NCBI GenBank assembly: GCA_009914755.4
Contig: CP068257.2
Location: 21,344,001-21,408,000 of the forward strand
DNA from: the human T2T-CHM13v2.0 reference genome, Homo sapiens
Length of the DNA: 64,000 nucleotides
Reading direction: 5' to 3'
Of the stretch, positions 1-64,000 are shown piece by piece. The notes beneath the pieces were generated by a model, which saw nothing but the letters and a program-made list of their open reading frames with translations, searched no databases and was not told the DNA's origin. The position numbers and the translations under genes are program-made. The number at the start of each line of letters is the position of its first letter. Positions within the stretch are counted from its first letter, which is position 1.

Positions 1-2720
1 AAACAGAAAGAAAATGACATTAGTGAGCAATATATAATCACCAGAAGGTATAAAACTCACTGGTAATGGTCAGTACAGAGAAACGCACAGAATAATATAA
101 CACTGTAACTATGGTGTGTAAACTACTTTTATCCTAAGTAAAAAGACTACAAAATGAACTAAACAAAAATAATTAACAACTACAACTTTTCAAGACTGAC
201 TATGTCTTTATGTCTTTTTGTACTGACTATAGTACAAAAAGATATAAAGAAAAAATGAAAAGCTAAAAAGCAGGCAGATGAAGTTAAGCACAGAGTTTTT
301 ATTAGTTTTCCACAAGAAAACTGTAGGTGCATATAAACAAATTCAATGAAGTTGCAGGATAAAAACTCAGCATACAAAATTCAGTAGTATTTCTATATAC
401 TAACAATGAACAATGTGAAAAGGAAGTAAAAATAATCCTATTTACAATAGCCACATATAAAGATAAATAGTTGGGAATGAACTTAACCAAAGAAGTGAAA
501 GATCTCTATGATGAAAACTATAAAACCGTGATGAAAGAAATAGAAGACACCCACCCCCCCCAAAAAAAGGAAAAAGATTCCATGTTCATTGATTGGAAGA
601 ATTATTAATAATACTGTTAAAATATTTATACTAAATAAAGTAATCTAGATTCAATGCAGTTCCTATCAAAATTCCAATGACATTCTTCAAAAATAAAATA
701 AGAATCCTAAAGTGCATATGGAACCACAAAAGATCCAGAATAGCCAAAGCTTTCCGAAGCAAAAAGAACAAAACTGGAGGAATCACATTACCTAACTTCA
801 AATTATACTATGGAACTATAGTAATTAAAAGAGCATGTATTGGCATAAAAACGGACACATAAAGGAAAGAGAATAGATAACCCAGAAAGAAACCTACACA
901 CCTACAGTTAACTCATTTTTGACAAAGCTGCCAAGAACATACACTGGGAAAAAGATCAATAGATGGTGCTGGGAAAACTGGACATCCATATGCAGAAGAA
1001 GGAAACTAAACCCCTATCTCTCACCATATACAAAAATCAAATCAAGATGGGTGAAGACCTAAATCTCTGACCTAAACCTATGAAGCTACTACAGGAAAAT
1101 ATTAGGGATTATCTCCAGGATATTGGTCTGGACAAAAATGTTTTGAGCAATACCCCACAAGCACAGGCAACTAAAGAAAAATTTGACAAAGGGATCACAT
1201 AAGTTAAAAAGCTTCTGCATAGCAAAGGATACAACCAAGACAGTGAGGAGACAAGTCCCAGAATGGAAGAAAATATTTGCAAACTACCCATCTGACAAAG
1301 GATTAATAACCAGAATACTTCAGGATCTCAAACAAGGCTATAGAAAACATCAAATAATCCAATAAAAAATGGAGAAACAGTCTGAATAGACATTTCTCAA
1401 AAGAAGACATAGAAATGGCAAATGGGCTTAGGAAAAAGTGCTCAACATCACTGATCATCAGAAAAATGCAAATCAAAACTACTATGAGATATTATCCCAC
1501 CCTAGTTAAAAGGAATTATATCCAAAAGACAGTCAATAACACATCCTGCTGAGGATATGAAGGGAACCCCTGTACACTATTGATGGGAATATAAATTAGT
1601 ATGACCACTATGGAAAACAGTTTGGAGGTTCTTCAAAAAACTAAAAATAGAACTACCATATAATCTAGCACCCCCAAACTGCTGGGTATATACCCAAGAG
1701 AAAGGAAATCAGTATATCAAAGAGATGTCTGCACTCCCATGTTTGTTGCAGCACTATTTATAATAATAACTAAGATTTTAAATCAACCTTTGTGTCTGAT
1801 ATGGTTTGGCTGTGTCCCCTCCCAAATCTCATATTGAACTGTAACTCTCATAATTCCCACCTGTTGTGGGAGAGACCTGGTGGGAGATAATTGAATCATG
1901 GGGGCGCTTTCCCCCGTATACTGTTCTTATGGTAGTGAATAAGTCTCATGAGATCTGATGATTTTATAATAGGTTTCTCCTTTTGCTTGGCTCTCATTTC
2001 TCTCATGTCTGCTGCCATGTAAGACATGCCTTTCATCTTCCACCATAATTGTGAGGCCTCCCCAGCTACATGGCACTGTGGGTCCACTAAACCTCTTTTT
2101 CTTTATAAATTACCCAGTCTCTGGTATGTCTTTATCAGCAGCATGAAAAGAGTGTCTATCAACAGATACATGGATATGGAAAATGTGGTACATATACACA
2201 ATGGAGTACTACTCAGTCATAAAAAAGAATGTGATCCATTCATTTGCAACAACATGAATAGAACTGGAGATCACCATGTCAAGTGAAATAAACCAGGCAC
2301 AGAAAGAAAAACATCATGTGTTATCACTTATTTGTGGGATCTAAAAATCCAAACAATTGAACTCATGGACATAGAGAGTAGAAAGATGATTACCAGAGGC
2401 TCAAAATGGAAGGAGGGGGCAGGGAGGCAGTGGGGATGGTTAATGAGTACACAAATTAGTTAGAGAGAATGAATAAGACCTACTATTTGATAGCACAACA
2501 GGGTGACTATATTCAATAATAACAATTGTACATATTAAGATAACAAAGAGTGCAATTGGATTGTTTATAACTAAAAGTATAAATGCTTAAAGGGATAGAT
2601 ACCCCATTCTTCATTATGTGCTTATTTCATGTTCTGTTATCAGAATATCTCATGTACTCCATAATTATATACACCTACTATGTATGCACAAAAATTAAGA
2701 ATAAAAAATAAAATAAAATA
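1..2720 (+). mobile_element. LINE-1 (older primate L1, L1PB/L1MA-like): ORF2 remnant plus 3' UTR. The 5' part lies upstream of the window, and the element is interrupted by a THE1 LTR at 1797-2151
   Basis: Plus-strand translation gives degraded L1 ORF2 motifs (FLYTNN..., [26 protein letters not shown] at 677-862, [26 protein letters not shown]). The 3' UTR ends in an A-rich tail at about 2690-2720 and carries the L1PB/L1MA-type terminal motif 'ctcatgtactccataattatatacacctactatgtatgcacaaaaattaag'. The first ~180 bp are too degraded to assign confidently. Confidence 0.8.
1797..2151 (+). mobile_element. Solo THE1-type MaLR (ERVL-MaLR) LTR nested inside the L1, bracketed by a 5-bp target-site duplication 'gtgtc' at 1792-1796 and 2152-2156
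   Basis: Starts with 'tgatatggtttggctgtgtcccc..cccaaatctcat..ataattcccac.tgttgtgggag.gacc..gtgggag.taattgaatcatggggg' and ends with '..tttataaattacccagtct.gggtatgtctttatcagcag..', the characteristic THE1 LTR termini. L1 ORF2 sequence resumes immediately after ('catcaacagatacatggatatggaaaatgtgg'). Confidence 0.75.
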
Positions 2721-5700
2721 TTTTATTAACATCTCATTATAAAATAATTTGAATGTTATTTATAAAAAGATAATGAGATATATTATAAAAACAATTCTTA
2801 AATGAAAAAACATTATTATATAACAGTATCAAAAAGCATTATTACAACAAAGGCATTATTACAATAACAATAAAATTGTCTAATATTAAACCAGAAGTGA
2901 ACAAGTGGTTTAAGTATTCTGCATTCATTGGTAATCAACAGACACCTCATGTGATGCTCATTATTAGAGGACTGACTTCTTATATGCCTCCAATATTCAT
3001 AGGTACCAAACCTACAATAATCATATAGAAGAGATACACTTGGAAAGTTATGTTATAAGGTAGAAAAATATCGAAAAGGAAAGTTTTGCCTCTTAATATT
3101 TTGCTGGTTAGAAAAACAAGAATCTCAGATGCAAGACTTATTTAATGAAGCTAATACATCTTTGCTGTGTATGGTATTATACAGAATGACAATAAAGTAA
3201 AATCTTCATTAGAAGATTATATGTATTTCTGTTTTGATTAAATCAATAATCCTTTAAAATATTTAAAATTACTTTCACTCAGTGTTATTATTTCCTATAG
3301 AATGTAATGAAAGCAATATTTTGTAAACTGTACTCATTAAAATCCTGTCTCTAATGTTCATTGCGTGAACTCACCATGTAGGTAAAGATAAACTCTAATG
3401 AGGTCCTTTGATGATTTCTGTAGCTAATCCCCTCTGGTACCACAGGATAAATTGGCCTTATGCAGAAATATTCTCTATATTATACTGTGGGTTTCACCAC
3501 ACACAGAAATCACATCAAATCAGAATAAAACATAAATGATTTACACCTCTAATAGTCTTTTACCTAATACAGGTCAACCTACATAGTTTTTTTTCAGATG
3601 TATCCTGAAACATGAATAAAAACTCATAGTGAATTAACACAGTCAAGTATGTACGTATTTCCCTAGTTTATTAAACACATTTTGAGGTCCTATTATGAAC
3701 TATGCAATAGTTGGGGTGCTGTGAACACACCAAAAACCAAAACAAAAACGTACGTCCCCTTTCTCATAACGTTTGTAGGTTTGAGAGGGAAGCAGACAAT
3801 TAAAAGACATTAACAATAAATATGCAATTATGAGATGTACAAATACTAAAAGGAAAAATCCAGATGGTTAAAATGTGGGAGGGGTAGAGGTAACATTTGT
3901 GAAAATATTTCTGATTAAAACAAGGAAGCAGGCATACAGATATCTGGTTTACCAGAAAAAAAAAAAAATGTGTTTTCCACACTCAAGTGTCTACAGGTCT
4001 CCTGGAGTTCAGCTGATCTAGTGTGAACTTGACTGGGCTCTTCTACTTCTGGATGAGGGCCAGATGCATTTGTTATTTGTCTATAAAACGAGTCAAGAGC
4101 TGCTCCATTTGTCCCTCTTTAGTTCTGCAGCTGAGGTGTGTTCTTTTTAGGGATAATAGTAGATGGAAAACCAGACCAAAAAAAAGCATATTTTGTGTCT
4201 CTATTTATGCCAAAAAGACTCATATTTCATTGCCAAAGCAAATTACGTAGCCAAGTCTAATATTAATATGGGAGACAAGTATTTTTAATCTACAATGGCA
4301 GAGCACACAGAGCTATGTTGCAAAGAGTATGGGCTTACTGTCCAAACAGAAAGAAATATTAGAATCAGCCATTCAGTATCCTGGTACAGAAGGTGGCTGG
4401 TCTTCTGTTCAGAGTAAAGACTATTTTTTTTTTGAGTGAGATGTGAAGCTATTGCAGAATTTTGGGCAAAGAGGGACATCATTTGATTTGAATGTTGAAA
4501 AAAATTACTTCAGTCTTTTTTTGCAAATATATTGTCATGCAGTAGGTGAAAAACTGGGATGCTTATATTAACCCAAGTGATAAGCAGACATATATAGGAC
4601 CAGGGAAGTAATAATACATATGCTTAAAGGTGAACTGAAAATGTATTTCTCTACTCTACTACATAGTCATCATACTATGGCGGCATAGACTTATGTAACC
4701 ACGATAGACGTTCCCAGTTTAAAATGAGAAAATCAGGAGGCACACCACAGTCATTGGTCAATAGTTATTTGAAAATTCATCGGGTTATTTATTAGATTAA
4801 GACTCAGTTATCCTCTGGGGCTTTTGAATCTGCCTACTAGATTTCTTGTTTCACCATCTAAATCATCCTTTTCTTTTCATCGGGGGTAGTATATATATAT
4901 TTCTCTGAGAAGATTTTTAGCCTTCTTTGTTTTGCTTGTAGAAGGTTGAAGGACAAAAATCTTTCTTTTTAACTATCCTTTTAAGTATAAGTTTATGAAC
5001 TCCGTTAAACAAAACTTTTAAAGCTTTGGAATATGTGTCAATTTATAAATTATTCCATAGACAAGAGTCACACCCACAATCTATTTGGTCTCCCTATGGT
5101 ACTGCTGTAGGGCAGTCCTTAAGATTCTTAGAAAACCATTTGTTTAATAGAGAAGACCTTTGAGGAATAACCTCATGCTCTCTGGAAGAATTTTTGTCTG
5201 TCTGAAAGGTTACATAAGACCTCATCTTAGATCTTTTCTAAGGTCTTGACATAAGATCTTGCAGTTCTACCTTGGATTGAATCTTTTCCTGGAAGCTATT
5301 TCTTAAATGAATGGTTTGCCATCTGGAGAGGTTGGCAAAAGATGCAGTTTTAATTTAAAACTTTGCAATCCTTGACTACTTAAATATTTAACCATCAATT
5401 CTTTAGCTCCTATCTCTTCTCTTTTATTTGATTTAAATGCAGAGAGAAAAGGCCAGGTGGCATCTTCAAAAATTTTGCCTGGAGATTTCCTTCACTAGAT
5501 CATTGAGTTCACTGAGGTGTTTACTTTTTTGCAAATTAACTCAGGCGAGAGTATTGTCAAATTTAGTGGTACTGTATGATGTGTCACCTCTCTTCTAGTT
5601 CCCACTGTCATTTCCCTTAATCTCCTTTAAGCTTTCACTGACAGATTTCTCCAGGCCTTGCAGGCTTCATTAAGACTATTCCTAGCTCCCTTTAGGCTGT

Positions 5701-6516
5701 CATTAACAGAAACCTTAAGGCTCAAAGAAATGTTGTATATTTTAGGTTTGGGTTATGGCAGATCCTACAAGCGGTTCCATTATCAGCTCCAATTATTTAC
5801 AAACGCATATTCAACTACTCCAAATGTTCAGTTTAAAACAATCATTTTATTATGCTTACAGGTACTCTGGGGCAGGAATTCAGAAGATAAGCAAAAAGAA
5901 TTTTCATCTGCTCATGAGAGCAGAAGCTTCACTGGAGAGGCTTCAATTTCTGTGCAAAGGAATCAAGTGGTGTCAAGTGGTGGCATGCTCACTCACACAT
6001 CTGTTGGCAGATGCTGGCAGAAGGCAAGATTTCTATTGGCTTTGTCCTCCAGAGCAGTACTTCACATATCCTGTCCTTCCTCGGAGCATAGAAACCTTGG
6101 ACTTCTTACATTAATATTCATGGCTTCAAAGATCTCAACTCTTCCTTAAATGAACGAGCCTCAGATGTCATATCACGTGATATCTGCCAAAATTAAAAGT
6201 CTACCACCCAGCTCCAAATGAAGAAATGCAGACACTCATATTTTAGTTAGAATAACTTCAAAGTTACATTGTAAGAATAGCATGTGGGTTGGAGATATTA
6301 TTTGTAGTCATCTATGGAGCATACAATCCGCTACTTCTATGCAGCTCAAACCTATGATTTCCTATAAAGCCTACATCATCCAAGCAAAAGGGCAGCAGAA
6401 ATTATTGTCCACTAAATATCTGTTTTAGTGAGAATGTTTTCCTTTTTTCGAAGTGTTAATTTTGTTGTTAACTGTAATTGATTTGATGTTACAAAAGTAT
6501 AAAGCGTATTCCACAT

Positions 6517-6530
6517 AGAATAACAAACAC
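6517..6530. repeat. Left target-site duplication of the L1 at 6531-11790 ('agaataacaaacac')
   Basis: A 14-bp exact direct repeat also found at 11791-11804, placed immediately outside the L1 5' start and the 3' A tail. Confidence 0.7.
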
Positions 6531-9500
6531 GAGAGGGGAAAATGGCAGAGAGGAGGCAGAACTAACTTGCAGCTCACAAATGGAAAGACAGAGCAGCATG
6601 TGGAGACCCACCTCATGAACTTTTGCTCCAAGAACTACCGCAGGAACATACCAGGAAAGCCGAGAGAATGCACAGACCCTTGAAGGAGGTGGATTACCGC
6701 TGCAGGGTCCATGGAACAGCTGAGGAACTGTGAGTCGGCTTGCTTTCTCAGCTGGGAGGCTTGAAGCCTGGGGCAATTTCTCAGCCCTGCTCACCAGCTG
6801 CTTGGAAATAAACTTGGTGCTGTTAGGGGGATATGGTGTGGGAGTAAGGCTGGCCTTTTGGGCTGCAAGCTCTTTTAGGAGCTGGTGAGGCCTGCGGCAG
6901 CTGGCGTTCCCCCACTTCCCTGGAAACCCGGGTGATGCAGCAGAGGCAGTCGCAATCCCCCAGGGAACATAACTCCATTGGCCTGAAAAACCACACCCCC
7001 CATCCCGCAAGGCAGCCACAGCAAGCCCCACCCACGGGCAGTCTGAGCTCAGACATGCCTAACCCTGCCCCCACCTGATGGTCTTTCTCTACCCACCCTG
7101 GTAGCTGAAGAAAAGGGACATAATCCCTCTATGGCCCTGCCCACTTCATGAGAAACCTGAATACTTATCCAAACGTGACCCTAGGACAAGCTCGTACCCT
7201 CCCTACTTAAGTACAGCTGATACACTCTTGAAAGCGCCACCTCCTGGCTGGAGGCCAACCAACATAAAACCAGCGCACTCAACAAAAATACAACCAAGAA
7301 CCCTCACAGAGTCCACTTCACTCCTCTGCTGCCTCCACCAGAGCAGGTGCTGGTATCCACGGCTGAAAGACCTGAAGATGGATCACATCACAGGACTGTT
7401 TGTAGACACTTTCCAGTATCATCCTGGAGCCTGATAGCCCCTGCTGGATGGCTAGATCCAAAATACAAATAACGATCACTGAAGTCTGGCTCTCAGGAAG
7501 CCCCATCCATAGGGGAAATGGGAGAGCACCACATCAAGGGAGCACCCCATGGGACAAAATAATCGAACAGCAGCTCTCGAGTCCCAGAATTTCCTTCTGG
7601 CATAGTCTACCCAAATGAGAAGGAACAGAAAAACAATTCTGGCAATCTGACAAAACAAGGTTCTTTAACACCCCTAAAAGATCCCACTAGCTCACCATCA
7701 ATAGATCCAAACCAAGATGAAATCTCTGAATTGTCAGAAAAAGAATTCAGAAGGTGGACTATTATGCCAATCACAGAGTCACCATGCTATATACAAAATC
7801 CTTGGCTGATAATTATTTTGTTTAAGGAGGCTAAAGTTAGGGCCCCAATCCCTCCTAGCTTGTAGGGCTTCTGCTGTTAGTCTGATAGGTTTTCCTTTAT
7901 AGGTTACCTGATGCTTTTGCCTCAAAGCTCTTAAGATTATTTTCTTCGGCTTGACTTTGGATAACCCGACGATTATGTGCCTAGGTGATGATCTTTTTAT
8001 GGTGAATTTACCAGATGTTCTTTGACCCTCTTGTTTTGAATGTTTAAGTCTCTAGCCAGGCCAGGAACATTTTCCTCAATCATACCATCAAATATGCTTT
8101 CCGAACTTTCGGATTTCTCTCTTTCCTCAGGAACACCAATTGTTTTTAGGTTTTGTCGTTTAACATAATCCCAAACTTCTTGGAGGCATTGTCTATTTTT
8201 TAAAATTCTTTTTTCTTTGTCTTCATTGGATTGGGTTAATTCCAAAGCCTTGTCTTTGAGCTTTGAAGTTCTTTCTTCTACTTGTTCTCTTCTATTGCTG
8301 AGACTTTCCAGTGCATTTTGCAATTCTCTGTGTCCTTTATTTTCAGAAGTTATGCTTGTTTTTTATTTATGCTATCTACTGGAGATTTTTCCATTAATAT
8401 CCTGCTCCTGAATGATCATTGGCTCAACAATGAAATCAAGATGGAAATTAAATAATTCATTGAACTGAATGATGATATTGACACAACCTATCAAAACCTC
8501 TGGGATTCGCCAGTGGTGGTGCTAAGAAGAAAGTTCATAGCCTTAAATGCCTATATCAAATAGTCTGAAAAAGCACAAATAGAAAATCTAAGGTCACACC
8601 TCAAGGAACTACAGAAACAAGAACAAACCAAACCCAAACCCAGCAGAAGAAAAGAAATAACAACGATCAGAACAGAACTAAAGGAAATTGAAACAAAGAA
8701 AAAATACAAAAAATAAATGAAACAAAAAACTGGTTATTTGAAAAGATAAATAAAATTGATAGACCATTAGTGAGATAAACCCAGAAAAGAAGATAAAAGA
8801 TCCAAATAAGCTCAATTAGAAAAAAAATGGGAGATATTACAACCTATACCACAGAAATACAAAAGATCATTCATGGCTACTATGAACACCCCAACATGCA
8901 TAAACTAGAAAACTTAGAGCAGATGGATAAATTCCTGGAAATATACAACACTCCTAGATTGAATCAGGAAGAAACAGAAACTCTGAACAGACCAATAACA
9001 AGTAGTGAGATTTAAACTGTAATTAAAGTTACCAACAACAACAACAACAACAAAACCCCAGGAGCAGAATGATTCACAGCTGAATTCTATCAGATATTCA
9101 AAAAACACTTGGTGCCAATGCTATTGACACTATTCCAAAAGATATAGAAAGAAGGAATCCTCCCTAAATCATCCTATGAAGACAGTACCAGTTTAACACC
9201 AAAACGAGGAAAGGACTTCACAAATAAAGAAAAGTATAGAACAATATTCCTGATGAACAGGGATGCAAAAATCCTCAATAAAATGCTAGCTATCCAAATC
9301 TAACAGCATATCAAAAAGATAATCCACCATGATCAATTAGGTTTCAAACCTACTTGATTCAGGGATAGTTTGACATCTGCAAGTCAATAATTATGAAACA
9401 CCACTCAATGAGAATTTTAAAAAAATACCTCACATGATTATTTCATTTGAAAATGCATTTCTCAAAATCCAGCATCCGTTTATGGTTAAAACCTTCAGCA

Positions 9501-11790
9501 AAATTGGCACAGAAGGGACATACCTTAAGGTAATAAATGCCATCTATGACAAAACCACAGCTCACATTATACTGAATGGGGGAAAGTTGAAAGTATTCCC
9601 CCTGAGAACTGGAAAAAAGAAGGATGCCCACTTTCACCATCTCTGTTCAACATAGTACTGGAAGTCCTAGCCAGAGAAGTCAGACAAGAGAAGGAAATAA
9701 AAGGCCTCCAAATCAGCTAAGAGGAAATCCAACTGTCGCTATTTGCTGATGACATGATTGTATAACCAGAAAACCCTGAAGACTCCTCCAGAAAGCTCCT
9801 AGAACTGGTAAATGAATTAAGCAAAGTGTCAAAATTAATTAATGTGCAAAATTAATGTACACAAATCAGTAGCCCTGCTATATACCAACAGTGACCAAAC
9901 TGAGAATCTAATTAAGAACTCAATCCCTTTCACAATAGCTGCAAAATAAATAAAATAAATAAAATAAAATACTTAGGAATACACTTAACCAAGAAAGTGA
10001 AACATCTCTACAAGGAAAACTACAAAACACTGCTGAAAGATATCATAGACTACACAAACAAATGGAAACATATCCCATGCTCATGGATGGGTAGAATCAA
10101 GAATATGAAAATGACCATACTGCTGAAAGCAATCTACAAACTCAATGCAATTCCCATCAAAATACTACCATCATTGTTCACAGAATTAGAAAAAAAAATC
10201 CTAAAATTCATATGGAACAAAAAAGAGCTCACATAGCCAAAGCAAGGCTAAGCAAAAAGAAGAAATCTGGAGGCATTACATTAATTTACTTCAAACATTA
10301 CTATACAGCCATAGTCACCAAAACAGCATGATACTGGTATAAAAATAGGGATATCGACTAAGGGAACAGAATAGAGAGCCCAAAAATAATGCCAAATACT
10401 CATGGTCAACTGATCCTTGACAAAACAAACAAAAATATAAAGTAGGGGAAAGGACACCCTATTCAACAAATTGTGCTGGGATAGTTGGCAAGCCACAGGT
10501 AGAATAATAATACTGGATCTTCATCTCTCACTTTACACAAAAATCAATTCAAGATGGATCAAAGACTTAAATCTAAGACCTGAAAGCATAAAAATTCTAG
10601 AAGATAACATTAGAAAAACCCTTCTACACATTGGTTTAGGCAAAGTCTTCATGAACAAGAACCCAAAAGCAAATGCAACAGAAACAAAAATAAATAGACG
10701 GGACTTAATTAAACTAAAAAGCTTCTACACAACAAAAGAAATAATCAGCACAGTAAACAGACAACTCATAGAGTGGGAGAAAATCTTTGCAATCTATAGA
10801 TGGACTTGCAATCTATACATGCACTATACATGCAACAAAGGACTAATATCCAGAATCTACAATGAACTCAAACAAATCAACAAGTAAAAACAAATCATTC
10901 CACCAAAAAGTGGGTTAAGGACATGAGTAGACAATTCTCCAAAGAAAATATACAAATGGACAACAAACATATTAAAACATGCTCAATGTCACTAATGATT
11001 GTGGAAATGCAAATCAAAATCACAATGAATTACAATCTTACTATTGAAAGAATGGCCATAATAAAAAAATAATACATGTTGGCATGGATGCGGTGACAAG
11101 GGAACAGTTTTACACTGTTGATGGGAAGGGAAACTAGTACAATCACTACAGAAAACAGTGTGAAGATTCCTTAAAGAACTAAAAGTAGATCTACCATTTA
11201 ATCCAGCAGTCCCACTACTGGATATCTACCTAGAGGAAAAGAAGTCATTATACAAAAAAGATACTTGTACACGCATGTTTATAGCAGCACAATTTGCAAT
11301 TGCAAAAATATGGAACAAGCACAAAAGCCCATCAGTCAAGAAGTGGATAAAGAGAATATGGTAATATATATTTATATATACATACACACACCATGTATAT
11401 ATACACACCATGGAATACTAGTCAGCCATAAAAAATAATGAAATAATGGCATTTGCAGCAACTTGGATACAGTTGGAGACATTATTCTAAGTGAAGTAAC
11501 TTGGGAATGAAAAAAACATTGTTCTCAGTCATAAGTGGGAGCTAAGCTATGAAGATACAAAGGCCTAAGAATGATACAATGGACTTTGGGGACTTCGGGG
11601 AAAGGGTGGGAGGCAGGTGAGAAATAAAATACCACACATTGGCTAAAGTCTACACTACTTGGGTGATGGGTGCACCAAAATCTCAGAAATCACCACTAAA
11701 GAACTAGTTCATGTAACTAAACACTGCCTGTTCCTCGAACACCAATTACAATATAAAAAATTTTACAAATGCATGAAGGGCTGCAAAAAA
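6531..11790 (+). mobile_element. Full-length-type LINE-1 insertion (older L1PA/L1PB-like), about 5.26 kb, flanked by a 14-bp TSD and containing an internal inverted segment (listed separately)
   Basis: A 5' UTR-like GC-rich start 'gggaaaatggcagagaggaggcagaac' resembles the L1 YY1-box start. The ORF1 N-terminus reads on the plus strand at about 7600-7766 (QKNNSGN..TPPKDPTSSPS.DPNQDEISE..EFRRWTIM). ORF2 downstream of the endonuclease (EN) domain runs from 8397: LLNDHWVNNEIK..., the reverse-transcriptase motif at 9434-9655 ([37 protein letters not shown]), then SKEDIQMAN and [10 protein letters not shown], into a 3' UTR and a short A tail at 11784-11790. The 14-bp direct repeats 'agaataacaaacac' at 6517-6530 and 11791-11804 bracket the whole element. 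Confidence 0.85.
7775..8396 (-). mobile_element. Inverted L1 ORF1 body (coiled-coil to RRM/CTD, roughly aa 60-290) lying inside the plus-oriented L1 at 6531-11790
   Basis: The minus-strand ORF at 7997-8323 translates to canonical L1 ORF1p motifs: ...NEDKEKRILKNRQCLQEVWDYVKRQNLKTIGVPEEREKSESSESIFDGMIEENVPGLARDLNIQ.... Further 3' on the minus strand comes VTYKGKPIRLTAE.LQARRDWGP.FSLLKQNNYQPRILY. The flanking sequence on both sides is L1 in plus orientation. Junctions are approximate (+/-15 bp). Confidence 0.7.
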
Positions 11791-11804
11791 AGAATAACAA
11801 ACAC
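11791..11804. repeat. Right target-site duplication of the L1 at 6531-11790 ('agaataacaaacac')
   Basis: Exact match to 6517-6530, immediately following the A7 tail at 11784-11790. Confidence 0.7.
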
Positions 11805-11881
11805 CAGATGCATTTTCAGTATTAATTTATAAATTAATTATGTCTTTGGTACTATTGCTCAAAATAAATTTTTTGGTCTTA

Positions 11882-12362
11882 TTGGACATGATGATTAATT
11901 CAATGTGTCAATTTGACTGGGATAAGGAGTACCCAGACATTTGGTGGAGCATTATTTTTGTTGTGTCTGTTAGGGTGCCTCTGAATGAGATTAATATTTG
12001 AATCCCATTGACTGAGTAGTGCGGATAGGCCTCATGCAGTCATTAAAAACCTGAAAGGAACACAAAGTCTGAATGAAAGGTAACATTTTGACCCCTCTGC
12101 TTGAGCTTGAACATTGGTGTTCTCCTGTCCTTAAATAGAACTTACACCAATGCCTCAATGCCTCTCCTGGGTTTCTAGCTTGCTGACTATAGACTTTGGG
12201 ACTTTGCAGCCTCCATAGTCATGTGACCCAATTCCTTATGATCACTCAATCAGTCTCTTTTATTATATATATATCTCTCCCCCTTAGAAATTTATAAAGA
12301 CTGTCATGTAGAGAGACAGTCTTTTACCTTTTCTGTTTCTTTCAGGAACCCTGACTAATGAA
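11882..12362 (+). mobile_element. MLT2-like ERVL solo LTR (ancient)
   Basis: 5' region '..gatgattaattcaatgtgtcaatttgactggg...ggtggagcattatt..tgtgtctgt.agggtg...gatgagattaatatttgaatc..attgactgagta', and the 3' end '..ctccatagtcatgtgacccaattccttat.....atatatatctctc....ttctgtttctttcaggaaccctgactaatga' matches the MLT2 terminus (..gaaccctgactaataca). Related copies occur at 19651-20400 (minus) and 34207-34738 (plus). Confidence 0.6.
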
Positions 12363-13607
12363 GTAGAATTCTGTAATTCTGAAAAGAAAAGTGACATTGC
12401 TTAAAAAGTGAATTATACTAACTGTGTTTTTAAAGTCATGAAGAAAAATTATCATATTTTTAATTGTCTTATGGGAAGTAAAACTCAACCTTACATAATT
12501 TGAAAAATATTTTATTCCTGTTAATTGTGAAACAACTGGCTTTCTTTTTTTTTAAGCTAGAGTAGACTAAAATTGATTTTTTTAGTATAGAAAATAAAGT
12601 GGCATTCCTTTTTCAGGTTTGTATCTTGGGAATGATACACAGAATAATTTAAGGGAAAAGGTTGGAAATGTGTATGATTTCATTTCTGTTGCTCTCATTT
12701 TGTAAGAGAAGATTATTTCATGCTGTTACTGCAAGTTTACTTACTCAGTTCCTGAGTACTAATAATAGCTCAAAATTTCTAGTATATGATTACCAAATGA
12801 GATTTTACTGAAACTAAATAAGACTGCAATACATAGATGAAGAGCGAAATTTTGACAATGTTAATGTTCTTTTTAAATCAATGCAATAAATACAAAGTGC
12901 AGCAATGAGAAGAAATTAAATATTTGTTTTACTTAGTAAATCTTTATGTGTTATCTATGTATCAGTCACTTTGTTAAGCTCTTTACAAATTTAGCATTGT
13001 TTAGTTATCATAACCCTGAACTGCAAATATTTTTAGTATTGTCTCCATTTGAAAATCAGAAAATGAAATGTTGACAATGTATTAAATTGTCCCAAACAAA
13101 GGTATCAAGTAGCATGTGATTATAAATGGTTATTATTTATTATATGGTAGTCTTGGTAAATTGCTAGTTTAACTTTTGTATTTAACAACTGGAAGAGGAC
13201 TTTTAAAATCCTGATTATAATACCCATTTTATGTAGCATTTTAGTAGATTTTCATTGCTCTAACCATAGTGACCAAAATCTTTATCCTGGATGACAAGGT
13301 CTAGGTGCTGTTTCTGTTCAATTCACCAGCTTCATTTTCTGTTTTCCCACCTCTCTTGGCCTCATATCCTGTCTTCCCACATCTAATGATTCTGGGTACC
13401 TCACTCTTTTGTCATGTTTTGGTCCATCATACCCAATACATTATTTAGTCCTCAAATCAAATAACAACAAATGAATTAGTTAATGAAGAATAAATAAATG
13501 AAGCAGCTCACAGAATAAAGAAACCATATTTTAAAGAGAAATCAGTGAGCCTCCAGCACTCACTAGGAAGATCATACCTAATTATTTGGTTAGAATGTAC
13601 CTCTCCA

Positions 13608-13915
13608 GGCCAGTCATAGTGGCTCATGCCTGTCATCTCAGCAACTTGGGAGGTTGAGACATGAGGATTGCTTGAGGCCAGGAGTTTGAGAATAGCCTGA
13701 GCAACACAGTTAGACACCATCTCTATAAAAAATTTAAATTAAATTAAATTAGACAGGCATGATGGTTAATCTGTAGTCATCCTAGCTACTGGGGTGGCTG
13801 AGGAGGAGGAATACTTGAGCCCAGGAGTTCAAGGTCACAGTAAGCTATGACCACAACACTGCACTGCAGCCTTGGTGACAGAGCAGAATCCTGTCTCTTG
13901 AAAAAGAAAGAAATT
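13608..13915 (+). mobile_element. Alu SINE (older, diverged AluJ/AluS-like)
   Basis: Left monomer 'ggccagtcatagtggctcatgcctgtcatctcagcaacttgggaggttgagacatgaggattgcttgaggccaggagtttgaga', an A-rich linker, the right monomer, and an 'aaaaagaaagaaa' tail. Confidence 0.85.
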
Positions 13916-16900
13916 TACCTCTCCATAAGAACTTATTAAACCCTCACAAATGTGCAAGTATACACACAAAAACATTCTGTTTCATATGTCCCTAAATTAT
14001 TTTTCAAATCCAAAACATGTTTGTTACTGAGATTACATGCTTGAATAGAATTTTTTAGAAAGAAAACCTTCATATGTCTTCATTATACTATGACCAATAG
14101 TATAGTCAAGAAAGGTCATAAAAGTCTCCGAGCCTGAAATTATTTTTCCAATTAACTGTATAAAATGTTAAAGTTCTGGGTATAGATAACTTTTTCTCAA
14201 TAATGGTAGCAAAGATTATAATAACACAGAGTCGTTGAATTTAGAACTATGGTTCAAGTTCTACCTGTCCAACTTAGTGGCAGTATGACTTTAGGAGTAA
14301 ACAAAATCTTATCTAAAAACAAGCAATTAATAAATATCACTTTAAATCAATATTATTATGATTGTTCAAATAACAGAATTTAAACATACTAATTATATAC
14401 TTATATGTTTAAATTATTTCAGTTTACAAGGATACACATTTAATACTTCTCCAAATTATTATCTAGCATAATCCAAAAGAGCATGCTTTAAACAGTACTC
14501 GCCCAACTCACAAAAATACAATTATTAGTGATGCTCACCTAGAGTGAAACTATTTACTCATTTGCCCACAGCTAGCAAGGCTTGATAGAATGAAATGAAA
14601 ATACTGAGAACCAGAGCAAATTTTTAGAAGGCTCCAAAAAGATATGTTAACTATAAAAGTAAATATACATATTTGCAGTTTTTCAAGACCATAAACCATA
14701 GCTGATAATGTTTAAATTGTTTTCGTTAATCAATTCTCTTATGAAGATGAGAGGCATCTGATGAATTTTGCTTAAAATTCGTAACTAATCTTTTTCAAGT
14801 TTAATGATGTATAAAAGTTTTAAAAGTCTATTAGTGTTGAAGAATTAATGTGAGTGTTTATGGTAGAATCAGCATGATTTGTCTAGTGAAAATTCTGGGT
14901 TGATCAGACGGAACCTTCTAAAAATGTACAAATCTTTTGGGACTGTTTGGTAAATGGATGTGCCTATTATCAAGCACTGTTTCATTATAAGAGTAAATGT
15001 GTTTCATCCACAAAGGGCCAATATTGTGATATGTGAAGAAACATACCATCGTGGTATGTGGAGAAATTGTAAAGTGTATTGATAATGTTGCTGTATAATA
15101 CCTTGTACCAATTCATAAATAAAATATTAATGAGTACAAAGGGCATTATATTGCAGTTCTTATAAGTAGTTTTTATTTTTTCTTTTGTTTCTCGTAACAA
15201 CTAAAGGAATAGTTTTACTCTGAGATCCATTTTATAGTTAAGAAGTTCGGGCTGATTAAATGACTTTTCCAAACTATTCAAGGTAGAATGTGGAAAACCA
15301 AGAAATGATAGTAATTTTTGTAAATTATAACCTCATTTTCTTTTCAATATATTATTCTTCTCTTTACACTATCATCGCATACTCTTTTGTCTCCTACTGT
15401 TTCTTTCTCTACGTTTTTATTGATTTTGCTGTTTTACCTGACAGAGCCATCAATGTACTCATCCCAGGAGGTTGCCTTATACTAGGGCATTTAATCAAAT
15501 TGTGATACTTGACATTAATAATTATTTAGCACCTGAGTTTGTTTAGGAATCTAGTAACTTTCCAGAATGTATACAGAGTTTGGCTCCCTAAGGAGCTTTT
15601 TAAAATATGTTTATTGGCTGCATAAATGTCTTCTTCTGAGAAGTATCTGTTCCTATTCTTTGCCCACTTTTTGATGGGCCTCATTATTAAATTTTTTAAT
15701 GAGAAAGGGCTAAGTTACTTTCAAAGTTAGCATTGTTATCTCACTTTACAGTTGAGAAAACTGGAGTACAGAGAATTTAACTACTTGGCCAAAAGTTACA
15801 ACATTGCCAGGTGGCAGACTCAGGATTCATAGCCTGGCTGTTTGGTTCCAGACTCTACACACAATCTACTCTGTCCCACTGCTTAATAAGATGCCTCTCC
15901 CAGCATAGCTCAGATAAAAGGAAAGTGGCAGGCAAAAGTAGCATATATTTCAGCAAGAGGAAAATTATTAAATGTTGGGTGGAATTAACTGTCTCTAATA
16001 TCACTGAGCTGAAAATTAAATAATGGTAGATATTTTAAAGTCAACAGGATTAAAAAAATTAATAATTGCTAAAACATCACTGTAGAATTTAGAGATAATC
16101 TTCCAAAGACATAACATTAAGTAATATATCCTTAAAAATATATATCTTCCCCATTATCTTATAAAGCTGTGTCCACCTTAATTAAGAAAAAAATAATGTG
16201 ATACAAACAACTGTTTTTTCTCTAATAGTTCTCCTCCTTAAAATGTACTCACCATGAGCCTAGATCTGAAAGTCTCATTAGAATTGATATGGATATCCAA
16301 TCCCATCAAACACTTTTCATTTGTCACAGTTCTCTCCGTAGGTTTTTACACTTAGTCAATATTTGCTCATTCTTTCGAGATTTCCTGATCTTGTCTCAAT
16401 AGGTACATAATTCCTGCTATACTTGATCATGTTTGTTCAGAATGGGCCTAGAGTAGAAGTTAGATAGTAGAGACTAGATAGTCGAAGTTTCATTTCTATT
16501 CTGTTTTTGTTTGTTTGTTTAATGGAGCCATGAAGTGGTCTCATTACTAATCTCCACGAAACAGCAATTTATTTAATAGCGGGATGATAATATTTGCAAC
16601 AGCAGTATTCAAAGTGAAGAGCAGAATATGGAATTAGCCCATGCAGATGGCATATATATTTTTAAGATTGACATAATTGCCACAGACAATCCTGTTAGGG
16701 TCATCAGGTAGCCTAGTACTGGTGCAGCCAAGTGCTTGGTTCCCTTTTCCAGTGCCCAGCACCCCATGCACCCATTCCTTAAGCTGGGGTACTTCTACTG
16801 GCATTTGCATGTTAGTCTTACTAAGATTATTTAGCATTGGTCTCCAAACTTGACTGTGACATTTTCAATCGATACTTTGATTACATAACTTAGCCACATG

Positions 16901-17319
16901 TCACATCATCAAGTGAAATATAAATGTGAATGTCGTTTTCGCTGTGGAAACGAAATTGAATACCATAGAATGACTACGAAATTCAGGTATTTTAAAAATA
17001 CATTTTTATAAAAGGCATAGGCAATGAAAGCATAAAGATTGAAAATAAATTGTAAATGTTTGAAAGAATCCTGCCTTCGGATTATTGTCACATTGATGTT
17101 TTCAGGCTATTTTAAAGAAACTGAAACTTTTGAATATATAGAAAATGCAAGACTAGTGAGGATTTTGGAAACAATATGAGTTTGAACTCCAATAAATTGA
17201 GTCTATATTTTAAAAAGGAGTTTTATTTAGACAATTAAATATCTCTGAATTAGAGAAGATACTGATATTACGTTTTTCTTTTAAAAGTAGCAGCTGGACC
17301 CCTTCCTTATATCTTATAG

Positions 17320-18492
17320 AAAAGTTAACTCAAGATGGATTAAAGATTTTAAAGCCCAAAACCATAGAAACCTTTGAAGAAAACCTAGGCAAAACCGTTC
17401 AGGACATAGGCATGGGCAAAGACTTCATGACAAAAACACCAAAAGCAACTGCAACAAAAGCGAAAATTAACAAACAGGATCTAATTAAACTAAAGAGCTT
17501 CTGCACAGCAAAGGAAACTATTATCAGCGTGAACAGGCAACCTACAGAATGGGAGAAAAGTTCTGCAATCTACCCATCTGACAAAGGTATAATATCCAGG
17601 ATCTACAAGGAACTTAAACAAATCCAAAAGAAAAAAAAAACAAACAGCCCCATCAAAAAGTAGGCAAAAGATAGGAACAGATACTTCTCAAAAGAAGACA
17701 TTTATGCAGCCAATAAACATATTTTGAAAAGCTTGACATCACTGATCACTAGAGAAATGCAAATCAAAACCAAAATGTGATACCATCTCACGCCAGTCAG
17801 AATGGCGATCTTGGCAAGGCTGTGGAGAAATAGGAACACTTTTATACTGTTGGTAGGAATGTAAATTAGTTCAACCATTGTGGAAGACAGTGTGGCAATT
17901 CCTCAAGAATCTAGAACCAGAAATACCATTTGACACAGCAATCCCATTACTGGGTAAATACCCAAAGGAATGTAAATCATTCTACTATAAAGAAACATGA
18001 AAATGTATGTTTATTGCCGCACTGTTTACAATAGCAAAGACATGGAACCAACCGAAAAGTCCATCAACGATATACTGGATAAAGAAAATGTGGTACATAT
18101 ACACCATGGAATACTATGCAGCCATATAAAGGAATGAAATCATGTCCTTTGCAGGGACACGGATGAAGCTGGAAGCCATCATCCGCAGCAAACTAACACA
18201 GAAACAGAAAACAAAACGCTGCATGTTCTCACTCACGAGTGGGAGTTGAACAATAAGAACACATGGACACAGGGAGGGGAACAACACACACCGAGGCCAG
18301 TAGGGTGGTGGGGGTTGAGGGGAGGGAGAGCATTAAGACAAATAGCCAATGTGTGCAGGGCTTAAAACCTAGATGATAGGGTGATAGGTGCAGCAAACCA
18401 CCATGGCACGTGTATACCTATGTAACAAACCTACATGTTCTGCACATGTATCCTGGAAGTTAAAGTAAAATAAAAAATTAATAATAATAACA
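17320..18492 (+). mobile_element. LINE-1 3' end (mid-age L1PA-like), 5'-truncated: ORF2 C-terminus plus 3' UTR and poly-A
   Basis: ORF 17412-17663 reads [47 protein letters not shown], the L1 ORF2 C-terminal region. It is followed by 'ccatggaatactatgcagccat..', a G-rich 3' UTR block 'gggaggggaacaacacacaccgaggcc..ggggagggagagcattaag', the terminal 'gtgtatacctatgtaacaaacctacatgttctgcacatgtatcc', and an A-rich tail ending about 18492. Confidence 0.85.
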
Positions 18493-19650
18493 ACTTTGCT
18501 TTTAGCGTTCAACATACAATATTTTATGTCCAAGTATGGATATCAAGCATTAATATCCAAAATACTATATATGTAAATTTTAGATTAAAATAAAATTAAT
18601 ACAACCAAATGTTAAGTTTATATTATTTTATATGATTCATTGCTTTAACTTTCCTAATTACTTTAGCTATGAAATCTTCTTCTCTTTGTTATTAATTTCG
18701 TAATACCAGAAGATTTCTGTGCAACATGAGTATAAGTAAAATTCAGGCAATTTTTTTATAAACTCAAGGAATATGAGAGTTTTAAAAATCTGTTCATGCG
18801 TACAATTTTATGAGAACTGACCCTGAAGAGAAAGTTCTAAATGTACAGACTTTTCTTGAGGTGAAAAGGATTGTGTTAACACTAATGACTGCCTGTACTG
18901 TTTGCCCCATGAGAAAAGCTATCCAGTATGATTGTTTTTAAAGATAGACAAAGCCAGGTGAATTTAATGATACATGTATTCTATTGTCACTAGTGGTTAG
19001 AATGGACAATTTGCATATAGAAATAGTGTCATACAGTACAAAAATTTAAAAACAAAACAAATATTCAAAACATAACTAAGAATATAAAATCACCTTATCA
19101 CTCCCTGGTCCTGCATAGCTATTTGTTGACATTTATATTAAAGCCTTGAGCTATTTTAATGTATTCTCAAGTTTAGGAAATTTTATGTGAATTTGTATCA
19201 AATTGACAATTTTACTAATCTCTGTGTATTTACTTTTTGTAAATTAAATGAATTTTACAGCACCCTTCATTCATCAGCTGCACAGATTTAGCAGGTTTAT
19301 GGTGAATAATTGCATATATTTTTTAACACTGAGTTTCTATCAAAAAGAAAACAATAGAATTTGCAAACAAATGCATGAACAATTTGTTAGTCTATATAAC
19401 TCTCCCACATTTGGAATAGTCCTTCCTGTATAAGTGGAAGTAAAAAGCTAGCTTTTCATTCATAATTACGATTAGAATTAGGCATGCTTTAATTGTGTTG
19501 ATGCTCTCTTATACCAGTTAATAAATCTCTCTCTCATATCAAATTGATTTAATAAAAATATCCTGTGCTATGTTTTTTCTCCTGAATGGATTACTTGTAG
19601 CTATACTTAAAAAAATCTTTCTAATTTACGAGACAGCTATATTTGTCACA

Positions 19651-20400
19651 ATTCTCTAGAGAGACAGAAGTGGTAGAATATATACAGATAGATATAGATC
19701 AGAAAGAATTTATTAGGGGAATTGGCTCACATAATAATGGAGGCTGAGAAGTTCCCTCCCAGCTTCTGCAAGCTCGAGGCCCTAAAATATTACAGTAGTG
19801 TGGCTCATTCCAAGTCCCAAAGCCTCAGAACCAGGGAAGGCAAAGATGTCACTCTCAGCTGGAGGCTGAAGGCCTGAAAACCCAGAGGGTCTCAGGTGTA
19901 AGTTTCAGAATCCAAAAACCAAAAATCCTAGAGTTTTGATGTCCAAGGACAGGAAAATAAGGGTGTCCCAGCTCTACAAGAGAGAAGTCAGGGTGATAGA
20001 AGGGGGAGCGAGAGCGGGTGATGGGGGATGGGGAGAGAGGAAGAAGGTAGACAAGGAAACAGGGACAGGAGACAGGGAGGAAAATCTCCTTTCCAATGAC
20101 TTTTTGTTCTATCTCTGTTCTTCAATATTAATTTTGACAATATTTTGGAAAACTCTAAATAAATTTTGGTGGGATAGACCACACTTTAACCTCTATAGAG
20201 ACTTAGTAACTGGCTTAATCGAATCAGCTTAATTATATTCATTGGTTTCAGGAAAGAGTCTCACAGATTTTAAGCCACTGAAAACCAGGCTAAGGAATTA
20301 TGCTTGCTTGGCTGCTCTGAGAGTGAAGCTCTCTGCATCTGAACAGCAATTCTGTGAGGAGGGAGGTTGACCTTCCTATGTGACTCCAAGAAGAGCACCT
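19651..20400 (-). mobile_element. MLT2-like ERVL LTR in minus orientation, with a GA-rich internal expansion at about 19985-20090
   Basis: '..ctctagagagacag....atatatac.......gaatttattaggggaattggctcacataataatggaggctgagaagttccc....tctgcaagctcgaggccc' is the reverse complement of the MLT2 3' terminus. Downstream, 'ctttttgttctatc...ttggtgggatagaccacactttaacc..ttagtaactggcttaatcgaatcag' continues the LTR. Boundaries are uncertain. Confidence 0.5.
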
Positions 20401-20861
20401 GATGCTCCCTGAAAGAAATGCATGGTCTCCCAGAAGGCTGGGCCTGAGAGAAATAACAGAAAATGTACTAGGCAGAGGCTGGATCTTTGGTGCCCTTGGT
20501 GAGGAGACTTAGGTCAAACATTGCCTTCTGCTTTAACTTTTGGGTTAGCAAAATGTACCAAACTTTTTTTTTCCAATGTTCAAAACAGTTTGAATTGGAT
20601 TTTTTTAGTCACTGGGAGCTCACATTTTTATTACAGATAGATAAACACAAAAATACAATGTCTCCTGTTCTCTCACGTTGAAAGAAAGCTACCTCCTCAG
20701 GTTGAATTGGAAATGACATTGAGTTATAAGTACTTCTTAAAGTTGTTGCCATATAAAGACTTCTATCTATACTTCATGCCAAAGACAAATTAAAACAAAT
20801 ACACACACACACACCCCAAAATAAACCTGTTTCTTTTCCGTACAACAGCCTCCTTTCTCTT

Positions 20862-21167
20862 ATTTATTTATTTTGAGACAGGATCTCACACTGTCGTCCA
20901 GGCTGGAGTGCAGTGGTGGTGTGATCATGCCTCACTGCAGCCTTGATCTCCTGGGCTCAATAATCCTCTTGCCTCAGCCTCCTAAGTAGCTGAGACTATA
21001 GCCAAGCACCACTAAGCCAGGATAATTTTAAAATTGTTTTGTAGAGAGGAGATCTCACTGTGTTGCACAGGCTGATCTCAAACTCCTTGGGCTCAAGTGA
21101 TCCTCCTGCCGTGGCTTCCCAAAGTGCTGGGATTACAGGCTACAGACATGAGCCACCGTGCCAGGCC
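20862..21167 (-). mobile_element. Alu SINE in minus orientation (AluJ/S-like)
   Basis: The T-rich tail complement 'tatttatttattttgagacaggatctcac..tcgtccaggctggagtgcagtgg' through to '..cccaaagtgctgggattacaggc...tgagccaccgtgccaggcc'. Confidence 0.85.
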
Positions 21168-24164
21168 TGCTTTCTTTTTACTTAATTGAATACACATTTT
21201 GAATTAACAGGATTTCTTCCTCACATAGGCTGATAGGAATCTCAGGATCAAATTAACTGCATACCACTGTTGACTACAGAATAGCTGATGATATTTTCAT
21301 CAGTGAATTCATTTTTGCCTTCAACTTGCTATAATACCCTTATTTATCGTCATTTTTACTTATCCTTATTTTAAATTCAATTTCATTCTGTGCATTTGTG
21401 TTATGTAACTTAACTATTCGTGAAACTGAATTTGGATAGCACTAAGTAAATAAAGCAAACACCAAATCACCACAGAAAGTAACACAAAAAATTGTCAATC
21501 TCTTAGGCTGCTGTGGACTGTAAATGATGAAAATATAACTCAATTATTTTTGGAAATAAGAAAAACACAGTGTTTTCCTCAGGAAATCCAACACTGGGGT
21601 AAATTTCAGGTTGGTTTAATAATCAGTTTAGCAATATTTTCAAGTGTTTAAATTCTCCATATATCTTAATTGTCTAATCCTTGGATTGGTTTCACTCTCA
21701 TCCACGTAGCAAGATTGCTGCAACAATTCTGGTTATCTTGTCCTAACATGACAGATTCAGACAAAGAGACAGAACAGTCCTTCCTGCTGGCTATTTCACT
21801 GGAGAAATAATACATTTTTTTTCAGAAGCTGCCTCCTGTTTCACTAGGCAGGATGTTTTGACATTTGCTTTTCTAAAACAGCCCGAAGCAAGAATAATTT
21901 AATTATTACAGTTTTCCTAATATTTATGTGTGACTCTGTAGACATGACAGCAATAGTCACAACGCCCAACACCATGCATTTCTCACTTTTTAAATGTATT
22001 ATTATTGTTGTTGTTTGTCCACCTGCTGAACTTCCTCTCTAGATGTTAAGAATTGTTTGCCCTGAAAATAGGAATCCCCATTAAAGTAGAGAAACTCTTA
22101 AAACTATTACCTTTACATTTTAGACTGAATCTTTAATGTACTCCAAGTAACCATTCATTCAAATAACCATTTGAAAACCTACAATGTGCCAAGCACTGTT
22201 TATTCTTTCAATCAGTATGAAATTATAAATGATAGTTACGTCTTCAAGAAGATTCTAATGCTTTTTAATTAAATGTTCAATTGAATGAATACTTTTGAGC
22301 ACCAAATTTATGTCAGAAACTCTGTTAAAAATTGGAGAATGACTATTTAACAAAACAAGTCTGGCCCTTGAGAAATAGATGCAAATTCTAGTTTCTTACA
22401 AAAATTATCTTAAATTCTTTGCTACATTTTATAAAATTAGGGTAAATTATGCTAAAAAAGCTACCTCTGATGACAGTGGTATGAAAGTTAGACTAGATAG
22501 AAATGAAGGTGGAGTTGAGAATATAGTTTAAAAAGTAAATGTAATAGATTAGAGACTATGATGCTGATCTAAAATAATAACAATAATAGCGTAAATATGT
22601 ATATCAAATGTTTGCAAGAGAGAAAATTTGATCATAAGAAAATAGCAAACCCAGGTTAATGACAGGAAGGAGCCAAATATTTATGTGGGGTTAAGAGGAA
22701 GATACTTTTAGTTATATGAAAACAGGTATTTTGTTTCCATCACATGTCCCATGAGGCTTCCCTACATCCAAATTGTGTAACTGATCTCTACTGGGTGAAA
22801 ACTGCTTTCCAGTACTCGTAGCTGTTTGAGATTTCCCAGTACTTGGAGTCACCTGTAATTGTGCATAACTTGATTATTTTATGTGAAAAAAGAACCTTAG
22901 ACTCTAACAAGTCTGAAGTAGGGTCACTAAGGTCTTGAAGGAGGGATGTTAACACACCTGGTGACAGCAAGTTCAAGAGGTTCTTCTGAACCTTTTCTGA
23001 AGGAGAGCATCTGCTCATTTACCAACAGATTGTTTCCAAGGCACATTTTAGGGAGGTATTTACTCCACCTGGGATATCAATCTACCCTTTGACACTTTGA
23101 CTCTGCTATTAATAGATGAAACCAAAACGCAGTGGAAAAAATGAGCCTTTCTGGGCTTCGAAAAGACGAACAAAGAGCCTGTTTCCAGGAATTTAAGTAG
23201 GAAAAATATGCAGATAATCTTACAAGGATAGTAAGGTTCAGGAAAGTGACAGGGATTAATTGATTGTGTTTTGATTGTAAGATTGCTGGCCACCATGAGG
23301 TCACAATGTAATTAAATGTTTTTAATCCACTGTGTTGTATTAAAAAAAACAGAAAAACGTTGAAAATAATTGACAAAGATGAGGTTGAGGTATATTAGCA
23401 GATTTGTTTTTCCTATTAGAAAAATATGTGAATTTCTATTGTGTAAAAATTCTACCCTCTATGGTTTTTGTTCATTTTACTACTTTGTGTCTACTACATA
23501 TGGGCCACCATATGTCACACAAATTTATAATGATTTTGACAAATAAACAGTCTTACATTTAACCAGTGAGTCACTGAGTCAAACACTATGGCCATGTCAC
23601 ATATCTTCTCCTCATGCAACAGTCTCACTTCACTACAACAAACAAAACTAAAGAAACAGAAGTTCTACATATACTGGGGGAAAAATCAGGCTGTATGTTA
23701 CACACACAATTTATTTTCAGCAAGAAACTATTTGACCATTTCGTACCTATAAAATGTCCAGTGGGAGAAATTACATTATTGACCCTGAGGCACTTATTTT
23801 TAAATGGAAGAGTGAGTTTACCTTTCTAACCATTCATCAAAGAGGAGTGAGTGGAACTTTAAAAGAAATACATTTCCAAAGAAAACTTGAAGATTGAAGT
23901 TCCACTCATCCTGCACTATGATGTTAAAATAAAAATAGCCTTGCCTGTGTGTAGTTTGCCTTAGATACAAGTTCCAGTAAACTACTTTGGCAAGGCCATC
24001 ATCATAAACAGTGACAGTAGGAAATATGATTCTTCATCTTCTCTCCAGATTATTTTGCTGCAAAAGTCTAGTGTCATCTAAACACATATTTCATATCTTG
24101 GATGAGGAATGAATTGGAAAGGTGTCTCTCTTCTACCATATCAGAACCTCTTTAAAGTAACGAC

Positions 24165-24216
24165 AGAAAGAGAGACAGAGAGAGGAGGGAGAGAGAGAGA
24201 GAGAGAGAGGAGAGAG
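24165..24216. repeat. (GA)n / (GAGAGG)-type purine microsatellite
   Basis: 'gagagacagagagaggagggagagagagagagagagaggagagagg'. Confidence 0.8.
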
Positions 24217-25205
24217 GTAGCAAAATACTAAGTTTGAGAGGAGAAAGCTAAAGAGTAAATGAAAAGGCAGAGAATTGAGTTATCTAAAGCATACATATAG
24301 AAAAATTTATAACTTTTGATGGATCTTATTTTTAAATATTATTAAATGATAGGAAATGACCAGTGTTAAAAATCTGGAAGTTAAAAAACTACAACAGAAA
24401 ATTCTCATGAATCACAAGTGATTGAAAGGAGACGGATAGAATTCTAAGTTTTATTAGTTATTGAATTTGTAGTCACATTGCCAGAAATTTCCGATTTTCG
24501 TAAGTGATCTTTATGCATAACAGAAATACTAATTGTTGTCATTTTCCCCCTTTAAACAAGTAAAATAGTTCAATTATCTCTATTCATTGTCTCTCCTACT
24601 TCTTTCTCATTTTTTTCTACTTATTGATTGTGCTCTCCTTCTATTTCTTCCTGCTCTGATTGCATTATTTTTCTTTCCAATAAACTTAAGAACTGGCATT
24701 GAATTTGGGCAATGAGGAAACCTAGAACTTGATGGAATAGTAAGGTTATTATGACAAACTTACAGCTAAAACTGTCGTGATGTATACTAACATGGTTAAT
24801 TATTAAGAGATTTAAAGGTTGGGGTGATGTAATCTTAAAGTTGGAGAAGTTATAGTCTAGTTACAGTATTGTACTGTAAATTCTAAATTATACAATTAAA
24901 TATATCAGTAAATAAAAAATGCTCTTTATATTGAAATGAGAAAATGATATGCCTCAACTGCACTAGTATATTCAACTGCATGCCATAAATATTTGAAAAA
25001 GAATAAATATTGAGATTCTGTTGGCAGAGGCCCGGTTTTTGACATTTTGTTTAAGAATTTACACTTGCCCATTAGTATTTGAAATAATACACTAAACCTA
25101 TGTAATGAGTAGAAGGTGGGCAGAAAAATGAGAGAAAGATGGTACCTATTTCTGATCAGCTGTTTTAAAAGAGTAAGTGAATTGCAAGCTACTTAGCAGA
25201 GTAAC

Positions 25206-25349
25206 TTTTTTTTTTTTTTTTTTTTGAGACGGAGTCTTGCTCTGTCGCCCAGGCTGGAGTGCAGTGGCGCCATCTCCGCTCACTGCAAGCTCCGCCGCCT
25301 CCCGGGTTCACACCATTCTCCTGCCTCAGCCTCCTGGAGTAGCTGGGAC
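25206..25349 (-). mobile_element. 5'-truncated Alu (right monomer only), minus orientation, with a 9-bp TSD 'cagagtaac' at 25197-25205 and 25357-25365 and a 7-bp filler 'agattat'
   Basis: A T20 run, then 'gagacggagtcttgctctgtcgcccaggctggagtgcagtggcgccatctc..gctcactgcaagctccgcc.cctcccgggttcacaccattctcctgcctcagcctcctggagtagctgggactacaggcgcc', which then stops abruptly. Identical 9-mers sit on both sides, with 7 unrelated bases between the truncated 5' end and the right TSD. Confidence 0.8.
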
Positions 25350-27450
25350 TACAGGCGCCAGATTATCAGAGTAACATTTTACCATTGAGTAGTAAGTCAT
25401 ATAACAGATACAGTGCATAAAGATAAAACATTTATAATCATAAATCCCACCGATTTTCCTAATTAATAATCCATCATCACTGGCTTCATTATAATGTATA
25501 ATATGGATGAAACCAAAAAGATATGGCTTAATTCCAGCTTTAAACTGAAAACAATCTTCTATTGCTTTGAATTTTCACAACCCTGGAGCTAATGAGGTGT
25601 TACAGAGCAGTAGCCTTCAATGGCAGAAGAAGAACGAACAAGTGTTTCACTGTTTTTACAGTCCCTGTAAAAGATATAGATATGTTGAGCCATTGTTTAG
25701 GTTAATCCATCCTGTCTTTGTTGTCTGAGGAGACTGCCCATTGACTTATTAAAACTACAGCAGTTCTCTTGCTTCAGTCCTTTTCAAGAATTGTTTTCTG
25801 TAGCCTTTGCTTTGATTCTGTGGGTTGTCCCATTATCTTTCCAATAAATTACCTTATTTTGCTAAAGGTAGCCTATTTCTCTAGCTTGCAAACAAATAAT
25901 TCAAAAAAGACATAGATACTGTTTATTTGTTATCATTGATCTAAGGACTGCCAGAAGAGTTGCTACCAGAGTTTTGTATAAGCAATTTGCTTGGGAAAAT
26001 CAATGCAATGCTTTGCCTCCAGCATAACATCAGATTAAAAAGAAAGCTGCTGAGAAAGTAAAAGATCTTTTTATTGCCTCTAACACTGTGATGATAAACA
26101 ATCAATTTTCTTATCAAATGATTATATAGGACAGTATATATAAATCTATTATTTTGATATGAATTAATTTGTAGAATACATTAAGCCACAACTACAAATA
26201 CAATTTAAGAGCTCTTAGAATATAAAAATGAATATTTCACAATTGTACTTAAGACCTTCTGCTCTCTTTTTAAACCTCCAACATCTCCTTGTCTGTCTTC
26301 ATTCCTGCCAAACAACTTTGTTTCTTATCTGATAATGAAAATAGATTTGATAAGAAGGAAATTCTTATCAGCTCACATTAGCACTTTTACCCTTCTACCC
26401 ACGGTTGTCCTCATGTTCTATACTTTCTTTTCTGCTGCTTTGGCTTGGCAGTCCATATGCCTCTTCTCAGAGGTTAGATCACAGACACTCTCATTTCCTG
26501 AAGGTCACTGATCCGGATTCATTTATTTATGGCGACAGCTTCAACCTCCCTCTCTCTACTGCTGTTTCTCAGCAGTAGGCAAAAATGTCGTTATTTCAGC
26601 CATCTTAAAATCACTTTCACTGGACTTAATTTTCCTACTAATCACTAACCCATTTATTCACATCCCTTACAGAAAGCTCTTCCAAAGGAGTTTCCTTTAC
26701 TTGCTGTTCACAATAGCTTTTCTTCAGTTCTCATCAGAACCAACTGTGTTTAGGCTTTTGACCAATGCATCACTTCACTAACGCCGTTCTTGTCAATATC
26801 ACCAAGGATCCTTGCTTTTTAATATGTAATGGTAAAGTCTTAGTCCTCTTCATCTCATCACAGAATTTAACACACATTATTAGTCTCTCCTCATTTGTAT
26901 ATTTGCTTCACTTGCCTCATAAATACCACTGTCCTCCTTCACCAGAAACCCATTTTCAGTGACTCTTTCTTAGTTTCATCTCAATTCTTTCACCTCTTTA
27001 CACTGAAGGGTTCCAGGCCTGAGTCCTTGAATCCTTTATCTTTCCACATACACTCTTTTGTGTTCCCAACCCGCTTCATTGTTTTTAAATATAATCTAAA
27101 CCTGTATGATTTCTAAACGTATACTTCTTGCCTGTGGCTATATTCACATTGACTACAGAAAATAAATCAAGTTACAGAATTAAGGTGAATTTTATTCATT
27201 AATCTTACTGGGGAGAAGAGACTGAAGCCTGAGTCTCAGGAGCAGCCCTTTAGACAGATTCAATCAGTATTTCAGCCCACTTCTTATATACCCATGGTGG
27301 AGGTTCAGTACTTGCAAAATCACATCGCACCTGCTTACAAGTTACATTAAAGTAGAATCACATTGTGGTTTGGGTGTAAGAGTACATTTAGTTCTAGATT
27401 ACAGAAGCATAATAACTAACCCTGTCAGACATTATTAATCTTATGTGTAA

Positions 27451-27789
<339 letters not shown>

Positions 27790-29371
27790 TAGGTCATTTA
27801 TCTTTTGAAGAATGTAGTGGCTCAGGCAAGAGACGTAGGGGACCATGTTCTGTATTCTATTTTGTCTTCAAAGCATCTTTCTGGAGACCTATATGTCATC
27901 ATAGAGCCAGAGGCATTGTGAAATTATGCTGGCAAGCAGAAATGAGTAAACACGGCTTTTTATGTTTGCTGCTTTGTTTTACACTTTACTCCAGATTGGC
28001 ATTTCCAAGCTTCTTGTGCGTTTGCACTCTGCAGTATAAAAGACATCTTAACCTAAAATGACAAAACTGTACTTAGGAACTTTTCCCAAAATCTGCTTGC
28101 TTCTAATGCAGCCTTTTGTATCTCATTTAATAGCAACTTTTTTTCTTAGTCTTCAAAATTTGGGAGTCACAATTGACTGTTATCTCCTCTCACACCCCAT
28201 ATTTGATATTAAATTGATAATACATTTGGAAGTTGTCTGCGTATTTTTTTTTTTTTACCTCATCTACTGTAAACTAGGTCCAGGACACCTAAACCACTGC
28301 ATGATTTCAGTAGTCTCCTAAGTACTCTCTCTACTTCTAGCTATTCCTCTTTTTTTTTTCTCAACACAACCACCATAGTTAGCCTGTTAAGACCTGTGTC
28401 ACATACACAGAAGTTGGTCTCCTCAATAAGCAGATTCTCAGATGGGGTTTAATCCACAGTAGGTTTATCAAGGTGTTTCTTTTCCTTTAGCAGCTATGGA
28501 TGGAAGAAGAAAGAAGCAACATAGGCAGAAGGAGAAGTTAAAGTTGAAAGAAGACCCAACTGCAGACACAGCCAATCTCACTGGGTGCTCTGGAGCTGTA
28601 AAAACCTTTTAGGGCTATCTCAAAGTTTTCCAAGATGAGCTTAGAGGCCCATTCTTGTGGGATGCACCCTGAAAAGGGCACGATATTGGGCAAGCTCTCT
28701 GCAGCTGTGGCAAACTCTGAATTACCTGGAAGGTAAAGGCTGGCTGCCTGCCATCACTATCCTGGTAGCTGAGGCAACAAGATTCTCATCAAAGTGTGAG
28801 ATGACCTGTATGTCACAATGTCTACACCATCTCATCATGTCCCTTCTCAGCTTCAAACTAAGGACTTTTCATTGCTTTCAAAATTGGAGCCATAAAGTTC
28901 ACAATGACTTTCAATGCCCTACAACATCTAGACCTTCATTTAACCTCTTAAAATTCCCCATTTCACTCAACACTACTCCAGCATTTGTTGTCCTGTGTGT
29001 TCTTGGTCAAATATGTGAAACACACTGCCACCTTCTGGGCTATGGGCTTCCTCTGCCCTCGGCCTACTTGACGTGAACTTTCCCTAACAACTCACTGTCC
29101 ACTTTCTCGTCATTTTTAATGATTTTTTCAAATATCATGCTGATCATATGAAATATTAAGAGCACCCAGCTTTACTTTCTATTTCTCTTTTTATCATTTA
29201 TCTATCTATCCGTGTATCTATCATCACCTATTTATCTTCCCTCCAAGTTTTCAACATGAAGTACATTATTAAATTTTTATGTTCCTCAAAAGGGAAAAAT
29301 AATTTATTCGTAGAAAATAAATGAAAAATGATTGAATAATGAAGACAAATGATAATGAGCTCTATAAAAAG

Positions 29372-29592
29372 CAAATATAATTTCGTAGCACAACAGGGTG
29401 ATTATAGTCAACAATATTATACATTTTAAAATAACTAAAAGAGTATAGTTGAATGTCGTAACAAAAATAAATGTTTGGGTTGAAAGATCTCCATTTAAAT
29501 ATGCCATATGCCTGGATAAAAATATATCATGTACCCCATACATATGTACACCAACTATGTACTCACAAAACTTAATTTTAAAAAAAGAATGT
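29372..29592 (+). mobile_element. Short LINE-1 3' UTR terminal fragment (old L1M/L1PB-type)
   Basis: 'agcacaacagggtgattatagtcaacaatattatacattttaaaataactaaaagagtatag...tatatcatgtaccccatacatatgtacaccaactatgtactcacaaaacttaattttaaaaaaag' is the same terminal motif as the L1 3' end at 2490-2720. The annotated minus-strand ORF at 29304-29645 lies inside it and is not a gene. Confidence 0.6.
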
Positions 29593-29925
29593 AAAACATA
29601 AAATAAACGGTAGATATTAGAAGCAATAAAAATATATGTTTTCATATTTAAACAGTGAACAAATTTATGCTTAGATTATATAACCTGTATTACTGGTTAT
29701 AAATAGCAATCACTATAAGCTTCCAGGAAAGATTATCCCAATAACTACTAAGATGTCTATGAATACATGAAATAAATGGAAAACTCACAACCCTTCCACA
29801 ATACACATGCAAACTAAAGTTTGCATTTGATGTGTACTTAAGAGTCTATGACTTATTTTAACTAACTATAATATCAACAGAACCTTAAAAAGCATTTTAA
29901 ACTCACCATGACTGAGGTTTTTCCT

Positions 29926-30229
29926 TTCTTTTTTTTTTTGTTTTTTTTTGAGACAGGATCTCACTCTGTCATCCAGGCTAGAGTACAGTGGTGCAATCTC
30001 AGCTCACTTCAACCTTTACCTCCCAGACTCAAGCAATCCTCCTTTGATCAGCCTCCTGAGTAGCTGGGACTACAGTCACACCACCACACCTGGCTAATAT
30101 TTGCATTTTTTGTAGAGATGGGGTTTTGCCATGTTGCCTACGCTGATCTCGAACCCCTGGGCTCAAGGGAGGCACCCGCCTCAGCTTCCCAAAGTGCTGG
30201 GATTATAGGCATGAGCCAATGTCCTGGCC
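29926..30229 (-). mobile_element. Alu SINE in minus orientation (older AluS/J-like)
   Basis: A T-rich tail complement, then 'gagacaggatctcactctgtcatccaggctagagtacagtggtgcaatctcagctcacttcaacc...cccaaagtgctgggattataggcatgagccaatgtcctggcc'. Confidence 0.85.
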
Positions 30230-30839
30230 TTTAGATTTTTTAAAATAGAGCAAATTAACACACTTGCAGGGTATAGAAAACCTCATAGTTTCTCTCCCCA
30301 ATTCAGCATCTATGAATTAGAAACTCTGAGGCTGTATCTCAGGAAAAAAAATTATATAGCTATTACTCAGATATGTGGGAACTTCCTTAATGTAGTTATA
30401 ATATGTTGAGCTCACTTCCTATGAATAATTGCTGTGTAATGGTTCTCATGTCACTGGTATTGGTAAAGAAAATTATGTGGTTCTGTGTTTAATGGATAAA
30501 TATTGCATATAATAAGAATAGCTTTGCTGGTGAGCAAGTGAAGTGGATAATCATGCTAAAGGACAAATAGTCACTATAACCCCAGATATTGTATGTGTCA
30601 CATACTAAATTATGAATTATTTGCATTTAATTGACCTCATTCATTAGACATGAATGGGTTTTCTGTTTTTTCTCCATTTTTACCTTTGTTTTATGGCTGA
30701 AAGTTGCTTGGGAATAAGATGAAAACATACAGCGATTCCTACAAATGGAGGTATGTTGTACTGATTAAAACATGGGCCCTGAAGTAAGCCCATTTTGTTC
30801 TAAATCTCAGCTATATCCCTTCTTTGTTGTGAGAACTTG

Positions 30840-30930
30840 AGGAAATAAGTAAGCATCTTTGCACTTCAGATTCCTCATCTGTAATATAACTACCTCTAAT
30901 ACGTTGGGATGTCAAGAAGATAAAGGATAT
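30840..30930 (+). mobile_element. Possible MIR (mammalian-wide interspersed repeat) core fragment
   Basis: 'cacttcagattcctcatctgtaatataactacctctaatacgttgggatgtcaagaagataaaggatattac' resembles the MIR core '..cctcagtttcctcatctgtaaaatgggg.taataatagtacctacctcatagggttgttgtgaggattaaatgag..'. Confidence 0.4.
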
Positions 30931-32467
30931 TACTAGAGGCTGAGGAACTTTGAACATTTTCTAGTAGTACATAAGCTTTCAACATAGGTTAATTTTCCAC
31001 CTGTAAATTATCTTAAGGATGAAGAAGATTCCTCCTCCATTAAGTAGGACTTCATGAGGAAGTTGTATGGATCCCATAGACAACAACCATATTCTATCTC
31101 TAGATCCACTATGGCATTGAAGAATCATTCATATGAATGTGAGTAGGAGGACACCATTGAAAAAATGACTCACTACTTAGTAGAATTGGGAAAGGAGGGT
31201 GATAACACGAGAATTTCAAGACGCCTCATACCATTTTTGCTTGAATACTAAGAAGTAATGATGTGCAATGAGCAGGGAAAACAGAGGTAGGATATAAAGT
31301 TGGGTAAGTAAAAGCTACTTAGATCAGAGCATAGTAATGAGGATCTTGAATTCACTCTTTTTCCCTCCAACAACAACTAATTCATCTCATCCCAGTCCAG
31401 CCACACTAGTTTCCTTCAATTTGTCAGTTTGAACTTTCTATGCTTATTTTTGCTCCAAGACACTAGGATTTTCTGTTGCTACTCCCTGGTAGCCCTTTCT
31501 TTTAGTTCTTAAATAACTACTTCGTTAGCTGAGACTCATCTCAAACTCTCCCCCTATCTATGGCTGTGCTTCACCTTACTACCCAGTGATGCCTGTATTT
31601 ACTACCGTCATCTCAACTGGCAGATTTTCTTCTTTTTATTTATCACTATTTGAGGTTTTATTATAATAACTGGGGAAAAACAGCCACAGTAAATTATTGG
31701 TTTGTGAGTAAAGGTTTTGTTCTTCTGTTGCTGTATGATGTCACATTCTATTGCAAATTTATTGCAAGTTCTGGACTAAACTGAGAAAATACTTTTTTTT
31801 TGGACAAATATTGACTTTTACCATGTGTAATTAGAATGTAACAGAATTTCTGAATGTGTCACATGGTTTGAAGACACAGTGAATCACCTTTTTATTATAT
31901 AGATACCTTGTTTTCTCTCTGTCCTTCAAAATAATCTGACTATAAATGAACTTTAATAAACACATTTTTGCAAAGAAGAAAGAATGATTGTATGCTTACT
32001 ATTCTTATTTTGAAGAAAAACTTTAAAGAGCACAATATGCTGGTCTTCAGTGACCTTGCACAGGTTTTAAATGTAAAAAAAAAAAAGATTATAAAATTTA
32101 AAATTTGATTATCTGATGTCTGCAAAAATAGTCTTCAATTAACCTTCCAGTTTTAACAGATAAGTATTTAACCATCTTACTTAACATTACTTCCAATAAA
32201 ATAGACAATCTCACATATATTTTTGAATAAATAAATGAATAATTATATAGGCCAAAAGGCACAACCACTATACTTAAAATGAGAATGACAAGCCAGATAA
32301 AGAGAAAATAAGATATAAGGCAAACTGGATTATTTTTAAAAGTAGGATGAGAAATGATGGCAAGAAAAATGCAATTTGTGTTAGATTTTAAATCATATTC
32401 AAGACTTCTCCTTCCAAGCACAATGGAATAACTTATGGCAGAATAACACTCTCATTAAAAATAATCA

Positions 32468-32792
<325 letters not shown>

Positions 32793-33114
32793 TCAAAAAA
32801 ATGGTATTTACAAAAAGGCAACAAAAAGCTATTAAAGAAGACTCTATGGGGACTAAACTTCCAGATAGTTAACAGTCTTGGAGAAGTGAGTTCAGGATCT
32901 GCAGCTGCGTTTTTACTGAACTTTGTTACAAATCTAATCCTTTCTACACTGGTTTTTCTCTTCTACTCTCAGTTAATTGTCCCGTTACTTTTTCTCCGAA
33001 GCATGTTTGTTAGCCAGTGGAGGCTGGTGAAAATCTGTCCTAATTAGGACTTGGTTTTAGGCATTGTGCTTATCTCTGGATCTTGAGAGTTTCAATCTGG
33101 GAGTTTGGTCTTCT

Positions 33115-33296
33115 TGGTTTCCTTATCCTTTGATGACTCTAGTTGTGGGTTCAATAACAGATTAAGGGCACATAAAGGGGAACACAAGGGCACATAGAGG
33201 GGAACATCACACAATGAAGACTATCAGAGGGTGGATGTTGAGAGGAGGGAGAAGATCGGGAAAAACAACTAATGAGTACTAGGTTTAATACCTGGT
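33115..33296 (+). mobile_element. LINE-1 3' UTR fragment (L1PB-type) ending at '...ctaggtttaatacctgg'
   Basis: '..ggaacatcacacaatgaagactatcagagggtggatgttgagaggagggagaagatcgggaaaaacaactaatgagtactaggtttaatacctgg' matches the older-L1 3' UTR block '..gggagggagaggatcagaaaaaataactaatgggtactaggcttaatacctgggtgatgaaataatc..'. Confidence 0.6.
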
Positions 33297-33311
33297 ATTA
33301 AGGTATTAATG
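33261..33311. repeat. Left arm of a ~50-60 bp inverted repeat flanking the LTR12 (partner at 34101-34160)
   Basis: The reverse complement of 33261-33311 is 'cattaataccttaataccaggtattaaacctagtactcattagttgttttt'. The right arm is 'cattaataccttaaggtattaataccaggtattaagcctagtacccgttagttgtttcat'. The two are identical apart from an 8-bp indel ('aaggtatt') and about 4 substitutions. Confidence 0.75.
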
Positions 33312-34102
33312 TGTCCGGAATTGGTGGGTTCTTGGTCTCGCTGACTTCAAGAATGAAGGCCGCAGGCCCTCGAGGTGAGTGCTACAGTTCACAAAGGCGG
33401 CGTGGACCAAAAGAGTGAGCAGCAGCAAGATTTATTGCGGGCAAAAGAACAAACGCCCCAAGCCTGAAAGGCGACCCAAGCAAGTTGCAGCTGCTGCCTC
33501 AGGCAGCCTGCTTTTATTCCCTTATCTGACCACCACCCCCCCCCCCCACATCCTGCTGATTGGTCCATTTTACAGAGAGCTGATTGGTCTGTTTTGACAG
33601 GGTGCTGACTGGTGCATTTACAAACCTTTAGCTAGACACAGAGTACTGATTGGTGCGTTTACAATCCTTTAGCTAGACACAAAAGTTCTCGAAGTCCCCA
33701 CCCATCCTAGAAGCCCAGCCGGCTTCACCTCTCACCGTCCCTCGTCGCCAGACTCTGCAGCACCCAGCCCGGGCACTCTGGCAGCCCAGAGGGAGCTCAT
33801 CCCCCGATCAAGCCCGGCAGGCGCTGGTCGGCTGCGCCCAGTGCGGGGCCCGCCAAGCCCCCGCTCACCCGGAACCGCGCCGGCCGGCAAGCGCAGCGCG
33901 CGGACCCGGCCTCCGCTGGCACCTTTTTCTCCACACCTCCCTGCTAGCAGAGGGAGCGGGCTCCGGCCTCAGCCAGTCCCAGAAAGGTGCCTCCACAGCG
34001 CAGCGGCGGGCTGAAGGGCTCCTCAAGCGCGGCCAGAGCGGACGCCTAGGCCAAGGAGGCGCCGAGAGGGAGCAAGGGCTGCTGGCACGTTGTCACCTCT
34101 CA
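33312..34102 (+). mobile_element. Solo LTR12-family LTR (HERV9, ERV1 class), about 790 bp
   Basis: Begins 'tgtccggaattggtgggttcttggtctcgctgacttcaagaatgaagccgc.g.ccctcg.ggtgagtg.tacag.tc..aa.g..g.gtggacc.aaagagtgagcag.agcaagatttattgc'. It then carries '..cagcctgcttttattc.cttatctg.cc', a tandem array of 'ctgattggt..tttacaa.cctttagctagacaca.ag' units (CCAAT-box repeats) at 33553-33690, and a CpG-dense region at 33700-34080. It ends '..gggctgctggcacgttgtcacctctca', which is TG...CA-terminated like a retroviral LTR. Confidence 0.8.
33553..33690 (+). promoter_or_regulatory. LTR12 U3 tandem repeat array containing three 'ctgattggt' (inverted CCAAT / NF-Y-type) boxes
   Basis: 'gctgattggtctgttttgacagggtgctgactggtgcatttacaaacctttagctagacacagagtactgattggtgcgtttacaatcctttagctagacacaaaag'. 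Tandem 37-41-bp CCAAT-box units of this kind are the established hallmark of LTR12 U3 regions. Confidence 0.55.
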
Positions 34103-34160
34103 TTAATACCTTAAGGTATTAATACCAGGTATTAAGCCTAGTACCCGTTAGTTGTTTCAT
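34101..34160. repeat. Right arm of the inverted repeat flanking the LTR12. It includes an inverted L1 3'-UTR fragment '..aataccaggtattaagcctagtacccgttagttgtttc' in minus orientation
   Basis: See the left arm at 33261-33311. The reverse complement of this arm reads 'gaaacaactaacgggtactaggcttaatacctgg...', the same L1 3'-UTR segment at which the plus-strand copy ends at 33296. Confidence 0.75.
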
Positions 34161-34206
34161 TCCGCCACCCCCCAGTGCTGTCCTCCTACAGCTGCAATCC
34201 ACTTTC

Positions 34207-34738
34207 ACTTACGTGTTTTTGATGGTTAATACTGTCAGATTGATTAGATTTAAGGATGCAAAGTATTGTTCCTGGGTGTGTCTGTGAGGGTGTTGCCAAA
34301 GGAGATTAACATCTGAGTCAGTGGACTGGGAGAGGAAGACCCACCCTAATGTGGGTGGGGACTATCTAATCAATTGCCAGCTCCAGTAGAATAAAGCTGA
34401 CTTGCTGAGTCTTCCAATCATCATCTTTCTTCAGTGCTGGATGCTTCCTCCCCTGAACATCAGACTGCAAGTTCTTCAGCTTTTGGACTCTTGGACTTAA
34501 CACCAGTGATTTGCCAGCAGCTCTTGGGCCTTTGACCACACACCGAAGACTACATTGTTGGCTTCCCTACTTTTGAGGTTTTGGGACTCCGACTGGTTTC
34601 CTTGCTCCTCAGCTTTCAGACGGCCTATTGTGGGACTTCACCTTGTGATCATGTGAGTCAATACTCCTTAATAAACTTCCCTTCATGTATACATCTGTCC
34701 TATTAGTTCTGTCCCTCTAGAGAACCCTGACTAATACA
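34207..34738 (+). mobile_element. MLT2-like ERVL solo LTR
   Basis: '..gatggttaatactgtcagattgattag.tttaaggatgcaaagtattgttcctgggtgtgtctgtgagggtgttgccaaaggagattaacatctgagtcagtggactgg...cccaccctaatgtgggtgggga.tatctaatcaattg...agctgacttgctgagtcttcc...cttcagcttttggactcttggacttaacaccagtgatttgccag...tgtgggacttcaccttgtgatcatgtgagtcaatactccttaataaac..tgtcctattagttctgtccctctagagaaccctgactaataca'. Confidence 0.6.
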
Positions 34739-34994
34739 GGTAGGGTTAAGGATAGTAATGCTGCTACTTTGTAGGAGAGATGGGGAAAAAGGATCTAAGC
34801 CTAGTTTTTACCTCTCCTGACTGCTACTGTTTCCTTTCCTGACCCATTTTTTTTTTATTTCCATAAGGAATACTCTGGGCCTCTTTCTTATGACTGTTTT
34901 ATGGGTTTCATAAGTAAGATGTTAACTCTTAAGTTTCTGCAGCCTCCAGGCATTTCACATTGTCTGATCTGTCTGCAATGAACCTCACCAAATT

Positions 34995-35170
34995 GTCAGA
35001 TTTTTTATTTTTTAACTTTTATTTTAAGCTCAGGGGTACAAGTGCAGGTTTGTTACATAGGTAAACTTGTGTCATGGGGGTTTGTCTTGTAGATTATTTC
35101 ATCACCCAGGTATTAAGCCTAGGACCCATTAGTTGTTTTTCCTGATCTTCTCCCTCCTCTCACCATTAAA
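34995..35170 (-). mobile_element. LINE-1 3' terminal fragment (L1PB-type), minus orientation
   Basis: The reverse complement reads '..ggagggagaagatcaggaaaaacaactaatgggtcctaggcttaatacctgggtgatgaaataatctacaagacaaacccccatgacacaagtttacctatgtaacaaacctgcacttgtacccctgagcttaaaataaaagtt'. Confidence 0.65.
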
Positions 35171-35321
35171 AGATTGATTAAAAGAATCACCCTTGTACAC
35201 AAATGGCCATGACGTGAAGCATTTTCTCCTTGAATAAATAATTCCATTAGTAAATCCTTGCTCTGTTTCTGATATTAGTCTACCCATAGAGCTGTGATTT
35301 TGCCAGGATTCTCTTTGAAAT

Positions 35322-35390
35322 ATCATCATCATTATCATCATCACCCACCATTAACACCATCATCATCATTATCATTTCTGTAGCAACTCC
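35322..35390. repeat. ATC/ATG-rich trinucleotide-based simple repeat
   Basis: 'atcatcatcattatcatcatcacccaccattaacaccatcatcatcattatcatt'. Confidence 0.6.
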
Positions 35391-38300
35391 CTTTTTTTTT
35401 ACACTAGGTGACATCAACTTTTTCTGTCAGTCTTATCTCTCATAATTAAAACTATTTCTAGAATTATTTTGGTCTACTGTTCATACCAGTTCCTGTTTTC
35501 AGAATATCAGTGGTGTTCTTCAAATAAACTAATGTAAGCATATTTACTCAGTCTGACATCCTGAACTGAATTCTCTATGACTTTGGAATTCTAACTCTCC
35601 CCTCTAATTTCACACATCCTTAACTTACCTTTCCCTATGTTTTAACCAGTAAGCCAAATCTCCCTGATTCTCAACTCTTAACTTGTTAAACTGCTTCAGT
35701 ATTGCAGGATAAGCAGCATGACATGAGGTATGAAAGGTGCTTTACTTGCAATAATGAACTTTTGAGGTATTTTGTCCTCAGTCAACATTATGCTATGCAA
35801 ATTCATCTGGACTCTACACCTTTTATTCCTAGAATATGCCCAAGTGGATTAGGATACTCTGCCAAGAAGAAGTTTTTTTTTCTGAGAAAATAAAGAGGTA
35901 TCACTAATTTGGAGATTCTAAATAAAGAAGTATTAATAATTTGGAGAGTCTGAATACAAGAAATAAAGGAAGGTCATGGCCCGACAGATAATAACATTTA
36001 TTACGAACATGCACTGCTTTGGACCTTATCACAGTGGTATGGAACAAATAGAATAGATTAGAAGTACTCCCTCAAATATTTTAACACATATAAGGATGTA
36101 CATATGCATATTGTGCAAATGATTTTTTAATCACATATCAGCAGAAAGAGACTACATCTAATACATAGATGGCTTGGAAAAATTGGTTAAAATCTGAAAG
36201 AAATATTACATTAGACCCACTTTCATGAGAAAAAGCAATATCTTCTCTGGATGGCCCTGGCTGTTTTCCCTTCAGTAGCCTAGCAATGAAATCCCTTAGG
36301 TAGCCTAATAATTAAGAAGTCCAGTTGGACTTCTTAGCTTCTGGCTGAACCTAATGCTGATATTCAAAATTGTGAGGAATTTAGCATGTAAAAAGAGAAT
36401 TATTTTTTCAAGATTGCAACCATGTCTTGTAAAGATCAGTGTCTTCTGACTTAGTCTGTTTATCCACATTCTCTGTCTGCGGAAGGAGGCAAAGAATTTG
36501 ATGTTAACTGAAAGCAGAGACCAGTCTGTCCACGTGGTCCCAGTCTGCCTCTCCCTGAGATGTCAAGAGCCTTAAGAATCACTAGGATTCTAGTATCCTG
36601 TTAAGCCTGTGTATATAAAAAAGTTTGTTTTGTTTTTCATATGTTTATTTTATTTTTCTTCTATTCTGACCCTGTAGTATATCATTTGTGGTGTTTGTGC
36701 TTACGTTTGATTGACATCTTTTTTTTTCTATAACATGTAGTAAAATTATTTCAAATGGTGTAAGCAATGTTAAGCAAAGAAGACAAATCATATAGGCATT
36801 TAATACCTGATATAAAAATATAGAATTCTTTTAAAAGCAAGAAATCAAAAAACGGTGTTAAATTGTTTTTAATACTATATATTCTATAATAAACGTACAG
36901 TGATTCTGTATGTCTACATGCATAATTAAATATTGAGAGATACATAACAGAAAAAGAGCCGTTTGTGATATAACTATGTTCACTTTTATCATTTTAAGTT
37001 AATTATGTCTTACTAGTGATATAATAGTTGATATAGTAATATAGTGAATTTGTGACATAAGTAACTAATCTGCCTCCTTGTACGCTTCATGCTAAAGGCT
37101 ATGAAAATAGGAAAAGACTAAAATTTCAATGTCACGACAATTATTTGTTATTGCGAAAGAACAAAGTATGCAAAACTGGCCATTTTTAACAGGAAAATTA
37201 ATGCTTTAAAATATGCATTCATTGAATTCATTGGGTCTCATATTAAATTTTGGCTGTTTTCTTCATGGAGCCATAAAGTAAGCTCTCACTGTTATAGCAG
37301 AAGTCAATTAAGCTTGCTGTACACGAGGATGCATTGTATAGATGATGTTTTTGGTCTTGGAACTGAAGAGGAGAAACCACAAAAGAGACAGAGATGGAGT
37401 GTGCAGAAATTTTATTTGAATCTCAAAGAATGAACTTAACAGAAGTCTTGGGTATAGTAATATATGAACGGTGATAGTACTATGTGTGATTTTTATTCTA
37501 TCGCATAAAGCTAAATTTTTAACTTGACTCATAAATTTAATTTATAACCAGAATAAAATTATGCTACTTAAACCTAGCAAACACATAATTTTACCAAGCT
37601 TGAATTGATGTATACAGATTTTAAGTGATTTGTATGTTTAAAATTGAAAATTAACATGAAGAATTAACATGAAGAATGAATTAAAATTATTAATTAAAAT
37701 GGAAGACTAGTTTAAATGCCCTCAATATAAGAGTGATATTTGAAAGGATAGTGTATGAATGTTATGCAGCAGTACCAGCTAAATGAAATTTTCAAAACTT
37801 ACAGGACATCTAAAATTAATGGCATGTTTTATAGTTACAGGGGTCATTAGAAAATGGGAGACATGAAATATTTAAAACTGGATAGTATTTTAGAACATAA
37901 GCACAGTAGCTGGGTTGTGCATTTTGGCATATTCAGATATTTTTACAGGAATATTTTTTCATTCTTACCTTCTGAAAAAAGAAATAATTATTTTATTTGA
38001 TTATGCAGAATTTTAAGGTATCTGAATATAATATGGAATTACGGACTTCCAAAAAGAAATGAACTGTTAAAGATTCATTTCTGTTTCTCCAATTTTTCTT
38101 TCTCTTATAATTTTATTTAAAAATATTTTTGATATAATCTTTATTTCATTGAACCTCACATGCATATATCACAGATTTAGTAGACTATTGCCTTTATTGT
38201 AATAATCTCCTCTTTCTGTCAGTACTCCCAAGGATATCTGAAATATGGATCAGAGTAGATTATCCTAATCTTTTTATTACTTTTTTCAGTACAAGCATTC

Positions 38301-40287
38301 AAAAATATATTCAAAAAATAAACTTGTAAATATACAGTATATAATACTACTGATCTTCCCTTTTTAAATATTCAGCCTCAATTTTGTTCCCATTCATCAG
38401 ATTGGCTTGAGTGGTATGAGTCCTTCTTTGCCAACTCCTGCCTGCTTACTCAGGGTATTTTCTGAGGCCCAAAGACTGAAGGAGTCACCTCTAGGCAACC
38501 CTCACTCACTTGTGGGAAATCATGTGCATTTCTATCATCCCATAAACATCTTCATCTCATGACAGCTTTTAAACTGTTTGGAAACCTACTCCGCATGCCT
38601 AGAGATTTAGCAAAAGGAGAAGGATAAGTAAAAAACAGAGCCTTGGTTTTTAGTTTTTATTTTTACTCTATCAACATCAATGATTTTGCATCTAGTTTAG
38701 CAAGGAAATGATCGGCTCTGTGTCTCGGTGCTCTGGGAATTTTATCTCATCATTCAAAACTCCTACCTTACTTAACTGTTTGAAAGTAATGTCAATTTCT
38801 TCTTATAAGTAAAGGTGTTAGTTTGCCATTGTTACATATGGCATCACATAGTATGTATTAATACATACATAAGTACATTTGATTTAAAGAAAATTTAAAA
38901 CTTCTTCAAATTAATCATTTCTAAATCACCAGTACAAAATATTGAATGACTGGTGGACAGTAAATATTGTGGAGTCCTGGACAAAGTCTTTTTTATCACA
39001 CTATGTCAACAACATTAAGTGCAATTTTTGAAACATATTTGGCACTCAGAAGAGTTGTAAATAAGTGAATGAATGAGTAAATGAAAGGCAACTATAATTG
39101 GAGTTAGTGGTAGGAAATAAAAGTCAATACATAGAAACAAGATTTTCTCAAACATTGAGGTTGCTTTTCTTTTTTTATCCAGTGATAATTTTGAGCTCCT
39201 AAATCATGTTATTCTAGTTCCCCACAATTAAACTGTCAATGTTTTATTCTATAAGTACTATCTTCATGTAAATCAGACAAGCAGATTATAGAGCAGCATA
39301 CAATACATGTCAGCAGGATAAACGTGCGTCACATCAAATCAAATTGGTTTGAATTGGGTTGAATCTGTATTTATGATAACTATTTGGATGTTTCATGAGT
39401 AAGGTAGGAAACTACTTATTGGAAGGTTATATTTGGTTTTTCTTCCTGAGCATTTACAAGTTCTCTTGTATGTGGTTTTATCAACTTTAACCCATTTATG
39501 CCTGAGGTTGCAATTTTTTGAATTTTTGCAATCAGACCTTGGCGATGACCTTGAGCAGTAGGGTATAAATAACTTCCACATGCTTAGCAGTCCAATAATG
39601 GAACAGTAGGCACAAATTCGTTAAATAGAACCAGAATACTTAATACACTAGACATTTGTTTAAAAAGTCATTTATCTAAAACAGCTTAAGTACTTTGATC
39701 AAAAGTGTTTAATAAAGCCAAAAAAAAAGTCACCAAAAAATGTTTGTATTGTTTTTGGTTGGTTTGTCATTATAAGTATCGTAATATGTCAGTCAGTAGG
39801 GTATGTTTAAATTTACTGCCAAATTTCCACAGCCTGCTCATTTTGTGGGTAATAAATATTACACTGTCAATAAAATCCTTAAAAATAGGAGAATTTCAGT
39901 CAACATTTTTTGATTCCCCAGATTTTTAATTTTGTTATTGAGTCAGAGAAAATAATTATGATATATGGGAACCAAAGTTTCAGCATTCGAGAGATGCCAT
40001 ATCTTATGAAAGAATTAGTATCTTTGTCTATGTAAAAATAAAAATCTACTCATACTCTGAAGTCTTTATTTTGGGAGAATACATAATTTTAGCCAATTCG
40101 GATAGCAGGTTTTATGCCATTACTAGATTGCTTGCATGTCTTGCAGTATCTCGACCTAGGCCTCTTTTCTTGCCTATTGGAAGTCATATTCATGTCAGTA
40201 TTTGTTTGGACGACATAGTCTACAGCTTTAAGAGCTTGAATCCCCACCTGAGGAATTGATCAAGTCACTTAACCACTCTGTGCTTCT

Positions 40288-40290
<3 letters not shown>

Positions 40291-40332
<42 letters not shown>
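40291..40332. repeat. (CA)21 dinucleotide microsatellite
   Basis: An uninterrupted 'cacacaca...' run of about 42 bp. Confidence 0.95.
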
Positions 40333-40334
<2 letters not shown>

Positions 40335-41089
40335 TCAGAATAGTGATACTATCCATTTTACTGCGTTATTATGAGGAATAGATAAAGTGATAGTTGCAAA
40401 GCCCTTAGAACAGTGCCTGGAATATACCAAGTAACACACAAGTGTTGCTATTGTTATTATCTTTATAGTCTGTAATTCGATGTTTTCTCAGTCAGGAATT
40501 CAACGTGGCTTATTGAAGGTATTGTCATAATTGTCCAGTGAATCTCTATGCTTCTGGAGCTCACAATTTGATATTTTAAAACTTCAAATTCACACAAATG
40601 CAAATAAATCTTTTAAAAGTTTAAGATTTATTCACAAGTAATTTTTTTGACAATCTATAACAAAGGCTAAAAATAATTTTTAAAAATAGATAGCTTTGTG
40701 TTATGATGCCAATGCATTAATTCCTACTGTTATTATTAAATAATTATGAGACAATGGGCAAATCATTTTTACTTCCTAAAGAAATTTGTATCATCTTTAA
40801 GAGGCTAAAAGCTTGCTTTTCAGATTTGTAATTATTAATACAATAATTTTTTATTTTTATTTAATAAAATAAAACAAAGCAAGTTGATTTTTATATATCA
40901 CTTAAGAATTTCAGTAACTAAATTTTGCAATTGTAATTTTATTGTATCAGGCATTTATCATCAAATAATATAATTTTCTAGGTTTCATTTGTTTGTGAAT
41001 TTGTATTGGCAAAGGGGCTGTTTTATTATGTTGCACAAAACTAACTTCCCTGTGATATTTCATAAGTAACAGCACATTCATATAACTCT

Positions 41090-41560
41090 ATTTATATAGC
41101 ATGTATAGATTTTATATATATATGTATTTTATATACATGCTTCTGAAAAAAAAAATTGTACATCAAGTATCATAACTTTAATGTAGCAGAATGAACTAGG
41201 AGAGAAAAATTAAAGGTCAGTGATTGAACCTTAAAAATGTTCTATGGAGAATTACTTTTAAGGTACATTCTATTCCAATTGTTTTCAGTTATGCCACTTC
41301 ATATATTTAGATCGATATACTTTCACTTTGACTCAATCTAAACTTTTAATAATTTTTTATATTTTAAAAATATAAAAACATGACAAGAATAGCATTTATC
41401 ATAATATATATTATTCAAATATATATTACATATTATATATAATTTATAGTCTATGCATTCTGTATATATACATTATATATGTTATATAGTGCATATGTGT
41501 ACACAGTACATATGTATACTAAATATACCTATATATACTATATAAATGTACAACAAATTT
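41090..41560. repeat. TA/TG-rich low-complexity region (degenerate TATATG / TATACA repeats)
   Basis: 'tatatatatatgtattttatatacatg', 'atatatattattcaaatatatattacatattatatataatttatag', 'tatatatacattatatatgttatatagtgcatatgtgtacacagtacatatgtatac'. The same kind of sequence continues at 41900-42103 and 42477-42649. Confidence 0.6.
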
Positions 41561-41593
41561 GTAACATCATTCTAACTACATTAAGGATAAATC

Positions 41594-42476
<883 letters not shown>

Positions 42477-42649
42477 ATAATGTATACATATACCACACAT
42501 GCACTGTATATTTTATATACACATATGCTACATATACATTGTATGTTATATGTACACATGTATTATATATTATATATACACATATGTTTATATAATATAT
42601 GTATGCATTTATGTGTATATAATATACATGTATTATGGTCATATGCTTG

Positions 42650-42968
42650 TTTTATTTTTATTTTTATTTATTTATTTATTTATTTATTTTTGAGACAGAG
42701 TCTCACTCTGTCGCCCAGGCTGGAGTGCAGTGGCGCGATCTCGGCTCACTGCAACCTCCGCCTCCCAGTTTCACGCCATTCTGCCTCAGCCGCCGAAGTA
42801 GCTGGGACTACAGGTGCCCACCACCACGCCCAGCTAATTTTTTGTATTTTTGTAGAGACAGGGTTTCACCATGTTGGCCAGGATGGTCTGGATCTCCTGA
42901 CCTCATGATCTGCCAGCCTTGGCCTCCCAAAGTGCTGGGATTATAGGCGTGAGCCACAGCACCTGGCC
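42650..42968 (-). mobile_element. Alu SINE in minus orientation (AluS/Y-like) with a (TTTA)n-type tail
   Basis: 'tttatttatttatttatttatttttgagacagagtctcactctgtcgcccaggctggagtgcagtggcgcgatctcggctcactgcaacctccgcctccc...cccaaagtgctgggattataggcgtgagccacagcacctggcc'. Confidence 0.85.
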
Positions 42969-43039
42969 TATTTTTAAATTTTTTATAAATCTATACACTA
43001 TTTTTCATAACAGCTGTACCAATCTACATTTTGAACAAC

Positions 43040-43317
43040 TGTGTTTTATAATCATTTCTTATCTTTAGACTTTTTGATGACAGTCATCCAAATGGATGTT
43101 AGGTGATATCTCACAGTGGTTTTAATTTGCCTTTCTATGATGATTGATGATGTTAGGCAACTTCTCATATGCCTGTTTGCCATTTTTATGTCTTCTTTGG
43201 GTAAATGTCTACTCAGGTCTTTTTCTAGCTTTTACTTTGGTAATTTGTTTTTCTGCTATTGAGTGGTATAAGTACTTTATACATTTTGGATATTAACTTT
43301 ATCAGATATTTTTATTT
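43040..43317 (-). mobile_element. LINE-1 ORF2 C-terminal fragment, minus orientation
   Basis: 'ttgatgacagtcatccaaatggatgttaggtgatatctcacagtggttttaatttgcctttctatgatgattgatgatgttaggcaacttctcatatgcctgtttgccatttttatgtcttctttgggtaaatgtctactcaggtctttttctagc' is the antisense of the conserved L1 ORF2 C-terminal region. Confidence 0.6.
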
Positions 43318-44339
43318 TAATTTTTGTGGGTACATAGTAGGTGTGTGTATATATATGGGGCACATGAGATGTTTTGATACAGGCATGCAATGTGTCATAA
43401 TCACATCATAAAGAATGAGATATCTATCCCCTCAAGCATTTATCCTTTGTGTCACAAACAATCAAATTATACTCTTAGTTATTTTTAAATGTATGATTAA
43501 GTTATATAGTCACCTGTTGTGCTACCAAATAGTAGGTCCTTTTGATTCATTCTATTTTTTGTACCTATTAAGCATCTGTACCTCCTCTACACCACCCCCA
43601 CCCCCCGACTACTCTTCCCATCCTATGGTAACCATCCTTCTACTCTCTATGTCCATTAAGTGTAATTATTATGATCTTTAGATCCACAAATATGTGAGAA
43701 CATGCAATTCTGTATTTCTGTGCCTGGCTTATTTCACTTAACCTAAAGATCGCTAGTTTCACCCATGTTGTTGCAAATGACAGGTCTCATTCTTTCTTAT
43801 GATTAATTAGCACTCCATTGTGTATGTGTAGCACGTTTTCTTTATCCATTTATCTGTAGGTGAACACGTAGGTTGCCTCCAAAACCTGACTACGTGAGTA
43901 GTGCTGTAATAAATATGAGAATGCAAATATGTCCTCAATATACTGATTTCTTTTGTTTGGGGAATATAGCTAGCAGTAGTATTGCTGGGTCACATTTGTA
44001 TTCTATTTTTTCATTGTTGAGGAATTTTCATGCTGTTCTCTATAGTGTTTGTGCTAGTTTATATTCACACCAACAGTGTTTAAGGGTTCCCTTTTCTCCA
44101 TATTCCCACTAGCATTTGTTATTGTCTGTCTTTGTATAAAAGCCATTTTTTACTGGGGTGAGATGATAACTCATAGTAGTTTTGATTTGCATTTCATGCA
44201 AATCACATCATGGTCGGTGTTGAGCACCTTTTCATATGACTGTTCGACATTTGTATGTCTTCTTATGTGAAATGTCTATTCAGATCTTTTGCCTATTTTT
44301 AAGCAGATTATTAGATTTTCTCCTATGAAGTTCTCATCA
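43318..44339 (-). mobile_element. LINE-1 3' UTR plus ORF2 C-terminus (L1PB/L1MA-type), minus orientation. The 3' terminus is at about 43318
   Basis: The reverse complement of 43318-43400 gives '..caaaacatctcatgtgccccatatatatacacacacctactatgtacccacaaaaattaaaataaaaat', an L1PB-type terminus like the one at 2640-2720. It is followed by the antisense of L1 ORF2 ('..atttcacttaacctaaagatcgctagtttcacccatgttgttgcaaatgacag..', '..ttcccactagcatttgttattgtctgtctttgtataaaagccattttttactggggtgagatgataactcatagtagttttgatttgcatttc..'). Confidence 0.7.
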
Positions 44340-47300
44340 TTTAGCTGCCACTTAAAAGTGAGAACATGTGGTATTTGGTTTTCTATTTCTGCATTAGTTT
44401 GCTAAGGATAAAAGCCACCAGCTCCAACTATGTTCCTGCAAAAGTCATTAATTTTTAAGGCTACATAGTATTCCATGGTGTAATCTCTACCATATTTTCT
44501 TTATCCTATCTGTCATGGATGGACATTTAGGTTTATTCTATGTCTTTGCTATTGTGAATAGTGCCTCAATGAATATTTGTGTGCATGTGACTTTATAGTA
44601 CAATAATTTATATTCCTCTAAATTTATACCCAGTAATGGTATTGTTCTGTTTTTAACTCTTTGAGAAATCACCATACTGCTTTCCATAATGGCTGAACTA
44701 ATTTACACTCCCATCAACAGTGTATAAGTGTTCCTTTTTCTCTGCAATCTTGTCACCATCTTTTTTTTTTTGACTTTTTAATAATAGCCATTCTGCCTGA
44801 TGCAATATAGTATCATCGTGGTTTTGATTTGCATTTCTCTAATGATTAGACTTTTTAATATGCTTGTTGGCCACATTTGTTTTTCTGTTTTTTTTTGTTT
44901 GTTTTTTTTTTTTTTTTTTTTTGGAAAAGGGTCTGTTCAAGTCATTTGCACACTTTTTAATGGGGTTGTTTCTTTTTCCCCTGTAAATGTGTTTAAGTTT
45001 ATTATAGATGCTGGATATAGACCTTTATAGATGCATAGTTTGCAAATATTTTCACCCATTCTCTAGGTTATCTGTTTACTCCATTGATGGTGTTTTTTTT
45101 TTTTTTCCTGTGCAGAAGCTCTTTAATTAGATCCCATTTGTCCATTTTTGCTTTTGCTTGATTGCTTTTGATGTGTTTCTCATGAAGTCTTTGCCCATTC
45201 CTGTGTTCAGGGTGTATTGCCTACGTTATCTTCCAGGGTTTTTTAAATAAGATTTTGGTTTTACATTTAAATATTTAATCCATCTTGAGTTGATTTTTGT
45301 ATATGGTGTAAGGAAAGTGTCCAACTTCAATCTTCTGCACCATTTATTAAAGAGTAAGTATTTTCTCCATTTCTTGTTTTTGTCAGTTTTGTTGAAGGTC
45401 AGGTGGTTGTAGGTGTGCGGCCTTATTTCTGGGCTCTCTATTCCATTTTGTTCATCTATGTGCCTGTTTTTGTACCAGTACCATGCTATTTTGGTTACTA
45501 TAGCCTTGTTTGAAGCCAGGTAAAATGATGCCTCCAGCTTCGGTATTTTTGCTGAGAATTGCCTTGGCTATTTGGGCTGGTTTTGTTTCCATATCAATTT
45601 TTAAATAGATTTTTTGGGTTCTGCAAAGAATGTAATTGGTAGTTTGAGAGAAATAGCATTGCATCTGTAAATTGCTTTGGGCAGTATGGTCATTTTAATG
45701 ACATTGATTCTTCCTCTTCATGAGAATGGGAAGTTATTCCATTTATTTGTGTCTTGTCTGATTTCTTTAAGCAGTGTTTTGTAATTCTCATGGTGGAGAT
45801 CTTTCACCTCCAGGTTAGCTGGATTCCCAGATATTTTATTCATGTTGTGGTAATTGTGAATGAGATTGCCTTCCTTTTCTGGCTCTCAGCTTGACTGTTT
45901 TTGATGTATAACCCATTATTTTTAGCTGATAATAACTTTGTTTGCATAAACAAATAAAATACTAATAAAAACTCTACTTTGTCCACCAGCTTTTTTTTTT
46001 TCTATTTATATGTTATGGTACTGTGTCTTAAAAATTGTTGTAGTTATTTTTGATTGGTTCATCATTTAGTTTTTCTAGTATGAATAAAGATAGTTTCCAC
46101 CCACAGTTGTGATAATATTCTGTGTTTTTCTTTGAAATCATTATTAGCAGTGAGTTTTGTAACTTCAGTTGATTATTTATTGCTTATTACCATCCTTTTC
46201 TTTCTGATTGAGCATTTCTTATAGGACAGATCTGATGTTGATGAAATCCCTCCATGGGAAAATTGTTTGTCTGGGAAAGTTGTTATTTCTTCTTCATTAT
46301 GAAAGGATATTTTTATTAGGTATACTATTCTAGAGTATTTTTTATTTCAGCATGTTAAATCTTTAAATATGTTATGCCGCTCTTTCCTGGCCTGTAGGAC
46401 TTTCACTGAAAAGTCTATTGTGAGATGTCTTAGAGCTCCATTGTGTGCTATTTGCTTCTTTTATCTTGCTGCTTCTAAGATCTTTTGTTTATCCTAGATC
46501 TTTCAGAGTTTGATTGTTAAATGCCTTGAGGCAGTCTTCCTTGGGTTAAGTTTGCCAGGTTTCTATAACCTTCTTGTACTTGGAAATTGTTTTCTTTCCC
46601 TAGGTTTGGTAAGTTCCTTATTATTATTCTTTTGAGTAAACTTTCTACCCCTATCTTTTTCTCTACTTCTTCTTTAAGGGCAATAACTCAGATTTGCATT
46701 TTGAGGTTATTTTCTAGATCCTGTAGGCATGCATTATCATTTTTTATTCTTGTTTCTTTTGTCTCCTCTGACTGTATATTTTCAAAGAGCTTATCTTCAA
46801 GCTCACTAATTCTTTATTCTGCTTGGTAAATTCTGGTATTAAAAGACTATAATGCCATTCTTCAGTATGCCCATTGCATTTTTCTACTTAATTCGTTTTA
46901 GTTATTTCAACCTCTTGTGTAATATACATGATGGAATTCTAAATTACTTCTCTGCATTATCTTGTATTTCTTTGAGTTTCCTTGAAACAGCTATTTTGAA
47001 TTCTCTCTCTGAATGGTCACATGTCTCTTTTTTCCAGGATTGGTACCTGGTACCTTACTTAGTTCATTTGGTAAGGTCATGTTTTCCTGGAGTGTCTTGA
47101 TACTGGTAGATGTTCATCTGTGTCTGGCCATTGAAGAATTATGTATTTATTATAGTCTTCACTGTCTGAGCTTGTTTGTACCTGTCTTCCTTGAGAAGGC
47201 TTTCCAGATATTTAAAAGGACTTGTGTGTTGTAATCTAGGCTGTATCTTCTTTTTCATGGGAATAAAAGTGGTTTCTGAGAAAATAAAAAAAGATAGACT
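44340..47300 (-). mobile_element. LINE-1 body (ORF2 C-terminus through the ORF2 N-terminal / ORF1 region), minus orientation, old family. It re-duplicates the ORF2 C-terminal segment already present in 43318-44339
   Basis: It starts with the antisense of the ORF2 end ('..ctgccacttaaaagtgagaacatgtggtatttgg..'). Antisense L1 ORF2 blocks follow, for example 'catggtgtaatctctaccatattttctttatcctatctgtcatggatggacatttaggtttattctatgtctttgctattgtgaatagtgc', 'cactcccatcaacagtgtataagtgttcctttttctctgc', 'gaagctctttaattagatcccatttgtccatttttgcttttgcttg' and 'tttgttcatctatgtgcctgtttttgtaccagtaccatgctattttggttactatagcc', continuing to about 47300. The 5' extent is uncertain. Confidence 0.65.
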
Positions 47301-48799
47301 GAATGATGTGGAAGAGTCTTTCTTAGATGGTATCCTAGTCCTTATTGACACAAAAAATGTTGCCCTTTTCAGAATGTTTCATATCCCTCATAACTTTTTA
47401 GGCTAATGAAAAATATGTGATATTCGTCATATATGTGGGTACTGTTGTGCTCTAATTTATGTTTTAAAGTTAGATTAAGCCTGTATCTACACTCCTGTGT
47501 GTAGTCAGATAGCATTTTTACTATTATGCAGTCACATCAGAATGTCAATTTCCTCCTATACTCCTTCTTTTAAATGCTGCTATTGATTTATTTATTTAAT
47601 GTCATTTGCTTCACAAGGTTGTTAAGGATATTGAGGCTCAAGTATTGTATCTTGAACTTATTTTCTACATAGAGCATTATGGTTATGTTGGGGCAATTAC
47701 AAGGGTTAATTTAGGCAGTTTTTAAATCATCTATAAGGAGCAATTATGGTATCATCTATAAGTTATACCACCAAAAATGCATTCAAATTGTATTGTTTTG
47801 AATGCAGCTGCTTCATTGGTTGTCATTAAGTCAGGGAAGTGGATGTGATACTTTCAAGAGTTGCAGTTTTTGAATAAAAATTAATCCCACCCCTATTTCT
47901 CAAGTTATAAAACCATTAGCTTGACACCACCTCACTTATAAGGTATGATGTAGCCTTAAAAGTAAATGTGCTTTGGGTCAAATGGATATAGAGACAGTGA
48001 GATGTAATGCAAAAGCCTGAAAGTATCATAGAAAATATATCAGGCCCTATGTATTAATGGCTCTGTAACTTGAGCAGGTCACTTGATCTGTCTGTGTTTA
48101 CTTTATTGGGTTTTAAAGAATCACCTTAAATAAATGTGAAAGTCACTTATATACCAATACGTCTTGCACATTGGCAAATCATCAGCATACCTCTATTCTA
48201 TTGCCTGTCCCATAGAGTAATTGAAACCAGTTAACTTCTCTGAGGATCAAGGTTTTTAGTACTCATCTCTGGACACAAGATACTTGAGAAGAGAATTGAT
48301 GCTGAGCAAATGTTTCTATTCAAGGGCTGTATATAGAATTGAAACTCAATGGGCTTTCCTTAAAAATATTTTTACTAGAATTTTGATAAACAAATTGCGA
48401 TACTCAGGTCACTAGACTTTTCTGTGACATAGTGAGTCAGTGGAAGAGTGAGTTAAAGAATTGAACTTTCTACAAAGCAACTTCAAACCAAAGTAATTTT
48501 TATCAAACTAGCCTAATTACTGCAGCTGGGAAAAGTTTCTGAAAGTAACATGAGCTTATTTTCCTGTGTTTAACTGACTTAATAATAACCTTATCTTATA
48601 ATAATATACTTTGCTCTGTCCTATGGAAAATTGTTTTCACAACAGTCAAATTAACACCAACTGAATCAAACTCTGTGTATAATGAAACTTAATATCAAAT
48701 TATAAACAAATATGGAATTTCAGCTATGTAAAAAGGATAATGTTACCTTTTTTTCCCTTCAGTGATTTTTCCATTATTTCAAGGCTAAATTCTAACTTT

Positions 48800-49147
<348 letters not shown>

Positions 49148-50014
49148 TAACCTTGCTGCTTTCTTAACCTATAACAGCCAATTTCTACTATTTCACCCTT
49201 TGTACTCATTTTTCAGTTGCCACTATCAATATTTGGTTTTATGTTTTATCTTCAAGGGAAACTTGCCCAAGTCTGTGGTTTCTCTATTACACATGTAAAC
49301 AGAATCTTAATTTTTTTCAGAATATTTCCCCAATTATACTGCATGTAAAATAAATCATTATTAGGAAAAGAAATAACAATTTTCTAGGGAGGAAACAATC
49401 TAGAACACAGTTCAATAAGCATTTGCATTATGCTTCTTGTGAATATTGGCTTAATATTTTTTACACACACTACGCTCTGAATTCCAGGAGTCTAGGAATT
49501 GTATTTACTTTGTTCTCCAGTGTATCTATCTCTAGTCCCAGGGCAATGTTCTAGACATTGTCAAAATTTAACAACTATACACTAAATAAATTAATTCAAT
49601 TGACACCTTAGAATAATGTTGCTTATCTTCAATCTGCTAACCAAGAATGCCAACTGAAATGCAAGACAACTGCTTTCTACTTAGTTTATGCCCCTGCATG
49701 TTGAGGATGTAAATCAACTTATTGCCTAGCAGAGTTATTAAAATAAAAATTATGTTTACTCTCAGTATTCGATATAAATTTATAATAAAAAACAATCAGT
49801 GACATATACATTTTATTAACACCTTGGTTGAGCAAAAAAAACAGATTAACCTTAATGCAAAATTCAACCCAAAGTTTAGTGATTGCTTTGGAAACGTAGG
49901 TATACACTTTTTTATCTCTAGTACTTAAGATAGTTCATTTTGCTATTTATACAAATATTTAAATTTAAAATGACTAATAAAAACTGTATCTTTTGGAAAA
50001 TCTTTCTTATACAA

Positions 50015-50160
50015 TGAAAGGAGTGAGAAAATAAGGAAAAATTAGGTAATGGATACTAGGCTTAATACCTGCAGAATGAAATAATCTGTATAACAAACCC
50101 CCATGACACAAATTTACCTATGTAACAAACCTGCACATGTACCCCTGAACTTAAAAATTA
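50015..50160 (+). mobile_element. LINE-1 3' terminal fragment (L1PB-type)
   Basis: 'gaaaggagtgagaaaataaggaaaaattaggtaatggatactaggcttaatacctgcagaatgaaataatctgtataacaaacccccatgacacaaatttacctatgtaacaaacctgcacatgtacccctgaacttaaaaatta'. Confidence 0.65.
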
Positions 50161-51754
50161 TGAAATATATATACAGTTAAATTTAAATGAAGATAAATAT
50201 ATATGTAGGAGTAACACAATAAATTTTTACATCTTTCCATATAGTTAACTTTCATGGACAGAAACAATCGACCTATGAAACAATTAGAACAATGTATGTT
50301 AATCAATTTAGATTGCAATTAAATACCATATTTTAAGCATCTTAAAATATACTCACCTGTTATTTTATTGTCTAATACCTGATTTAAAGTCACTTCCGTT
50401 CAGAAGCTACAATTTATCAGTGATGGTGAGTCAAATGGTTATCAGACAGCCTTCGGCATTGGCCAAAAGGAGAATTCACTTTTCCCTCTTTGTGCCTCAT
50501 TATAAACACATGGGAAAAAGTGAATATACTGCTCATTTCAGTTTTAAAATCTAAGCATCCACAGAAACAGAAAGAAATACCTGCAGAACTAGACACAGAC
50601 ATTTATTCTATTTGTGGTGGTAATTATGTATTATTTTAGTATCAGCTGCACAAAATCACATCTGTGCCTGTGTCTACAATTTCCTCTAAGCTTGTTTCTA
50701 AATGTCACAATTAACTATATCTATTTTTGATAATTTGAAGAAAGTAGTGTTATTTTTGAAATGATAATGCGCTTTCTCTTTGTTTTTGACAGTGATTTTT
50801 CTGTTTTGCTTTATTCATAGGCACATTTTTTCTTTAGTTATATATTTGTGATGTTGAAATTGTATTCATTTAAATACACCCACAGATACAGATAATAAAG
50901 TAGCCTCTATCAAAATATCACTGTCAAGTATTTTAAATATGAACAGGAAAATTGGCATATGTATCTTATTCTAGTAAGAACCTATTTTCCCATACACCAT
51001 ATAAGTTTTAAGCTCCCACTTACGTAAACACCTGTTTTGGCTGTTGTTTCCAGTTTAATGAGTTTGGGGAGGTTTATATCTCTGAACTGAGAGTAGTTCT
51101 ATCATTTTGACATTTAATTTTGTTTCTCTTTTATAAATGTCTTGTAAAAAGAGAATCATTTAGCATCTGTTTTGTTATCTTCCAACATCTGTCCTACCTA
51201 CCCACTGTATCAAAAAGTGCACACTTCTTAAATCATAGATTGATTCAATCTTTTCAGGTGGATTTCATGATGCCATCAATTTTTTAGTGAAGCTTTAATG
51301 TAATATGTTATTGCAAGAAATGTTTTGTCATTTATTAAGGTATTATTAGTATATACATGTATAAAATTCTGAATCTACATCGAAAAATGATTTGGAGACT
51401 TGAACCAATTACTCACAAAATATAGGAGAGAGTCTTCTTTTTGAGAAAAAGGGGAGCTGCGTGCAATTTGTTCATATGTTTGGCATCTCAGCTGTCCAAC
51501 TTGAATAAATCATGACATGCTTTCTCAAAACTTCAAATGATCGTGACTGACTTAATTTATGTACACTTGAAACCACTCTTATATTATTGTTTTGGAAGTA
51601 TAATTAATATAATAATAATTTTGTCCTGTTTTGGGATATCTCTGCAATGAGATCATCTTTAAAGATTATAATTATTCTGTAAAATTCAGTAAAATACATT
51701 AAAAATATAAAATCATCCGACTAACTTCTTTCCCAAATAATTTAAAGAAAGCTT

Positions 51755-52075
51755 TTGGGAAGTAAGTAGGGCTCAATGAGGTCCTGGCGTTGAGGCCCTC
51801 ATGATAGAATTAATGCCCTTATAGGAAGAGACACCAAAGAGATGGTTCTGTCTAACCCCCCTTTTCCACTTCAGTCTCCCATCCCTGTACCTTGTGAAGA
51901 CACAATAAGAAGCCGGCTCTCCGCTAGATAAGAAGTGAACCATCATCAAAAATCAACAGTGCCAGCACCCTGATCTGGGACTTCCTCATTCCGGAAATGT
52001 GACGAAATAAATTTATATTATTTAAGCTACCCAGTCTGTGGCATATTGTTATGGCAGCTTAAGTGCGCAGAGACA
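51755..52075 (+). mobile_element. MLT1-like MaLR LTR, 3' portion
   Basis: '..gttgaggccctcatgatagaattaatgcccttataggaagagacaccaaagag...ccttgtgaagacacaataagaagccggc.....caccctgatctgggacttcc..attccggaaatgtgacgaaataaatttatattatttaagctacccagtctgtggcatattgttatggcag' parallels the MLT1 3' region '..ccctcatgaatgggattagtgcccttataaaagag...ccatgtgaggacacagcaagaagg...gccttgatcttggacttcccagcctccagaactgtgagaaataaatgtttgttgtttataagccacccagtctatggtattttgttatagcag'. Confidence 0.5.
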
Positions 52076-53882
52076 ATATACAAAAAAATCACAATCTGTA
52101 AAATGCATTCAAATTTTATTGAGCCAAACCAGTACCATTCAAACGTATTAATGAGAGACTTTGATTTGGAAGTGAGCGAATTGAGGAAGGAAACTCTAAG
52201 GAGATGGGAATTAATTTTTGGCTAATTCAGCAGGCATCTTAATTTCAGGAGCAGCTGTGGATTGAGTTTTGGGCACAGAAAAGGCATCAATGAAGCTGGC
52301 AGTATCATTAGAAGCAGCAGTTGCCTCCAGGGCTCAGTGAGGCAATGGCAATCATGATGTTTCCCTGACGGGCAATTTTTTTCTCCATCATGTTGTCGAG
52401 TTCTGAGGCTAGTTCCCCAACTCTACAAACAATTCTGCGAACTGATTTTATTTTTCTTTTTTTTTAATGACCATTTTCGCTTCATTAGCAGAATCACTTT
52501 CATTGACTGCTATTAAGATCCCTGACTGATACTGTGGAAATAAACAATGAATAAATAAATATGTAATGTATCATTATGATTTTATATACACAATAAAAAT
52601 AAACCATGATAAAGAGACGAAGTGATTGGAGCTATGATTTCAAATAGGAATATGAAGGAAAGTTGGACCTAAAAAGACTCATGTTTCTGCATGTTTCAAT
52701 TTGGGAGAAGGAGACAATATTTCAAAAGACTTGATTATAGTTTAGGAATGAGCTCTAAAAGATCTGGATAAGTATAGTTCATGCCTAACTAACAGGCAGT
52801 AGAAAGGCCCAGAGGTAAAAATATGCTTTGTATACATGAGAAGGAATATATCATCCAGAATATTTTTCAAATAATAAAATATTACTTATCAAAATTTTTT
52901 ATAAGTACGTCAGGCACATTTAGTATAATAATCTTTTAAATTGAAAAGACATAATAATCTAAGAAATGGATATACTCTCTTTGTTTAATAACAACAAAAC
53001 AAAACAAGAAAACCATAAGAATTAGCACTATATTTAATGCTTTGCCTAAAAATATATGTCATTGTTTATGGTGCAACATATACATCATTGACTCATTTTT
53101 GATAATATGATTAATGTTTATTGAACACTTTTTGTGCATGAAATGCATTCCATTCTGTTCCTGATTCTTTTATAGATTTATGTAACATAGCATTCATATT
53201 GAATATTAGAATGCAGAATTGTGTATTCCTCTTAATTTGTCTACAGCATATATTACTGATGTTTTGAAAAGTGACTTGTGATATTTTATTTTATAAATAG
53301 AAAGAAGTTCTGGAACGTTGCTTATAATTGGGGAAATAAGCACAAATGAAAGACCATGGTATGGTGAGATATAGAAATATAAATAAATGGAGAGATAAAG
53401 ATATATAGTTAAATATGTATTGATTATTTCATATTTATCACTATTATATTTTGATAAAGCTTTGGTTTTACCTAATTTTTAAAATACTAAATGTTAAAAT
53501 CCCATAGAAAATTAGAAATATAACTGAGAGCCACATGCATAGTTTGAAGTGTCTTCCTTTCGCTATCTATGTGGACAGAGACTGGGAAGTTTCTCCACTG
53601 CTCTAAGAGTAACCATTACCTTTACAGCTATAGTTACTGCTGCCATCATGACTTAACAGTAACTAAAATAACAAAAATGGATTATACACTTTTCCAAATT
53701 TGGAAAAACAATACTGAAATCTAACTTTGAGAAACTCATGTTCACTTTACTGCAATGATTAATCGTTTGCATTTATAGTTCCACAGTCAGAAGTACTGAG
53801 CCCCTGTATGTTCCCAAACTTTCATGAAGAGACAGGTTTCATTATCAGATAGAGAAATTGATGAAGGAAGAAATAGATGGGA

Positions 53883-53934
53883 AGATAGATGATAGATTGG
53901 ATAGATAGATAGATAGACAGATAGATAGATAGAA
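53883..53934. repeat. (GATA)n / (TAGA)n tetranucleotide microsatellite, interrupted
   Basis: 'agatagatgatagattggatagatagatagatagacagatagatagatagaaat'. Confidence 0.9.
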
Positions 53935-56244
53935 ATATTTATGATTATTTTTCTAGACTCATTCTCTAGGAAATCGAATATTGATCTCCCCATGAACTTC
54001 ATACAAGTAAGTTTTCCATGAGATGTATTTATGACATTTTCCTTTTGTCATTTTTATGATCAAATATAAACAATATTTAAGTATATATATTTTCACTTAA
54101 TTATGTACAAAAACATATTAGAAAACACCAAAAAAGAGGAAACTACTCCCAACTCTCTTAACTTTTCACAATGAAAACTTTTATCAATGATGCTATTTTT
54201 CTAAAAACTTTTAAATGTTGAAATTTGGCATGGTCTTCAACGTGAGAAACGACAATATCCTTGGCATCCAATACGCTTTTACTATTTATGCTGATGGCAA
54301 AAGAAAAAAAAAAGTGCTTGGAACATTAACAAAAGTGTTAGGTTGTTTTACAACATGAAAACTGAATTAGGCTATGTTCCACCAGTCTATTTCAAGAATT
54401 GTATTTTTGAATTTATAGTTTGAATTATAGTAGAAATAAGATTATTTTCTACCATTTATACTTTGTTATTCTATTGATAAGAGCAAGAGAAAAATTACAA
54501 ATTCATAATTTAAGTGTAATGCTGTCTTCACAAAGCATTTAATTTGCCAATTTAGTAGATTTTTGTAGCATCTCATGGTTTCTGCTTCAAAAGACAATTT
54601 TCTGATAAGTCTAAAGAAGCATTTCCCTCAAAATTGAAAAAATGATACAATTGTTCAGGTTATATCTTTAGAGCCAACATGTCATAAAAGCATTTTCAGC
54701 AACATACAATGTATTAACTGTAAATGCCGAAATAGAAATTTTACCTAATTATATTCTTAAAAATAGCTGCTCAACCTCACTGCATTAGCAATTCTTCTAG
54801 GTTTTTTTTTTTGAATGGGATTCTTTTTTTTTTTTTTTTAATCAAATTTTCTTTCTGGGTATGTCCCCCAGAAACTCTTGTTACTTCTGTGTAAAGAAAT
54901 TGAGAACAACTTGTTATTCTGTTCTATATTTTAATAACTCTTTAAGCTTCTAAGTATGTGCAAATTATTCTAAGCCTTGTCATTATGAAATGTGATGGAT
55001 GATATTTATAACAGACACAGCTTTTTTCCTTGTATTGTGTGAAGAGTGCTTGCTGGTAAAAAATAAAATTATAGAACACAGATCACAAAATATTGAGGAA
55101 GACATTCTTTACTGAAGTAGGAAAGGCATTTGCGTCGCCAAAAATTATACGTGCTGTGTTTCAGAATATATAGACTTCCTCTCAGTTTAAACTTTGTTTG
55201 GAAAGAAAATTTTCCTCCAAAATGTTGCAGAAAGACTTGTAAGTTTCCAAACCTATTTCACTAAGATCTCTCATATCATGCTTGAGTTTTTTACTTTACA
55301 ATGCAGAAAGCAACCTGGTCTGCTACTTGAAGACAAAGTTATTGCTTTAGCACAGCATCACATTTTGATAGTGTTAGCATTTATATAAGAACTGCCTTTT
55401 TCCAATAATGAACCTCCAAATGAACATAGGCAAATGTTATTTTTTCATAGTTTTTCAATATATCAACATTTAAGTCAGTTTTCTTCCTTTCTTCTTTTAA
55501 ACAGCACCTCTCCATCCCCAATTAACATTATCTGACATTTTCATATACTTTCAACTTTGATTTTATTCTCATATTTAGTTAAAAACTTTTTTGGGGTCTT
55601 CCCTATTCTGCAGTACAAACGGAAAACAAAGATTGAAAATAAACTTTACTTTTGACTAACAGAGAAGCATTGTTCCTTTGGTGTCTCTTCTTATTTGATA
55701 ATCAAACTAAAGCCAGAGTATGTATAATAATACTTTAATTTATTCCCCTTGACATTTTCAAAAATATTTTCAATGTTATAGAAACAAAAAGAGCCATCCA
55801 TACTTTTAAATATAGTAATTATTCTTTTAGTCTCTATTAATGAAAAACTACAATCATGTCAAGACAATGATTGAATATTAAGAGACTGCAAAGGTAACTT
55901 CCCAAATCAGACATGCATCCACTGCTGCAGGTCTGTTGACATCATCCGTCTCTTTTCCTGGCTATTACAGCACATCGGCTTTAGTTTGCTTCATGGGAGC
56001 AAAACCTGGTAGTTTCTCTGTGCCCCTGCCTTGTATGTCCCCAGTAGTTTTTCCTTCTCTCACAATGTTTACCATTCATTACCAAAATGGAATCCTGCTC
56101 AGTGCCTCCAGATCCAACTTTGGAATATGGGGGAGTTAGTTAAAACCTTTGGCCAATGAATGCTAAAATATAAAGTCTTCATTCTCTTTTCATCCATGGG
56201 CAATTGAGACATGCAGTTTAGCTGGTTTCTTGGATCATTTAAGT

Positions 56245-56577
56245 CAGGAGTCCTCAACCCCAGGCGATGGAACGGTACTGGCCTGTGGCCTGTAAGGAAA
56301 TGGGCCACACAGCAGGAGGTGAGTGGCAGGTTGAGCCAGCATTGCCATCTGAGCTCCATTTCCAGGCAGATCAGCAGCAGCATTAGATTCTCATGAGAGT
56401 GGGAACCCTATTGTGAACTGTGCATGAGAGGGATCTAGGTTGTGCACTTTTTATGCGAATCTAATGCCTGATGATCTGAGGTAGAACAGTTTCATCCTGA
56501 AACCATCCTCCCACCCGGCTGTGGAAAAAATGCCTTCCAATAAACCAGTCTCTGGTGCCAAAAGTTTTGGGACTGCT
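56245..56577. mobile_element. Non-autonomous hAT-like DNA transposon (MER-type MITE, about 330 bp) with terminal inverted repeats and an internal palindrome
   Basis: Termini are 'caggagtcctcaaccccaggc.atggaacggtactggcctgtggcctgtaaggaaatgggccacacagcaggaggtgagtggcag' and '...ctctggtgccaaaagttttgggactgctg', whose reverse complement is 'cagcagtcccaaaacttttggcacc...'. The internal palindrome is 'attagattctcatgagagtgggaaccctattgtgaactgtgcatgagagggatctaggttgtgcac..tatgcgaatctaatgc'. The flanks 'tttaagt' and 'tttagag' form a degenerate 8-bp-class TSD. Confidence 0.6.
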
Positions 56578-57843
56578 GGTTTAGAGGGATCATGTAATCA
56601 GTAGTAACGGTCAGGATTCTAGAAAAACAATGACCCCTCCCAACTTTCTCACTTCGTTCCCCTCATCTCAGACTACTGACTCAGGGATTCTTTCCCTAGT
56701 AAAAGAATAACATAAATTGCTGCCTAAAACACTTCTTTCTGGATAACTCGGGCTATGACACCACTTGTGCAGCCACAAATCACTTTGTTGAAAACATTAT
56801 TTACTTTTTTTATTCAGAGTATTTGCAGAAATGAAATCAAAGAAAATGTGTTTCACTTTAAAATTGTTCTCAGTGTCCAGACCTTCTGAAGATCACTTAC
56901 AAATATTTGTTAAGTATATTATTTCTGTAATAAAACCACAATAGATATACAGTAGAACACAATAGATGCATCTTTTGGCAAGTATGTATCTAGTCACACA
57001 AGGATCCCTTTTAATTTATTTACTTCATGTCTATAAACCAAACAAATGTGAGTAAAATGTATGTATATATTAAAACATCAAAATATAGATATAACCTTAA
57101 CACAGATAAAATTAATATATCCTTATAAAAATTCTATATGTTGCTATCACCAAGATATTTTTTCCTAACCGTATTACAGATTGAATTCAATTTCAACATT
57201 GATATTTGTTTCAGTCACCCAGAATAGGAAGAGAACTAGTATCAGATCAGACCAAAAGTTGGGAACTATATATAAATAATTGGATCATGTCTAAAGAGAT
57301 GAATTAGACTGTGATGTTGGGAAGAATAAAGGTGGAAAACTAACTTAAATTATTGACATATTAAGACATGTTAGAAAATAAATGGCTTCATTCCATTAAA
57401 GAGACATTTCTTTGAATTTAAAAAATGTGTATTTATAGTGAAGGAAAAAAAATGTAGAGTTGATAAATGTCTTCAAGCCTGACCTTGCATATTCTTTATT
57501 TTTATAATATTCAAGTTTTGATCATATTCTAAGCATTAGTGCTCATTCACATACATTTTTAGTTGGTAAATTTGTTTTCTTCACCAGCATATATGGGCAC
57601 TGCAATAAAAAATTAAGCAATTATGTTTGATTTGGTGTAAAACTATATTTCGAGGAATATTTGTTAAAATAATTGCAATTATTTTGCCTGAGGAGTACCT
57701 TTTTTTTTGTCAAATATATTATTGAAAGTAAGCAGTAGTTACACAAGTTTCAAGCCTATAATAAAAGAAGATAAAGATGTTTGCCATTATTTGTATTTTA
57801 TGGAAATTGACAATGAAGAGAAATACATTTACCTCCAGACAAT

Positions 57844-57864
57844 TATATATATATATATATAATA
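57844..57864. repeat. (TA)n dinucleotide microsatellite
   Basis: 'tatatatatatatatatatat'. Confidence 0.8.
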
Positions 57865-59759
57865 GCTAGATAGATAGACGTAGCTGTAGATACATGATTT
57901 CTATATCTATATCTACATATTGATATATATACATGATTCCATTTCTCACATTTTTTGTTATTCTCTATGTGCATGGCCAACAATGTAAGTTATTTAGCTA
58001 CAAGAAACAAAATCTAGTCAAATTTTGCTTTGTATATAGCCAACATCATGAAAATACCATCCCCATTCGATTTTAAATGGGCTACATGGTCTTCATTATT
58101 AAAAGAAAAATGGAATGAAATGTCAAATCAGGAGCCGTGTCTATTATCATTCATGTTACATTTGATAAAGAAATATCATCAGTTTTAAATACTACTTCAA
58201 TATGCATTACCTGATATTTATCCCAGAGAAGAAAATTATAATGTTTGTTCTGTTTTTGGCATATCTCGTTTCCTAAAACTGAACTAAAGAAAAGAATTGT
58301 AGTGGTAGTGCATTTATTTGACAAGCTAATTGAAGTTGCACAATATGTCAGTCTGATTTCCAAGGACAGAAAGGTTAATGGATTGTGCTCCTGCATGCTT
58401 GCACAATAGCTGAGTTTTCTTTATTGAAATAACTGTGATTTCCTACATTAGTAGTTACTTAATTCAAGCAGCAAAGATGTATTTGAAAGGAAAACTTAAT
58501 CCTTATAAAATAAACCCATTTTAGAATATGCAGTTCACAAACTTACATTGAACACATAATGTCATGTCCTTGTCAAATAATACAAAATGCGCAGTTCTCA
58601 TTTTCTCTGTTAAAAGTGTTGTGATTTCAATGTGAATCTATTTAGTGGGACAACACAACCAGGGAGCATTTTAGACAAGTGGTATTTAGTCTGTTACATT
58701 CCTGCCATAGACGAGAAACATGAGATTTTCTTTGTTACAATTCAGCTCCAGTTAAAAATAAATACAAGGTGCATGTCAATAGTAATTTTTTCATATGAGG
58801 GTAACGTTTGAAAACCAGGTGGCTAGAGTGGAGTTCATTTAAAAAATAAAACTGGGTTAAGAAAGGCCATTGCATGAGTACAGACGTCAATGTAACATTT
58901 TAAATGTAATTATTAATGTTGAAATATAAAAAATGTCAAGGCCTATAAAAACTGAAAGGAGCAAAACATGGTCATTTTTATGATCAACATAGTAATTTTT
59001 GACATAAGTTTAAGGGTATAATGTTTGACAGAAGTTTAAGGGTATAATAAATTTGACATATGTTTGGGATGTAATGTCCATAAATTTTTCATTACTCTGG
59101 GATTTATATAAACATTTTAAAATAATATTTATTTTTTAAATTACAAAACAATATAGGCTTAATCATGTATCTACCAGTTTAGTAAACATTTGTTATAATT
59201 TTACTGCATTGCAGACACTATTTTAAGTCTTTAGAGATTCATCAATGACCCAAATAAAGAAAAATTGTTGCCCGCATAGAACTTTTGATGACACTATAAG
59301 CAAGAAAAGCAAGCAAATTAAACATCAGTAAGATAATGACAAGTGCTAAAGAGAGCAAAAGAGAAAAGTGAAGTCAAGTATAGGTATGTAGAAAGTTCCA
59401 TAGTAAAGGGTCTAGAATAAATAGAAATGGCAAGGGAGAAATCTTTCAAAATATCTTACTATGTTTCATTCGTAGCCAACCAGTGTGTGCACTCTGTTAA
59501 TTGTTCAATGTGCCTATATTGTTTCTCGTTATACTCTATACTCTAAATACATAATATAGTTATATATGTTACAGTCTATAATGCACACATTTTATGGTTA
59601 GAAATTTAAAAAATAGTTTTTTGTAGATTTCATTTTTAGCCTTATTGAATTAGAAATTATATGTAAAAATAGCACATATTTAATATATACATTTTAATGA
59701 GTTTAGACTTTGTATACACCCATGATACCATCACCACAATTAAGATGCTTAACGTAGCT

Positions 59760-60069
59760 ATTTTTTTCTTTTCTTTTCTTTTTGAGACAGTCTTGCTTTG
59801 TTGACCAGGCTGTAGAGCTTTGGAATGATCTCGGCTCACTGCAACCTCCACCTCAAATGTTCTAGTGATTCTCCTGCCTCAACCACCTGAGTAGCTGGGA
59901 CTACAGGCATGCGTCACCAGGCCCAGCTAATTTTTTTTTGTATTTTTAGTAGAGATAGGGCTTTGCCATGTTAGCTAGGCTGGTCTCAAACTCCTGGCCT
60001 CAAGTGATCCTCCTGCTTTGGCCTCCCAAAGTGCTGGTATTACAAGTGTGAGCCGCCATGCCCATACCT
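59760..60069 (-). mobile_element. Alu SINE in minus orientation (older AluJ/S-like)
   Basis: 'ttttttcttttcttttctttttgagacagtcttgctttgttgaccaggctgtagagc...ggctcactgcaacctccacctc...cccaaagtgctggtattacaagtgtgagccgccatgcccatacc'. Confidence 0.85.
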
Positions 60070-60089
60070 TTCCTTGTTTTTGTGTGTCT

Positions 60090-60152
60090 GTGTCTGTAAT
60101 TTTTTCATTTGCGATGTGTATGTATATGTGTGTGTGTGCACGTGTGTGTGGT
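60090..60152. repeat. GT-rich imperfect dinucleotide repeat
   Basis: 'tgtgtgtctgtgtctgtaa...gtgtatgtatatgtgtgtgtgtgcacgtgtgtgtgg'. Confidence 0.5.
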
Positions 60153-60259
60153 AAGAACAGTTATATGAGATATATCCTCTAAAGGGCTCAGTATGGTGTT
60201 GTGAATTGTAGGTGCTATGTCATGCAATGGATCTTTAGAACTTATTATATAACAGAAAT

Positions 60260-60770
60260 ATTATAGCCATTGAGCAACAATTTCTCATTTTCCTCTCCCC
60301 AGTCTCTTGCAACCTCAAATTTTTTTCTGCCTCTGTGAGTTTGACTATTTTATATACCTGTGACAAACTGAATCATGCAATATTTGACCTTTGCTGACTG
60401 GCTTATTTCACTTAGCTCAGTGTCCTCAAAGTTCATCCTTGCTGTCACATATTGCAGGATTTCCTTTTGTTAATGCTGGATTATCTTCCATTGTATGTAT
60501 ATATCATTTTTAAGAATACATTAATCTATCAATGGACATGTTGCTTGTTTTGGCTATTGTGAATAATTCTGCAGTGAATATGGGAGTGCTAAAAATTCTT
60601 TAAGACCCTGACTTTGGGCAAATACCCAGAAGTGGGATTTGCATATAATAGTTATATTTTTAATTTTTTGAGGAACTTCCATACTGTTTTTCATATTGGC
60701 TGCATCATTCTACATTCTCGCTGATAGTGTATAAGGATTCTAATTTCTTCACGTTTGCCAATTTAAAAAA
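60260..60770 (-). mobile_element. Old LINE-1 (L1M-type) 3' region, minus orientation
   Basis: Antisense L1 3' blocks: '..ctgactggcttatttcacttagctcagtgtcctcaaagttcatccttgctgtcacatattgcaggatttcc', 'ctatcaatggacatgttgcttgttttggctattgtgaataattctgcagtgaatatgggagtgc', 'acccagaagtgggatttgcatataatagttatatttttaattttttgaggaacttccatactgtttttcatattggctgcatcattctacattc'. Confidence 0.6.
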
Positions 60771-63132
60771 TTAACAAATGATGTGATTGTGTCAAGAATT
60801 GTGATCATTTCAATATTTGGTATTTCTTGCCAAGTACACCCACAGAAAATGATTTTCAATTTTATAATTGAAAATAATAAAGAAACCGTTACTGCATGGA
60901 TGTGTAGTCACTTTCTCATTCCTGATGATAAGAGATAAATGGTACATGATATCACTCACTATAATGAACAATTTACTGGATTAAACGTTATCTTTTTGGT
61001 TATTTGAAACTTTTTACGGTTAAATATCATTTTTACACTGTAAATTAAGAACATATAATTTGATGAATTATTATACTGCAAAAAGTCGGGGCAGGAGATA
61101 TAGCCTCCCTGGAAACATTCTACATGCCTCTTCCCAATCAGAAACCCTCTCTTGCTAAGAACAATGACTAGCCTGATTTTGCAGTAAATACTTCCTTTCT
61201 TTTCTTTATAGTTTTACCACCAGTTGTGTGCCACTTAACACTACAGTTGAGCTCTTCTATTCCTTATTCCCCTAAAGTATCCTTTAATTGTCTAAAGAAA
61301 CTATGTCTAGATATCTTTGTAATTAAGTTGTTGAAAAGCCATTGTATTTTTTTTTTCTGTAGAGTTTCCTTCATATATATCTACATGGTATAGGTTAGTG
61401 TGACTCTCTATAAATTAATAACTAAGTTGAGAGACTTAATCAGAATTAAAGTTCAGTTTTTTTGCTTGTCTAATTTATAGGCGGTAAGTTCTTCAACAGG
61501 AGGCATATACCGTAATTCTTTCTTTTTATAGTTTTAGCAGTTCTTAATGCTCCAAGTCTAAATCCATTTTTCCAATAGGTATTGAAAAATGATGATATTA
61601 TAATTTTATTATTTCTTCTTCAGCTGTTTGCCTGAAAAAAGAAATATCTATCATTTGGTTACCCAGTGGTTTCATCCTTATTAAAGAAGCACTCCATCTC
61701 TTATTTTCTTTTAATTACTAATGGCCTTAATCTGCTTGTGTTGCTATAAAGAATTACCCGAGGCTGTGTAATTTATTTTAAAAAATGGTTTATTTGTGTC
61801 ATAGGTCTGCAAGCTGTATAAGAAGCATTGCAACAGCATTTTCTTCTGACAAGGGATTCAGGCTGTTTCCATTCATGACAGAGGGAGAAAGGGAGCTGGC
61901 ATACAGAGATCATGTGGCAAGAGAGGAAGGAAGATAGATAGGAGGAGGTGTCAGGCTCTTTTCAACAATCAGATATTGTAGGAACTAAGAAGGAGACCTC
62001 ACTCACTCCAGTGAGAATGGCACCAAGCCTTTCATGAGGGATCTCCTTGCATGATCCAAGCACCGTTACTAGGCTCCACCTCCAACACCGGGGATCAAAA
62101 TTTCAACATGAGATTTGTGGGGCCAAACAAACCATATTAAAATCATAGCAGTAATTTTTTAAAGAATGAATTGGGTCTCTAACATTGACCAAAAGTTATG
62201 ACTTTATTATTATTATAATTTGCAATTTTTTATATGTAAACATATATGATGGGGTTCAATCTGCAACCATGCTTTTCCTTAATTATCCCTAAATTATTCC
62301 TTCTTTGGATAGGGGACACCTCTTCAAATTTGCTTCTGAGTCCTTTGGACATGGCCCTGTCATTGGGTATGAGAAGATGTTCTAGGCACATACTGGTCAC
62401 TTTCTGACCTGGGTGTGGGTCAACTATACTTCAAGAAGCCATGTTTTGTTTTACTGAGAAATGACATTTCAATCTAATAACTAGGAATAGTTCTTAATAC
62501 TGGTTTGGTTATTGTTTCAAGCCATTTTCAGTTGGCAGAGCAATACACGGAAAAGCATTAATTGACCTCTGACACTGTGACTTGCAATTCAGGACTAAAG
62601 ATTGCTTACTTAATCTCTTCTACCCTATGGATGTATCATTTTTTCATCATTTTAATTATATTTAAATTGTTTATTTTGTGTGTTTTCCCCATTTACGGTT
62701 GTAAGTATACCACGAGATATACAGCCATCAAAATGTATTTTATACCTCTTACATCTCTTATAACAAGTATTCTTAGTTCTACATATATATATATTCAGTG
62801 TTGTGCACTAGTTTTTATATATTCTGATGTCTTTCCAGTCATTAGAATTGTTTGAAGCACATTCAGTGACCTCTCAAAGTCTCATTCTATGAATACTTAA
62901 AATACTCCACGACAGTTTTTCAGGCGCTTTTATATTTGAAATGTGTTTAATTGGAAAATAAATCTGTAGCTCATATGTTCTTTTATTAACTGTTAAAAAA
63001 AGATAATTTTCTCTTTTTCTCTGGCCTCAGTGTTACTCTTGGAAAGTCTGCTGATAATCTGGTTGTATTTTATAATTCCTTTGTTTTGTTGATTTTGTTT
63101 GTCTGGATGCCCAAAGCATTATCTTTTCTTTC

Positions 63133-63583
63133 TTTATAATCCATGGTAGGCACTATAAAGTTTCCCAAAGATGTCCATCTCTTAATCTCCAGAACCCGTG
63201 AAAATGTTGTCTTTCATGGAAAATGGGACTTTGCAGTTGTGATTATGTTAATGATTTTGAGACAGGGAGGTTAACCTCGATTATCTGGGTGGCTACAATG
63301 TAATCATAAGGGTGCTTATTAAAATAGAGGGTGAAAGAAAGGATCAGAGTGAGAGAAAGAGACGTAATGTTGAGGACAGATGGGGAAGTAATATGAGACT
63401 GCAAGCCTAGGAATGTGGAAAACCTCCAGAAGCTAAAAAAGTCAGTGAAGATACAGGTTTTCGCCTAGAGCCTCCAGAAGGAACATATTGACTTTTGACC
63501 TCCAAAAGTGAAAGATAACAAATTGTGTTAGGTTTGAAGTCTGTAGCATTTGCTGTAGCAGCAATAAAGAAATGCAAGGTCAA
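63133..63583 (+). mobile_element. MST/MLT1-type MaLR solo LTR
   Basis: '..ggcactataaagtttcccaaagatgtccatctcttaatctccagaacccgtgaaaatgttgtctttcatggaaaatgggactttgcagttgtgattatgttaatgattttgagacagggaggttaacctcgattatctgggtggctacaatgtaatcataagggtgcttattaaaatagagggtgaaag...cagagtgagagaaagagacgtaatgttgagg...cctccagaagctaaaaaagtcag...cctagagcctccagaaggaacatattgac...tgacctccaaaagtgaaagataacaaattgtgttaggtttgaagtctgtagcatttgctgtagcagcaataaagaaatgca' parallels the MSTA consensus ('..ccccaaagatgtccacgtcctaatccccggaacctgtgaatatgttaccttacatggcaaaagggactttgcagatgtgattaaggttaaggatcttgagatgg...'). Confidence 0.7.
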
Positions 63584-63789
63584 CTATACTGGAATATGTA
63601 TCAGTGTTAGTTGTTCTTGATTAATTTCCTCCAATAAATTGATGTTCTCTTTCAAAATGTAATTTCAGGGACGATTTTGAATAGTAGCATTTTTCATTTT
63701 CTTTTTTCTTGCTTTGGTTGTTCTTTGTCAGAAAAATCTATTACATGTGTGTATGTGTTGCCTATGTTTTAATTTGTCCTTATTTATTT

Positions 63790-64000
63790 ATTTATTGAGT
63801 AGGAGTCTTGCTTTATCACTGATCTCAACTCACTGGAACCTCCGCCTCCCAGGTTCAAGCGATTCTCCTGCCTCAGCCTCCCGAGGAGCTGGGATTACAG
63901 GCACCCACCACCACTCCTGCCCGGCTAATTTTTGTATTTTTAGTAGAGACTAGAGATGAGGTTTCACTATGTTGGCTAGACTGGTCTCAAACTCTTGACC
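63790..64000 (-). mobile_element. Alu SINE in minus orientation, cut by the window end, with an internal ~21-bp deletion in the right arm
   Basis: 'tatttatttatttattgagtaggagtcttgctttatcactgatctcaactcactggaacctccgcctcccaggttcaagcgattctcctgcctcagcctcccgaggagctgggattacaggcacccaccaccactcctgcccggctaatttttgtatttttagtagagac..gagatgaggtttcactatgttggctagactggtctcaaactcttgacc'. Confidence 0.8.

What the first reader, a model, noticed from the sequence alone, without database searches (positions are those of the whole stretch)
33240..34170. LTR12 (HERV9) solo LTR sits exactly at the centre of a ~50-60 bp palindromic duplication built from L1 3'-UTR ends
The left flank 33261-33311 ('..aacaactaatgagtactaggtttaatacctggtattaaggtattaatg') and the right flank 34101-34160 ('cattaataccttaaggtattaataccaggtattaagcctagtacccgttagttgtttc') are reverse complements of each other, at about 92% identity with one 8-bp indel. 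Each arm is the terminal part of an L1PB-type 3' UTR broken at the same position ('..ctagg[c/t]ttaatacctgg'). The plus-strand L1 3' UTR continues upstream of the left arm. Nothing L1-like continues beyond the right arm; MLT2 LTR sequence follows. Retroviral integration makes short direct TSDs of 4-6 bp, not inverted repeats. So the LTR12 either integrated into the apex of a pre-existing perfect palindrome (a hairpin- or cruciform-prone site, perhaps created by a foldback duplication of the L1 end), or the structure reflects a more complex rearrangement. I could not identify an unambiguous direct TSD for the LTR; the candidates are 'ttaat' or 'attaat'.
Basis: seen in the sequence. Interest (0 to 1): 0.5.

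Follow-up and report, generated by a model that had tools for sequence, protein, structure and literature searches.

The report
Solo LTR inside L1 fold-back scar
A retroviral solo LTR sits almost exactly in the middle of a ~110-bp palindrome that is a DNA-repair scar in an old L1 element, apparently one junction of a small ~1-kb inversion; it is a neat but ordinary example of known mutational processes.

Summary
33259-33309 and 34103-34163 are reverse complements: 50 of 53 aligned bases match, with 2-nt and 8-nt gaps. They flank a 793-bp TG...CA element (33310-34102) with LTR12/ERV9 hallmarks.

With LTR and one TTAA removed, the site is a 108-bp AT-rich quasi-palindrome (hairpin -35 kcal/mol, z -11.7). 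That TTAA forms the predicted apical loop, 4 bp from the overall dyad.

Both arms are L1 3'-end sequence broken at the same base (...CCTGG). The centre is built only from the L1 8-mer TTAATACC and its complement.

It overlaps the left L1 piece by 61 bp, shares three rare variants with it, has no target duplication of its own, and abuts an inverted copy (13/16) of a 16-mer upstream of the left piece.

Best reading: one L1 insertion was broken. A ~1.0-kb segment was inverted with a 61-bp inverted duplication and a snap-back copy at one junction. HERV9 later integrated at the palindrome centre and collapsed to a solo LTR. No orthologous empty site could be retrieved. This is a new example of known mechanisms; interest is modest.

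The parts
33094..33109 (+). Candidate 5' target-site duplication of the L1 insertion (AATCTGGGAGTTTGGT)
   Evidence: Matches 13/16 the sequence directly after the poly(A) of the inverted L1 tail (rc of 34987-35002). Shuffle p about 0.02.
33113..33131 (-). Possible 19-nt inverted L1 piece (twin-priming-like) between the TSD and the sense L1; weak
   Evidence: 15/19 to the reverse complement of L1 consensus 162-180. Not significant on its own (p = 0.12).
33135..33295 (+). L: sense L1 3'-region fragment, robustly aligned from 33163 (own consensus positions ~200-337). It ends at ...CCTGG and lacks the last 93 nt and the poly(A). It contains a 22-bp tandem duplication at 33164-33206.
   Evidence: Alignment to a consensus built from 38 independent L1 3' ends. 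94/110 identical over 33186-33295.
33235..33295 (+). D, copy 1: 61-bp stretch of L that is duplicated in inverted orientation at 35106-35166
   Evidence: blastn 91.8% over 61 bp. Shares rare variants 22A, 34A and 47C with copy 2.
33259..33309 (+). Left palindrome arm (L1 end plus centre stutter TATTAAGGTATTAA)
33306..33309 (.). LTR target-site duplication, left copy (TTAA)
   Evidence: Directly abuts the LTR's 5' TG.
33310..34102 (+). Solo LTR of ERV9/LTR12 type, 793 bp, TG...CA
   Evidence: 41-nt U3 repeats. ATTGG (CCAAT) x4, AGCTAGACA x2, TCCCCAC x1, GC 61.5%, matching the motif set in PMC11853044. 3' end ...GTCACCTCTCA is identical to the end of an LTR12-like copy in L047.
34103..34106 (.). 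LTR target-site duplication, right copy (TTAA)
   Evidence: Directly abuts the LTR's 3' CA.
34103..34163 (-). Right palindrome arm (centre stutter TTAATACCTTAAGGTATTAATA plus R)
34125..34163 (-). R: 39-nt antisense copy of L1 consensus ~299-337 (snap-back copy). It starts at the same CC(W)GG as the end of L.
   Evidence: 34/37 identical to L and 35/37 to T. Carries the shared variant 47C.
34164..35002 (-). Non-L1 genomic DNA inferred to be inverted together with the L1 tail. It includes a MaLR-type LTR at about 34221-34738.
   Evidence: Lies between R and the poly(A) of T. No L1 similarity. Inversion is inferred from the L/T relation and the TSD orientation.
34987..35002 (-). Candidate 3' target-site duplication of the L1 insertion (rc = AATCTGACAATTTGGT), directly after the poly(A)
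35003..35166 (-). T: the L1's 3' tail with A-rich tail, in inverted orientation (own consensus 277-430). 35106-35166 is copy 2 of the 61-bp duplication D.
   Evidence: 142/152 identical to the consensus. Of 66 L1 copies it is the closest to L: 90.9% vs next best 84.1%. No TSD of its own.

Best explanation
The locus is a layered mutational scar with no indication of function.

(1) A 5'-truncated L1 of the L1PB/L1MA 3'-end type inserted in + orientation with a ~16-bp target duplication.

(2) Either during that retrotransposition or later, the L1 was broken at ...TTAATACCTGG. The free 3' end snapped back on itself, using the CC/GG 2-nt microhomology around the central T. It copied about 39 nt of its own sequence in reverse, with stuttering on the 8-mer TTAATACC/GGTATTAA.

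The other side of the break comprised the L1 tail, the poly(A), the 3' TSD and about 0.84 kb of flanking DNA. This was rejoined in inverted orientation. The result is a ~1.0-kb inversion bounded by a 61-bp inverted duplication of L1 sequence (33235-33295 / 35106-35166) and, at one junction, a ~108-bp AT-rich quasi-palindrome.

(3) A HERV9 provirus then integrated at a TTAA on a local dyad of that palindrome, which is the predicted apical loop of the hairpin or cruciform. It made a 4-bp TSD and later collapsed to a solo LTR by LTR-LTR recombination.

Shown directly: the arms, their L1 identity and common break point, the TSD, the LTR features, the inverted tail with its 61-bp overlap and shared variants, and the hairpin energetics.

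Inferred: the order of events, the snap-back and inversion mechanism, and the provirus-to-solo-LTR step.

Why the LTR sits at the centre is unresolved. Possibilities are integrase preference for distorted or cruciform DNA, survivorship of palindromes stabilised by a central spacer, or chance.
For: - Arms: score 73 vs null 14.6 +/- 3.3.
- Both arms align to an L1 3' consensus built from independent copies and stop at the same base, consensus 337.
- The fold-back motif occurs in none of 81 other L1 3' ends, so it is locus-specific and not a subfamily trait.
- The centre consists only of TTAATACC and its complement.
- TTAA directly abuts TG...CA on both sides.
- The empty-site hairpin is -35 kcal/mol, z = -11.7, with TTAA as the loop. 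The TSD centre is the dyad of a 20-bp perfect palindrome.
- The LTR12 motif set and the 3' terminus are confirmed.
- Inverted L1 tail: L covers consensus ~200-337, T covers 277-430 plus poly(A), and R covers 299-337. Together they make exactly one L1 3' fragment.
- L and T share 22A, 34A and 47C, each present in 5-6 of 65 independent copies. None of the 65 has three or more of these.
- T is the nearest of 66 copies to L, closer than the consensus.
- T has no TSD of its own, but the 16 nt after its poly(A) match an inverted 16-mer upstream of L at 13/16.
- Literature: L1-associated local inversions and inverted duplications with preserved TSDs, 2-bp microhomology hairpins and 3'-truncated inserts (10.1101/2024.12.14.628481). 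Fold-back templated inverted duplications of 5-34 bp at DSBs (PMC11724301). MLV integrase in vitro prefers the tops of cruciform loops (PMC3279379).
Against: - No empty or uninverted orthologous site could be retrieved, so the order of events is inferred.
- The L1 TSD match is only 13/16 (p about 0.02). Its 5' copy ends 25-30 bp before the securely aligned L1. The 19-nt inverted piece that could fill this gap is not significant (p = 0.12).
- L is more diverged from the consensus than T: 14.5% vs 6.6%. This is partly explained by that part of L1 being more variable in all copies. Private changes in the shared 61 bp are 4 vs 1, which is not significant.
- The sample used for variant frequencies was selected by an exact 23-mer, so it may under-represent some subfamilies.
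- A 1-nt loop is sterically impossible for a true intramolecular hairpin. The 'snap-back' may instead be an inter-strand template switch.
- Genome-wide, MLV integration is not enriched at cruciform motifs (PMC9962126). Structure-directed integration is therefore not established for gamma-type integrases in vivo.
Confidence: 0.6

Rival explanations
1. Stand-alone fold-back. A break in the L1 deleted its last 93 nt plus poly(A) and some flank, and was sealed with a snap-back inverted copy. There was no inversion. The L1 3' end at 35003-35166 is an unrelated, independent insertion, possibly homogenised with L by gene conversion. HERV9 then integrated at the palindrome centre.
For: - The arms, centre and TSD are explained equally well.
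- L1 3' ends are very abundant. Other copies lie at about 18.3 kb and 50.0 kb in this window.
- L is more diverged from the consensus than T.
- The inverted TSD match is only 13/16.
Against: - It needs several coincidences. T starts inside L and supplies exactly the part L lacks.
- T shares three rare variants with L, and no one of 65 independent copies has all three.
- T is the closest of 66 copies to L.
- T lacks any TSD of its own.
Confidence: 0.22
2. The position of the LTR is mechanistic. The palindrome extruded as a cruciform or was otherwise distorted, and HERV9 integrase preferentially attacked the stem next to the 4-nt apical loop. This concerns only why the LTR is central and is compatible with either origin of the palindrome.
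For: - The TSD TTAA is the predicted loop of the minimum-energy hairpin and the dyad of a 20-bp perfect palindrome.
- In vitro, MLV and other integrases favour sites at the top of cruciform loops (PMC3279379 and the Katz work cited there).
- Weak palindromic target consensus is general for retroviruses.
Against: - This is a single event and was found because of its symmetry, so there is ascertainment bias.
- The minimum-energy structure has an ensemble frequency of only 0.011, and a second TTAA 8 bp away is an equally good apex.
- The insertion is 4 bp off the outer-arm dyad.
- Genome-wide MLV data show no enrichment at cruciform motifs (PMC9962126).
- Central interruption stabilises palindromes, so survivorship alone could enrich for such cases (established knowledge, not tested here).
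Confidence: 0.25
3. The inverted arm arose together with, or after, LTR integration, for example through aberrant integration or a later rearrangement around the LTR.
For: No empty site was available to exclude it directly.
Against: - The LTR has intact TG...CA ends and a canonical 4-bp direct TSD, as expected for normal integration into an already symmetric site.
- The arms differ by 3 substitutions and 2 indels, and the right arm carries the ancestral state at positions where the left arm is mutated.
- No known integration mechanism copies about 50 bp of flank in inverted orientation.
Confidence: 0.03
4. The arms are terminal inverted repeats of a DNA transposon that carries the LTR, or the structure is an assembly artefact.
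For: - TTAA is the piggyBac target site.
- Perfect inverted ends do occur as artefacts in some metagenome contigs (L004, L058).
Against: - The left arm is colinear with L1 for at least 95 nt beyond the arm.
- There is no TSD outside the arms.
- The arms are L1 sequence by alignment to 66 copies.
- The arms are imperfect (substitutions and indels), unlike the 100%-identical artefacts.
Confidence: 0.01

Closest known systems
L1-associated local inversions and inverted duplications from remodelling of ORF2p-generated DSB ends (bioRxiv 10.1101/2024.12.14.628481)
   Same: [quoted passage not shown]
- The TSD is preserved in inverted configuration.
- A small-hairpin inverted duplication with 2-bp microhomology.
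- A 3'-truncated, non-polyadenylated L1 piece at the other junction.
- A blunt (0-1 bp) end-joined far junction.
   Different: - Those cases are somatic (cancer or induced cell clones) and were seen immediately after the event. This one is an old, fixed germline allele.
- Whether it arose during retrotransposition or at a later break cannot be told.
- Here the duplicated material is L1 sequence itself (61 bp and 39 bp), not flanking genomic DNA.
Fold-back (snap-back) templated inverted insertions at double-strand breaks; Pol delta / Pol theta-type synthesis-dependent end joining (PMC11724301; PMC5728401)
   Same: - An inverted copy of the sequence immediately adjacent to the break.
- Microhomology at the turn.
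- Iterative stutter on a short motif.
- The other end captured by end joining.
   Different: - 39 nt plus about 37 nt of stutter is at or above the upper end of the 5-34 bp reported in yeast.
- The enzymes cannot be inferred from sequence.
Inversions flanked by inverted duplications from staggered breaks (Ranz et al. 2007, PMC1885836)
   Same: A single-copy stretch (61 bp) is now present once at each end of the inverted segment, in opposite orientation.
   Different: - Only one breakpoint shows a duplication.
- The scale is about 1 kb rather than kb to Mb.
- There is an additional snap-back copy at one junction.
Twin priming of L1 (Ostertag and Kazazian 2001)
   Same: Two oppositely oriented pieces of one L1 RNA or insert with a short overlap.
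   Different: - The orientation is convergent, not divergent.
- The pieces are separated by 0.84 kb of non-L1 DNA.
- The poly(A) faces inward.
- At most the weak 19-nt piece at 33113-33131 could be a twin-priming product.
Retroviral integration into cruciform or bent target DNA (Katz et al. 1998 as cited in PMC3279379)
   Same: Staggered 4-bp cuts flank the predicted apical loop of a stable hairpin. The local target is palindromic.
   Different: The known evidence is in vitro. This is a single fossil event, and genome-wide MLV data show no cruciform enrichment (PMC9962126).
Palindromic AT-rich repeats (PATRRs) of human 11q23/22q11
   Same: An AT-rich, cruciform-prone near-palindrome in a primate genome. 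A central interruption is expected to stabilise it.
   Different: - About 108 bp versus several hundred bp.
- Derived from an L1 break.
- No evidence of polymorphism or translocation activity.

Membership tests
ERV9 / LTR12 solo LTR | TG...CA termini | tested here: met
   TGTGTCC... at 33310 and ...CCTCTCA at 34102.
ERV9 / LTR12 solo LTR | U3 tandem repeats of about 41 nt carrying CCAAT (NF-Y), GATA-like and GTGGGGA motifs (PMC11853044) | tested here: met
   Four related units at 33548-33660, two of them spaced 41 nt apart. ATTGG x4, AGCTAGACA x2, TCCCCAC x1. Only about 4 units, at the low end of the reported 5-17.
ERV9 / LTR12 solo LTR | Sequence similarity to other LTR12 copies or the consensus | tested here: inconclusive
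   74-82% identity over about 700 nt to one LTR12-like element in L047, with an identical 3' end GTCACCTCTCA. No Dfam/Repbase consensus was available, so the subfamily is unassigned.
ERV9 / LTR12 solo LTR | Short direct TSD (4 bp expected for gamma-like class I ERVs, from my own knowledge) and no internal sequence | tested here: met
   TTAA on both sides, with 793 bp between them.
L1 3' end (L1PB/L1MA type) | Colinear alignment to an L1 3'-end consensus | tested here: met
   Consensus built from 38-66 independent copies. L 94/110, T 142/152, R 34-35/37 identical. The subfamily name L1PB is not testable here.
TIR DNA transposon | Arms are element termini bounded by a direct TSD and are not part of another repeat | tested here: not met
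   The left arm continues colinearly into L1. There is no direct repeat outside the arms.
L1 twin-priming inversion | Inverted 5' piece directly abuts the sense 3' piece with poly(A), within one pair of TSDs, in divergent orientation | tested here: not met
   L and T are convergent, are 1.7 kb apart (0.9 kb without the LTR), and the poly(A) faces inward.
Inversion with inverted duplication at breakpoints | The same originally single-copy stretch is present at both ends of the segment in opposite orientation | tested here: met
   61 bp at 91.8% identity. Shared rare variants. T is the nearest of 66 copies to L.
Inversion with inverted duplication at breakpoints | Independent marker of reversed order, here the two TSDs of one L1 in opposite orientation | tested here: inconclusive
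   13/16 match, correctly placed after the poly(A), p about 0.02. The 5' copy is 25-30 bp from the secure L1 start.
Inversion with inverted duplication at breakpoints | Uninverted arrangement in an outgroup | not testable with these tools
   No primate genomes are accessible. Pattern scans and protein look-ups gave nothing.
Fold-back templated inverted insertion at a DSB | Inverted copy starts at the break point itself, with microhomology at the turn, and the far end is joined to unrelated DNA | tested here: met
   ...TACC-T-GGTA... turn with CC/GG. R ends abruptly at 34163|34164.
PATRR | Several-hundred-bp near-perfect AT-rich palindrome, polymorphic, translocation-prone | tested here: not met
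   108 bp, 67% AT overall and 74% AT at the centre, imperfect. Polymorphism was not testable.

The most novel reading that the evidence does not exclude
The whole L1 configuration arose in one step during the original germline L1 retrotransposition. The configuration comprises a 3'-truncated sense piece, a snap-back copy, and an inverted poly(A) tail with about 0.84 kb of flank and an inverted TSD. This would make it an ancient, fixed example of the ORF2p-break 'end-remodelling' rearrangements so far documented only in cancer genomes and induced cell clones. In addition, its cruciform-prone junction was later hit at the hairpin apex by a HERV9 integrase, giving a natural in vivo record of structure-directed integration.
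Probability: 0.25. Interest if true: 0.5.

Novelty: new member of a known kind. Interest (0 to 1): 0.3.

Why it matters
On its own the locus has no evident function. It is a fossil of three known processes stacked on one another: L1 insertion, break repair with snap-back and inversion, and retroviral integration followed by solo-LTR formation.

Its value is as a worked example in three respects.
- Flanks of an insertion that look palindromic can hide a normal palindromic TSD.
- A '3'-truncated' L1 may have its tail nearby in inverted orientation.
- Small L1-associated inversions or inverted duplications, recently described somatically, may also be fixed in primate germlines.

A genome-wide search for convergent L1 piece pairs with overlapping coordinates and inverted TSDs would test how common this is. 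A similar search for ERV insertions at palindrome dyads would address integrase preference.

Tried and rejected
**Retrieval of an orthologous or empty site**
- An empty-site pattern gave 0 hits in metagenome contigs.
- L1 and fold-back patterns gave 0 hits in viral contigs.
- An LTR12 5' pattern and the fold-back signature gave 0 hits in prokaryotic genome contigs.
- Exact-protein look-ups of four window ORFs were all 'not on record'.
- The large homology searches were not spent, because the chance of hitting a non-human primate copy of this unique locus seemed very low.
- One metagenome contig (L028) is this very locus at 99.5% identity, but it covers only 34730-36171 and does not reach the palindrome.

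**Twin priming as the origin of L/R or L/T**
- Rejected on orientation and spacing.

**TIR transposon**
- Rejected (see membership test).

**Recurrent or subfamily feature**
- Rejected. The fold-back motif is absent from 81 other L1 3' ends.

**A second MaLR LTR in inverted orientation, as an independent inversion marker**
- None found within 29.0-39.5 kb.

**Continuity of flanks in other copies**
- U, V62 and Z have no paralogues in the 145 kb of host-derived contigs.

**The 19-nt inverted L1 piece at 33113-33131**
- Not significant.

**Possible extension of R beyond 34163 into L1**
- The G-rich alignment was judged spurious.

**L004 and L058 as possible further cases of inverted L1 pairs**
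- Their inverted ends are 99.7-100% identical and reach the contig ends. They are most likely assembly artefacts.
Full report
**1. The observation**

A local alignment of 33230-33312 with the reverse complement of 34099-34185 scores 73. It pairs 33259-33311 with 34101-34163: 50 of 53 aligned bases are identical, with 3 mismatches and gaps of 2 and 8 nt. The repeat finder reports the same pair (I1, I3).

Random flank pairs at the same spacing in this window average 14.6 +/- 3.3, and none of 3000 reaches 73. The inverted repeat is therefore real and not chance.

**2. The insert**

Bases 33310-34102 (793 bp) begin TGTG and end CTCA. Other features:
- GC content is 61.5%, with CpG observed/expected of 0.63.
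- There are four related ~23-nt units, two of them exactly 41 nt apart.
- There are four ATTGG (inverted CCAAT) boxes, two AGCTAGACA and one TCCCCAC.

This is the motif set given for the ~41-nt U3 repeats of LTR12/ERV9 in PMC11853044. An LTR12-like element found by chance in a host-derived metagenome contig (L047) is 74-82% identical over about 700 nt. It ends with the same ...GTCACCTCTCA, which fixes the 3' boundary at 34102. No repeat library was available, so the subfamily is not assigned.

**3. The target-site duplication**

With these boundaries the LTR is flanked by TTAA at 33306-33309 and at 34103-34106. This is a 4-bp direct repeat, as expected from general knowledge of gamma-like class I retroviruses. 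Because TTAA is its own reverse complement it also reads as part of the inverted repeat.

**4. The reconstructed empty site**

Removing the LTR and one TTAA gives a 108-bp quasi-palindrome, 67% AT overall and 74% AT at the centre.
- As single-stranded DNA it folds into one long hairpin of -35 kcal/mol. Shuffles give -9.0 +/- 2.2, so z = -11.7. The 4-nt loop is the TTAA that became the TSD. The ensemble frequency of that exact structure is only 0.011.
- The TSD centre is the dyad of a 20-bp perfect palindrome. It lies 4 bp from the dyad of the outer arms and 8 bp from the dyad of an adjacent 28-bp perfect palindrome.

'At the centre' is thus correct to within 4 bp.

**5. What the arms are**

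No library was at hand, so I collected 79 host-derived contigs carrying the L1 23-mer CTAGGCTTAATACCTGGGTGATG and built consensus sequences from 38-66 independent copies.
- The left side aligns colinearly from at least 33163 to 33295, at consensus ~200-337. 94 of 110 bases are identical over 33186-33295. It stops at ...TTAATACCTGG, where L1 normally continues GTGATGAAAT.
- The right arm (34125-34163) is the reverse complement of consensus ~299-337 and starts at the same CC(W)GG.
- Everything between the two L1 ends is made of TTAATACC (the last L1 8-mer before the turn) and its complement GGTATTAA, partly overlapping.
- The signature TTAATACC-W-GGTATTAA occurs in none of the 81 other L1 3' ends, in no other L1 copy of the window, and in neither public collection scanned. 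It is a locus-specific event and not an L1 subfamily feature.

A TIR transposon is excluded. The left arm runs on into L1, and no duplication flanks the arms.

**6. The missing L1 tail**

A self-comparison shows that 33235-33295 is also repeated, inverted, at 35106-35166 (61 bp, 91.8% identity). Reading that region and aligning it shows a complete L1 3' end on the minus strand. It covers consensus 277-430 followed by the A-rich tail (35003-35166), with 142 of 152 bases identical to the consensus.

The three pieces are:
- L: consensus ~200-337, plus strand.
- R: consensus 299-337, minus strand.
- T: consensus 277-430 with poly(A), minus strand.

Together they make exactly one 5'-truncated L1, with its middle present two or three times.

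L and T share three variants (22A, 34A, 47C in the numbering). Each is present in only 5-6 of 65 independent copies, and none of the 65 has three or more. A fourth shared variant sits at the very edge of the homology and is discounted. R also carries 47C. Over the informative columns T is the closest of 66 copies to L, at 90.9%. The next best is 84.1%, which equals the consensus.

T has no target-site duplication of its own (best direct match is a displaced 6-mer). However, the 16 nt that follow its poly(A) (rc of 34987-35002, AATCTGACAATTTGGT) match AATCTGGGAGTTTGGT at 33094-33109, upstream of L and on the opposite strand. The match is 13/16, with shuffle p about 0.02.

The 5' copy lies 25-30 bp before the securely aligned L1. 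A 19-nt stretch in between resembles inverted L1 (15/19) but is not significant (p = 0.12).

**7. Interpretation of the L1 pieces**

The simplest account is one L1 insertion that was later, or at once, broken at consensus 337. The segment 33296-35105 (about 1.0 kb without the LTR) now lies inverted. It comprises the L1 tail, the poly(A), the 3' TSD and 0.84 kb of older flank including a MaLR-type LTR. It is bounded by a 61-bp inverted duplication, and R plus the stutter act as a templated snap-back insertion at the left junction.

The far junctions (34163|34164 and 35166|35167) show no microhomology, as in end joining. R (39 nt) is shorter than the duplicated stretch (61 nt). This fits a model in which about 60 nt of the 3' end were single-stranded and the terminal GG re-primed on the CC two bases upstream.

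A true 1-nt hairpin loop is sterically implausible, so an inter-strand template switch is equally possible.

These outcomes are all described for remodelling of L1 ORF2p-generated break ends in cancer genomes and induced clones (10.1101/2024.12.14.628481):
- local inversion that includes the polyadenylated insert and adjacent genomic DNA;
- TSD preserved in inverted configuration;
- small-hairpin inverted duplication with 2-bp homology;
- 3'-truncated non-polyadenylated inserts.

Fold-back templated inverted duplications at ordinary breaks are documented in yeast (PMC11724301). Inversions flanked by inverted duplications are documented in Drosophila (PMC1885836). Whether this event was coupled to the retrotransposition or happened later cannot be decided from one genome.

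**8. Caveats on the inversion**

L is more diverged from the consensus than T (14.5% vs 6.6%). That part of L1 is more variable in all copies: sample means are 15% vs 9%. Within the shared 61 bp the private changes are 4 vs 1, which is not significant. It still leaves room for the rival that T is an independent insertion (about 0.2). No outgroup was available.

**9. Order of events and why the LTR is central**

Several points argue that a normal integration hit an already symmetric site:
- The LTR has intact ends and a canonical TSD lying on a local dyad.
- The arms have diverged from each other by substitutions and indels, with the right arm retaining ancestral states.
- No integration mechanism produces 50-bp inverted flanks.

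In vitro, MLV integrase favours the tops of cruciform loops (PMC3279379). Genome-wide, however, MLV sites are not enriched at cruciform motifs (PMC9962126). This case was ascertained through its symmetry, a second TTAA apex lies 8 bp away, and central interruption is known to stabilise palindromes. I therefore give structure-directed integration about 0.25. The remainder goes to chance or survivorship.

**10. Verdict**

The locus is an L1 break-repair scar, namely a fold-back palindrome at one junction of a small inversion, into whose centre a HERV9 integrated with a TTAA duplication. All components belong to known kinds. Novelty is that of a new example, and interest is modest (0.3). It would be higher if primate comparisons show that the L1 rearrangement arose in one step during germline retrotransposition.

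Noticed in passing
window 33164-33206: A 22-bp tandem duplication (AAGGGCACATAAAGGGGAACA / AAGGGCACATAGAGGGGAACA, 95% identical) inside the sense L1 fragment. It complicates placing the L1's 5' boundary.
   Followed up: partly
L028 (ENA metagenome contig OUNP010039137.1), equal to window 34730-36171: A metagenome contig is this same locus at 99.5% identity (7 differences in 1443 bp), evidently host DNA in a metagenome assembly. It confirms the T / poly(A) / flank arrangement independently but does not reach the palindrome.
   Followed up: yes
L004 1-746 vs 1770-2516; L058 1-97 vs 1014-1110 and 1117-1217 vs 2483-2583: Two host-derived metagenome contigs carry 99.7-100% identical inverted duplications reaching their ends. 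These are probably assembly chimeras, not biological L1 palindromes.
   Followed up: partly
window 34102-34123: A 22-bp perfect palindrome ATTAATACCTTAAGGTATTAAT begins with the LTR's last base. The 13-mer TTAAGGTATTAAT also occurs as a direct repeat at 33298-33310 and 34111-34123. Both are consequences of the palindromic stutter, not a long TSD.
   Followed up: yes
window 32468-32762 and 29919-30218: An Alu with an (AAAT)n-type tail lies just upstream of the locus. It has an inverted Alu partner about 2.3 kb away (73% identity).
   Followed up: no
window 33533-33548: A C-rich tract within the LTR (CCACCACCCCCCCCCCCAC), upstream of the CCAAT-box repeats.
   Followed up: no
window 36313-36336 and 38851-38868: Two further short palindromes (24 bp at 92% and 18 bp perfect) turned up in the self-comparison.
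   Followed up: no
L047 about 922-1973: An LTR12-like element, 5'-truncated, lies next to L1 ORF2-like sequence in a JGI metagenome contig. It was used only to confirm the LTR's 3' terminus.
   Followed up: partly
window 17391-18480, 44321-45910, 50010-50150: Other L1 fragments in the window. The one at 50010-50150 is a short 3' end of the same type as L/T but lacks their shared variants.
   Followed up: partly
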